Positions 1 to 64,000 of a stretch of DNA of 64,000 bases are shown piece by piece. The notes below the pieces were generated by a model. It was not told the origin of the DNA, did not search any database, and saw only the letters and a program-made list of their open reading frames with translations. The translations under genes and the position numbers were made by a program. Origin of the DNA: an uncultured delta proteobacterium (GTDB lineage Bacteria; Myxococcota; Myxococcia; Myxococcales; Anaeromyxobacteraceae); the NCBI GenBank assembly GCA_963814585.1, contig CAWFDF010000008.1, positions 352,001 to 416,000 of the forward strand, in the 5' to 3' direction. Position 1 is the stretch's first letter; each line of letters begins with the position of its first letter.

Positions 1-326
1 GGGTGGTCAAGTTCGGCAAGGGCGACTTCATCGGCCGCGCGGCGCTCCAGCGCCAGAAGGAGGCGGGGCTCTCTCGCAAGCTGGTCGGCTTCCAGCTCAC
101 CGAGCCCGGCATCGCCCGCCACGGCCACCGGGTGGTGCGCGACGGCCAGCCGGTCGGCGTGGTCACCAGCGGCACCCGCTCGCCGACACTGAAGACGTCG
201 ATCGGCCTGGCCTACGTGCCCCCCGCGCTGGCCGCCGAGGGCTCGGCGCTGGCCGTCGAGATCCGAGGCAAGGCCGTGGCCGCCACCGTCGTGAAGACGC
301 CCTTCCTTTCCCGCACCAGCCGCTGA
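1..326 (+). CDS. gcvT: Glycine cleavage T protein (aminomethyltransferase), 5'-truncated by window edge
   Basis: C-terminal motifs KGDFIGR, VTSGTRSPTL..SIGLAYV, VEIRGK, VVKTPF; lies upstream of gcvH. Confidence 0.95.
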   Translation, partial: VVKFGKGDFIGRAALQRQKEAGLSRKLVGFQLTEPGIARHGHRVVRDGQPVGVVTSGTRSPTLKTSIGLAYVPPALAAEGSALAVEIRGKAVAATVVKTPFLSRTSR

Positions 327-338
327 CCAGGAGAGACC

Positions 339-725
339 ATGAACATCCCCGACGACCTCAAGTACACCAAGGACCACGAGTGGGCTCGCCAGAAGGGGAC
401 CAAGGTCCTGGTCGGCATCACCGACTTCGCCCAGGACGCGCTCGGCGACGTGGTCTTCGTCGAGCTCCCCGCGGTCGGCGACGAGGTGAAGCGGGGGGAG
501 TCCTTCGGCGTGGTCGAGTCGACCAAGGCCGTCTCGGAGCTCTTCGCGCCGGTCTCCGGCAAGGTGGTCGAGGTCAACGACCCCCTGGTGGAGGCCCCCG
601 AGACCATCAACGAGGATCCCTACGAGGAGGGCTGGATGATCGCCATCGAGCCCTCCGATCCCAAGGAGCTGGCCGGCCTCCTCGACGCCGCGGCCTACAA
701 GGCCCACGTCGACGAGCAGGGCTGA
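339..725 (+). CDS. gcvH: Glycine cleavage H protein
   Basis: YTKDHEW, GITDFAQDALGDVVFVELP, lipoyl-lysine motif VESTKAVSE; RBS AGGAG. Confidence 0.97.
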   Translation: MNIPDDLKYTKDHEWARQKGTKVLVGITDFAQDALGDVVFVELPAVGDEVKRGESFGVVESTKAVSELFAPVSGKVVEVNDPLVEAPETINEDPYEEGWMIAIEPSDPKELAGLLDAAAYKAHVDEQG

Positions 726-773
726 CCCACACCCTCCCCCCGTCGCGGCGCGGCGCGCCGCCGAGGAGCTCCG

Positions 774-2108
774 TTGCGCTACCATCCACACACGCCCGAC
801 GACGTCCGCGCCATGCTGGACGCGATCGGGCAGAAGTCGGTCTCCGACCTCTTCCGCTCCATCCCCGCCCCGCTCCGGCTCCGGCGCCCGCTCCAGGTCC
901 CTCCGGCGCTGGACGAGATCTCGCTGTTCGGCGAGCTGGGCCGGATGGCGGCCCGCAACGTGGTCAGCCATCCGCCCTTCGTCGGCGCCGGCTCCTACCC
1001 GCACCACGTCCCACCCACCGTGGACCAGCTGCTGCTGCGCGGCGAGTTCTTCACCGCCTACACGCCGTACCAGCCGGAGATCGCCCAGGGCACCCTGCAG
1101 GCCCTCTTCGAGTGGCAGACCTTCGTCTGCCTGCTCACCGGCCTCGACGTCTCCAACGCCTCGCTCTACGACGGGGCCACCGCCACCGCCGAGGCGGCCC
1201 TCATGGCCACGCGGGTGACCGACCGCCCCAGGGTGGTGGTCTCGGCCGCGGTCCACCCCGCCTATCGCGCCACGCTCGCCACCTACCTGGCGTCCACCGG
1301 CGACGAGATCGTCACCGTCCCGTTCGGCGACGACGGCCGCACCGACCTGGCCGCGCTGAAGCGCGCCGCCGAGGGGGCCGCGGCCGTGATCATCGGGTGG
1401 CCCAACGCGCTCGGCGTCATCGACGCCCTCCCCGAGGCGGCCGCCATCGCCAGGGCGGCCGGCGCCCTCACCGTGGCGGTCACCGCCGAGGCGGTCTCGC
1501 TCGGCCTGCTCCAGGCCCCAGGCGCGCTCGGCGCCGACGTCGCCGTCGGCAGCTTCCAGAGCTTCGGCAACGCCATGGGCTTCGGGGGCCCGGCCCCGGG
1601 CTTCTTCGCCATCCGCGAGAAGTTCGTTCGCCAGATGCCGGGGCGCGTCTGCGGGGCCACCGTGGACAAGCACGGGCGGCGCGGCTTCGTGCTCACGCTC
1701 TCCACCCGCGAGCAGCACATCCGGCGCGAGAAGGCCACCTCCAACATCTGCACCAACGCCGGGCTCTGCGCGCTGGCCTCCACCATGCACCTGTCGCTGC
1801 TGGGGAAGAGGGGGCTGGCGGACCTGGCCCGGCTGAACCACGAGCGGGCCCGGCTGCTTCGCCACGAGCTGGGCCAGGTCGGCGTGAGGCCGGTCTTCGC
1901 CGGGCCGTTCTTCAACGAGCAGGCCTTCGACGTCGGCGACGCCGAGGCGGTGGTGGCGAGGCTGGCGAAGCGCGGGATCGCCGCGGGCCTGCCGCTGGCG
2001 CGCTGGTACCCCGACCACCCCAGGGCCAGGGGGGCGCTGCTCTGCGTCGCCACCGAGCTCCACACCCCCGAGCTGATCCAGCTCTTCGCCAAGGCGGTGA
2101 AGCCGTGA
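774..2108 (+). CDS. gcvPA: Glycine dehydrogenase subunit 1
   Basis: TTG start; [41 protein letters not shown]. Confidence 0.96.
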
Positions 2109-3664
2109 GCAACCAGTCCGGGTGGAAGCCCAGCATGGAGCCGTCGGCCGCGGCCACGGCGGTGGACGTCCCCGGCCTCGGCGGCGCGGTGAGCGGCCTG
2201 GTCCACGAGGAGCCGCTGGTCTTCGAGCACGGCTCGAAGGGGCGCTGCGGCGTCTCCCTCCCCGCCCCGGCGGCCGGCGCCGACGACGACCTGCCGGCGG
2301 CGCTGGTGCGCGCGGCGGTCGATGGCCTCCCCGAGCTCTCCGAGCTGGAGGTGGTCCGGCACTTCACCCGCATGTCGGTCTGGAACCACGGCATCGACAC
2401 CGGGTTCTACCCGCTCGGCTCCTGCACCATGAAGTACAACCCGAAGTCGAGCGAGGCGCTGGCGCGCCTGCCCGGCTTCGCCGGGCTCCACCCGCTGGCC
2501 CCGGCCGAGCACGCCCAGGGGTCGCTCGAGCTGATGTACGCGCTGGAGCGGGCCCTCTCCGAGATCGCCGGGATGGACGTGACCACGCTCCACCCGGCCG
2601 CCGGCGCTCACGGCGAGCTGTGCGGCATGATGGTGATCCGCGCCTGGCACGTGGCCCACGGCAAGCCGCGGAAGAAGGTGCTCATCCCAGACACCGCCCA
2701 CGGCACCAACCCGGCCTCGGCGGCCCTCAACGGCTACTCCTGCGTCCAGCTGGCCAGCGGCGCCGACGGTCGGCTCCACCCCGACTCGGTGGCGGCGGCG
2801 ATGGACGATGACGTCGCGGCCATCATGATCACCAACCCCAACACGCTCGGGGTCTTCGAGAGCGACATCGCCGAGATCGCCCGGATCGTGCACGCCCGGG
2901 GGGGCCTGGTCTACGGCGACGGCGCCAACATGAACGCCCTGCTGGGCAACGCCCGCCCTGGCGACATGGGCTTCGACGTCATCCAGTACAACCTGCACAA
3001 GACCTTCGCCACGCCCCACGGCGGGGGCGGCCCCGGCTCCGGCCCGGTGTCGGTCAAGGCCGGCCTGGCGCCGTTCCTGCCGCTCCCGGTGGTGGTCAAG
3101 GAGGGCGAGTCCTACCGGCTGGTGACCGATCCGAAGGAGCGGCCGCAGACCATCGGCCGCATCCACGGGTTCCACGGGAACTTCGGCATGATGGTGCGGG
3201 CCTGGGCCTACCTGCGCGAGCTGGGTCCGGACGGGCTCAAGGCCACCTCCGATCTCGCCGTGCTCAACGCCAACTACGTCCGGAGCGCGCTCCAGGGGGA
3301 CTACCACCTCCCCTACCAGACCGACTCCCTCCACGAGGTGGTCTTCGACGACACGGCGCAGAAGGACACCGGCGTCATCACCATGGACATCGCCAAGCGG
3401 CTCATCGACTACGGCTTCCACCCCCCCACCATCTACTTCCCGCTGGTGGTCCACGGCGCCATCATGATCGAGCCCACCGAGTCGGAGTCGAAGGAGACCA
3501 TCGACGCCTTCGTCGCCGCCATGAAGTCGATCGCCGAGGAGGCCAGGCGGGATCCCGAGACGCTCAAGGCCTCGCCCCGGAAGCCGGTCCGCGCCCGCCT
3601 CGACGAGACCCGCGCCGCCCGCAAGCCGGTGCTGCGCTGGACGCCGGGGATGAAGGTCGAGTAG
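2105..3664 (+). CDS. gcvPB: Glycine dehydrogenase subunit 2
   Basis: GTG overlaps gcvPA stop; [24 protein letters not shown] lysine [14 protein letters not shown]. Confidence 0.96.
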
Positions 3665-3678
3665 GCGCCGACGCCCGA

Positions 3679-3861
3679 TCGTGCTGGCGCCGGCTTCTGG
3701 TGACGCCAGCACAAGATGCGACAGGTACTCCTGCACACGAAGCGGCTCGCGTTCCGTCATGGACGCGAGCCGATCCGGTGACAGATCCTTGGCCAGCGTC
3801 ACTGGTCCCAGAAGCTCCTCACGTCTTGCGGCGGCGCCACCAGAAACCGGCGCCGTCGCGA
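3679..3861. repeat. Inverted-repeat element (REPIN/MITE-like)
   Basis: 3679-3721 matches the reverse complement of 3819-3861 at 33/43 nt; each arm is itself a hairpin; central hairpin at 3743-3772. Confidence 0.7.
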
Positions 3862-4859
3862 CTGGGCGCCAACCTTCTCCACATCATCAGCACGCCGAGC
3901 ACCAGCAGCAGCGCCGCCGCCAGCGCGATGGGGTGGCCCGGCGTCTCCCGCACCCGCAGCAGGACGGCCGGGGCCAGCGAGGACTCGACCAGGAGGAGCG
4001 GCCGGCCGGTCCGGAGCGGCACCAGCTCGCCCGGCGCCATCCAGCGGGTCGGAGCTCCGCCCCCGGCCGGCTCCGCGCGCACCAGCGCCGCGAGCCGGCC
4101 GCGCGGCCGGGCGAAGCCCAGCACCTCGACCCGCTCCCCGCCGAGCACGCACCCCTGCTCCTGGGAGAGCGCGCAGGTCTCCTCGCCCGAGGCGAGCCGC
4201 GCCACCGGCACCTGCCCGAACTCGGAGAGCAGCGCCAGCCGGCCGCCCCAGCCGGCGGAGAGCGGCTGGTTGTAGCCGACCACGGTCGCCTCGACCCGGC
4301 CGGCCCCGTCGCGCAGCTCGATCGCGGCGCGCACCTCCCGCGGCATGCCGTTGGGCAGCTCCTCCACGGCGAACGACGCCAGCCTGGCCTCCCCGAACCC
4401 GGGAAGCGGCTGCCACCCCTCGGCCACCAGGTGGGAGCCACCCTCCCGGGAGAGGAAGCCGCCGGCCAGGTGGGCCAGCAGCGCCACCAGGAAGGCCAGG
4501 TGCAGCACCGCGGCGGCGTAGGCGCGCGGCACGCGGAGCCCGGCCCGCCACCGGGTCGTGACCGTCTCCCAGGTGGCCAGCAGCGTGTTGAGCGCGTAGA
4601 GCGCCGCCACCGGCACCAGCGCGTAGAGCCAGAGGTGGGCGAGATGGGGGCGCTCGAAGAAGGCGCCCAGGTCGTCGAGGCCGATGCCGGCCGAGGCGCC
4701 CTCGCGGGTGACCGCCATCACCACCGAGCCGATGGCCAGGAGGAGCACGGTGGCGAGGCCGCAGCAGACCCCTAGCCCCTGCGAGCGGAGCCACGCCCAG
4801 CGGCCGGGGCGCGCGGCCGGGGGCAGACCGAGCCCGACGAGCCCGTCAGCCGAAGGCAT
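3819..4859 (-). CDS. ResB/Ccs1-like cytochrome c biogenesis membrane protein
   Basis: Three N-terminal TM segments with LHLAFLVALLAHL, soluble domain containing YNQPL, C-terminal TM; adjacent to ccsA. Confidence 0.7.
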   Translation of the reverse strand: MPSADGLVGLGLPPAARPGRWAWLRSQGLGVCCGLATVLLLAIGSVVMAVTREGASAGIGLDDLGAFFERPHLAHLWLYALVPVAALYALNTLLATWETVTTRWRAGLRVPRAYAAAVLHLAFLVALLAHLAGGFLSREGGSHLVAEGWQPLPGFGEARLASFAVEELPNGMPREVRAAIELRDGAGRVEATVVGYNQPLSAGWGGRLALLSEFGQVPVARLASGEETCALSQEQGCVLGGERVEVLGFARPRGRLAALVRAEPAGGGAPTRWMAPGELVPLRTGRPLLLVESSLAPAVLLRVRETPGHPIALAAALLLVLGVLMMWRRLAPSRDGAGFWWRRRKT

Positions 4860-5631
4860 GGCTCGACCGCCCGAAGAAGAAGGAGGTGCCCACGTAGGCC
4901 ACGACCACCAGCCCCAGGCCGACGATGGCCAGGGCCGGCCGGACCCATGGCCGCGACGCCAGCGACGGCGTCAACCGCACGTGCACGGAGGTCGAGGCGT
5001 GGAACCAGAGGATGACCGACCAGACCACCTTGGGGTCCCAGAGGAACCAGGCGCCCCACGCCACCACGCCCCAGACGCCGCCGCAGACCATGGAGAGCGA
5101 CCAGAGGGCGAAGCCCCAGAGCGCGAGCCGATCGATGAGCGCCAGCCAGTCACCGCCCCGATCCCCGAACCAGGCCACGCCGGCGGCGGCGGCCGCGGTC
5201 CAGGTCCCGTAGGCCAGGAAGGAGAGCGGCACGTGGAGCGGGTACCAGACCGTCCGCATCAGCGGCGGCGGCCAGTGGAGCCCCTGCGGGAGGAGCAGGG
5301 CCGTGCCCATGGCGGCGCCCAGGACCGCCAGCAGCGGCAGCAGGTAGGCCCGCGCCGGCCGGAAGGCGACGACGCCGACCAGCGCCACCGCCAGCGCCGC
5401 GGCGGCGAAGGACTCCGTCTTGTTGGTGAGCGGCAGGAACCCGATGAGCAGCCCGCGCCAGAGCGACCAGGCCAGGTGGAGCGCGGCCCCGAGCGCCAGC
5501 GGCTGGCGGGCCCAGCGCGGCCGGACCACGGCGGCCAGCGTCGCCAGCAGGTAGCAGGCGGCGGCGCCCTGCAGCAGCAGCGCCAGCGCCGGCGGCGCCG
5601 GCGGCCCCATCGCGCCCGGAGGGCCCATCAC
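4846..5631 (-). CDS. ccsA: Cytochrome c assembly protein CcsA/ResC
   Basis: WWD domain [28 protein letters not shown], terminal His (SSHAF). Confidence 0.85.
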
Positions 5632-6104
5632 CGCTTCAGCTGCTCCGCGACGAAGGCCTCGCGCTCGGCGTCGTGGTCCGCCACCTGCCGATCATACTGG
5701 CCGTGGAAGAGCGGCGCGGCCACCAGGAAGTCGGCGGTGGCCCGGTTGCACGCGGTGGGGATGTTGTAGAGGACCGCCAGGCGCAGCAGCGCCTTGACGT
5801 CCGGATCGTGCGGCTGCGGCTCGAGCGGATCCCAGAAGAAGATCAGCACGTCGATGGTCCCCTCCGAGATGCGGGCACCCACCTGCTGATCGCCTCCCAG
5901 CGGGCCCGAGCGGAACCGCTCCACCGGCAGGCCGGTCCTGGCCGCCACCAGCGCCCCGGTGGTGCCGGTGGCGCAGAGGTGGTGCTCCTTGAGGACCGGG
6001 CGGTTGTAGGCCACCCAGGCGAGCAGGTCGGCCTTGCGCCGGTCATGCGCGATGAGCGCCACCCGCTTGCGAGCCGGCATGGCCAGCCGGACGACGTCGC
6101 TCAT
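5628..6104 (-). CDS. mgsA: Methylglyoxal synthase
   Basis: [41 protein letters not shown]; start at ATG 6104 inferred. Confidence 0.95.
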
Positions 6105-6135
6105 CCCCGGCTCCCCTCGCCCCGGCCGGCCGGAC

Positions 6136-7296
6136 TCAGGGGCCACCTCGGAAGATCTGGAACCCGCCCCGGCCGACCTCCAGGTAGAAGCCGAAGGTGA
6201 AGCGGATCTCCCCGTTCGGCTCGACGATGCCGGGCGGCGGGTTGGCGAAGGGCTGCGCCCGCTTGAAGGCCTCGATGGTGGTCTTGTCGAGGAAGTCCAT
6301 GCCGCTGGTCTTCTTCACCACCACGTCCTTGAGGGCGCCGCTCGGATCGAGCGTCACGGAGAGGAGCGTGTAGCGATCGCGGTTGCCGAACATCGACCGA
6401 TCCGGATCGCGCTGGTCGAGGGCACGCTGCGGATTCCAGGTGGACGAGACCGCCTGCTTGATCCGGTTGAAGTAGGTCGCGTACTTCCACTCGCGGGTGT
6501 TGAGGAAGGTGCCGTCCCCATCCTCGACCCCGTCGAGCCGGTCCGGCGAGCCGCCGCCCGCCAGCCGCGCCAGCGTCTCCGGGGCCAGCGCCAGCCGCGG
6601 GTCGTACTGGCCTGGCCGGCGCTGCCCGCCCTCGCCACCGCCCGCGGCCCCCGTGGCGCGGTCGGGCTGCTGCGTCACCTTGGGGTCCCACGGGAGGGTC
6701 GGGATCTCCCCACCGGGAACCGGAGGCGGGCGCTCGCCGGCGGGGGCGGGCCGGTTCCTGGCCACCTGCCGGTTCTCACCGGCGCGGGCGCCGACGCGCC
6801 CCTCGACGAGCCTCTCCGACTTCCCATCCTGGCCGCCCTGGGCCTTGCTGACCGCCGCGCCCTGCCCCGCCGGTCCCGGAGGCGCCGCCGGCGCGCCCGG
6901 GCCGCGGAAGCGGGACCGGGTCTCCTTGTCGACCGAGTTGTCGCGGTCCGAGACGTACCTGGTGTCCTTGGGCGGCCTGGCGTTGGAGCTGGCGGTCTCG
7001 ACCACCTGCCCGGGGAACTTGCGCTGCTCCTCCGGCGACACCTCGGGAGGCGCCCGGGGAGACGCCACCGCCTTCGGATCCCGGACGGTCCGGTTGGCGT
7101 TCCAGTCCGAGGCGCTGAGCGCCGCCATGTCGATGGGGCGCACCTGCTTGACCGGTCCGAGCCCGAGCGAACCCGGATCGATCCTGGTCACCAGCAGCCA
7201 GTTGGCGAGCAGCGAGATGACCAGCGCCAGGGTGGCCCGGAGTCCAGGGCGATCCCGGCGCTTCCGGCGACGGAGGGTGGGTCCGAGGTGGGTCAT
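6136..7296 (-). CDS. TonB/TolA-like energy transducer with TonB C-terminal domain
   Basis: N-terminal TM, Pro/Gly-rich linker, C-terminal [17 protein letters not shown]....AF..AQPF.NPP. Confidence 0.8.
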
Positions 7297-7394
7297 CGCG
7301 CCTGCTGAATCCTAACAGGAAACCGTCCCCGCGCCTTCCCTCGGAGGGGCGCATTGCCCACCGCCCCGTCCGCGGCTAGACCACTGAGCTGACG

Positions 7395-9410
7395 ATGGAT
7401 TCCCCCCTCGACCCCGAACAGGGCCCCACCGGCGCGTCGGGGCCGGACCGTCTCCCCCGGCCCGCGCTCTTCGGCCTGGTCGCGGCCGCGCTGCTGATGG
7501 TCGCCTGGATCGCCCTCCACGCCGCCGTCGACCGTCCCGTGGTCCGCGCCAGGATCCAGGCGCGCGCGCAGGAGCTGCTCCGGGCGAGGCTGGGGCCGGT
7601 GGAGCTGGCCCGGACCGTCGAGATCGACTGGGCGTTCCGCGTCTGGCTGGGGCCACTTCGAGTCCCGTCGACGACCCCTGGCGCCGAGCCACTGCTCGTC
7701 ATCGAACGGCTCAGGGTGCGCGCCAGCCTGCTGGCCGCCCTGGCCGGCCGCCTGGAGCCAGCCTCGGCCAGGCTCTACGGGGTCAGGCTCTCGCCGGGCG
7801 AGCGCGGCCGGGAGGTGGACGCGGCCGTGGCGAGGTGGCGGTCGCGTGCGGCCACTTCCGGTTCCCAGGCTCCGCCGAGCCGGGCCGGCACGCCGGTGAT
7901 CCTGGTGAGGGGCCTGAGCGTGGCCGTCCCGTGGCGGGGCAGGTCCATCGTCCTCGGCCCCGTGGACGGGCGGCTGCGCCGCCTGGCCGCCGGGGACGAG
8001 GAGCGGATCGAGCTCGACGCCTGGCTCCCGGGTGGGAGCCACGCCGAGGCGCGCCTTCGCCGGACCCCGGGCCCGGAGCCCGGGTGGGAGTTCCGGATCT
8101 CGGCGACGCTGGGCGTGGCGGACCTCCCGGCGGCCCATCCCGGGGGCCTGGAGGCCCCCACTGGAAGCCTGTCACTCGAGGTGAATGGATTGGCCAGCGA
8201 CGCGGGGGCCACGGCCACCGTCCGCGGCGACCTGACCCGGCTCCGGCTGCGCGGGCCGCGGCTCGGCTCGGAGATCGTCGGCCCGCTGGAGGCGCGCGGC
8301 GAGGCGGAGATTCGCTGGACCAGGGCGACCCGGCGACTCGAGGTCCGGCGGGGCTGGCTCGAGCCGGCCGGGCCGCTGCGACTCGAGGCCGACGGGGCCC
8401 TCTCGCTGGGCGCCGAGCCCTCCTTCACGCTCTCGGTCCTCGTCCCCCCGGTCGACTTCCGAGCCCTGGTCGCGGCCCTTCCCGCCGCGCTGGCCCCGCC
8501 GCGACAGGCCCCCCGTCCGCCCGGCCGGCTGGGCGGCTCGCTGAAGCTCTCGGGGCCGCTGACCCCGCTGGTGGGCTGGACCGTCCTGGCGGGGCTCGAT
8601 CTCTCCGGCCTGCGCGCCGCCGCCCGCGCCGGGCCGCCCAGCCCGCTCCTCACGGCCTTCGTGACCCATCCCGATGGCGAGGACGGTGCCGCGGTCCGGC
8701 TCGGCCCGCCCAGCCCGTCCTTCGTCCCCATCGCCGAGCTGCCCGAGTTCGTGGTCCGCGCCGTCACCACCGCCGAGGACGCCGGCTTCTTCGTCCATCA
8801 GGGCTTCGACTTCGCCGAGCTGCTCGACGCGCTGTCCGCCGGCGCGCAGGCCGGCCGCGTGGTGCGCGGCGGGTCCACCATCTCGCAGCAGCTGGCCAAG
8901 AACCTCTACCTGTCTCGCGACCGGACGCTGGCGCGCAAGGTGCGCGAGGCGCTGGTGACGGTGGGGCTCGAGGCCAGCCTCCCCAAGGCCAGGCTCCTGG
9001 AGATCTACCTGAACCTGATCGAGTGGGGCCCTGGCGTTCACGGGATCGGCCCGGCCGCCCGCCACTACTTCGCCGTCGATCCGCGCCAGCTCACGCCGCG
9101 CCAGGCCTGCTTCCTCGCCGCCGTCATCCCCGGCCCGTCCCGCTCCCATCGCCTGGTCACGGCCGGGCTGGGCGAACAGGCCTACCGGACGCGCGTGGAC
9201 GACCTGCTGCTCCGGCTCAACGGCTACCAGGTGATCTCCGACGAGGAGCTGCAGCGGGCGCTGGAGGAGCCGCTGCACTTCGCCTTCGGGGCGGCGCCGG
9301 GTGGTGCGCTCGCGGACGGTCCGGTGGCCGCCCCCGAGGACGACGAGCGGAACGCCGGAGAGGAGCCCGTCACGGTCCCGGACGGGCCTCGTCCCCCCGA
9401 CGCCGAGTGA
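7395..9410 (+). CDS. Monofunctional peptidoglycan transglycosylase (GT51) with long N-terminal extension
   Basis: AEDAGFFVHQGFD, GGSTISQQLAKNLYL, RKVREA, LEIYLNLIEWG; no transpeptidase domain. Confidence 0.85.
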   Translation: MDSPLDPEQGPTGASGPDRLPRPALFGLVAAALLMVAWIALHAAVDRPVVRARIQARAQELLRARLGPVELARTVEIDWAFRVWLGPLRVPSTTPGAEPLLVIERLRVRASLLAALAGRLEPASARLYGVRLSPGERGREVDAAVARWRSRAATSGSQAPPSRAGTPVILVRGLSVAVPWRGRSIVLGPVDGRLRRLAAGDEERIELDAWLPGGSHAEARLRRTPGPEPGWEFRISATLGVADLPAAHPGGLEAPTGSLSLEVNGLASDAGATATVRGDLTRLRLRGPRLGSEIVGPLEARGEAEIRWTRATRRLEVRRGWLEPAGPLRLEADGALSLGAEPSFTLSVLVPPVDFRALVAALPAALAPPRQAPRPPGRLGGSLKLSGPLTPLVGWTVLAGLDLSGLRAAARAGPPSPLLTAFVTHPDGEDGAAVRLGPPSPSFVPIAELPEFVVRAVTTAEDAGFFVHQGFDFAELLDALSAGAQAGRVVRGGSTISQQLAKNLYLSRDRTLARKVREALVTVGLEASLPKARLLEIYLNLIEWGPGVHGIGPAARHYFAVDPRQLTPRQACFLAAVIPGPSRSHRLVTAGLGEQAYRTRVDDLLLRLNGYQVISDEELQRALEEPLHFAFGAAPGGALADGPVAAPEDDERNAGEEPVTVPDGPRPPDAE

Positions 9411-9494
9411 CGCCGGCGGAGCCGCCGCCCGGGTCGTCGCGACCCCCGGCTGGGCGCTCACGTCCGGAGCGCCCGGGGGTGGCCCTGCCCCTGG

Positions 9495-9791
9495 CTACGC
9501 CGGGGGCGGCCCGCCTCCCTCCACCGGGCGCGGCTCCTCGGGCGCCGGTGGCTCCTCCGGAGCGGGAGGCTCCTCATAGGGCATGTAGGACCCGCCGCTC
9601 GACTGGAGGTCGAGCGCCACCGCGAGCAGGAACAGCACCAGGGCGAAGATGGCGATGCCCTGCCCGATGCTCATGGCGAGCACGAGGATCAGCGGGTGCG
9701 GGAAGATGACCGTGGAGGCCATGAAGACCATGGCGACCATGGTCCCGATCACCGAGAAGAAGACCAGCTTCTTGGCCATCTGGTGCTTCAC
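9495..9791 (-). CDS. Small two-TM membrane protein with PEEP repeat tail
   Basis: GTG overlaps the cytochrome stop; two hydrophobic helices. Confidence 0.7.
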   Translation of the reverse strand: MKHQMAKKLVFFSVIGTMVAMVFMASTVIFPHPLILVLAMSIGQGIAIFALVLFLLAVALDLQSSGGSYMPYEEPPAPEEPPAPEEPRPVEGGGPPPA

Positions 9792-10438
9792 TTGGCCGCC
9801 TCCTTCCTGGCACCGGGACGGCGCGACAGCGCCAGCGGGTGGACCTCGTCGTGGCAGTCGATGCAGTTGATCTCGCCCGACCGGATCTGCTCGAGCTCGC
9901 CGGCGTGCTGCTCGACGTAGCGCTTCCCCGTCGTCGAGTGGCACTGCATGCAGGCGTCGCTCTTGAAGGGCTTGTAGAGGTGGATGGCCGGGCCTCCCTC
10001 CCCGTCCGGCCCGGTGTTGGCGTACTCGGTGATGTACTTGAAGAGGTGCCGCATCCCGTTCAGCTTGGTGGTGACGGCACCGAACATCTGGTAGTCGGCG
10101 TGGCAGGTGTAGCAGCTGTTCTCGCCGAACTTGTGGTTCCGGCTGTGGAGCGCCGCCAGGCTGTTCGACTTCGGGTCCTCGGCATCGCGCAGGTACGGGC
10201 CCATCACGTGGCAGGAGCCGCAGAACGGGCGGGTCAGCGTGTACTCGAAGCTGGCGATGTTGCCGGTGAGGGACACGATGAGCGGGAAGGCGCCCAGCCC
10301 GAGCAGCAACATGGACTTGGTGACCCGGTTGAGATGGGGCCGGCGGATGAGGTACCAGGCGCCGATGACGATGGAGAGCGCCGCGCAGGAGAGCGAGATC
10401 GCCTGGAGGAGCTGCTCGGTGGTGTGGATGGAGATCAC
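9788..10438 (-). CDS. NapC/NirT-family tetraheme cytochrome c
   Basis: Four CXXCH motifs (CGSCH, CYTCH, CMQCH, CIDCH), N-terminal TM helices. Confidence 0.85.
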   Translation of the reverse strand: MISIHTTEQLLQAISLSCAALSIVIGAWYLIRRPHLNRVTKSMLLLGLGAFPLIVSLTGNIASFEYTLTRPFCGSCHVMGPYLRDAEDPKSNSLAALHSRNHKFGENSCYTCHADYQMFGAVTTKLNGMRHLFKYITEYANTGPDGEGGPAIHLYKPFKSDACMQCHSTTGKRYVEQHAGELEQIRSGEINCIDCHDEVHPLALSRRPGARKEAAK

Positions 10439-10454
10439 GTGGGTCCCTGGCGCT

Positions 10455-10733
10455 TCACTTCACGACGACGGGTCCCTCGGTGATCTCCGGGGCCCCGGAG
10501 ACCAGGCCGGCGGCGTTGGCCTTCACCCACTCCGCGGCCGCCCGGTCCGACTGGATGATCCCGTCGCGGGTCTCGAACAGGCTCAGCGAGGCCCACCAGC
10601 CCTCGCCCTCGTCGATGGCGATGTAGGAGATGAAGCCGGGGACCTTGCGGATGACGTTGATGAACGAGGAGTTCACCTTCTCGTTGAACTCCTTGGGCTT
10701 GTGGACCTTGTAGCGCCGGATGGTGCCGTACAT
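10455..10733 (-). CDS. Small ABM-like (dimeric alpha-beta barrel) protein
   Basis: MYGTIRRY..VPGFISY..SLSLFET..AAEWV pattern; RBS GGGAG. Confidence 0.7.
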   Translation of the reverse strand: MYGTIRRYKVHKPKEFNEKVNSSFINVIRKVPGFISYIAIDEGEGWWASLSLFETRDGIIQSDRAAAEWVKANAAGLVSGAPEITEGPVVVK

Positions 10734-10932
10734 GTGTGCTCCCTGCCGGCGCGCCGCCGGCGACTGGGATGAGGGGGACAGGCGTCCGAAGTGCGACATT
10801 ATGCCCGCCCTTCGGGCTCGCACCATCGGTTCGTAACGAAATCCGGCGGCCCGGTTGACGTGCCGCGTCGTGGCCACGGAGGCGACGCACAGGTCGAGCG
10901 GCTGGTCCCGATCGCCCTGCCGCGGGGAGCCG

Positions 10933-12243
10933 TCACCCCGCGGTGCCTGGACCTCGGGCGGCGACGAGGGCCAGCCGCGCCTTCTCCCGGGCCAGCCACC
11001 ACTCCCAGGCCCGGCTCACCAGCACCATCGCCACCACCATGTTCACCATGGTGGACAGCAGCAGCGGCAGCGCCACGGCGTGCTCCAGCCCCATCAGCCG
11101 GGCGAAGCCTCCGTAGGTCAGCAGGAGCGAGACCATGTAGGCGACCAGCGACTGCCGCCCCAGCACGGAGAGCCAGGCCAGCGGTCTCTCGAGCAGGTCG
11201 GGAAGGAGCTGGAGCACCCCGGTGAGGCCGACGTGGATGGCCAGGCGGGTGAGGAACCAGCTGGGGGCGTTGATCCACCAGAAGACGGGATCGCTCACCG
11301 GCATGGTGACGTACGGGTCGATGAGCCGCCCCACCCCATAGATGACCGCGGCGATCCCCAGCACCAGGAACGGCCTGCTCTTGCCGGTCAGCAGCGGTGC
11401 CATGGTGGCGCCGGCCAGCAGGAAGGCGATCCAGTTGAAGAGCATGAACTGGCTGCGCGGGGGCAGGCCGTAGAGGTACGCGGCGGGGACGTCGAGCAGC
11501 TTCTCGAGCGGGCTGGCCGAGAGCTGCGCCAGGACCGCGGCCTGGTCCCGACCGGCCAGCGCCGCGCCCAGCCAGGGCGTGACGAAGACCACCACCAGGG
11601 CCGCGCCGGCCGTGAGCGCGACGGCGACCTTCCGCGGACGGCCGACGGCGAGCCAGGCCGAGACCATCATGCCGATGGCGATGACGTTGAGGACGTCGAC
11701 CTTGAGGATGTCGTGCCAGCCGTCCCAGCGCCAGGCGCCGCGCCAGAGGAAGGAGACCAGCACCAGCGCCAGCCCGCCCCAGATCGCCAGCCGGGGCCGG
11801 CGCGGGTGCCAGGCCCCCAGCTTCACCGAGAGCGTGAGGCCGAACCCGACCACCGAGAGGACGTCGACGCCCAGCACGTAGGGGATCCCCCAGCCCGGCC
11901 CCCAGGCGCCGCCGAGCACGAAGGAGGTGATCCGGAACAGGTAGGCGATCCCGAGCAGCCAGAGGCCGCGGCCGATGGCCGCCCTCCGCCTGGCCACCGG
12001 GTCGCCCCCCTTGCGCGCCTGGGCCTCGTCGGAGAGGGCCTGGGAGAGCCCGGCCATGTAGATGAAGCCCGGGGCGGCCAGCCCACCGATCCAGGTCAAG
12101 GCGTCGAAGAGCCCCTCGTGGCCCACCCGTCCGCCCGGGACGATCCAGGCGTCGAGGATGTGGAACTGGATCATGAACAGCACGGCCAGGCCGCGCTGCC
12201 AGTCGAGCCAGAGCTTCCGCTTGGGGGGGAGTGGAGGAGTCAC
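10933..12243 (-). CDS. Membrane acyltransferase, DUF1624/HGSNAT-like
   Basis: LDWQRGLAVLFMIQFH, AAPGF, GRQSLVAY; many TMs; start uncertain (12243 or 12264). Confidence 0.75.
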   Translation of the reverse strand: MTPPLPPKRKLWLDWQRGLAVLFMIQFHILDAWIVPGGRVGHEGLFDALTWIGGLAAPGFIYMAGLSQALSDEAQARKGGDPVARRRAAIGRGLWLLGIAYLFRITSFVLGGAWGPGWGIPYVLGVDVLSVVGFGLTLSVKLGAWHPRRPRLAIWGGLALVLVSFLWRGAWRWDGWHDILKVDVLNVIAIGMMVSAWLAVGRPRKVAVALTAGAALVVVFVTPWLGAALAGRDQAAVLAQLSASPLEKLLDVPAAYLYGLPPRSQFMLFNWIAFLLAGATMAPLLTGKSRPFLVLGIAAVIYGVGRLIDPYVTMPVSDPVFWWINAPSWFLTRLAIHVGLTGVLQLLPDLLERPLAWLSVLGRQSLVAYMVSLLLTYGGFARLMGLEHAVALPLLLSTMVNMVVAMVLVSRAWEWWLAREKARLALVAARGPGTAG

Positions 12244-12292
12244 GCCGTGGCCTCGAGCCGGCACCTGGCCGGCCCGTGGCCGGGCGGGCCGC

Positions 12293-12514
12293 TCACTTGT
12301 CGCGGTAGGTGATCCGCCCGCGGGTGAGGTCGTAGGGGGAGAGCTCGAGCTTGACGCGATCGCCCGGGATGATGCGGATGTGGAACTTCTTCATCTTGCC
12401 CGAGGCATAGGCGAGGACGATGGGCCCCTGATCGACCTTGACCCGGTACATGCCGCCGGCCAGGGCCTCGTCGACCATGCCCTGGACCTCGATGTTCGCT
12501 TCCTTCTCGCTCAC
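12293..12514 (-). CDS. infA: Translation initiation factor IF-1
   Basis: 73 aa; [30 protein letters not shown]. Confidence 0.95.
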
Positions 12515-12728
12515 TCGAACTACCCCTTCCGTCGCCGGCCCGGATGATCCCGGGGTCCCGTCCTGCCAGGCGCGCCACCCGTGAAGGCGGAGGCGCTCGA
12601 GGCCTTGGTGCGCGCACTCTTTACTACGAGCAGGTGACACCGGCCAAGGACCCGGGGGGATTCGGCTCGGCCCGCTGGTCCCTCCTTCGGGGGATGAGCT
12701 CGAGTGACGGTCAGCCGCCGCGCCCGGG

Positions 12729-13148
12729 TCACCCTCCCGACGCGGTGCGGAGCGACGCCGCCCGCTCGGCCACCGCCCCGTCGCCCTCGGCCAGGTGCTC
12801 GAGCAGCTCCAGCCCACGGTTCCTGTCCTCCGGGAACGGCAGGAGCCCCTCGGCCCGGGCCAGCTGGGCCTCCGGCGCCGCCGGCGCCAGGACGCCGGCC
12901 ACCTCGGCACAGAACCGGGCCGCCAGCGGCTGGCCGAGCGACCGGTGGACCCGCGCCAGCAGGATCCAGCCGCGTGCGTCCTTGGGGTTGGTCACCACCA
13001 ACCCCTCGAGGATGGTCCGGGCCGCCTCGGCGCGCCCGGCCGACAGCTCCACCTCGGCGATCCCGGCGATGGCTCCACCCAGCTCCTCGGTGAGCCCCAC
13101 CGCCTCGGCCAGCGTCGCCTCCTCCCGCCCGCTCGCGCGCGTCTCCAT
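12729..13148 (-). CDS. TPR protein, SycD/LcrH (class II T3SS chaperone)-like
   Basis: 139 aa, TPR-like helices [28 protein letters not shown]; starts 8 nt after the upstream gene. Confidence 0.6.
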
Positions 13149-13156
13149 GGCGGGCC

Positions 13157-14074
13157 TCACCGGACGTTGCCGACGATCGCCATGCGCGTGTCGTGCTGCG
13201 CGCGCAGGATGTTGCTGACCATCGCGAACATCTCCTTCTGCTTGTCGATCAGCCGCTGCAGCTCCATGAGCTGCACCTGCTCGTTCTTGGCGGTGGAGGA
13301 CGACGTGGCCGCCGCCGTGGACGACGCCCCGGACGTGCTCGCCCCGTCCGCCGCGGCGGCCGCCTCGCCGCCGCCCAGCTTCCCGTTCATGATGGCCGAG
13401 GCCAGGTCCGGGCCGGCCTTCAGGGCCAGGGGCGCCAGCGCCGGCATCCCCAGCGCCGTCACCGCGGCGGCCAGCACCGGCCCCGACACCTGCGTGATCA
13501 TCGCCTTGAGCTTGGCGTCGCCGACCAGCTGCGCCGCCAGGCCGAGCGGCGGGATCAGCGCCTTCAACGCACTCCAGACGCTGGTCGCGGCCGGCTTCTT
13601 GGCGCCGCTCGACGAGCTGGATCCCGCCGCTCCCGCGGCCGTCCCGCCCTTCATCTCGTTCATCTTCTTCAGCACCTCGTCGTCGTTCCGCCTGGCGACG
13701 GCGCACATGAACTGGAAGAGCTTCTCCTCCACCGACAGCTTCGGATCCTTCAAGAAGGCGAAGCCGTCGCTGGCGGCCGCCTTGGCGTAGCCGCTCGACG
13801 CCGACGTGGTCGTGCCTCCGGTGGTCCTGGCGGTGGTCTTGGTGGTGCTCTTGGCGCCGCTCGCGCCGCTGGCCTTGGCGCCCTTGGTGGCGGCGCCCTT
13901 GGCGCTGGCGGTGCCGGCGTCGAGCATGGCGGTGAGGGCGTCGGGGGTGCGGGCACTGGCCAGGCCCCCGGCCGCTCCGGGGGCCCGGCCGGTCGAGGGC
14001 TTCGAGGTGGTGGCCGGGTCGAGCCCGGCGGTGAGCGTGACCGCGGCGCTGGTGACGGAAGAGAGCAGGTCCAT
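13157..14074 (-). CDS. Putative type III-secreted translocator/filament-like protein
   Basis: 305 aa; RBS AGGAGG; S/T/A-rich N-terminus, central hydrophobic segment, C-terminus MFAMVSNILRAQHDTRMAIVGNVR. Confidence 0.6.
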   Translation of the reverse strand: MDLLSSVTSAAVTLTAGLDPATTSKPSTGRAPGAAGGLASARTPDALTAMLDAGTASAKGAATKGAKASGASGAKSTTKTTARTTGGTTTSASSGYAKAAASDGFAFLKDPKLSVEEKLFQFMCAVARRNDDEVLKKMNEMKGGTAAGAAGSSSSSGAKKPAATSVWSALKALIPPLGLAAQLVGDAKLKAMITQVSGPVLAAAVTALGMPALAPLALKAGPDLASAIMNGKLGGGEAAAAADGASTSGASSTAAATSSSTAKNEQVQLMELQRLIDKQKEMFAMVSNILRAQHDTRMAIVGNVR

Positions 14075-14114
14075 GTGGTTCCCTCCTGGGAAGTGGGCGT
14101 TGCCGACCCGCCAG

Positions 14115-14130
14115 AGCGCGAGCCGTGCCA
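14115..14130 (-). promoter_or_regulatory. Putative sigma-54 (-24/-12) promoter
   Basis: TGGCACGGCTCGCGCT: TGGCACG with GG-N10-GC spacing, about 40 nt upstream of ATG 14074; -12 box imperfect. Confidence 0.6.
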
Positions 14131-14257
14131 TCCGGCGATTCCAGCGACTCCGCGAGGTTGGGCTCCCGCCACGAGCCGCGGCCGGTCCGCGAGGCCGCCG
14201 CCGGTCCGCGAATCGACCGATTGACGGCACGGGGCCCGACCCCTAGATTCGGCCGCC

Positions 14258-14671
14258 ATGCGCTACCTCGGCCTCGACGTGGGCCGCGCGCGGATCGGGC
14301 TGGCACTGGCCGACGACGTGCTGCGGACCGCCCGGGCACACCGCACCGTTCCCCGCCGTGGCGACGTCGCCGACCTCGACGCCATCGCCGGGGTGGCCGC
14401 CGAGTTCGAGGTGACGCGCGCCGTGGTCGGCCTGCCGCTCAACATGGACGGGACCGAGGGTGCCTCGGCGCGGATGGCCAGGGCCTTCGCCGCCGGCCTG
14501 GCGTCGAGGCTCGGGATCCCGGTCGTGCTCCACGACGAGCGGCTCTCCACCTTCGAGGCCTCGACGCGGCTGCGCGAGCAGGGCCTGTCGGCGCGAGACC
14601 AGAAGGGCGTCATCGACGCCGAGGCGGCCGCGGTCATCCTGCAGGGATGGCTGGACGGGAGGACGGCGTGA
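14258..14671 (+). CDS. ruvX: YqgF/RuvX pre-16S rRNA nuclease
   Basis: LGLDVG..RIGLA, VVGLPLNMDG, DERLST, IDAEAAAVILQ. Confidence 0.93.
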   Translation: MRYLGLDVGRARIGLALADDVLRTARAHRTVPRRGDVADLDAIAGVAAEFEVTRAVVGLPLNMDGTEGASARMARAFAAGLASRLGIPVVLHDERLSTFEASTRLREQGLSARDQKGVIDAEAAAVILQGWLDGRTA

Positions 14672-15714
14672 GGCGGGTGCTCCGGGCCGTGCTGGCCCTG
14701 CTGGCGGCCGTGCTGCTCGTCGCCGGCGTCGCCGCCGTCCTGCTCTGGCGGCAGGTCGACACGTTCCGCGCCGCGCCCTTCGGGTCCGCCGAGGAGAAGG
14801 TGGTCGAGGTGCCGCCCGGCGCCTCGCCCCGCGCGGTGATCAAGGCCCTGGCCCGGGCGGGCGTCCTCGCCGACGCCGAGCTGGCGTGGCGCCTGGTCCG
14901 CTTCGTGAAGCGCGACCCCCGGCAGTTCAAGGCCGGCGAGTACGCCTTCGCCGGCCCGCTCACCCCGGACGAGGTGCTGGAGCGGATCTCCAGGGGCGAG
15001 GTCCGGCTCTACCGCTTCACCGTGCCCGAGGGGATCCGGCTCGATGACATCGCCGAGATCGTCGGGCGCAGCGGCCTGGCCTCCGCCGAGAACTTCCTGC
15101 TGCTGGCCCACTCCACCGCCGAGGCCCACGCCCTGGGCGTCCCCGCCGACACCCTCGAGGGCTACCTCTTCCCGGACACCTACGCCTTCGCGCGCGGCGT
15201 GACCGCCCGGCAGATCCTCGAGGCCATGGTGCGCCGCGCCCACCTCGAGTACGAGAAGGCCGACGCCCTTCGCTCGCCCGAGGTGAAGCTGGACCGCGCC
15301 GAGACCATGACGCTGGCCTCGATCATCGAGAAGGAGACCGGCCAGGCGGCGGAGCGGACCCGCATCAGCTGCGTCTTCCACAACCGGCTGGCGCGCCGCA
15401 TCCCGCTGGCCACCGATCCGACCGTGATGTACGCCACCTACCTGCGCACCGGCCGCTGGTCGAGGAACATCAGCCGCGCCGATCTGCGCGCGCCGCACCC
15501 CTACAACACCTACCTGCTGCCGGGGCTGCCCCCCGGGCCCATCGCCAGCCCGGGCGCGGCGGCCATCCAGGCGGCCCTCGCCCCCTCGGCCTGCACCGAC
15601 CTCTTCTTCGTCTCCCGCAACGACGGCACCCACGTCTTCTGCCCCGACCTGGCCTGCCACGAGCGGGCGGTGAAGGAGTGGCAGGTGGAGTACTTCAGGC
15701 GCAAGAGGAACTGA
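14668..15714 (+). CDS. mltG: Endolytic transglycosylase MltG
   Basis: TVPEG, LEGYLFPDTY, LASIIEKET, PYNTY..PGLPPGPIASPG. Confidence 0.95.
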   Translation: MRRVLRAVLALLAAVLLVAGVAAVLLWRQVDTFRAAPFGSAEEKVVEVPPGASPRAVIKALARAGVLADAELAWRLVRFVKRDPRQFKAGEYAFAGPLTPDEVLERISRGEVRLYRFTVPEGIRLDDIAEIVGRSGLASAENFLLLAHSTAEAHALGVPADTLEGYLFPDTYAFARGVTARQILEAMVRRAHLEYEKADALRSPEVKLDRAETMTLASIIEKETGQAAERTRISCVFHNRLARRIPLATDPTVMYATYLRTGRWSRNISRADLRAPHPYNTYLLPGLPPGPIASPGAAAIQAALAPSACTDLFFVSRNDGTHVFCPDLACHERAVKEWQVEYFRRKRN

Positions 15715-15778
15715 GCCCGACGCCGACGGTCCGCCGGCCGCTTGGGAGCGCCGATCGACCGTGGTAGCTTCCGCGCGC

Positions 15779-17125
15779 ATGTTCGACGAGGCCCGCACCC
15801 CCCGCCGCCGCACCACCCTCCTCGCCTGGATGCTCGGGCTGGGCGCGTTCGGCGGCCTGTTCTGGTACGGGACCGTCGGCCATCACGCCCCGGTCCCGGT
15901 GGCGCCGGCGCCACCACCGCCGCGGCCGCCTCCGCCGCCGCCGCCCCCGGAGCGGTTCGAGATCACCACCATCCGGCTCGGCCGCGACCAGACGCTCGGG
16001 CAGGTCCTGCCGAAGCTCAAGCTGACGGGCGCCGAGGGCGCCGCCGTGGTCGGCGCGCTCGACCGTCACTTCCCGGCGCGCAAGGCCCGCACCGGGGACC
16101 AGCTGATCGTGGAGCGGCGCGCCGGCGATCCGGCCCTGTTCCGCCTCACCTACCGCCAGGGCCGGGCCGAGGAGTACGTGGTGTCCCGCCACGCCAGCGG
16201 CGCCTGGGAGGCCACCCGGCGCCCGGTGGAGCTGGTCACCGAGGTGGCGCGAGTCAGCGTCGAGGTGAGGGACTCGCTCTACCTGTCGCTGCGCGACACC
16301 GACGAGGACCCTAGCCTGGCGGTGCTCGCCTCCGACGTGCTGGCCTGGGACGTCGACTTCTACCGGGACGTCCGTGGCGGTGACCGGATGACGGTCCTGG
16401 TCGAGAAGGTCATCGCCGACGGGCGGCTGCTGCGCTACGGCGAGATCCAGGCCGTCGAGTACCAGGGCAAGACGGCGGGGACCCGGCGGCTCTTCCGCTG
16501 GACCGCGCCCGACGGCCAGACCAGCTACTTCGACGACGAGGGGCAGAGCGCCCGCCGTGGCTTCCTGAAGGCGCCGCTCCAGTACAGCCACGTCACCTCG
16601 GGCTTCGGCAACCGGAGCCACCCGCTGCTCGGCTACCAGGCGGCCCACATGGGCGTCGACTACGGCGCCCCCCCGGGCACGCCGGTGTGGGCGGTGGGCG
16701 ACGGCGTGGTGAGGCAGGCGGGCTGGAACGGCGGCTGCGGACTCTCGGTCACCCTCCGCCACCGCAACGGGCTGGAGACGCTCTACTGCCACCTGTCGGC
16801 GATCTCCGTCGCGGCCGGCAAGCCCGTCGCGCAGAAGCAGCGCATCGGCGCCGTCGGCTCGACCGGCCTCTCCACCGGCCCGCACCTCCACTACGCGGTG
16901 CTCCGGGGCGGGGCCTACATCAACCCGACCCAGCTCAAGGTGCCGCGCGACTCGCCGGTGCGCGCCGCGTGGCTCCCGGGCTTCCAGGACGACATCGCGC
17001 CCCTGCGGACCCGGCTCGACGGGGTGGCGGTGGCGAGCATGGCGCCGGCGGCCGCGCCACCGGCCATGGCCCCCGCCCGGGCCGCGCCTACCGGCGACGG
17101 CGGCGGCGCGCCCGCTCTGCGGTGA
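15779..17125 (+). CDS. M23 family metallopeptidase (MepM-like)
   Basis: H.GVDY and STGPHLHY motifs; N-terminal TM. Confidence 0.92.
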   Translation: MFDEARTPRRRTTLLAWMLGLGAFGGLFWYGTVGHHAPVPVAPAPPPPRPPPPPPPPERFEITTIRLGRDQTLGQVLPKLKLTGAEGAAVVGALDRHFPARKARTGDQLIVERRAGDPALFRLTYRQGRAEEYVVSRHASGAWEATRRPVELVTEVARVSVEVRDSLYLSLRDTDEDPSLAVLASDVLAWDVDFYRDVRGGDRMTVLVEKVIADGRLLRYGEIQAVEYQGKTAGTRRLFRWTAPDGQTSYFDDEGQSARRGFLKAPLQYSHVTSGFGNRSHPLLGYQAAHMGVDYGAPPGTPVWAVGDGVVRQAGWNGGCGLSVTLRHRNGLETLYCHLSAISVAAGKPVAQKQRIGAVGSTGLSTGPHLHYAVLRGGAYINPTQLKVPRDSPVRAAWLPGFQDDIAPLRTRLDGVAVASMAPAAAPPAMAPARAAPTGDGGGAPALR

Positions 17126-19130
17126 GCGGCTTCTCGCCGACCACCTTCCCGTTCAGCGCCGTCACCAGCGGATCCACCGCCTCTGGAGCCACCTCGACGA
17201 AGGTGTGGCTGCGGCGCAGCTCGATCAGCAGCAGCTCGGTGCCCGGCACGCTGCTGGCCACCAGCTCGCGGACCCTGGCCTCGTCGGCGCCGCCCTCCTC
17301 GCCCCAGGAGATGAAGACCCGTCCACGGGAGGGCTTCGGCTCGCTGGCCTCGCTCCGGCCGGCGGCCTCGAGCTCCGGCGACGGCTCGCGCTCCGCCGAC
17401 ACCTCGCGCGCCGGGGGCTGGCGGTCGGGTGCCGGGGTGCGCTCGTGCGCATCCTCCAGCGTGGCCGAGACCTCCACGGATGGGATGCCGGAGAGATCGG
17501 CCTCCGGCCGATCGACCCGGGCCGGGCGCGGCGGACGCGGACGATCCTCGCGCGGACGGTCCTCGCGGGTCGGGCGGGTCTCGCGGGGTCGATCCTCGCG
17601 GGCGCGATCCGGCCGGGGCCGATCCTCGCCGTCACGCCGCGGCCCGCGGTCGCGCTCGCCACGCCGGCCGTCGCGGGGGCCCCGGCTCTCGCGCTCCCGG
17701 TCCTTGACGAAGCTCTTCTCCAGCAGCTCCTTCCGCTCGTGCTCCACCCGCTTGTGCTCGGCCTTCTGCAGGTCGGTCATCTTCTCGATGCGGTGGTGCT
17801 GGAAGAAGTACTTGAGCGCGAAGGCCGTGAGGTAGTCGCCGTCGGGGCGCCCCTTGAGCTGCTGCGCCAGCGGAATGTAGGCCTCGAAGATCGAGGCGCT
17901 CATCGCCTCCTTCAGCTCGGCCACGTGGCGCTCGGTCCAGCGGCCCTTGGCCTCCTCCGGGGTCGGCAGCTTGCGCTCCTCGAAGTCGATGCTGAACTTC
18001 TTCTGCAGGGCCGAGAGGGTCATGATCTCGGCGCCGGAGACCAGCGAGAGGCTGGTGCCCTTCTTGCCGATGCGGCCGGTGCGGCCGACCCGGTGCATGA
18101 AGACCGAGGGGTCCTCCGGCAGCGAGTAGTTCACCACGTGCGACAGGTCGGAGATGTCGATGCCGCGCGCCGCGATGTCGGTGGCCACCATGAAGCGGAC
18201 CTCGCCGCGCTTCACCTTGGCCATCACCCGCTCGCGCTCCTTCTGCGGCAGGTCGCCGTTGAGCAGCTCGGCGTCGTAGCCGTTCCGGTTCAGGACGGCG
18301 CAGACCAGCGAGGTGTCGCTGCGGGTGTTGCAGAAGACGATGGCCGTCTCCGGCTCCTCCTGCTCGATCATGTACAGCAGGTTGCGCGGCTTCGGGTAGG
18401 CGTCGACCGTGTGGTAGAGCACGTTGTGGATGTTGTCGACGCGGTACTCGTCCCCGGAGAGCAGGATGGTCTCCGGCGCGGTCAGGTACTGGCGGATGAT
18501 CTGCTCGATGTCGGCCGGCACGGTGGCCGAGAAGAGCAGCTGCTGGCAGGTGTCGGGCAAGTGGTCGAGGATGCGGGTGACCTCCTCGAAGAAGCCCATG
18601 TTGAGCATCTCGTCGGCCTCGTCCAGCACCGAGACCACGCACTCGTCCAGGACCAGGGTCTTGCGCCGGATGTGGTCGAAGACGCGGCCCGGCGTGCCGA
18701 CCACGATCTCGGCCCCCGCCTTGAGCTTGTCGAGCTGCTCGCCCATGGAGGCGCCGCCGTAGATGGCCACCACCGAGAGGTCACGGTGCCTGGCCAGGGC
18801 CTCGAACTCCTGCGCCACCTGGATGGCCAGCTCGCGGGTCGGGCACATCACCAGCACCGAGGGCTTGCGCCGGGCGTCGGGGATCCGCTCCAGGATGGGG
18901 ATGGCGAAGGCGGCGGTCTTGCCGGTGCCGGTCTTGGACCGGACGATGACGTCCTTGCCGTCGCGGACCGGGCGGAAGGTGCGGGACTGGACCGGGGTCG
19001 GCTTGGTGTAGCCGTGCTCGGCGATGGCGCGGCGGAGGGGCTCCGCCAGGTTCATCTCGTCGAAGGAAGCGTCCGAGACGTAATCGGACGCCGTCGAGGC
19101 CAGGGCCTCGGGCTGCTGCTCGTTCTCCAT
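17088..19130 (-). CDS. DEAD-box RNA helicase with C-terminal DbpA-type RNA-binding domain
   Basis: PTPVQ, TGTGKT, PTRELA, DEAD, SAT, ARGID, HRVGRTGR; R/E/D/P-rich linker. Confidence 0.95.
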   Translation of the reverse strand: MENEQQPEALASTASDYVSDASFDEMNLAEPLRRAIAEHGYTKPTPVQSRTFRPVRDGKDVIVRSKTGTGKTAAFAIPILERIPDARRKPSVLVMCPTRELAIQVAQEFEALARHRDLSVVAIYGGASMGEQLDKLKAGAEIVVGTPGRVFDHIRRKTLVLDECVVSVLDEADEMLNMGFFEEVTRILDHLPDTCQQLLFSATVPADIEQIIRQYLTAPETILLSGDEYRVDNIHNVLYHTVDAYPKPRNLLYMIEQEEPETAIVFCNTRSDTSLVCAVLNRNGYDAELLNGDLPQKERERVMAKVKRGEVRFMVATDIAARGIDISDLSHVVNYSLPEDPSVFMHRVGRTGRIGKKGTSLSLVSGAEIMTLSALQKKFSIDFEERKLPTPEEAKGRWTERHVAELKEAMSASIFEAYIPLAQQLKGRPDGDYLTAFALKYFFQHHRIEKMTDLQKAEHKRVEHERKELLEKSFVKDRERESRGPRDGRRGERDRGPRRDGEDRPRPDRAREDRPRETRPTREDRPREDRPRPPRPARVDRPEADLSGIPSVEVSATLEDAHERTPAPDRQPPAREVSAEREPSPELEAAGRSEASEPKPSRGRVFISWGEEGGADEARVRELVASSVPGTELLLIELRRSHTFVEVAPEAVDPLVTALNGKVVGEKPLTAERARRRRRR

Positions 19131-19330
19131 GTCACCACTCGCTTCGTTGAGTGGCGCATGGCGGCTTCGCCCGTTCCGCGAGGGCCTCGGTCCGCCCGAG
19201 GGGACCGGAGACCACGCCGCACTTGCGAGCACCGCCATGCGCCGGTGGTCCTCCCGCGGCTTGCACGGGAGGCGGGCCACCTTGTATCACAGCGGCGGGG
19301 GCAGGCAGAAGTCCGCGGCCTTCCACGCCC

Positions 19331-20296
19331 ATGCCCGACGACCTCGCCGACGACAGCGGAGACCAGGACGAGCGGCCCTTGCCGGTCCCCTCCGGGGGCG
19401 CCCGCCAGCCCGGGGGGCTGACCCGCTACGACCCGCTTCGCGCCTACATGGCGGAGGTCTCGCGCCACCCGCTGCTCACCCGCGAGGAGGAGCACGAGCT
19501 GGCGGTCCGCTACCGCGAGACCGGCGACGTGCAGGCCGCCTACCGGCTGGTGGCCTCCAACCTGCGCCTGGTGGTGAAGATCGCCCACGAGTACCGCCGC
19601 ACCGCCTTCCAGCTCCTCGACCTGATCCAGGAGGGCAACCTTGGCCTGATGCAGGCGGTGAAGAAGTACGACCCGCTCAAGGGCGTGAAGCTCTCCTCCT
19701 ACGCCGCCTGGTGGATCCGCGCCTACATCATCCGCTTCCTGATGGAGAACTGGCGCCTGGTGCGGCTCGGCACCACCCAGGCCCAGCGCAAGCTCTTCTT
19801 CAACCTCTCCAAGGAGCGGGAGAAGCTGATCGCGCGCGGCATCGACCCGACCCCGCGGCTGCTGGCCAGGAACCTCGACGTCGAGGAGCAGGAGGTGGAG
19901 GAGATGTCGGCGCGGATGGGCGCCGACGACCTCTCGCTCGACTCGCCGGCGCGCGGCTCCGAGGAGGGCGCGGCCACGCCGCTGGACCGGCTCCCGTCGG
20001 CGGGGGCGCCAGCCGCCGACGTGGCCCTGGGGGAGGAGCAGGTGCGCCGCCTCTTCCGGGAGCAGCTCGAGCGCTTCGCCGCCACCATCACCGACGAGAA
20101 GGAGCGCTTCATCTTCGAGCACCGGCTGCTGCCGCCGGAGGGGACGGAGCCGCTGACGCTCCAGGAGGTGGGCGATCGCTACCGGCTCACCCGGGAGCGG
20201 GCCAGGCAGATCGAGGCCAAGCTCACGGCCCGCCTCCGCGAGCACCTGCGCCAGGCCATCCCGGACTTCGAGCTGCTCGGCCCGCCGGCCGACTAG
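19331..20296 (+). CDS. rpoH: Sigma-32 (RpoH)-family sigma factor
   Basis: NLRLVV, DLIQEGNLGL, YAAWWIRA, RpoH box QRKLFFNL, TRERARQIE. Confidence 0.85.
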   Translation: MPDDLADDSGDQDERPLPVPSGGARQPGGLTRYDPLRAYMAEVSRHPLLTREEEHELAVRYRETGDVQAAYRLVASNLRLVVKIAHEYRRTAFQLLDLIQEGNLGLMQAVKKYDPLKGVKLSSYAAWWIRAYIIRFLMENWRLVRLGTTQAQRKLFFNLSKEREKLIARGIDPTPRLLARNLDVEEQEVEEMSARMGADDLSLDSPARGSEEGAATPLDRLPSAGAPAADVALGEEQVRRLFREQLERFAATITDEKERFIFEHRLLPPEGTEPLTLQEVGDRYRLTRERARQIEAKLTARLREHLRQAIPDFELLGPPAD

Positions 20297-20356
20297 GCGC
20301 TCGGCTGGTCGACGCCTGGGCTCCCTGAGACCGTGCCAGACGCCGCTGGGGCGGGC

Positions 20357-20614
20357 TCAGCCGAGCAGCACGCTCGCCGTGATGAGCAGCGCCGCGGCCA
20401 GCCCGGCGACGCCGACCAGGACCGCGGCCGGCTCGGGCCTGAGAGACGCCAGCACCTCCGCCGCAGCAACCTGGTCGGCCTCGGTCGCGGCCACGTCGGC
20501 CAGCAGCGCCAGGGCCTCGGCCCGCGCCGCGCGGTGATCGCCGGCCTCGAGCCGCTCCCCCAGCCGGCCCGCCGCGCCGCGATCCCTCCTGAGCTCCTTC
20601 TTCACCTTGCCCAT
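20357..20614 (-). CDS. Small hypothetical protein with C-terminal TM
   Basis: 85-aa ORF filling the intergenic gap, GC3-rich codons. Confidence 0.55.
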   Translation of the reverse strand: MGKVKKELRRDRGAAGRLGERLEAGDHRAARAEALALLADVAATEADQVAAAEVLASLRPEPAAVLVGVAGLAAALLITASVLLG

Positions 20615-20639
20615 GACGTGCAGCGTATCATGCGCCGCG

Positions 20640-21401
20640 ATGGCGCCTCAGCTCACCCGCCGCTCGTTCCTCGCCACGCTCGCCGCCGGCCTGGCCGGCG
20701 CCGCCCTCCCCGCCCGCGCCCGCGACGGCGTGGCCTCGAGCCCGGTCGCCATCGGCCAGGTGGTGCACGATGGCCGCTGGAACCCGCGCCCCAGCGCCCT
20801 CAAGCGGCTCGGATGGGAGCTGGCGCGCCGCACCTCCATCGAGACCACGCCCGAGCCGGCCCCGGTCCGGCTCGACGCCCCTGGGCTGCACCGCCACCCG
20901 TTCCTCTACCTCGCCGGGGACGGTGCCCTGCCCCCGTTCTCCGACGCGGCGGGAGCGGCGCTGCGCCGGCACCTCCAGTTCGGTGGCTTCCTGCTGGTCG
21001 ACGCCGCCGACGGCTCCGAGGGCGGCGGCTTCGACGCCACCGTCCGCCGCGAGCTGGCCCGGGTGCTGCCGTCGGCGCCCCTGGCCCCGGTCCCCCAGGC
21101 GCACGTCCTCTACAAGACCTTCTACCTGATCGACCGGCAGGGCGGCCGCGTGTCGACGCGGCCGTGGCTGGAGGCGCAGGCCCTGGACGGGCGGCTGGCC
21201 GTGGTCTACTCGCAGAACGACCTGGGCGGCGCCTGGGCCCGCTCGGACCTGGGCGACTGGGAGTACCCCTGCACCCCCGGCGGCGAGGCCCAGCGCGAGA
21301 CGGCCATCCGGCTCGGCGTCAACCTCTCCATGTACGCCCTCTGCACCGACTACAAGGACGACGCCGTCCACCTGCCCTTCATCATGAAGCGGCGGACCTG
21401 A
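20640..21401 (+). CDS. DUF4159-domain protein with twin-arginine-like N-terminus
   Basis: TRRSFL; PFLYL.G, GGFLLVD, VNLSMYALCTDYKDDAVH. Confidence 0.85.
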   Translation: MAPQLTRRSFLATLAAGLAGAALPARARDGVASSPVAIGQVVHDGRWNPRPSALKRLGWELARRTSIETTPEPAPVRLDAPGLHRHPFLYLAGDGALPPFSDAAGAALRRHLQFGGFLLVDAADGSEGGGFDATVRRELARVLPSAPLAPVPQAHVLYKTFYLIDRQGGRVSTRPWLEAQALDGRLAVVYSQNDLGGAWARSDLGDWEYPCTPGGEAQRETAIRLGVNLSMYALCTDYKDDAVHLPFIMKRRT

Positions 21402-21411
21402 GAGCCGCCGC

Positions 21412-23700
21412 CTGGACCGGAACGCCTTCAACGACTGGCGCCTCGCCATCCTCACGCCGCTCCCGGGCTGGGCCCTGGCGCTGGCCGCGGCGGCCGCCGT
21501 GGCGGCGGTGGCGCTCACCTGGTGGGGCCTGCGGTCCGAGCCACGGCCGGGCCGCCGGCGGGCCCTGCTGGCGCTGCGAGCGGCGAGCGCGCTGCTGGCC
21601 CTCTTCCTCCTGCTCGAGCCGTGCGTCCAGCTGCTCCAGACCGCCCGCTCCCGACTCCGCTTCGCCGTGCTGGTCGACACCTCGCGCTCGATGCGCTTCC
21701 CGGTGGAGCCGGGCAGCGGCAGCCGGGCCGAGGCGGTGGCGGCGCTGCTGGCCGGGCAGCGCTCCGATCTGGCCCGCCTCGCCGAGCGGGTCGACCTCGA
21801 CTGGCGCGGGTTCGACGCGCAGGCCCAGCCTGCCGACGGCGAGGCGGCGGCGCGCGGGCTGCCCTCGGACGGGAGCCGGACCGACCTGCTGGGCGCGCTG
21901 CTGGCGGCCGCCGCCGGCCCGGGACGGAAGCTGGCCGGGGTGCTCCTCCTCTCCGACGGCGCCGACAACGCGACCCTCTCCGTGGGACTCACGCCGGCGG
22001 CGCGCGCCGAGCTGCGCGCCCTGGGCGTGCCCGTCAACACCGTGGCGGCGGGCCGGGAGCCGCCGCGCGACCTGGCCGTCGAGCGGGTGGCGGCGGAGGA
22101 GTTCGCCTTCGTCCGCAGCAGCGTGACCATCGAGGCCACGCTGCGGGCCCACGGGCTCGACGCCGGCCCCATCACGGTGGTGCTGCGGCGGGAGGGGGCG
22201 GTGGTGGCCCAGGCCACCGTGGCGCTCGAGGCGGGGAAGGACCGCTACCAGGTGCCGCTCACCTTCCGGCCCGACACCACCGGGACCTTCGTCTTCACGG
22301 TCGCGGCGCCGGTGCTCCCCGGCGAGGCGGTGGCCGCCAACAACCAGCGCTCCTTCGTGCTGCGCGTGATCCGCGACCGCGTCCGGGTGCTGCTGGTGGC
22401 CGGGCGGCCGAGCTGGGACGAGCGCTTTCTGCGCGGGCTGCTCAAGCAGGATCCCAACGTCGACCTGGTCAGCTTCTTCATCCTCCGCACCAGCTCCGAC
22501 CAGCCCGGGGCGCAGGACCAGCTCTCGCTCATCCCCTTCCCGGTGCAGGAGATCTTCGGTCCCCAGCTCAAGACCTTCGACGCGGTGGTGCTGCTCAACT
22601 TCAACTACGCCCCGTACCGCTCGCTGGACATCGAGCGGTTCCTCCCCAACCTGCGCGACTACGTCCGCGGCGGCGGCGGCCTGGCCATGGTGGGAGGGGA
22701 GCAGGGCTTCGGCGAGGCGCGCTACGGGGCCACGCCGCTGGCGGAGGTCCTGCCGGTGGCGCCGCTCGACGGGGCCGGCCTCGTCGAGGAGGCCTTCCGG
22801 CCCCGCCCCACCGTCGAGGGGCGGCGCCACCCGGTCACGGCCATCGGCGCCGGCGAGGCGGCCACCGTCGCGGCCTGGGAGGCCCTGCCGGCGCTCGAGG
22901 TGCTCAACCGGACCCGGCCGCTCCCCGCCGGCTCGGGGGCCACCGTGCTGCTGGAGGCCCCGGGCCTCCTGGTGGACGGACAGCCGGCGCCGGTGGTGGC
23001 GGTGCGCGAGGTGGGGGCCGGGCGAAGCCTGGCGGTCGCCACCGACGGCAGCTGGCACTGGGGCTACCTGGCCGCCGAGCGGGGCGGCGGCGACGGCGCC
23101 TACCGGCGCTTCTGGTCCTCGGCGCTCCGCTGGCTGGTGCGGGATCCCGAGCTCACCCCGCTCCGGGCCGAGCCGGACGCGCCGGCCATCGATCCGGGCG
23201 GGCCGGTCGGCCTCTCCATCTCGCTGCGCGGCGCCGGCTACGGCCCGGCGCCGGGCCGGAAGGTGGCGGTCGAGCTGATCGCGGAGGACGGCACCAGCGT
23301 GGCACGCGCCGAGGCCATCACCGGCGCCGACGGCGCGGTCCGCGTGGAGCTCCCCCCCGCGCCGCCGGGCGCCTACAAGGTCTCGGCCCGCGCCGAGCCG
23401 GTGCCGGGCGGCGCCCCGGAGACGGCGACCACCGCGGTCACGGTGCGCGGCGCCGGGCCGGAGGACGGCGACGCCAGGCCGCGGCCGGAGCTGCTCGCCA
23501 CCATCGCCGAGCTGACCGGCGGGGACTCGACCACGCTGCCGGGCGGCGGGCTGCCGAGGCTGCGCCAGCTGGAGCCGGAGGTGGTCGAGATCGGCCAGCG
23601 GCGAGAGGAGCCCATCTGGAACCGCTGGTGGTACCTGGCGGCGCTGTGCGCCACGCTCGGCGCCGAGTGGATCCTGCGGCGGAGGTGGGGGTACTGGTAG
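21412..23700 (+). CDS. Membrane protein with vWA-like and glutamine-amidotransferase-like domains
   Basis: VLVDTSRSM, LLLSDG, VLLVAGRPSWDERFLR, GGGLAMVGG, terminal EWILRRRWG; start uncertain (CTG 21412 or GTG 21499). Confidence 0.8.
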   Translation: MDRNAFNDWRLAILTPLPGWALALAAAAAVAAVALTWWGLRSEPRPGRRRALLALRAASALLALFLLLEPCVQLLQTARSRLRFAVLVDTSRSMRFPVEPGSGSRAEAVAALLAGQRSDLARLAERVDLDWRGFDAQAQPADGEAAARGLPSDGSRTDLLGALLAAAAGPGRKLAGVLLLSDGADNATLSVGLTPAARAELRALGVPVNTVAAGREPPRDLAVERVAAEEFAFVRSSVTIEATLRAHGLDAGPITVVLRREGAVVAQATVALEAGKDRYQVPLTFRPDTTGTFVFTVAAPVLPGEAVAANNQRSFVLRVIRDRVRVLLVAGRPSWDERFLRGLLKQDPNVDLVSFFILRTSSDQPGAQDQLSLIPFPVQEIFGPQLKTFDAVVLLNFNYAPYRSLDIERFLPNLRDYVRGGGGLAMVGGEQGFGEARYGATPLAEVLPVAPLDGAGLVEEAFRPRPTVEGRRHPVTAIGAGEAATVAAWEALPALEVLNRTRPLPAGSGATVLLEAPGLLVDGQPAPVVAVREVGAGRSLAVATDGSWHWGYLAAERGGGDGAYRRFWSSALRWLVRDPELTPLRAEPDAPAIDPGGPVGLSISLRGAGYGPAPGRKVAVELIAEDGTSVARAEAITGADGAVRVELPPAPPGAYKVSARAEPVPGGAPETATTAVTVRGAGPEDGDARPRPELLATIAELTGGDSTTLPGGGLPRLRQLEPEVVEIGQRREEPIWNRWWYLAALCATLGAEWILRRRWGYW

Positions 23701-23758
23701 GGCCCACGGCATCCCCTGACGGCCCGGGGGCAGGTGCCACGCGATGGACCGGCGTCAC

Positions 23759-25024
23759 CTACGGCAGCCAGGCCACCCGCACGCCGGCCTGGAGCATGGC
23801 GTGCGTCGGGTCGCCGATCGGCATTTCCTGGGTGACGCCACCCACCTCCAGGTCCCGCCACATCCATCGCCCCCCGTCGATCGAGGCCCAGGCGCCGAGC
23901 GTCGCTTGAGTCCAGCGCACCAGCTGCACGCCCCCTTCGAGCCTGACCATCCAGCCGTCCCAGTACTCGATCACCGGCACGCCGGCCTCCAGGCGGTCGA
24001 CCATGAGCCCCACGATCCCGGCGCCCACGCCGAACCAGGGGTCCCGCCAGGTCGCAGGGGACGGGTGGAACTCCACCTGCAGGCCGAGCGCCATGCGGAA
24101 CGGATCACAGCCACTCGCCGGCGCGCAAGTCGACGCCACGCCAGACGCCACCTCGAGGAACGCGCTCGCCCAGAAGCGCGATCCGAACCGGTAGCCGAGG
24201 GCCAGCTGCACGGGGAAGTACGCCTCGGCCACGTCCCCTGGTTGGACCAGAGGCAGGGCGCCGCCCAGCCGCCCGGAGAGCAGGAAGCCCCGCCCAACCT
24301 CCACCGGCGCGCCCTCCACGGCCGCGCCCTCTCCCGGGCGCGGCTCCCAGACGCCGCGGAACGCGAGGAGGAACGTCGCGTGGAGCGTCTGCCCCGGTGC
24401 GGGGATGACGTCGCCGAAGGTGCGGTCCTGCGTGAACCGGCCGAGCGTCAGCTCGGCCAGGATGCTGGAGCGCCCGGACGGGCCGGGCCAGGAGTACTCC
24501 AGCCGTGGGATGGTCAGCTCCAGGCCGCCGAGGTCCCAGGGGCCAGCCATGAACCAGGTGCCGCTCACGCCGGCGCCCGCCCAGAGCTCCGAGGCTCCAC
24601 CCAGGAGGCGCACCGTCGCCGCGAGGCCGGCCCGGGCCAGGGTCTGGCCCTCGGATTCCGCCTCGTTACAGAGGAACACCGTCTCGCAGCCCCAGGCGAC
24701 GCTGCCGGTGAGGCCGGCCCAGAGCCAGGGCGCGGGGTACCAGCCGAGGTCGCCTCCAACTTCGAACATGACCGGAGCGTACTGGCCGAGCGACAGGCCG
24801 GCGGTCGCGTTGCGCACCGGCACGAGCAGCCCGAGCCGGAAGCCGGCGCTGAAGGCCGGCGGCCCGCCTGGCGTGACCACGGTCGGCGCCTCGGCGACTG
24901 GAGGTCCGGGCTCGGCCACCTCCGGCACCGACGACGGGGCAGCGCCCTGCGCCGTCGCCTCCTGGGCGACCGCCACCGACGTGGTCCAGAACGCGAGCGC
25001 GAGCCTGCTCCAGCGCAAGTCCAC
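23759..25024 (-). CDS. Outer-membrane protein with two tandem beta-barrel-like domains
   Basis: Signal peptide, alternating amphipathic strands, two similar halves; RBS GGAGG. Confidence 0.6.
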   Translation of the reverse strand: MDLRWSRLALAFWTTSVAVAQEATAQGAAPSSVPEVAEPGPPVAEAPTVVTPGGPPAFSAGFRLGLLVPVRNATAGLSLGQYAPVMFEVGGDLGWYPAPWLWAGLTGSVAWGCETVFLCNEAESEGQTLARAGLAATVRLLGGASELWAGAGVSGTWFMAGPWDLGGLELTIPRLEYSWPGPSGRSSILAELTLGRFTQDRTFGDVIPAPGQTLHATFLLAFRGVWEPRPGEGAAVEGAPVEVGRGFLLSGRLGGALPLVQPGDVAEAYFPVQLALGYRFGSRFWASAFLEVASGVASTCAPASGCDPFRMALGLQVEFHPSPATWRDPWFGVGAGIVGLMVDRLEAGVPVIEYWDGWMVRLEGGVQLVRWTQATLGAWASIDGGRWMWRDLEVGGVTQEMPIGDPTHAMLQAGVRVAWLP

Positions 25025-25133
25025 CTTCCCCTCCTGGAAGCCAGCGTCCGCCTCCGAGCAGGGTCCGGCAAGGACCACGTTGTCTCAGCCCGCCGGGGAC
25101 GGCTCCGCAAGGTGGAATGGAGCGGTGCGACCG

Positions 25134-26222
25134 TCAGCGGCCGCCAAGCGCGAGCCCGAGCAGCAGGCCGAGCACCCCGAGCGCCACCACCACGGCCACC
25201 GGAGTCCGTGGGTCATCGAGCCACGGCGCCTGCGGGGCCGCGGGGCCCGTCGACTGCGCCACGCCGCCCGGCGGCGCCTCCGCGCGAGCCACCTCGACGA
25301 ACTGCTCGGAGGCCTCACGCTCGGGAGCCCGCTCCTCGACGACCGGACCGGTGACCGGGACCGATGCCGGAGACGTGGCTGGCGACTCGTCGTGCTGCGG
25401 GGGCGCGGTCTCGGGCGCGGCGAGCGAGGTGGACGCCTCGGCGGCTGCCCCCGGCCCGGCCCCCAGGGCCTGTGCCAGCGCCCGCCGGTGGCCGAGCCAG
25501 GCCGGCATCCCCTCGGCCTGCGAGGCCTCCACCCGCGCCACCACCTCACCGGCGCCGGCCGGCGCCACCGCGGCCGCCACGGCCTCGGCGAAGGCGGCCG
25601 CCGTCGGATAGCCCTCCCCCATCAACACCCGGTCGAGCACCGGCATGAGCGGTCCCGGCGCACCTCCCGGGACCAGGGGCAGGCTCTCCAGGAGGAGCCG
25701 CGCCAGGTCGCGGAGGTCGTCCTCGGGCGAGGCATCCTCGGCGAACGGCCGCCCCATCCCGCAGAGGAGCACCTCGCCGTCCTCGGCCAGCAGGATCCGC
25801 TCGGCGCGGACCGCGCCGTGGCAGAGCGGGCGATCCAGCGCGGCCGGCAGCGTGTGGCAGGCGTGGAGCGCGTGGGCCACGTCGACGGCCACCCGGGCCG
25901 CCAGCGCCGGGGAGAGCGGACCGCCGGCGTCGACCACGTTCTTCAGCGTCTCGCCCTCGCGCCAGGCCTCCACCAGCACCAGGTCGCCATCCAGCTCTCC
26001 TGGTCCCAGGAGCTGGCGCAGCGACCGGTGCCGGACCCGGGAGGCCAGATCGACGCCGCGGGCCAGCACCGAGAGGGCCAGCGCGTCGCCGGAGACCGCC
26101 GGCGGGACGCGGGCCACCAGCACGGCCCGCGGCGGCGAGGTCGAGCGGTCGAGGGCCAGCTCGGCGCGCCAGCCTCCGTCGGGCGGGAGGGCGGAGACCA
26201 CGCGGAGCCGGTCGAAGTGCAC
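25134..26222 (-). CDS. Ser/Thr kinase-like protein (probable pseudokinase) with C-terminal TM
   Basis: Kinase-fold remnants RVRHRSL, LVLVE..EGETL, ALHACH, HGAVRAERILL..DGEV. Confidence 0.7.
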   Translation of the reverse strand: MHFDRLRVVSALPPDGGWRAELALDRSTSPPRAVLVARVPPAVSGDALALSVLARGVDLASRVRHRSLRQLLGPGELDGDLVLVEAWREGETLKNVVDAGGPLSPALAARVAVDVAHALHACHTLPAALDRPLCHGAVRAERILLAEDGEVLLCGMGRPFAEDASPEDDLRDLARLLLESLPLVPGGAPGPLMPVLDRVLMGEGYPTAAAFAEAVAAAVAPAGAGEVVARVEASQAEGMPAWLGHRRALAQALGAGPGAAAEASTSLAAPETAPPQHDESPATSPASVPVTGPVVEERAPEREASEQFVEVARAEAPPGGVAQSTGPAAPQAPWLDDPRTPVAVVVALGVLGLLLGLALGGR

Positions 26223-26279
26223 GCCCGGATGCTACTACACCCGCTTCTCGTTCTCCGGCGCCCCGGGTACCATCGTCCC

Positions 26280-27191
26280 GTGCCCAGCATCCGCGCCGTC
26301 GTCACCGACCTCGACAACACGCTCTACCCCTGGGTGGACTACGTCGTCCCCTCGCTGGAGGCCATGGTGGACTCGCTGGAGGCCACCACCGGCCTGCCGC
26401 GCATCCGCATCGTCCAGTCGCTCAAGGCGGTCTACGCCAAGTACGAGTCGAACGAGTACCCGTTCGCCATCCAGGAGTCGGAGCTCTTCAAGCCCTACGA
26501 CCGGGACTTCGACTCCTTCAACGCGCTGGTGATCGACCCGGCCCGCAAGGCCTTCAAGGCGGCCCGCGATCGCTACCTGCACCCCTACCCGGGCGTGAAG
26601 GAGACGCTGCAGGCCCTGGTGGCGCGCGGCCTCAAGCTGGTGGCGCTCACCGACGCCCCCCGCAACGCCGCCGAGGGGCGGCTGCGCACCCTCAAGCTCG
26701 ACACCCTCTTCCACGCCGTCTACACCCTGCCCGCCTACCCGCTCCCCGACCACGTCGATCCGGAGATCCGCCGCAAGGAGGAGGCTGGCCACTACCGGGC
26801 GGGCGTGCCGGTGGTCGAGCTGCCGGCCGACCACGAGAAGCCCAGCGCGGCCGGGCTGCGCCGGATCCTGGGCGACCTCGGCCTGAGGGGCGAGCAGGTG
26901 CTCTACGTCGGCGACAACGTGAAGAAGGACATGCCGGTGGCGCGGGCCTGCGGCGCGCTGGGGGTGTGGGCCGAGTACGGCACCTACATCTCGAAGGAGT
27001 ACCGCGACCGGCTCCAGGTCATCTCGGCCGGAGAGGTCACCAAGCGCCACGTCGCCGAGGCCACCGCGACGCGCTGGCCACTCGCCATCTCCTCCTTCAC
27101 CCAGGTGATCGACGTGCTCGACGGGGCGCGCTGGACCAGGCTGGCCCCGGTGCGCCGCGCCGTCCGCCGGCGCCCGGCCCGGAGCCGCTGA
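26280..27191 (+). CDS. HAD-family hydrolase
   Basis: DLDNTL, YPGVKETL, EKPS, YVGDNVKKD. Confidence 0.9.
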   Translation: MPSIRAVVTDLDNTLYPWVDYVVPSLEAMVDSLEATTGLPRIRIVQSLKAVYAKYESNEYPFAIQESELFKPYDRDFDSFNALVIDPARKAFKAARDRYLHPYPGVKETLQALVARGLKLVALTDAPRNAAEGRLRTLKLDTLFHAVYTLPAYPLPDHVDPEIRRKEEAGHYRAGVPVVELPADHEKPSAAGLRRILGDLGLRGEQVLYVGDNVKKDMPVARACGALGVWAEYGTYISKEYRDRLQVISAGEVTKRHVAEATATRWPLAISSFTQVIDVLDGARWTRLAPVRRAVRRRPARSR

Positions 27192-27200
27192 GGGGCCGCC

Positions 27201-27530
27201 ATGCGCTTCCGCCACCACGTCTTCATCTGCGAGAACCGGCGCCCCGAGGGCTCGCCGAAGGGCTGCTGCGCCGCGCGGGGCGGCGAGGCGGTCAAGCAGG
27301 CCTTCAAGGCCGAGCTGGCCCGGCGCGGCCTGAACAGGGAGATCCGGGCCAACAGCGCCGGCTGCCTCGATCTCTGCGCTCAGGGGCCGGTGGTCGTGGT
27401 CTACCCTGAGGGGACCTGGTACGTGGGCGTCCGGCCGGAGGACGTGGCCGAGATCGTCGAGCAGCACCTGGTCGGCGGGCGCCCGGTGGCCAGGCTGCTG
27501 GCCAGGTCCTTCGAGCGGCCCGCCACCTGA
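27201..27530 (+). CDS. Thioredoxin-like [2Fe-2S] ferredoxin
   Basis: HVFIC..CC..GCLDLC..GP..VVYPEGTWY. Confidence 0.92.
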   Translation: MRFRHHVFICENRRPEGSPKGCCAARGGEAVKQAFKAELARRGLNREIRANSAGCLDLCAQGPVVVVYPEGTWYVGVRPEDVAEIVEQHLVGGRPVARLLARSFERPAT

Positions 27531-27570
27531 GCGGGCGCACCGGCCGCGGGCCAGGGCCCCGGCCCGGGAA

Positions 27571-28404
27571 TCAGTTCAGCATCGGCGGCCGGGCCCGCAG
27601 CGTCTCGAGCAGCGACCGGATGTCGGCAACGTCGGCGGCGGTCGGCACCGCGGCCAGGTAGGCCTCGAGGTCGCGCGCCGCCGCCGGCTTCAGCCCGAGC
27701 CGGGCCTCGACCAGCCCTCGATCGCGGACCTCGTCCATGGCGTCGGGCTGGAGAAGCAGCAGCCGGTCGATGACCCAGTAGGCCCGGACGTCGTCGCCCT
27801 GCTCCACGTAGATGCGCTTCAGGTTGTGGAGCATCCGCGACAGGATCTGGCGGGGCGGGACCGCCTGCAGGAAGCGCGGGTCGAACTCCCGGCCGTGCGC
27901 CAGGTGCTTGAAGCGGGCCACGCACTCGTCGGCGGTGAGCAGCTCGCCGCCGTTGTAGGCGTCGACGAACAGCTCCGGGCCGTGACCCAGCACCAGCTTG
28001 GTGAGGAAGTGCCCGGGGAAGCCGACGCCGGACAGGGTGAGACCGACGCGCCGGCCGACCTCCATGAGGAGGAGCGAGAGCGTGATGGGGATGCCGAGGC
28101 GGCGCTCCAGCACCTGGTTCAGGTAGGAGTTGCGGGCGTCGTAGTAGTCCTTCTCGTTGCCGCGGAACCCCTCGTCCTCGAAGAGCACCTTGCGCAGCGC
28201 CGAGAGGACCTGCGCGGTGCGCACCTGGTCGCCGACGATGGCCTTGACGCGCTCGCCCAGGGCGTCGAGCCGGTCGAGGCAGGCGCGCACGTCGAGGGCG
28301 GGGTACTCCTCGGAAGCGAGGGCCAGGGCGGCCTGGTCGAGCCGGAGGACCGGCTCGGCGAGGAGCGCCTCGAAGCGGGCGCGAGCGGGGCTGTCGAGCT
28401 GCAT
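27571..28404 (-). CDS. SirB1-family protein (transglutaminase-like plus TPR)
   Basis: GFRGN..YYD..NSYL..VLERRLGIPITLS, GVGFPGHFL, RDRGL. Confidence 0.9.
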   Translation of the reverse strand: MQLDSPARARFEALLAEPVLRLDQAALALASEEYPALDVRACLDRLDALGERVKAIVGDQVRTAQVLSALRKVLFEDEGFRGNEKDYYDARNSYLNQVLERRLGIPITLSLLLMEVGRRVGLTLSGVGFPGHFLTKLVLGHGPELFVDAYNGGELLTADECVARFKHLAHGREFDPRFLQAVPPRQILSRMLHNLKRIYVEQGDDVRAYWVIDRLLLLQPDAMDEVRDRGLVEARLGLKPAAARDLEAYLAAVPTAADVADIRSLLETLRARPPMLN

Positions 28405-28549
28405 GTGTACCGGCGAGTATAGCCCCGGGGCGACGAAGGCAAGTCCGCGTCGCATTTCTTGGAGGGGTGTCAAAGGGCGTGCGCGGCGCGCCGGCAGTTC
28501 ACGCCGACGCCTCCAGGCCGTGCCAGTCCTCCAGTGCCAGTCTTCCCAC

Positions 28550-28578
28550 TTGACGGCATGGACCCGGTTCTCTATCTT
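28550..28578 (+). promoter_or_regulatory. Sigma-70 promoter of tRNA-Asn
   Basis: TTGACG-N17-TATCTT. Confidence 0.75.
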
Positions 28579-28592
28579 GCCCGCCCTGCCAT

Positions 28593-28668
28593 TCCCCAGT
28601 AGCTCAGTTGGCAGAGCAGGTGACTGTTAATCACCGGGTCGCATGTTCGAGTCATGCCTGGGGAGCCA
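28593..28668 (+). tRNA. tRNA-Asn(GTT)
   Basis: 76-nt cloverleaf: TCCCCAG/CTGGGGA acceptor stem, GGTGA-CTGTTAA-TCACC anticodon arm, encoded CCA. Confidence 0.98.
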
Positions 28669-28677
28669 CACACCCAA

Positions 28678-28715
28678 GCCGGACGCCGCAGGAGCGGCGT
28701 CCGGCGTTTCCTCTT
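28678..28715 (+). terminator. Intrinsic terminator-like hairpin after tRNA-Asn
   Basis: 12-bp stem GCCGGACGCCGC/GCGGCGTCCGGC followed by GTTTCCTCTT. Confidence 0.7.
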
Positions 28716-28979
28716 CTGGGCCCCATCCTCGCGTCACCGCGGCAGTTGACCTTGCCTCATGTCTGGGCCTCGACGTCGGCCCAGGACCCCGCGGGCAGCC
28801 CGAAGAACATGATGGTGGCGGTCCCCTTCGTCGGGTCGCCCTCGTCCTCCCGCCCTCCACCAGGTCCTTCTCCACGGCAGCGGTCGACGCTTCGCTCGGG
28901 CGGCGAGTCCAGTTCTCCCCATGGCGGTGCACGTGGTAGCGATGGTGGCTGAAGTCGTAGGCGCCGGAGGGCCTCAGCG

Positions 28980-29447
28980 ATGAAGACGCGCCCAGGAGGT
29001 GCGGTGAAGACGAAGCGCTCCGCGAAGAAGGCGACCGAGAAGCCGTCGCCCAGGAAGGCCATCGCCAGGAGGACGCCGCCGCTCAGCGGTGGAGCTCCCA
29101 GGTCGCCACGCATCTTCGCGATGTCGTTCGCGAGCGTGTATCCGCTCTACGTGCAGAAGGCCGAGAAGAAGGGCCGGACGAAGGAGGAGGTCGACGAGAT
29201 CATCGAGTGGCTCACGGGTTACAGCGGTGAGCAACTTGGGCGCGCCACCGGCGCCAAGATCAGCCTCGAAGCCTTCTTCGCCCAGGCGCCCCGGATGAAC
29301 CCGGACGCGGGGCTCATCACGGGCGTGGTGTGTGGGGTGCGCGTGGAAGACGTCGCCGACCCGCTGATGCAGAAGATCCGATACCTCGACAAGCTGATCG
29401 ATGAGCTCGCCAAGGGAAGGAAGATGGCGAGCATCCTCCGGCAGTAG
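28980..29447 (+). CDS. DUF2200-family protein
   Basis: [55 protein letters not shown]; start uncertain. Confidence 0.9.
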
Positions 29448-29578
29448 CCGAGCCGGCCGCCGGGCGAGATGGCCTTCGCGCGGGTTCGGCAGCTGCTTCC
29501 CCGGCAGCACCGGCAGCTCCAGGCCGAGCGCGACCCGGTCCGACGGCACGACCACCCGGAGCGTGAGGGCAGCCTGGC

Positions 29579-29716
29579 CTAGATGGCGTCCGGCAGCACC
29601 TCGGCCCCCTCCACGATCTCTCGCAGGCGCCTTGCGAAGCGCGCCGCCGGGGCGCCGTCGACGATGTCGTGCCGCCCCCTCGGGAACGGCCTCACTTCGG
29701 ACGAGGGCCGGGTCAT
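29579..29716 (-). pseudogene. Internally deleted 2-oxoacid dehydrogenase acyltransferase (E2-like) mini-gene, 45 aa
   Basis: Own translation MTRPSSEVRPFPRGRHDIVDGAPAARFARRLREIVEGAEVLPDAI*; HDxVDG..AARF is the E2 catalytic C-terminus. Confidence 0.75.
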
Positions 29717-29855
29717 GATCTCGTAGGATGCCATACTGGCGGATGCCGCACCCAGGACCAGCCCGGGGCCCCGGGGGCGCGCTGCAGGAAGTCATCTTGG
29801 GCATCTCGGGTGAGGCGCCAGGCTGAGGAGGAGCCAACGCCTCGAGAGGGGAGCC

Positions 29856-30656
29856 GTGCTCGGAAAGTTCAAGCGGGAGCTCTCAGCGCTCGGTCTGCCG
29901 GCGGGCTCGACGTCCCCGGCACGCCTCGCGCCGATCACCGATGCGGAAGTCGAGTCGCTGCCCGCGGCGGTGCGGGCGTACCTCCGCTTCATGCGCGTCG
30001 CCGCACGGCCCCGCGACTGGTCCTTCCGGCTTCGCTTCACGGGCCGCTTCCGGCGCTCGCGCGACGATGCATGGATGCGGTGCGAGACGTGGCAGTACAA
30101 CACCTGCGTCCCGCCGGCCCGCGTCTTCCACATCCGGCTGCGCTTCTTCGGCCTCTTGCCCGTGTTGGGCCGCGACACCTACGTCAACGGCCGGGGTCGG
30201 ATGCTCATCCGCCTGCTCGACCGGTTCACGGTGGGCGACGGGACGGGGGAGGCCTACGACATCGGCGAGCTGGTCACCTACCTCAACGACGGCATCCTGC
30301 TCGCCCCGGCCATGCTGCTCGTGCCCGAGGTGCGCTGGTCCGAGGTCGACGCCCGTTCCTTCGACGTCGCGCTCACGGACCACGGCCGCACCGTCAAGGC
30401 GCGGGTCTTCGTGGACGAGCGCGGCGCCCCGATCGACTTCGAGACCACAGACCGCTTCATCGCGGACGCCAAGGATCCGTCCAAGGTCACGCGATGCCGC
30501 TGGACCACCCCCGTGGACGGTTTTCAGGACGTTGGCGACCGGCGGCTGCCCACTCGCGCCAGGGCGGTCTGGCATCGGCCCGAGGGCGAGCTCACCTACG
30601 CCGACTTCACCTTGGACCCGGCGTCAGTGGCCTTCAACATCGCTCCCGGCGCGTGA
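29856..30656 (+). CDS. DUF6544-like hypothetical protein
   Basis: LPAAVRAYLR, GRDTYVNGRG.M, YLND..L.AP, WTTPV. Confidence 0.75.
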   Translation: MLGKFKRELSALGLPAGSTSPARLAPITDAEVESLPAAVRAYLRFMRVAARPRDWSFRLRFTGRFRRSRDDAWMRCETWQYNTCVPPARVFHIRLRFFGLLPVLGRDTYVNGRGRMLIRLLDRFTVGDGTGEAYDIGELVTYLNDGILLAPAMLLVPEVRWSEVDARSFDVALTDHGRTVKARVFVDERGAPIDFETTDRFIADAKDPSKVTRCRWTTPVDGFQDVGDRRLPTRARAVWHRPEGELTYADFTLDPASVAFNIAPGA

Positions 30657-30731
30657 GGGCGATCCCCCGGTGGAGCGGCACCCGCCCGGCGTCCGCGTCA
30701 TGACCCCGGCGAAGTCCAAGGGTGAGGCCAC

Positions 30732-30773
30732 TTGACATACCCATCTCCGCTAGGCATCGTGCTGCTAGGCATC
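30732..30773 (+). promoter_or_regulatory. padR promoter with direct-repeat candidate operator
   Basis: TTGACA at 30732; GCTAGGCATC twice (30749-30758, 30764-30773). Confidence 0.55.
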
Positions 30774-30789
30774 AGCTCGGCGAGGCACG

Positions 30790-31167
30790 ATGGACATCGG
30801 CAAGGACCTGGTCGCGGCCTCCTCCACGCCGCTCATCCTCTCCATCCTGGCGGACGGTGAGACGTACGGCTACGCCATCGTGAAGCGGGTGGGAGAGCTG
30901 TCGGCGGGCTCGCTGCAGTGGACGGAGGGGATGCTCTACCCGCTCCTGCACCGCCTGGAGCGCCAAGGTCACCTCGAGGGGCGCTGGGGCGAGGCCGAGA
31001 GCGGGCGGAAGCGGAGGTACTACCGGATCACCGGTGGGGGCCGCGCCCACCTGGCGGACCAGCGGCGGCAGTGGCAGGCGGTGGACGAGGCGCTTCGAAA
31101 CCTGTGGCGCGGCCTGTCGCAAACCACCGTCCCGGGTCCCATCATGCCGGCGAGCGAGGGAGGCTGA
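30790..31167 (+). CDS. PadR-family transcriptional regulator
   Basis: YGYAIVK, EGMLYPLLHRLE, GRKRRYYRIT. Confidence 0.93.
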   Translation: MDIGKDLVAASSTPLILSILADGETYGYAIVKRVGELSAGSLQWTEGMLYPLLHRLERQGHLEGRWGEAESGRKRRYYRITGGGRAHLADQRRQWQAVDEALRNLWRGLSQTTVPGPIMPASEGG

Positions 31168-31168
31168 G

Positions 31169-32539
31169 GTGACGTCCTCGAGCGGAGCGGGCGAGCTGGA
31201 AGCGCAGATCGCGGAGTGGCGGTCGTACCTGCGCCGCCGCCAGGCGATCCGGGGCGTGGACGTGGCGGAGCTGGAGGACCACCTGCGGGGGCAGCTGGAC
31301 TCGTTGATGGCCGCCGGGCTGGCCGGGGACGAGGCGTTCCTGGTGGCGGTGAAGCGCATGGGCGCCCTCGATGCGCTGTCGCAGGAGTTCGCGCGGGAGC
31401 ACTCCGACCGGCTGTGGAGGCAGCTGCTGGCCACCCCGGGTGCGGCGGAGGAGGACCCGGCGGGGCGGCGGAGGGAGGCGGTGGTGGCGCTCGCCCTGGC
31501 GCTCGCCGCCGCGGCGCTGATCAAGCTCCCGGACCTGTTCGGCCTGTCGCCGCAGGCGCACCCGGCGTTCTACGCCCGGAACGCCAGCCTGGCCGTGTTC
31601 CCGGTGGTGGCCGGGTACTTCGCCTGGAAGCGGAGGCTGGCCGGGCGGACCCTCGGATGGCTGGCGGCTTCGTTCCTGATCTCGGCGCTGGCGATCAACC
31701 TCCCCTCCTTCAGGGCCGGCGGCGACACGGAGCGCCTGGCGGCGCTGCACCTCCCCATGGCGCTCTGGATGGTGGTGGGCGTCGCCTACGTGGGCGGGCG
31801 CTGGTGGGGCAGCGGCCGGAGGATGGACTTCGTCCGCTTCTCGGGCGAGCTGTTCATCTACTTCGTGCTGATCGCGCTCGGCGGCGGGGTGCTGACGCTG
31901 TTCACCATGGGGATCTTCGCCAGCATCGGCGCGGACGCCGGGTGGTTCGTCGAGCGGTGGCTGGTGCCGTGCGGCGCGGCCGGGGCGGTGGTCGTCGCCT
32001 CGTGGCTGGTCGAGGCGAAGCAGGGCGTGATCGAGAACATGGCGCCGGTGCTGGGCCGGCTGTTCACGCCGCTCTTCGCCGCGGTGCTGGTGACCTTCCT
32101 GGTGACCATGGCGTGGACCGGTCGGGGGATCGGCGTCGAGCGCAACGTGCTCATCGCCTTCGACCTCCTGCTGGCGCTGGTGCTCGGGCTGCTCCTCTAC
32201 TCGATCTCGGCGCGCGATGCGGAGGCCCCGGCCGGTGGCTTCGACGGGCTGCTGGTGCTGCTGGTGATCAGCGCCCTGCTGGTCGACGTGCTGGCGCTGG
32301 CCGCCATCGTGGCCCGCATCTCGGACTTCGGCCTCACGCCCAACCGGGTGGCGGCCCTCGGCGAGAACCTGATCCTGCTCGTCAACCTGGGGTGGTCGGC
32401 GTGGCTGTACGGGCGGTTCCTGCGCGGGCGCGGCTCGTTCCGGGCGCTGGAGCGGTGGCAGACGGGCTACCTGCCGGTGTTCGCGGCCTGGGCGGCCGTG
32501 GTGGTCGTCGTCTTCCCGCCCCTGTTCGGCCACCGTTGA
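31169..32539 (+). CDS. Membrane protein with 'permease prefix domain 1'
   Basis: ELEDHLR..L..AGL..DEAFLVAVKRMG, multiple TMs, G.TPNR; usual PadR partner. Confidence 0.85.
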   Translation: MTSSSGAGELEAQIAEWRSYLRRRQAIRGVDVAELEDHLRGQLDSLMAAGLAGDEAFLVAVKRMGALDALSQEFAREHSDRLWRQLLATPGAAEEDPAGRRREAVVALALALAAAALIKLPDLFGLSPQAHPAFYARNASLAVFPVVAGYFAWKRRLAGRTLGWLAASFLISALAINLPSFRAGGDTERLAALHLPMALWMVVGVAYVGGRWWGSGRRMDFVRFSGELFIYFVLIALGGGVLTLFTMGIFASIGADAGWFVERWLVPCGAAGAVVVASWLVEAKQGVIENMAPVLGRLFTPLFAAVLVTFLVTMAWTGRGIGVERNVLIAFDLLLALVLGLLLYSISARDAEAPAGGFDGLLVLLVISALLVDVLALAAIVARISDFGLTPNRVAALGENLILLVNLGWSAWLYGRFLRGRGSFRALERWQTGYLPVFAAWAAVVVVVFPPLFGHR

Positions 32540-32605
32540 GGTGACGCCAGGCCCGGGCGGGGTGATCGACGGCTGACACGGGGCGTGGACGGGCCACCGG
32601 GCCCG

Positions 32606-32655
32606 TCACCCTCCACTCAGCGCCTGGACGATCTGCACCGACTGGCGCGCCGTCA
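32606..32655 (-). repeat. Duplicate of the last 50 nt of the moaD-like gene
   Basis: 49/50 identical to 33291-33340; encodes ..QSVQIVQALSGG*. Confidence 0.92.
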
Positions 32656-33093
32656 CGGCAGGAACCGATCGGCGTGCTCAGGGCCGGGGACGCGGCATCC
32701 CCGGGTGAGGCCGGGCCAGCGGTGGCGGCGCCGCGCCACGGCCCGGTAGGCCGCGTCGCGCAGGGCGCGAGGGACCACCATCAGGCCGTGGAGGAGCGGC
32801 CACGCGCCGTCGAGCCGCCGGGCGATGCGCAGCGCCGCGTCGGAGTGCGAGTGGACCTCCTTCCCCTCGACGAGCAGCAGGCTGTCGACCTGGTCCGGCG
32901 CGAGGGCGCGACCGAGTCCCGTGAGCAACCTCACCCCCGCCTCCGACTGCAGGCTCGCGAACCGGAACCGCCCCTCGCGGTCGTGCTCGATCACGAACCG
33001 CACTGCTGCGTTGCAGAGCCCGCAAGGGCCGTCGAAGAGCACCACCGGCCCGCCAGCGGCTCCCGACCCGGTCGCTCTCCCCTCCACCGTCAC
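32653..33093 (-). CDS. DCC-family thiol-disulfide oxidoreductase
   Basis: LFDGPCGLCN, FASLQS, RDAAYRAVARRR. Confidence 0.9.
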   Translation of the reverse strand: MTVEGRATGSGAAGGPVVLFDGPCGLCNAAVRFVIEHDREGRFRFASLQSEAGVRLLTGLGRALAPDQVDSLLLVEGKEVHSHSDAALRIARRLDGAWPLLHGLMVVPRALRDAAYRAVARRRHRWPGLTRGCRVPGPEHADRFLP

Positions 33094-33161
33094 GCCTTCC
33101 GCAGGAGCTCGACCCCGGCGCTGGAGCTCCTCGTCGCCTTGATGATCACCATGCCGCGCAT
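33090..33161 (-). pseudogene. Collapsed YciI-family remnant, 23 aa
   Basis: MRGMVIIKATRSSSAGVELLRKA* versus intact neighbour MRVMVIVKATRSSEAGV; stop overlaps the DCC start. Confidence 0.8.
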
Positions 33162-33290
33162 CGCCTTCCGCTCCATTCCTTCCGGGTCAAGCGGTCCTTC
33201 GCCTGGCCAGGCCGTCCTCCGACCTGCAGCCCGGCCAGCACCGCCATCGTGGGGGCTGGCGCCACGAGGATCACCTGGTGGCCCGCCGGT

Positions 33291-33548
33291 TCACCCTCCA
33301 CTCAGCGCCTGGACGATCTGCACCGACTGGCCCGCCGTCAGCCGCACCCCGAGATCGTAGACCTGCTCCCGGTCCACGAAGAAGCGGACATGGGGGCGCA
33401 GGCGGTCCTGCTCGTCCACCATGCGGAAGCGGATGCCCGGATGGCGCCGGTCGAGGTCGCGCACCAGCTCGTCGAGCGTCGCCCCCTCGGCCTCCACCTC
33501 CGCCGCCCCCGTGTAGCTCTGCAGCGGGCTGGGGATGAGGACCTTCAT
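33291..33548 (-). CDS. MoaD/ThiS ubiquitin-like protein
   Basis: 85 aa beta-grasp pattern with C-terminal SGG. Confidence 0.92.
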   Translation of the reverse strand: MKVLIPSPLQSYTGAAEVEAEGATLDELVRDLDRRHPGIRFRMVDEQDRLRPHVRFFVDREQVYDLGVRLTAGQSVQIVQALSGG

Positions 33549-34723
33549 CGCGCCGGCCAGCCCGTCTCCACCGCGTAGATCTCGGGGAGGTGCCTCGCCA
33601 CGCAGGAGAATCGCCGCCCCTCGTCGCGGCTCGCCCAGAGCTCACCGCTGGTCGTCCCCACGTAGAGCCCCACCGGCTCGCCGGCGTCGGCGGCCATGGC
33701 CTGGCGCTTCACCGTCCACCAGGCGTCCCGCCCCGGGAGCCCGCCGTCGAGCCGGCGCCAGGACCTCCCGCCGTTGCTGGTCCCGTACGCCGCGGGCCGC
33801 CCCCCGGGGCTGGTGCGGGGCCAGACCGAGGTCCCGTCCATGGGGAAGACCCAGGCCACGTCGGGATCGCGCGGGTGGAGGACCATGGGGAAACCGATGT
33901 CGCCCACCGAGCGGGGCATGGCCTTGCCGATGCGCACCCATTCGGTGCCCGGCCGGTCGAGCCGGTAGATGCCGCAGTGGTTCTGCTGGTAGAGGCGGTC
34001 GGGATTCGCCGGGGACAGGCGCACGCAGTGCGGGTCGTGGAAGGCGATGTTCGAAGGGTCGAAGCCGCCGACGACCTCCATCCCCTGGACCAGGGGTCGC
34101 CAGCTCCGCCCCTCGTCCAGCGACTCGTGAACGCCACCGCTGGACATGCCCAGGTAGAGGTGTGCCGGGTCGCGCGGGTCGACGATGATGGAGTGGAGCT
34201 TTGGCCCGTCCGGCGTCCCATCCTGCGGCCCTCCCATCCACTCCCGGTACTGCGGGTCGTCGTTCAGTCCGGAGACCGGTTCCCAGCTCTCCCCTCCGTC
34301 CCCGGAGCGGAACAGCCCGTGGGGCGAGGTCCCCGCGTACCAGGTCCCCGGCTGGGACGGGTGGCCCGGCGCCAGCCAGAAGGTGTGATCGACGGCCCGC
34401 CCCTTCTCCCCGTCTGCCACCTTCGGGAAGGCCGGAGGGCGCGCCGCCTCCTTCCAGGAGCGCCCCAGGTCGGAGGAGCGGAAGATGGTCGGCCCGAGGT
34501 GACCGGTCCTCGCCGCGGCCAGCAAGGTCCGCCCGTCCCGCGGATCGAGGACGAGGTGGTGGATGGTCTGCCCGAGGAACTGCGGGCCGCTGGAGCGCCA
34601 GGCGCGCCGCGTGGCGTCGGCGCGGAAGATCGACGCGCCCTTCCGCGTGGCGACCAGGACCGCCGGTCCCTTCGACCGGCCACCGCCCTTGCTCCTCCTC
34701 GCGCCCGTCTTCATGGCCGGCAT
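33545..34723 (-). CDS. BNR/Asp-box beta-propeller protein (WD40/YVTN, sialidase-like)
   Basis: Repeated S.D.G.SW boxes; HDPHC and LYQQNHCG motifs. Confidence 0.88.
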   Translation of the reverse strand: MPAMKTGARRSKGGGRSKGPAVLVATRKGASIFRADATRRAWRSSGPQFLGQTIHHLVLDPRDGRTLLAAARTGHLGPTIFRSSDLGRSWKEAARPPAFPKVADGEKGRAVDHTFWLAPGHPSQPGTWYAGTSPHGLFRSGDGGESWEPVSGLNDDPQYREWMGGPQDGTPDGPKLHSIIVDPRDPAHLYLGMSSGGVHESLDEGRSWRPLVQGMEVVGGFDPSNIAFHDPHCVRLSPANPDRLYQQNHCGIYRLDRPGTEWVRIGKAMPRSVGDIGFPMVLHPRDPDVAWVFPMDGTSVWPRTSPGGRPAAYGTSNGGRSWRRLDGGLPGRDAWWTVKRQAMAADAGEPVGLYVGTTSGELWASRDEGRRFSCVARHLPEIYAVETGWPAR

Positions 34724-35157
34724 CAGGGACTCCGCGGGTGCGCGACCTGGGCGCGGAGCCGCTCCTCCTGCGCCCGGAGCTCGGGGGTGAGCGCCTCGCC
34801 GAAGTCGTCGGCCTCGAAGACCTGGCGGAGCTCGATCACCGCCTCCTCCCCGGGCATCGGGTCGGGGCAGCGGCGGATCCACTCGACTGCCTCCTCCATC
34901 GACTTCACCTGCCAGAGCCAGAAGCCGGCCACCTGCTCCTCGACCTGCGCGAAGGGGCCTTCGAGCACGGTCCGCCGCCCGCCCGAGAAGCGGACCCGCC
35001 TGGCCCGGGAGGTGGGGTGGAGCCCCTCCCCGCCCAGCATGATCCCGGCCTTCACCAGCTCCTCGTTGAACTTCCCCATCTCCGCCATCAGCTTCTCGCC
35101 GGGCATCACGCCCGCCTCGGAGCTCCTCGTGGCCTTCACGATCACCATGACGCGCAT
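34723..35157 (-). CDS. YciI-family protein
   Basis: FNEELVKAG, GEGLHP, GPF, AGFWLWQVKS.EEAVEW. Confidence 0.9.
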   Translation of the reverse strand: MRVMVIVKATRSSEAGVMPGEKLMAEMGKFNEELVKAGIMLGGEGLHPTSRARRVRFSGGRRTVLEGPFAQVEEQVAGFWLWQVKSMEEAVEWIRRCPDPMPGEEAVIELRQVFEADDFGEALTPELRAQEERLRAQVAHPRSP

Positions 35158-35213
35158 CGCACTCTCCTCCTCTCGCTCGGACGCCGGGCGGCGCCGGAAG
35201 GGACCTCCCGGAC

Positions 35214-36125
35214 TCAGGGGCCTGGGGCCCCGAGGAAGGCCCGCTCCAGCGCGGCGATGTCGAGCTTCTTCATGGTCAGCATGACCGCGAAGGCCCGGTC
35301 CCGGGCCGCGGCCTCGCCCGTCATCCACCGGAAGATGCCGGTCGGCACCACCTGCCAGGAGAGCCCGAAGCGGTCCTTGAGCCAGCCGCAGGGGCCGTGC
35401 TCCCCGCCGGCGCCCAGGGCCTCCCAGTAGCGATCCAGCGTGGCCTGGTCGTCGCACAGCACCTGCAGCGAGAGCGCCTCGTTGAAGCTGATCCCGTGAG
35501 CCAGGTGGCTGTCCATGGCGACCAGGTCCTGGCCCGCCAGGGAGAAGCGCCCGTGCTTCACCGTCCCCTCCGGCCCCTCCCCGGCCCCGTAGCGCTCCAC
35601 CTCCACGATTCGACCGCCTGGGAAGAGGCCGGTGTAGGCGCGCATGGCCTCCTCGGCGCGTCCGTGCTGGGGGCCGGCGAACATGAGGCACGGCGTGATG
35701 GTCCGCCCGCCGGGCGGGCGGCGCCCGGCCATGACCTGCCACGAGACGCCGAAGCGGTCCTTGACCCACCCGTATCGCTCGCTCCAGGGGTAGGCGTCGA
35801 GCGGCATGAGCGCCTCGCCGCCCTCGGCGAGCGGCTCGAAGAGCCGATCGGCCCCGGCCGGATCGTCGACGTGGACGAAGAAGGAGATGCTCGGGTTGAG
35901 GACGAACAGCGGGCCGCCGTTGAGCAGGGTGAAGTGCTGCCCGGCCAGGTCCACCTCGACGGTGAGGACGCTGCCGCGAGGCCGGCCGCCCGGGTTGTCG
36001 GCCGACTCGGGGTAGCGCGAGGTGGCGGTGACCCTGCTGCCGGGGAAGGTCCGGACGTAGAAGGCGGCGGCCTGCTCGGCCTGGTCGTCGAGCCAGACGC
36101 ACGGCACGATCTCGTGGCTGGTCAT
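35214..36125 (-). CDS. Two-domain VOC / PhnB-like (3-demethylubiquinone-9 methyltransferase family) protein
   Basis: LNGGP, YGWVKDRFGVSWQ and CGWLKDRFGLSWQ, MKKLDIA. Confidence 0.9.
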   Translation of the reverse strand: MTSHEIVPCVWLDDQAEQAAAFYVRTFPGSRVTATSRYPESADNPGGRPRGSVLTVEVDLAGQHFTLLNGGPLFVLNPSISFFVHVDDPAGADRLFEPLAEGGEALMPLDAYPWSERYGWVKDRFGVSWQVMAGRRPPGGRTITPCLMFAGPQHGRAEEAMRAYTGLFPGGRIVEVERYGAGEGPEGTVKHGRFSLAGQDLVAMDSHLAHGISFNEALSLQVLCDDQATLDRYWEALGAGGEHGPCGWLKDRFGLSWQVVPTGIFRWMTGEAAARDRAFAVMLTMKKLDIAALERAFLGAPGP

Positions 36126-36233
36126 GGTGCATGACCCGTAGCGCCGGGCCGGGGCCGGCGCAAGGCTGCACCTGGGGAGCCGCCGGGATCGGCCCCTGCT
36201 GGGGAGTGCCCGCGGTTCGTCCCCATTCCCGCC

Positions 36234-36326
36234 TCACCTTGACGTCGGCTTGCGAGCACTGGCCGAGGCCCGCCCGCCATCCAGCAGGGCGCGCACCCGC
36301 TCGGCGAGCCCTTCGTCGTAGGCCAT
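36234..36326 (-). pseudogene. Truncated TfoX/Sxy-family remnant, 30 aa
   Basis: MAYDEGLAERVRALL, a typical TfoX N-terminus, joined to a short basic tail; RBS GAGAGG. Confidence 0.65.
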
Positions 36327-36597
36327 CTGCCACCTCTCTCGCGCCACAGGGAGCGGCGCGGCGCCTGGAGTCCAGCCGGGACTCGACAGGATCCTGACGT
36401 CGCCCCCGCCCGGCGCCACGCCCCGGCAGGCGGCGACCAGGGAGGGCCGCCGGCGGCCGAGGACGAGTCGGTGGATCGGCCGCAGCGGAGCTCCGGTGCC
36501 CGGCGGCCATCCCGGCCCACCTCGAGGCGGTCTCCAGAGACGCCCGGGTCGTTGCCCGCTAGAGTGCGGCTCGGTGTGGCGACCTTCGGAGACTCCA

Positions 36598-37158
36598 GTG
36601 GCTCCCAGCGATCCGGCCGGACCAGGCAGGCTGGAGCGCTCCCCCAGACGCGTGGTGGTGCTGCTCCTCCTGCTTGCCTGCGTCGGATGTGATCAGGCCA
36701 CGAAGCGCCTGGCGCTCGCGCTGCTGCCCGAGGGGAGGCGCCTGGTCCTCCTCGGCGACGTGGTCCGCCTGGAGCACGCCCGGAACTCGGGCGGGTTCCT
36801 GGGTGCCGGAGCCGGGCTTGGCGAGGGCGCCCGGGGCGCCATCTTCCTCTGGGGGGTCGCCCTCGTGACGCTCGCCGCAGCGGGCGCGGCCCTGTCGAGG
36901 CGTCTCCCTGCCCGACAGGCGCTGGCCTGGGCGCTCGTCGCCGGTGGCGGGACCGGGAACCTGATCGACCGGGTCATGACGGGCGGGTGGGTGATCGACT
37001 TCATGAACGTGGGCATCGGCCCGCTGCGCACCGGCATCTTCAACGTCGCCGACCTGGCCATCATGGGCGGCATCGGCCTGCTCCTGGTGCCGGGAAGCCG
37101 CAGGCCCTGGCAGGCGCCTCCGGCTGGGCCCCCGGGGCCGCCATCCTTCGGGCCCTGA
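36598..37158 (+). CDS. lspA: Lipoprotein signal peptidase II
   Basis: DQATK, NSGGFLG, GNLIDR, VIDF, FNVADLAI; start uncertain. Confidence 0.9.
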   Translation: MAPSDPAGPGRLERSPRRVVVLLLLLACVGCDQATKRLALALLPEGRRLVLLGDVVRLEHARNSGGFLGAGAGLGEGARGAIFLWGVALVTLAAAGAALSRRLPARQALAWALVAGGGTGNLIDRVMTGGWVIDFMNVGIGPLRTGIFNVADLAIMGGIGLLLVPGSRRPWQAPPAGPPGPPSFGP

Positions 37159-37305
37159 ACGCCGCGAGCGTCCACGCCCTGGAGGCGCCCGCCTGGCCGC
37201 TGGCTGCTTCGTGACGCGTGCCGAAGAGTTCTGGTTCATCCCGTCAGGGCGGCCTAGGCTTGCGGGCAGGATCCGCCTCAGTCGACTCCTTCCCGGGAAT
37301 TCTCA

Positions 37306-38040
37306 ATGCGCCACTTGGCCCTCATCCTCGCTTCCTGCCTCCTGCCGGCCGCCGCTTCGGCCGGCGAGCTCCACTTCACGCCCTACTTCTGGATCCCCTC
37401 CATCGACGGAACCATCGGTCAGGGAGGAGGCAACACCGACACCGGTGACCTGGTCACGCTCGACTTCAGCAACGACATGAAGATCGGCGGCGCCATGGTC
37501 AATCTGTCCTGGCGGGACGGGCGGTTCGTGACCTTCGGCGACTGGACCTACGCCAACGTCACCGGCAAGTCGCCCACCCCGAACGGCTGGCTCTACTCGG
37601 GCATCGAGGTGCAGATCAAGGGGAACATCGGCCAGTTCTTCACCGGCTACGAGTTCCTCGACCGCAAGGACCTCCGGCTGGCCGGGTTCACCGGGGCGCG
37701 GCTCTACAGCCTCTACGGCGGCATCACGCTCGAGGCGGGGCCCCCGCCAGGAGGCTGGAGCGGCCAGGAACTGTCCGGCACCACCACCTGGGTGGACGCG
37801 GTGGGGGGGCTGCGGTTCGAGTGGGACCCCTCCGACCACTGGTGGCTCGTCGTCACCGGCGACGCCGGCACCGGCGGCTCCAACCTCTCCTGGCAGGTCC
37901 ACGGGATGGGCGGCTACCGGTTCGGCTGGGGCAGCGTGCTCCTCGGCTGGCGTCATCTGTCCATCGACAAGGGAGAGGATCGGACCGAGCTCCAGCTGAC
38001 CATGAGCGGCCCGGTGATCGGCGTCGACTTCGCCTTCTAG
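37306..38040 (+). CDS. Outer-membrane beta-barrel protein
   Basis: Signal peptide, TPYFW, W.DAVGGLR, C-terminal Phe. Confidence 0.8.
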   Translation: MRHLALILASCLLPAAASAGELHFTPYFWIPSIDGTIGQGGGNTDTGDLVTLDFSNDMKIGGAMVNLSWRDGRFVTFGDWTYANVTGKSPTPNGWLYSGIEVQIKGNIGQFFTGYEFLDRKDLRLAGFTGARLYSLYGGITLEAGPPPGGWSGQELSGTTTWVDAVGGLRFEWDPSDHWWLVVTGDAGTGGSNLSWQVHGMGGYRFGWGSVLLGWRHLSIDKGEDRTELQLTMSGPVIGVDFAF

Positions 38041-38092
38041 GTGGGCCGGTGGCGCGGAGCCATCGGGCCTCGCCGACGAATGCCCCGCCTGC

Positions 38093-38387
38093 TCAGTCGT
38101 GGGGCCCGCGACCGCACTCGAACGTCGGACGGAACTCCCAGCGGCCGGAGCCGCAGCCGAACGAGAGGTCCCGGCGGAACTTGAGCGTGATGGTGGTGGA
38201 CTCGCCCTCGATGACGGTGAAGGGCTCGGCGACGGGCACGATCGCCGTCCACCCTCCGCCCGGCGGCGTGATGGCGACCTTGGTGCCGTCCAGCAGCGTC
38301 ACCTCGACCTTGGTCATCACCACGACGAGCTGATCGTAGGTCCCCTCGGGCAGGAATCCGGCGGGGAGCGTGGCCACCTTCCCGTCC
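38093..38387 (-). repeat. Duplicate of the 3' half of the lipoprotein gene at 42183-42833
   Basis: 38104-38387 appears identical to 42194-42477 (284 bp, offset 4090); the stop codon is at the same position. Confidence 0.95.
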
Positions 38388-38400
38388 GGCTCCGCCCGGG

Positions 38401-38790
38401 GATCAGCCCGGCCTGGTGGCACTCTCCTTCTTCTCGGGCTTCGCCCGTGATGCCTACCGGCTCGCCGACTGGTAGCGGCAGATGAGCGTCCGCGTGGTAG
38501 CCGGCGAACCCCATGGGTCCTGCTGGATCCAGGAGGCGCTCGAGCACGTCGGCGCGGTCGTGGCCGGCGAGGCCGAGATGATCTGGCCGGCGCTGCTCGC
38601 CGATCTCGCGCGCGGACGGGCCGGGCCTGTCGGTCGCGGTCGGCCGGCCTCGATGAGGGAGCTCCCCACCCCGCGCTATGACCTCCTGGAAGGTCGTTCG
38701 TCGTGCCGCGGGTGATGCAGGCGACGCGCGGCTGCCACTCCTGCACCGTCCCCGGCCTCAACCCGCGCTTCCGTTTGCGGCTCGCGGCCA
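38401..38790 (+). pseudogene. B12-binding radical SAM protein fragment
   Basis: LVALSFFSGFA..AYRLADW* (TAG 38473), VVAGEPH, GEAE.IWP, PRYDLL; frameshift to QATRGCHSC with a damaged CxxxCxxC motif. Confidence 0.8.
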
Positions 38791-53145: not shown

Positions 53146-53631
53146 TCAGCGCTTCGGCTCCTTGGCCGCCTCCAGCGCGGTGATGAGCGCCGTGGTGGAG
53201 TGGTCCTTGGGATCGCCGGCCACGGCCACCCGGCCCCCGTAGGCCCGGACCTCGGCCGCCTCGGGGATGGTGTCCGGAGTGTAATCGGTCCCCTTGACGT
53301 GCACGTCCGGGCGCAGCGCCCGGATGATGGGGACCACGTCCCTGGATGGGAAGACCACCACGTAGTCCACGCAGGCCAGCCCGGCGACGATCTCGGCCCG
53401 CTCGTCCTCGGGCACCAGCGGTCTCCCCGGCCCCTTGTAGGCCCGGGTGGAGGCGTCGCTGTTGACGGCCACCAGCAGCAGGTCGGCCTCGGCCTTGGCC
53501 CCCTGCAGGTAGCGCAGGTGCCCGACGTGGAAGAGGTCGAAGATCCCGTTGGCCAGCGCCACCGTCCGGCCGGCGGCGGTGGCCTCCTCCCGGATGCCCG
53601 GCAGCTCCTCGAGCGTGATGCGCCGGGCCAT
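53146..53631 (-). CDS. rfaE2: ADP-heptose synthase, adenylyltransferase domain
   Basis: NG.FDLFHVGHLRYL, NSDAS..KGPGRP, KGTDY, HSTT. Confidence 0.9.
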   Translation of the reverse strand: MARRITLEELPGIREEATAAGRTVALANGIFDLFHVGHLRYLQGAKAEADLLLVAVNSDASTRAYKGPGRPLVPEDERAEIVAGLACVDYVVVFPSRDVVPIIRALRPDVHVKGTDYTPDTIPEAAEVRAYGGRVAVAGDPKDHSTTALITALEAAKEPKR

Positions 53632-53634
53632 GGC

Positions 53635-54645
53635 TCAGGCCCCCTGCAGCTCGCCGCCCAGCTCCGCCAGCGACACGGTGGCGGTGCCGGGCTTCTGGAC
53701 CTGCAGCGCGCCGGCCACGTTGGCCAGCAGCGCGGCCTCCAGGGCGTCGCCGCCGGCGGCCAGGCCGGCCGCGAAGGCCGCGGCCACGGTGTCGCCGGCG
53801 CCGGTGACGTCGACGGCGTCCTGGCTCCCGTGCGCCGGAAGGTGAACGGGCGGCTGCCCGGGGCGGAACACCGACAGGCCGTTGCGGCCACGGGTGACCA
53901 GCAGCACCTCGCAGGCCACCTTCCTGATCAGCGCCCGGGCGGCGCGCTCGAGGCCGCCGGGCCCCGCCAGGGAGAGGCCGCTGGCCGCCTCCAGCTCCAC
54001 CTCGTTGGGCTTCACCATGGTGAGCCCCTTGAACTCGGCCAGCGCGTAGCGGGAGTCGACGCAGACCGGGACCCGGGCGCGGTGGACGCGCCGCAGGGCC
54101 TCGATCACCTCCGGGCCGGCCACCCCCGAGCCGTAGTCGCTGGCCAGCACCGCGCCGGCGCCCCGGCCGGCCCGGCCGACCTGCGCCGCCAGCTTGCGGG
54201 TCACGGCGGCGGGGAGCGGATCGCGCGAGGCGCGATCGAGCCGCAGCATCTGCTGGCGCCGGCTGGAGCGCCCCCCGGCCAGGATGCGGGTCTTGGCCTC
54301 GGTGGCGCGCCCCTTGACGCGGAGGATCCCGCCGACGTCGATGCCCCCTCCCTCCAGCTCGTCGAGCAGCGCCGTCCCGAGCGCGTCGTCGCCCACCACC
54401 CCGATGGCGCTGACCTGGACGCCCAGCGCGGCCAGGTTCTGCGCGGCGTTGCCCGCGCCACCGGCCTTCAGCTCGGAGGACTCGTAGCGGACGATCAGGA
54501 CCGGCGCCTCGCGGCTGATCCGGTCGGTCTCGCCGTAGACGTACTCGTCGGCCACGAAGTCGCCCACCACCACCACCTCGCTGGAGGGGAAGGCGGGCAG
54601 CAGCGCGGCGACGTCGTTCAGCGAGGGGAGCCGGGGCGCGGGCAC
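53635..54645 (-). CDS. rfaE1: Heptose-7-phosphate kinase (HldE domain I, PfkB family)
   Basis: RISREAPV, GGAGNAA.N, SDYG.G, DVTGAGDTV. Confidence 0.9.
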   Translation of the reverse strand: MPAPRLPSLNDVAALLPAFPSSEVVVVGDFVADEYVYGETDRISREAPVLIVRYESSELKAGGAGNAAQNLAALGVQVSAIGVVGDDALGTALLDELEGGGIDVGGILRVKGRATEAKTRILAGGRSSRRQQMLRLDRASRDPLPAAVTRKLAAQVGRAGRGAGAVLASDYGSGVAGPEVIEALRRVHRARVPVCVDSRYALAEFKGLTMVKPNEVELEAASGLSLAGPGGLERAARALIRKVACEVLLVTRGRNGLSVFRPGQPPVHLPAHGSQDAVDVTGAGDTVAAAFAAGLAAGGDALEAALLANVAGALQVQKPGTATVSLAELGGELQGA

Positions 54646-54677
54646 CGTGGTTCCCTACCTCGCGCCGCCGTGGGGCG

Positions 54678-55583
54678 TCAATTCGGGACGCCCGGCGGGG
54701 ATGCGGGCCCGGCGACGGGCGCCGGGGTCGGCGCGGGCGGCCGGGTCTTCCACCGCCGGTGGAGCCAGTACCATCGCTCCGGATGACGCCGGACCCAGGC
54801 CTCCAGCTTGTCGTTGAGCATCTGCATGAAGGCCAGGTCGTCGGCGTCCGGGTCGCCCGTGTCGGGCGGGTCGAGGGGGCCTTCCAGCACCACCCGGTGC
54901 CGCCCGTCCCCGAGCGGCACCGAGATGACGAAGACCACGGCGGCCCTGGCGCGGCGAGCCAGGAAGGCCGGCGTGGAGGTGGTGGCGGCCGGCACGCCGA
55001 AGAAGGTGGGGAAGATGGGGTGACCCACCTCGTTCTGGTCGTAGACGAAGCCCAGCACCCGGCCTTCCTTGAGCGCGCGCAGCAGGGCGCGCAGGGTCTG
55101 CCCCTTGGAGATGATCAGGTCCTGGATCCCGGAGCGCTGCCTGGCCCGGTGGAGGAGGGCGTTGAAGAAGTTGTCGCCCATCTCCCGCGAGAGCTGCGTG
55201 ATGGGGACGCCGCGCCGGTTGTGGGCGGAGGCCAGCAGGTCGAAGTTGCCGAAGTGGGCGGTGCAGGCCACCACCCCCTTCCCCCTCGCCGCCGCCCGCT
55301 CGAAGTTCTCCCACCCGTCGTAGTCGAACATCCGGTCCAGCTCCTCGGGCGCGAGCGTCGGCACGCGGAGGAAGTCGGGGATCATCTGGCCGAGGTGGTC
55401 GTAGTTGGCCCGGGCGATGGCCTCCCGCTCCGCCTCGGTCTTCTCGGGGAAGGCCAGCCGCAGGTTGTCGAGGGCCACCCGGCGGCGAATCCGCAGCGTC
55501 CAGATCAGCCAGCCGAGGAAGCGGCCGAAGGCGGTGAGGACGGGTCGCGGGATGCGCCCGAGCAGGTCGAGCAGGAAGTTCAC
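54678..55583 (-). CDS. Lipid A late acyltransferase (LpxL/HtrB family)
   Basis: TAHFGNFD, DQ, FFG..A.T, PERWYWLHRRWK. Confidence 0.9.
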   Translation of the reverse strand: MNFLLDLLGRIPRPVLTAFGRFLGWLIWTLRIRRRVALDNLRLAFPEKTEAEREAIARANYDHLGQMIPDFLRVPTLAPEELDRMFDYDGWENFERAAARGKGVVACTAHFGNFDLLASAHNRRGVPITQLSREMGDNFFNALLHRARQRSGIQDLIISKGQTLRALLRALKEGRVLGFVYDQNEVGHPIFPTFFGVPAATTSTPAFLARRARAAVVFVISVPLGDGRHRVVLEGPLDPPDTGDPDADDLAFMQMLNDKLEAWVRRHPERWYWLHRRWKTRPPAPTPAPVAGPASPPGVPN

Positions 55584-56701
55584 GCCTGGCTCCTCCGCCC
55601 TCGCCGATCGCCCGCGGCCAGCGCGGCGTCCAGCGCGGCCTGGAGCGCGGCTTCCCCGGCCAGCAGCTCGGCCTCGATCCGCACCACCGCGAGCCGTGGC
55701 TCGGCCGCCCAGGCCGCGGGGAGCCGCACCGCGTCCTTCTCCGTGGTCAGGATCAGCTCGGCCCGGGCCGCGTCGGCCGCGGCTCGCGCTCCGTCGAGGT
55801 CGGCGGCGGTGAAGCGGTGGTGATCGGGGTGCCGCCGCTCGGCCACCACCTCGGCCCCCAGCCCTTCCACGGTGCGCCGGAAGGATCCCGGGCGGGCCAG
55901 GCCCGAGAGCAGCAGCGCTCGCCGGCCCCTCGCCGCACCCAGGCCACGGGAGCGGGTCAGCGTGCCGTCGAGCAGGTCGAGCGGGACGTGGCGGGACTCC
56001 ACCGGGCCTCGCCCGGTGTACCGGAAGGCCAGAACCCGGAGCCGCTCCAGCAGCTCCGGCGGCGCCTGGTCGACGCGCGAGAGCCAGATCAGCCCGGCCC
56101 GGCCCAGCGCCCGGCGAGGTTCCCGGTTGGGACCCGCCGGCAGGAGGCGGCCGTTGCCGAACGGGTTGGCGGCGTCCAGCACCACCACGTCGAGATCGCG
56201 GGCCAGCGCGCGATGCTGGAACCCGTCGTCGAGCAGCAGGGCGTTGGCGCCGAGGCTGCCGGTCGCCATCGTCGCCAGCTCGGCACGCCGCGGGCCGCAG
56301 ATGACGCGCACCCCCGGGAGCCGCCTCGCCAGCAGCACCGGCTCGTCCCCGCCGGCCTCGGCCGGGAGGAGCACCCGCTCGCCATCGGCCACCACCCGCG
56401 GATCGGTCCGCGTGGCGCCGTAGCCGCGGGAGAGGATGGCGACCCGCCGCCCCCGCGCGGCGAGCCGCATGGCGATGGCGTGGGTCACCGGCGTCTTGCC
56501 GGCCCCGCCCACCGTGACGTTCCCGACCGAGATGACCGGCGCCGTCGACGAGGCCACCGCCAGCCACCGCCGATCGTAGGCCAGCGCCCGGAGCCAGACC
56601 ACGGCGCGGAACATGGCCTCGGCCGGCCACAGCGGCGCCAGCGCCGCCCGCTGCGAACCGGTGCGGTGCTCGGCCCACCAGGCGCGCTCCAGCGCGGTCA
56701 C
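55580..56701 (-). CDS. lpxK: Tetraacyldisaccharide 4'-kinase
   Basis: SVGNVTVGGAGKTP, SRGYG, GDEP, DDGFQH, LLPAGP.RE, TTEKD. Confidence 0.95.
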   Translation of the reverse strand: MTALERAWWAEHRTGSQRAALAPLWPAEAMFRAVVWLRALAYDRRWLAVASSTAPVISVGNVTVGGAGKTPVTHAIAMRLAARGRRVAILSRGYGATRTDPRVVADGERVLLPAEAGGDEPVLLARRLPGVRVICGPRRAELATMATGSLGANALLLDDGFQHRALARDLDVVVLDAANPFGNGRLLPAGPNREPRRALGRAGLIWLSRVDQAPPELLERLRVLAFRYTGRGPVESRHVPLDLLDGTLTRSRGLGAARGRRALLLSGLARPGSFRRTVEGLGAEVVAERRHPDHHRFTAADLDGARAAADAARAELILTTEKDAVRLPAAWAAEPRLAVVRIEAELLAGEAALQAALDAALAAGDRRGRRSQA

Positions 56702-57699
56702 GCCAGCATCTCCCGCGCCGCTGCCAGCACCGTCTCGACCTCGAGCCGGCCCAGGCAGTCGTGGTGTCCGAGCGGGCAGCGCTCGCCGCCGTGGTTGGAG
56801 CAGGGCTGGCAGCCGAGGCCGAGGCTCAGCGCGCGCCCGGGCGGTGGCGGGGCCCAGCGCACGGTGCTGGTGGGGCCGAACAGGACCAGCGCCGGGATCC
56901 CCTGCGCGGCGGCGAGGTGGACCGGACCGGAGTCGCAGGCCACCAGCAGGCTCAGCTCGGCCAGCGCCGCCGCCAGGGCGTCGACCGGGAGCGGCGTGAG
57001 GTCGGCCTCGAGGGGCGCGCGCAGCGCGGCCCGGAAGGCGGAGGCCGCCGCGGCGTCGCCGGGGCCCGCCACCAGCACCAGACCATGACCTGCGGCGTGG
57101 AGGGCGTCGCCCACCGCGGCGAACCGCTCCGGCGCCCAGCGCTTGGTGGCCCAGGTGGCGCCGGGAGCGATCCCGACCAGCGGTCGCCTGGCCGCCGCCA
57201 GCAGCTCGCGGGCCCGGGCCCGGGACGGGCCCGGCAGGGCGACCTCCGTCCGGCCCGGCGCGTCGATCCCGAGCGGCCGCAAGGCCTCGGCGTAGAGCGC
57301 GGTGGCGTGGGCGCGCGCCAGCGGCCGGTCGCGCCCGAGGATGGCCCTCAGCGCCTCCCCGAGGGTGCGCCGGTGGAAGTAGATCCGCCGCGGCGCCGCG
57401 ACCACGGCCAGGTAGCGGCTCTTCACCTTCTCCTGCAGGTCGATGGCGAGGTCGAACCGGCCACGCAGCCGCCGCGCCAGCGCGCGGGGCGAGTCCTCGC
57501 CCTGCTTCCCGAGGCGGTGGACCGCGGCGATCCCGGGCAGTCCCGCCAGCAGCGGCGCGGCCGAGGGCGAGGTCACCCACTCGATCCGGGCGCCCGGGAA
57601 GCGGCGCCGCAACGGCTCGAGGACGCTGGTGGCGAGCACCACGTCGCCCAGCGCCGAGTACCGGATCACCAGGACGCGCTGGCCGCTCACGTCGCTCAC
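56698..57699 (-). CDS. GT9 LPS heptosyltransferase (WaaC/WaaF family)
   Basis: SALGDVV, IDLQ, PGA.W.TKRW, DSGPVHLAAA, LFGPT. Confidence 0.92.
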   Translation of the reverse strand: MSDVSGQRVLVIRYSALGDVVLATSVLEPLRRRFPGARIEWVTSPSAAPLLAGLPGIAAVHRLGKQGEDSPRALARRLRGRFDLAIDLQEKVKSRYLAVVAAPRRIYFHRRTLGEALRAILGRDRPLARAHATALYAEALRPLGIDAPGRTEVALPGPSRARARELLAAARRPLVGIAPGATWATKRWAPERFAAVGDALHAAGHGLVLVAGPGDAAAASAFRAALRAPLEADLTPLPVDALAAALAELSLLVACDSGPVHLAAAQGIPALVLFGPTSTVRWAPPPPGRALSLGLGCQPCSNHGGERCPLGHHDCLGRLEVETVLAAAREMLA

Positions 57700-58991
57700 G
57701 AGGCCCCGTCCCCCGGCGCGCCTCGCTCGCGAGGCAGCACCGCCAGCATGTGGTCGACGTTGCGGGCGCTGGCGCCGCGGATGGCGGTGACGGCGCGCCG
57801 CGCCAGCGCCCCCAGCTCGGCCAGCTGATCGGGACGCGAGAGCAGCTCGTCGGCCACCCGGAAGAGCTGCTCCGGGGTCTGCACCTGAAGCCCGCCCCGC
57901 CCCTGCAGCACCTGGACCGAGTCCTTGAAGTTCTCCATGTGCGGTCCGAAGAGGACCGGCTTGCCCTGCGCCGCCGGCTCGAGGACGTTCTGCCCGCCCC
58001 GGGTGACGAAGCTGCCGCCCACGAAGACCAGCGCGGCGAGCCGATAGGCGGACGCCAGCTCGCCGATGGTGTCGAGCACCACCACGGGGGCGCGCCCCGC
58101 CGCCGCCCCGGCGCTGCGCAGCCGGACCCCCAGGCCCGCCTCCGCCGCCATCGCCATGATCCGCCCGGCCCGCTCCACGTAGCGCGGCGCCACCACCAGC
58201 TGCAGCCCGGGGTGGCGCTCGGCCAGGCGCCGGTAGACCTCGAGGAGGTGCTCCTCCTCCCCCTCGTGCGTCGAGCCCGCCATGAAGACCGGGGATCGCG
58301 GATCGAGCCCCATCTCGGCTCGCAGCGCCTCCTCCCGCCCGGGCGGCGGCTCGAAGACCAGCGCGTCGAACTTGGTGTTGCCGGTGGCCCAGACCCGGTC
58401 CGGGGCCGCCCCCAGCGCCAGCGCCCGCCCGGCCTCCTCGTCGGAGCGCATCAGGAAGCAGTCGATGGTGCGCAGCGGATTGCCGATCAGGCCGAAGAGG
58501 AGCCGGTAGCTGCCGAGCTTGGCCGGGTTGAAGCGGCCGTTGGTGAGCGCGATGCGGGCGCCGGCCCGGTGGGCGGCGTGGATCAGGCCGGGCCAGATCT
58601 CGGTGTACTCCAGCACCAGCAGGTCGGGACGGAGCGCCCGCATGGCCCGCGCCGTGGCCCCGTACAGGTCGTAGGGGGCGTAGACGACCACGTCGGCCTC
58701 GGCGAGCTTGCGCTTCGCCATCTCCTGTCCGCTGTTGGTGATGGTGCTGACCACCAGGCAGCAGCCCGGGCGGCGCGCCTTCAGCTCCCTCATCATGGGC
58801 TGGAGCGAGAGCAGGTCGCCGGCGCTGGCGCCGTGGAGCCAGATGCGGGGCCGGCCCCGGCCCAGCTCGAGCGAGCGGCCGTAGAAGCCGAGCCGCTGGG
58901 CGATGCCGTGCCGCAGCTTCGGGTGCGTCAGCAGCACCGGCAAGGCCAGCAGGAAGGCCACGGCCGTGCCGATGACGTAGAGGAGGTGCAC
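57696..58991 (-). CDS. waaA: Kdo transferase
   Basis: IWLHGASAG, TEIWP, GNTKFD, AGSTHEGEE, DTIGEL, GGQNVLEPA, GPHMENF. Confidence 0.95.
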   Translation of the reverse strand: MHLLYVIGTAVAFLLALPVLLTHPKLRHGIAQRLGFYGRSLELGRGRPRIWLHGASAGDLLSLQPMMRELKARRPGCCLVVSTITNSGQEMAKRKLAEADVVVYAPYDLYGATARAMRALRPDLLVLEYTEIWPGLIHAAHRAGARIALTNGRFNPAKLGSYRLLFGLIGNPLRTIDCFLMRSDEEAGRALALGAAPDRVWATGNTKFDALVFEPPPGREEALRAEMGLDPRSPVFMAGSTHEGEEEHLLEVYRRLAERHPGLQLVVAPRYVERAGRIMAMAAEAGLGVRLRSAGAAAGRAPVVVLDTIGELASAYRLAALVFVGGSFVTRGGQNVLEPAAQGKPVLFGPHMENFKDSVQVLQGRGGLQVQTPEQLFRVADELLSRPDQLAELGALARRAVTAIRGASARNVDHMLAVLPRERGAPGDGAS

Positions 58992-59004
58992 CGGTCCGGC
59001 CCTC

Positions 59005-60132
59005 CTACTCGATCACCGCGGGGTTGGTGAAGATCCAGGGGCGGCCGGCACGGGTCACCACCGCCCGGTACGTCCCCGGGCCGCAGCCGCCCGGGCAGTC
59101 GAAGCGGAGCGCGCCCCCATCGCCCCGGCCGGCGGCCACCACCACGCCGCTGCGCCAGAGGACCGCCTCGGCGCCGTCGAGCGCGCCGTCGACCGTGAGC
59201 CGCACCGCACCGCCGTCGGCGGCGAGCCGGATGCGGGCCGCGGGGGCCACGCCGTCGAAGACACAGGCGGCCCGTCCGTCGAGCAGTGACGCCAGCACCG
59301 CCTTCCCATCGACGGCGGCGTCACCGGTGGGCGTCACCGGGACGTGCATGCTGAAGGCCTCGAAGGCGGCCTGGTAGCTGGGGTAGCCGTGGGCGTCGGC
59401 CGAGCAGAGGAGCACGCGGGGCGGAGCCAGGGCCCCGTCGGCCCGGCGCACCGTGGCCCCGGGCGCGCGAAGGCCGGCCTCCAGCACCGCTTCCTCCCGG
59501 TGCGTGGCCGGGACGAGGCCGATCACGGTCCGGGCGGCGTCGAAGGGGAGCGCCGCAAGCCCGGGGAGGATCCGGCTCCAGCCGCGGCCGACGGTGATCT
59601 CGCCCCAGGAGGTGTCGTTGGAGACCACCTCGATGCCGCGCCAGGGTCCCCGCTCCCACCCGCTCCACGGGCGCCGGGCGTGGAAGGGGTGGGCCAGGAC
59701 CGCCTGCCCGCCGAGCGCGGCGATGGCGTCGAGCGGCTCGCCGCCGCACTCCGCTGGCGTCAGCGCGCGGGGAAGGCCCACGGCGACGACGTGGCCGAAG
59801 CGGGAGGAGGCCTCGCTGGCCTCGACGACCAGGACCCCGTCGTGCCATCCGGCGTCCTCCGGAGCGAGCACGTTGTGGTCGGTGACCACCACGAACTGGA
59901 GGCCGGCGGCGCGGGCGGCGCGCACCACCTCCTGGAGCGTGCCCCGGCCGTCGCTGCGGGTGGTGTGGACGTGCCAGGCGCCGCGCAGCTCGCCGGCGGG
60001 TGGCGCCAGCCGCCCGGGCCGGGCCGGGCGGACCACGGCGAAGCCCCATGCGAGCCAGGCGACGAGGACGGCGAGGAGCGCCGCCAGGGCCACGCGCCAC
60101 GCCCCCGGCCGCCTCGAGTCGGTGGCGCTCAT
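59005..60132 (-). CDS. PHP-domain phosphoesterase with N-terminal TM
   Basis: HVHTTRSDG, TDHN, GH, AHP, ADAH metal-binding motifs. Confidence 0.82.
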   Translation of the reverse strand: MSATDSRRPGAWRVALAALLAVLVAWLAWGFAVVRPARPGRLAPPAGELRGAWHVHTTRSDGRGTLQEVVRAARAAGLQFVVVTDHNVLAPEDAGWHDGVLVVEASEASSRFGHVVAVGLPRALTPAECGGEPLDAIAALGGQAVLAHPFHARRPWSGWERGPWRGIEVVSNDTSWGEITVGRGWSRILPGLAALPFDAARTVIGLVPATHREEAVLEAGLRAPGATVRRADGALAPPRVLLCSADAHGYPSYQAAFEAFSMHVPVTPTGDAAVDGKAVLASLLDGRAACVFDGVAPAARIRLAADGGAVRLTVDGALDGAEAVLWRSGVVVAAGRGDGGALRFDCPGGCGPGTYRAVVTRAGRPWIFTNPAVIE

Positions 60133-61967
60133 GCCGGCGGGGCTGGCGCCACGTGGGCCCGCCCCTCCCCCTCGTAGATGGCGAGCAGCCGGGCGTACTC
60201 GCCGCCACGGGCCATCAGCTCGACGTGGCGCCCCTCTTCCACCACCCGGCCCGAAGCCAGCACCACGATCCGGTCGGCGTTACGAATGGTCGAGAGCCGG
60301 TGGGCGATCACCAGGGTGGTCCGGTGGCCCTCCGACCCGAGCCCCATGAGCTGCTCGAGGGCTCGCTGCACCTCGCGCTCGCTCTCGGCGTCGAGCGCGC
60401 TGGTGGCCTCGTCGAGGATGAGGATGGGGGCATCCTTCAGGAAGGCGCGCGCGATGGCCAGCCGCTGGCGCTGGCCGCCGGAGAGCAGCGTCCCCTTCTC
60501 GCCGACGCGGGTGTCGTAGCCCTGCGGCATCGCGCTGATGAAGCCGTGCGCCTGCGCCATGCGGGCGGCCCGCTCCACGTCCGCCAGCGGGACGTCGGGC
60601 GAGCCGTACGCGATGTTGTTGCGGATGGTGTCGTTGAAGAGGACCGTGTCCTGGGTGACCAGCGCCAGCTGCCCGCGCAGGCTCCGCAGCGTCACCTCGC
60701 GGATGTCCCGGCCGTCGATGGTGATCCGGCCACCGGTCGGGTCCCAGAAGCGCGGCAGCAGGTTGGCCACGGTGGTCTTGCCGCCACCCGAGCCGCCCAC
60801 CAGGGCCACCACCTCGCCCTTGCGGATCTCCAGCGAGAGCTGGTGGAGCACCGGCGTGTCGCCGTAGGCGAAGGAGACCTCCTGGTAGCGAATGGCCTCG
60901 CCGAACGGGGCCAGCTCCCCGGTGCCGGAGTCGGGCACGGCGGTCGGCGAGTCGAGGATCTCGAAGACCCGCTCGCCGGCCGCCGCTCCCTGCAGCGCCA
61001 GCTGGCCGACGCGCCCCAGCTGCTTGACCGGCTGGTAGAGGAGCATCACCGCGGTGATGAAGGAGAAGACCTTGGCCGCCGGCAGGGTGCCCGAGATGAT
61101 CTTGGGGCCGACCCAGGCGATGACGAAGGCCAGGCCGGCCGCCGCCATCACCTCCATGAGCGGGGACGAGAAGGCTCGCACCAGGAAGCTGCGGCGCTGG
61201 ATGCGGAGCCACCTCTGGTTGGCCTCGTCGAACCGTCCCGACTCCCAGCGCTCCATGCCGAAGGCCTGGACCACGCGGATGCCGCTCACCGTCTCCTGCA
61301 CCATCTCGGAGATCTGGCCGATGGAGGCCTGGCCCTGGGTGGTGGCCCTCTTGAGCCGCTGGCCGAGCCGGATGACCGGGAGCAGCGTGATGGGGATGGC
61401 GCCGAAGACCACCAGCGACATCTGCCAGTCGAGGAAGAAGCAGTTGACCAGCATCACCACCACGGTCAGGCCATCGCGGATGTAGCTGGCGATCGAGTTG
61501 GTGATGGCCACCTCGACGGCGCCGATGTCGGCCGCAAACCGGGACATCAGGTCGCCCGAGTGACGGCGCGTGAAGAAGGCCGGCGAGAGCCCGAGCAGGT
61601 GATCGAAGAGGGCCTGGCGCAGGTCGGCCACCACCCGCTGGCCCAGCATCCCCATCAGGTAGAACTGGCCGAAGGCCGCCGCGCCCTTGAGCAGCGACAC
61701 GCCGACGATGACGAAGGGGACCGCGGCCAGGATCTGGTTGCGGTCGGCGTGGGCCAGGGCCTCGGAGATCCCCAGCCCGCCCGGGAGGAAGCGATCCAGC
61801 GACGCCACCGATCCGGGCTCCCCGGTGAAGAGGAAGTCGAGGAACGGCCCGATCAGGTTCATGTAGGCGGCGTTGGCCACCGCGTACACGAGCATGCAGA
61901 CGATCGCGAAGGCGAAGCGGGCGCGGTACGGGGCGACGAAGCGGAGGAGGCGGAAGTAGGCGTGCAC
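60129..61967 (-). CDS. msbA: Lipid A ABC exporter
   Basis: TMD plus NBD (GSGGGKTT, LSGGQRQR, LDEATSALD, IAHRLST); in the LPS operon. Confidence 0.88.
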   Translation of the reverse strand: MHAYFRLLRFVAPYRARFAFAIVCMLVYAVANAAYMNLIGPFLDFLFTGEPGSVASLDRFLPGGLGISEALAHADRNQILAAVPFVIVGVSLLKGAAAFGQFYLMGMLGQRVVADLRQALFDHLLGLSPAFFTRRHSGDLMSRFAADIGAVEVAITNSIASYIRDGLTVVVMLVNCFFLDWQMSLVVFGAIPITLLPVIRLGQRLKRATTQGQASIGQISEMVQETVSGIRVVQAFGMERWESGRFDEANQRWLRIQRRSFLVRAFSSPLMEVMAAAGLAFVIAWVGPKIISGTLPAAKVFSFITAVMLLYQPVKQLGRVGQLALQGAAAGERVFEILDSPTAVPDSGTGELAPFGEAIRYQEVSFAYGDTPVLHQLSLEIRKGEVVALVGGSGGGKTTVANLLPRFWDPTGGRITIDGRDIREVTLRSLRGQLALVTQDTVLFNDTIRNNIAYGSPDVPLADVERAARMAQAHGFISAMPQGYDTRVGEKGTLLSGGQRQRLAIARAFLKDAPILILDEATSALDAESEREVQRALEQLMGLGSEGHRTTLVIAHRLSTIRNADRIVVLASGRVVEEGRHVELMARGGEYARLLAIYEGEGRAHVAPAPPA

Positions 61968-62032
61968 GGCAGGCGCATCCTAGCGCCAATCCCGCCGCGC
62001 CGCCCCAACTCCGGCCGGCCTCGGCGCGGGAC

Positions 62033-64000
62033 CTACTTCTCCTCCTCGACCCCCTTCACCTTCCCCTCGGCGCGCCGCCGCTCGATGATCTTCTGCGCCA
62101 GCGGGGGCGGGACCGGGTCGTAGTGCGCCGGGGCCATGGTGAAGTAGCCGAGCCCCTGGGTGAGCGAGCGCAGGTCGGCGTCGTAGGTCATGGCCTCGGC
62201 GTGCGGGCAGGTGGCGCGGATGGTGACGCCACGGGTGGCCGGCTCCATCCCCTGCACCCGGGCGCGGCGGGAGTTGAGGTCGCCCATGACGGGGCCCACG
62301 TACTCCTCGGGCACCCGCACCTCCAGCTGCATGATGGGCTCGAGCAGGATGGGACGCGCCTCGGCCATGGCCTTCTTGAAGGCCATCGAGCCGGCCACCT
62401 GGAAGGCCATGTCCGAGCTGTCGACGTCGTGGTAGCTGCCGAAGAACAGCTTGGCCTTGAAGTCGACCACCTGGTAGCCGGCCAGGGGCCCCGAGCCCAA
62501 GGAGCCCCGGATCCCCTTCTCCACCGAGGGGATGAACTGCCGGGGCACGGTGCCGCCGACGATGGCGTCCTCGAACTGGAACCCGGTCCCGCGCGGCAGC
62601 GGCGACAGCTCGACGTGGGCGTCGCCGAACTGGCCATGGCCACCGGTCTGGCGCTTGAACTTCCCCTGGGCCTTGGCGGTGGCGGTGATGGTCTCGAGGT
62701 AGGCCGGGGAGGGCGGCGCCAGGGTGATCTCCACGCCGTGCTTCCGCTTGACCCGCTCCACCGTGACCTCGATGTGCGCCTGCCCCATCCCCTGGAGCAG
62801 CATCTCGCCGGTGTCCGGAGAGCGGGCCAGCTCCAGGGAGGGATCCTCCTCGATGAGCTTGTGGAGGGCGGCGGCGGCCTTGTCGTCCCCGCCCTTGGCG
62901 TGGACGGCGTAGGAGACCGGGCGGGTGTGCTGCCTGAAGGGCGGAAGCAGGATGGGCGTGTCCTTGTCGCACAGGGTGTCGCCGGTGTGGGCGTCCTTGA
63001 GCTTCACCAGCACCACGAACTCGCCGGGGCCGGCCTCGGTGACCTCGGCGGTCTGGGCCCCGTCGGTCCGGAAGAAGTGGGCCACCCGCTCCTCGCTGCG
63101 GGTCCGCGGGTTCATCAGCGTGGTGTCCGGCCTGAGCGTGCCGGAGACGACGCGGACGTAGTCGACCCGCCCGGTGAAGTGGTCGATGGTGGTCTTGAAG
63201 ACCTGGCCGCAGAAGGGGGCGTTGGCATCACCGGCCCAGAGCACCTCCTTCCCGGCCAGATCGGTGCCCGCCACCACCCGCTCGGCCGGCGACGGGATGA
63301 CCAGGACCGCCAGGTCGAGCAGCTCTCGCACGCCGAGCCCCGACTTGGCGGCGGCCACCGCCACCGGCAGGAACCTCCGGGCCCGGGCGCCGGCGGTGAT
63401 GCCGCGCCGCAGGTCCTCCTCGCCGAGGGTCCCGGCGTCGAGGTAACGTCCCAGCAGCTCGTCGTCGGCCTCGGCCGCCGCCTCCAGCAGGGCGGTGCGG
63501 AGCGCCGTCGCCTCGGCCAGCACCCCATCCGGGATGTCGACCTCGGTGATCTTGCCGAAGGCCTTGGGGTCGATCAGGTGGGCCTTCATGGTGATGAGGT
63601 CGACCAGCCCCCGGCAGGCAGGACCTTCGCCGATGGGGAGCTGCAACGCCACCGGCTTCACCTTGAGCGACGCCTCGATGTCGGCGAGGGCCTTCTTGAA
63701 ATCGGCCTGGTCGTGGTCGACGCGGGTGATGACGCCCAGCGCCGGGACGGCCGCGTCGGCCAGCACGTCATAGGTCCGCTCGGCGCGGTTGTGGCACCCG
63801 TCGGCCGCCGAGATGGCCATCACCGCGCCGTCGGTGACCTGCAGCGCCCACTCCACCTCGGTGAGGAAGGCGGCGAAGCCGGGGCAGTCGAGGACGTGGA
63901 AGCTGCGGCCCCCCTCGTCGAAGGACTCCGCATGGAGGCTGAGCGTGAAGTTGCGCTTCTTCTCCTCCGGCTCGGCGTCGAGCCGCGCCGAGGAGCCATC
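62033..64000 (-). CDS. fusA: Elongation factor G paralog (EF-G2-like), 5'-truncated by window edge
   Basis: LQLPIG, EEDP, GMGQ.H, KRQTGGHGQFG, YHDVDSS, LLEPIM; divergent G-domain motifs. Confidence 0.9.
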   Translation of the reverse strand, partial: DGSSARLDAEPEEKKRNFTLSLHAESFDEGGRSFHVLDCPGFAAFLTEVEWALQVTDGAVMAISAADGCHNRAERTYDVLADAAVPALGVITRVDHDQADFKKALADIEASLKVKPVALQLPIGEGPACRGLVDLITMKAHLIDPKAFGKITEVDIPDGVLAEATALRTALLEAAAEADDELLGRYLDAGTLGEEDLRRGITAGARARRFLPVAVAAAKSGLGVRELLDLAVLVIPSPAERVVAGTDLAGKEVLWAGDANAPFCGQVFKTTIDHFTGRVDYVRVVSGTLRPDTTLMNPRTRSEERVAHFFRTDGAQTAEVTEAGPGEFVVLVKLKDAHTGDTLCDKDTPILLPPFRQHTRPVSYAVHAKGGDDKAAAALHKLIEEDPSLELARSPDTGEMLLQGMGQAHIEVTVERVKRKHGVEITLAPPSPAYLETITATAKAQGKFKRQTGGHGQFGDAHVELSPLPRGTGFQFEDAIVGGTVPRQFIPSVEKGIRGSLGSGPLAGYQVVDFKAKLFFGSYHDVDSSDMAFQVAGSMAFKKAMAEARPILLEPIMQLEVRVPEEYVGPVMGDLNSRRARVQGMEPATRGVTIRATCPHAEAMTYDADLRSLTQGLGYFTMAPAHYDPVPPPLAQKIIERRRAEGKVKGVEEEK

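Follow-up and report, generated by a model that had tools for sequence, protein, structure and literature searches.

A putative substrate-chaperone gene pair for the short type III secretion system of myxobacteria, with an SctF-like C-terminal helix

The window analysed here, a stretch of 64,000 nucleotides, holds a two-gene unit on the minus strand between infA and ruvX. Gene 1 codes for 305 amino acids and gene 2 for 139, with a gap of 8 nt between them, which agrees with the layout given by a first-pass annotation of the same DNA. The features of the locus are as follows.

12293..12514, minus strand: infA, downstream neighbour in the family of the source genome; context only
12729..13148, minus strand: gene 2, 139 aa, predicted LcrH/SycD-like TPR chaperone
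13157..14074, minus strand: gene 1, 305 aa, putative and likely substrate of a T3SS (type III secretion system)
13160..13291, minus strand: C-terminal helix of gene 1 (residues 262-305), SctF/needle-like family, weak without Pfam seeding
13385..13585, minus strand: family-specific amphipathic/hydrophobic insert of gene 1 (residues 164-230), peak at 200-218 with KD19 1.98
13646..13765, minus strand: N-helix module of gene 1 (residues 104-143), also present in Myxococcales orthologues and predicted to pair with the C-helix
14082..14087, minus strand: Shine-Dalgarno-like AGGAGG 5' of gene 1, read from the sequence and similar in homologous loci
14115..14130, minus strand: sigma-54-type -24/-12 motif (GG-N10-GC), conserved in family loci; rpoN is in the genome
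14258..14671, plus strand: ruvX, divergent conserved neighbour; context only

The source genome (G000) measures 4.34 Mb and is 91.7% complete. GC3 is 0.97 for gene 1 and 0.95 for gene 2, and the neighbouring genes are alike. The gene 1 homologues that bear names are hypothetical proteins of Anaeromyxobacteraceae (134 matches, E <= 0.001). In a search of protein representatives at the same threshold, the best 150 of 795 matches were all close family members. A search for short homologues returned chiefly pieces of a paralogue family, to which the gene opening the T3SS operon (see below) belongs. In one metatranscriptome, short contigs from relatives and not from this organism cover parts of both genes (share 0.04), and one of them spans the junction between gene 1 and gene 2.

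The pairing of the two genes is a stable trait. Gene 2 lies 3' of gene 1 in all 20 family loci; infA was seen in 18 and ruvX in 15 of them, the misses being mostly truncated loci. In other families, all 15 fetched loci carry a gene 1 orthologue followed by a chaperone gene, with ruvX or mltG divergent, and three of four further loci show the same arrangement. Judged by the complete gene calls, these orthologues have lengths of about 340-590 aa. A query with a gene 1 orthologue found 46 of the 57 genomes of family f6, with one match each. The cluster of orthologous chaperones includes ABF88185.1 of M. xanthus DK1622, annotated as TPR only. Given this wide conservation in the order, the module is ancestral, and the label of an orphan used earlier is wrong to that extent only.

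Gene 2 had been described as a SycD-like TPR protein, and its whole length supports this. It matches TPR_19 (E 2e-9), and its best NCBIfam match is TIGR02552 (E 3e-7) with 30.2 bits, below the curated cut-off of 104.8 bits; one orthologous chaperone reaches 49.3 bits. A 33-row profile of the gene 2 family can be aligned to PcrH, AcrH and SycD from one end to the other, N-terminal helix included (positions 10-141, 4-140 and 9-142 of the 145 in the profile; E between 3e-12 and 9e-11). Generic TPR proteins outscore these three against the profile, over shorter stretches. A PDB sequence search with gene 2 alone gave weak matches, chiefly to TPR proteins. The complex of chaperone and substrate that had been suggested for modelling was predicted weakly for gene 2 with residues 100-305 of gene 1, with a score of 0.34 against 0.02 for the best control, contact agreement of at least 33% between runs and a partner pLDDT of at least 71. 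In a benchmark, 116 of 157 solved complexes attained the mark of this complex, as did 2 of 215 mismatches; scores of 0.60 or less comprised only 18 of the 157 solved complexes and both passing mismatches. Passages of PMC13466201 state that LcrH-type (class II) chaperones normally serve translocators and not tips, and that the TPR subunit of class III chaperones binds needle C-termini. Hence, the chaperone type cannot separate a tip from a translocator.

The proposed sigma-54 promoter remains putative, and its GG-N10-GC motif is conserved beyond chance. GGCAY-N7-GC stands 5' of gene 1 in 16 of the 17 family loci with upstream DNA (20 loci, three of them truncated upstream), and the 17th carries a one-base variant. 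The background amounts to 100 of 3809 called starts in the source genome (2.6%, 85-nt window). Of 29 short loci, 28 have the same motif ahead of the gene that opens the T3SS operon, and the remaining one is truncated; the motif also precedes gene 1 orthologues of other families in 13 of 15 loci (wider 260-nt window). At the sequence level, a sigma-54-type motif is therefore common to gene 1 and the T3SS operon, and rpoN was found in the source genome.

The first-pass annotation had assumed a T3SS encoded elsewhere in the genome, and this is the case: sctJQRSTUV lie on contig C11 and sctLNO on contig C8. Profiles of SctV, SctJ, SctQ, SctR and SctS matched at C11:42976-51008. The operon runs from a 137-aa gene through a SctI-like gene (weak, PF17001 E 0.006), SctJ, a small ORF, SctQ, a FliO-like gene, SctR, SctS and sctT/sctU to SctV. 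The sctT/sctU genes read as broken frames (C11:45055-46870); rpoB and rpoC are broken alike (C8:118562-127051), so an assembly error (indels) is likely behind the breaks. A run of response regulator, rho, ligA and a neighbour, also with broken frames, occurs on two contigs (C11:29150-36283 and C4:80822-88404) and is probably an assembly duplication. On C8, SctN scores above the TIGR01026 cut-off, its flanking genes can be read, by position and sequence, as SctL and SctO, and this SctL matches a long-locus gene (E 3e-18). The sctL-sctN-sctO-like mini-operon (C8:114918-117249, L026) lies apart, 3' of rpoC; therefore, the short T3SS is scattered over at least three loci.

This T3SS is a short locus, presumably the one also called T3SS(2). 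A flagellar role was rejected: flagellin was not found in G000, and the single FHIPEP gene, at the end of the C11 operon, scores higher as SctV (578 bits) than as FlhA (501 bits). The system corresponds to the short Myxo locus that Abby and Rocha described (PMC3459982). According to passages of that work, the short non-flagellar T3SS of Cystobacterineae has the same export apparatus, SctJ, SctI-like gene, SctQ and ATPase, likewise comes without a secretin in the locus, and is vertically conserved. Two things differ from the published short system: the first gene of the operon and the unlinked gene 1 both end in a SctF-like helix, and the satellite brings an LcrH-like chaperone. The long locus (T3SS*) was not found in G000, which has one SctV and no RcpC. 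RcpC/CpaB, a marker of Tad pili, was not found in this 91.7% complete genome, and its TadBC-type matches fall solely in pilus and type II loci. In the accounts of PMC12075869 and PMC10433427, killing and lysis are the work of the long locus together with the Kil Tad pilus. The phenotype therefore cannot be transferred to the gene pair, and the link to contact-dependent killing drawn earlier is not supported for this genome, in which only the short locus was found.

The distribution of gene 1 follows that of the short T3SS. Among 59 family genomes at least 90% complete, gene 1 occurs in 54 and sctJ in 46. Forty-five of the 54 also have sctJ, and the other nine, all fragmented assemblies, hold short-type sctV pieces, at 57-77% identity in eight and as a less clear partial match of 49% in G334 (the FlhA level is 42-45%). 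Four of the five gene-1-negative genomes have no sctJ, an FlhA-level match only, and no gene 1 beside ruvX. The fifth, G331, is uninformative, ruvX being lost in an assembly gap as well. In G308 and G336, neither gene remains between ruvX and infA. A gene-2-like gene stays by ruvX in G017 (L150) and G025 (L149), in which neither gene 1 nor the short T3SS was found. The co-losses come to about two events among kin, not four, and due to this kinship the co-occurrence carries no statistic.

The family alignment divides gene 1 into a variable S/T/A/G/K N-terminus, a helix (104-143), an insert (164-230) and the C-helix (262-305). The low-complexity N-terminus noted earlier is evident, with 70% S/T/A/G over residues 1-103, and so is the lack of a Sec-type signal, which a rough rule found in none of 120 sequences (gene 1 and 119 homologues). 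The hydrophobic and C-terminal stretches quoted earlier are both present. Gene 1 itself lies below every Pfam and NCBIfam cut-off. Its AlphaFold model is poor (pLDDT 51, pTM 0.24), with two helices visible and unreliable packing, and the Foldseek search that had been advised was uninformative, with no match at E <= 0.001. The orthologues retain both helices, about 20 residues apart and without the insert (hhalign 98.4%), and their helix pair is predicted by AlphaFold as an antiparallel hairpin (pLDDT 85). A test of whether the insert might be the N-terminal segment of the orthologues in permuted form gave 0 matches among 295 proteins, and the idea was rejected.

The C-terminus had been likened to those of needle subunits, and it does belong to a SctF-like helix family. 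A regular expression and three profiles located a needle-like helix at the C-terminus of 2 of the 38,139 six-frame ORFs of G000, namely gene 1 and the gene that opens the T3SS operon; the search for further proteins with this motif thus yielded one more ORF. This operon gene is the sole other match of gene 1 in the source genome (E 4.3e-6), and the two family profiles match at 97.8%. A bridging profile built from 30 PF09392 matches, none from the family of the source genome, retrieved exactly these two genes (E 1.9e-14 and 4.2e-13), and its reversed control gave no matches. Against the PDB, a 28-row bridging profile placed solved needle chains on top (7y6c_F 1.4e-10, MxiH 1.6e-7, PrgI 1e-6, YscF 6.6e-5), a strong match that is partly circular because the rows were picked with PF09392. 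The IpaD tip helix followed the needle chains as a weak match, and the profile matches the gene 1 family at 98.7%. The chain 7y6c_F, from a file labelled by its chaperone, is taken here as a needle peptide by our own reading. Without PF09392 seeding, one profile search had 7y6c_F as top match at only E 0.04, and another gave PrgI at E 1.4, flush with the terminus. PDB sequence searches with the whole-family, paralogue and orthologue hairpin profiles returned no T3SS protein.

Among 53 gene 1 homologues, PF09392 was matched by five (best E 0.005) and TIGR02105 by three (best E 0.023), all sub-threshold. Gene 1 has 305 aa against the 71 positions of the SctF model and fails the PF09392 and TIGR02105 cut-offs as a small whole protein. 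Across Myxococcota, 49 of 301 genomes gave PF09392 matches at E <= 0.01, four of them above the cut-off; none came from the 44 other genomes of family f1 or the 14 controls. All 30 fetched matches finish no more than six residues from the stop. A tblastn search of plasmids with a needle-like myxobacterial C-terminus found nothing. Taken as sequence evidence, these results make it probable that the C-helix of gene 1 is homologous to SctF.

In the injectisome tree, myxobacterial T3SSs branch first. In five genomes, 23 helix matches were placed: 17 within about 25 kb of sctV, five in the ruvX-linked satellite (ruvX neighbour checked for three of the five) and one unplaced. A small ORF with a SctF-like helix lies away from the T3SS loci and the ruvX satellite in G048 (C60:173100-173249). 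The first gene of short and long loci, just 5' of sctI, has the same C-helix, with weak HrpA matches (E 0.013-0.04). In the long (T3SS*) loci examined, a helix gene comes first, and two or three mutually identical genes of 72-74 aa that end in this helix lie among LcrH chaperones; six PF09392 matches fall inside 6 kb in G284. The small genes are candidates for needle or pilus subunits. The genes concerned are these.

G000 C11:50595-51008 (L033): first gene of the T3SS operon, short locus, SctF-like C-helix, 5' of sctI
L068:5720-6286, L070:11735-12178 and L153:3710-4279: first genes with the same helix in other loci
L069:4053-4271, 6400-6618 and 6833-7051: tandem 72-74 aa helix genes of G048
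L154:2252-2476 and 4667-4891: tandem 72-74 aa helix genes of G149
L082 and L087: further loci with tandem 72-74 aa helix genes

Gene 1 and gene 2 very likely form a substrate-chaperone pair of the short T3SS. The two genes lie together, and the pair is tied to this system by co-occurrence with the short locus, by the sigma-54 motif and by a helix that gene 1 shares only with the first gene of the operon. The core of the earlier interpretation holds, and none of the three findings named there as refuting it emerged. The gene 1 product is best read as a secreted tip or filament subunit, with a probability of about 0.5, and it most likely works, by analogy, like a tip subunit of the Bsp22/EspA type. 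Passages of PMC12607632 describe the terminal helices of Bsp22 (Bordetella) and EspA (EPEC/EHEC) as a coiled coil that flanks a variable middle part able to accept insertions. Gene 1 appears to share this layout of N-helix, insert and C-helix, and the T3SS context. It differs in its hydrophobic insert, its long N-terminal extension, either disordered or NolX-like, and the lack of a significant sequence match: EspA or Bsp22 gave Atlas leads of 0.83-0.84 only, and PF03433 (EspA) had no match among 53 family members. Its chaperone is of the TPR type, and that of Bsp22/EspA filaments of the CesA type. Gene 1 resembles SctF (PrgI, MxiH, YscF) in the pattern of its C-terminal helix, which runs right up to the end of the protein, and differs in its length of 305 aa, its extra domains and scores under all cut-offs. 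It is not filed under SctF, EspA or SctE/SctB because it falls short of their defining cut-offs or motifs.

As a tip or filament subunit, gene 1 could act as follows. Sigma-54 would co-induce the satellite pair and the T3SS operon, and the LcrH-like TPR protein would keep the gene 1 product unpolymerised in the cytoplasm. The disordered S/T/A/G N-terminus may serve as the signal for export through SctRSTUV/SctN. The N-helix (104-143) and the C-helix (262-305) would then pair as a coiled coil like that of Bsp22/EspA and attach to a rod or needle made of SctI and the product of the operon first gene. The variable part would face outward as a target-contact domain, with the hydrophobic insert here and NolX/HrpF-like repeats elsewhere.

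The strongest competitor, though unlikely, is a hydrophobic translocator (SctB/SctE-like) of the same T3SS, which would put residues 196-218 into the target membrane, with the C-helix only docking on the needle and gene 2 as a classical class II chaperone. As in SycD/YopBD, PcrH/PopBD and AcrH/AopB, an LcrH-like TPR chaperone gene adjoins the substrate gene (20 of 20 family loci and 15 of 15 in other families). The hydrophobic stretch is typical of the source family, with KD19 >= 1.6 in 100 of 119 homologues. The N-terminal region of orthologues resembles translocators of plant systems (HrpF/NolX/HrpK1), with weak matches to PF16937 (HrpK1/HrpF, E 1.3e-4), PF05819 (NolX, E 1.1e-3) and EF-hands, and orthologues map to an Atlas cluster that is 73% NolX (score 0.94). 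However, the proposed membrane-inserting segment is a single stretch interrupted by proline (KD19 1.98) that did not show up in orthologues of other families, where the best KD19 is 0.67-1.34. The core conserved across the order is the helix pair and not the hydrophobic part. In contrast to class II pairs, gene 1 has a SctF-like end and no P/VxLxxP anchor (3 of 120 sequences overall), an anchor that is not universal among translocators according to passages of PMC13466201, and SseC (PF04888) matched 1 of 53 homologues at E 0.038.

Less probable still is a role confined to the periplasm, in which the gene 1 product would cap a short internal rod, make it longer, or serve as scaffold or signal, with no surface appendage. 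No secretin was found in the T3SS loci of G000; its three secretins belong to clusters of pilus, type II and foreign-looking character. The position by mltG/ruvX is fixed, and passages of Abby and Rocha allow for such a periplasmic structure (PMC3459982). Lineage-specific cargo domains, NolX/HrpF-like or hydrophobic, suggest an outside target instead, and the tandem 72-74 aa copies of long loci suggest a bulk polymer. The third secretin lies with type II/pilus-like genes at C13:142500-152600 (L155), where the mean GC is 49% against 73% for the genome; this stretch is a foreign island or mis-binned DNA.

A pair that acts as a cytoplasmic regulator or is unrelated to secretion, its helix being no more than a generic hairpin, is improbable: fold searches with the orthologue hairpin did return generic coiled coils only (Z up to 10.4, and 9.9 for the IpaB N-terminal region, level with ESCRT-III and prefoldin), and the chaperone gene outlives T3SS loss in two genomes (G017, G025), but the paralogy with the operon first gene, the shared promoter motif, the co-loss and the location of 22 of 23 helix matches in T3SS loci or the ruvX satellite speak against it.

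Passages of Abby and Rocha (PMC3459982) hold that Myxo T3SSs lost SctF and lack tip and translocon, and T3SS* is called needle-less in passages of several papers (PMC12075869, PMC10433427, PMC10849154, PMC12428579, PMC11509652). In the literature searched, no publication on these helix genes was found, no substrate is named for myxobacterial T3SSs and no function is given for the short locus. A tentative wider reading, which falls somewhat short of even odds, is that SctF was not lost and that these T3SSs keep a SctF-like axial family for a secretin-independent needle or pilus. This family would comprise the first gene of each locus, the tandem 72-74 aa genes and the ruvX-linked chaperoned subunit, the last perhaps a one-chain tip-translocator that joins a needle/tip coiled coil to an exchangeable target-contact domain, either NolX/HrpF-like or hydrophobic. 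If the helix is genuinely that of SctF, both the needle loss proposed in the literature and the idea that Kil pilus tips stand in for the needle need to be revisited. With candidate substrates, a chaperone and a shared putative promoter now named, the export question is open to direct experiment, and M. xanthus DK1622 has an orthologous chaperone.

The M. xanthus T3SS* (long locus, mxan_2434-2464) belongs to the same order, and the loci of its relatives have LcrH chaperones and genes with the same C-helix; T3SS* and the Kil Tad pilus were looked for and not found in G000. In one long locus (G048, L069:4608-5690), a DUF1521 protein (E 1.7e-12) lies between the needle-like genes and an LcrH chaperone.
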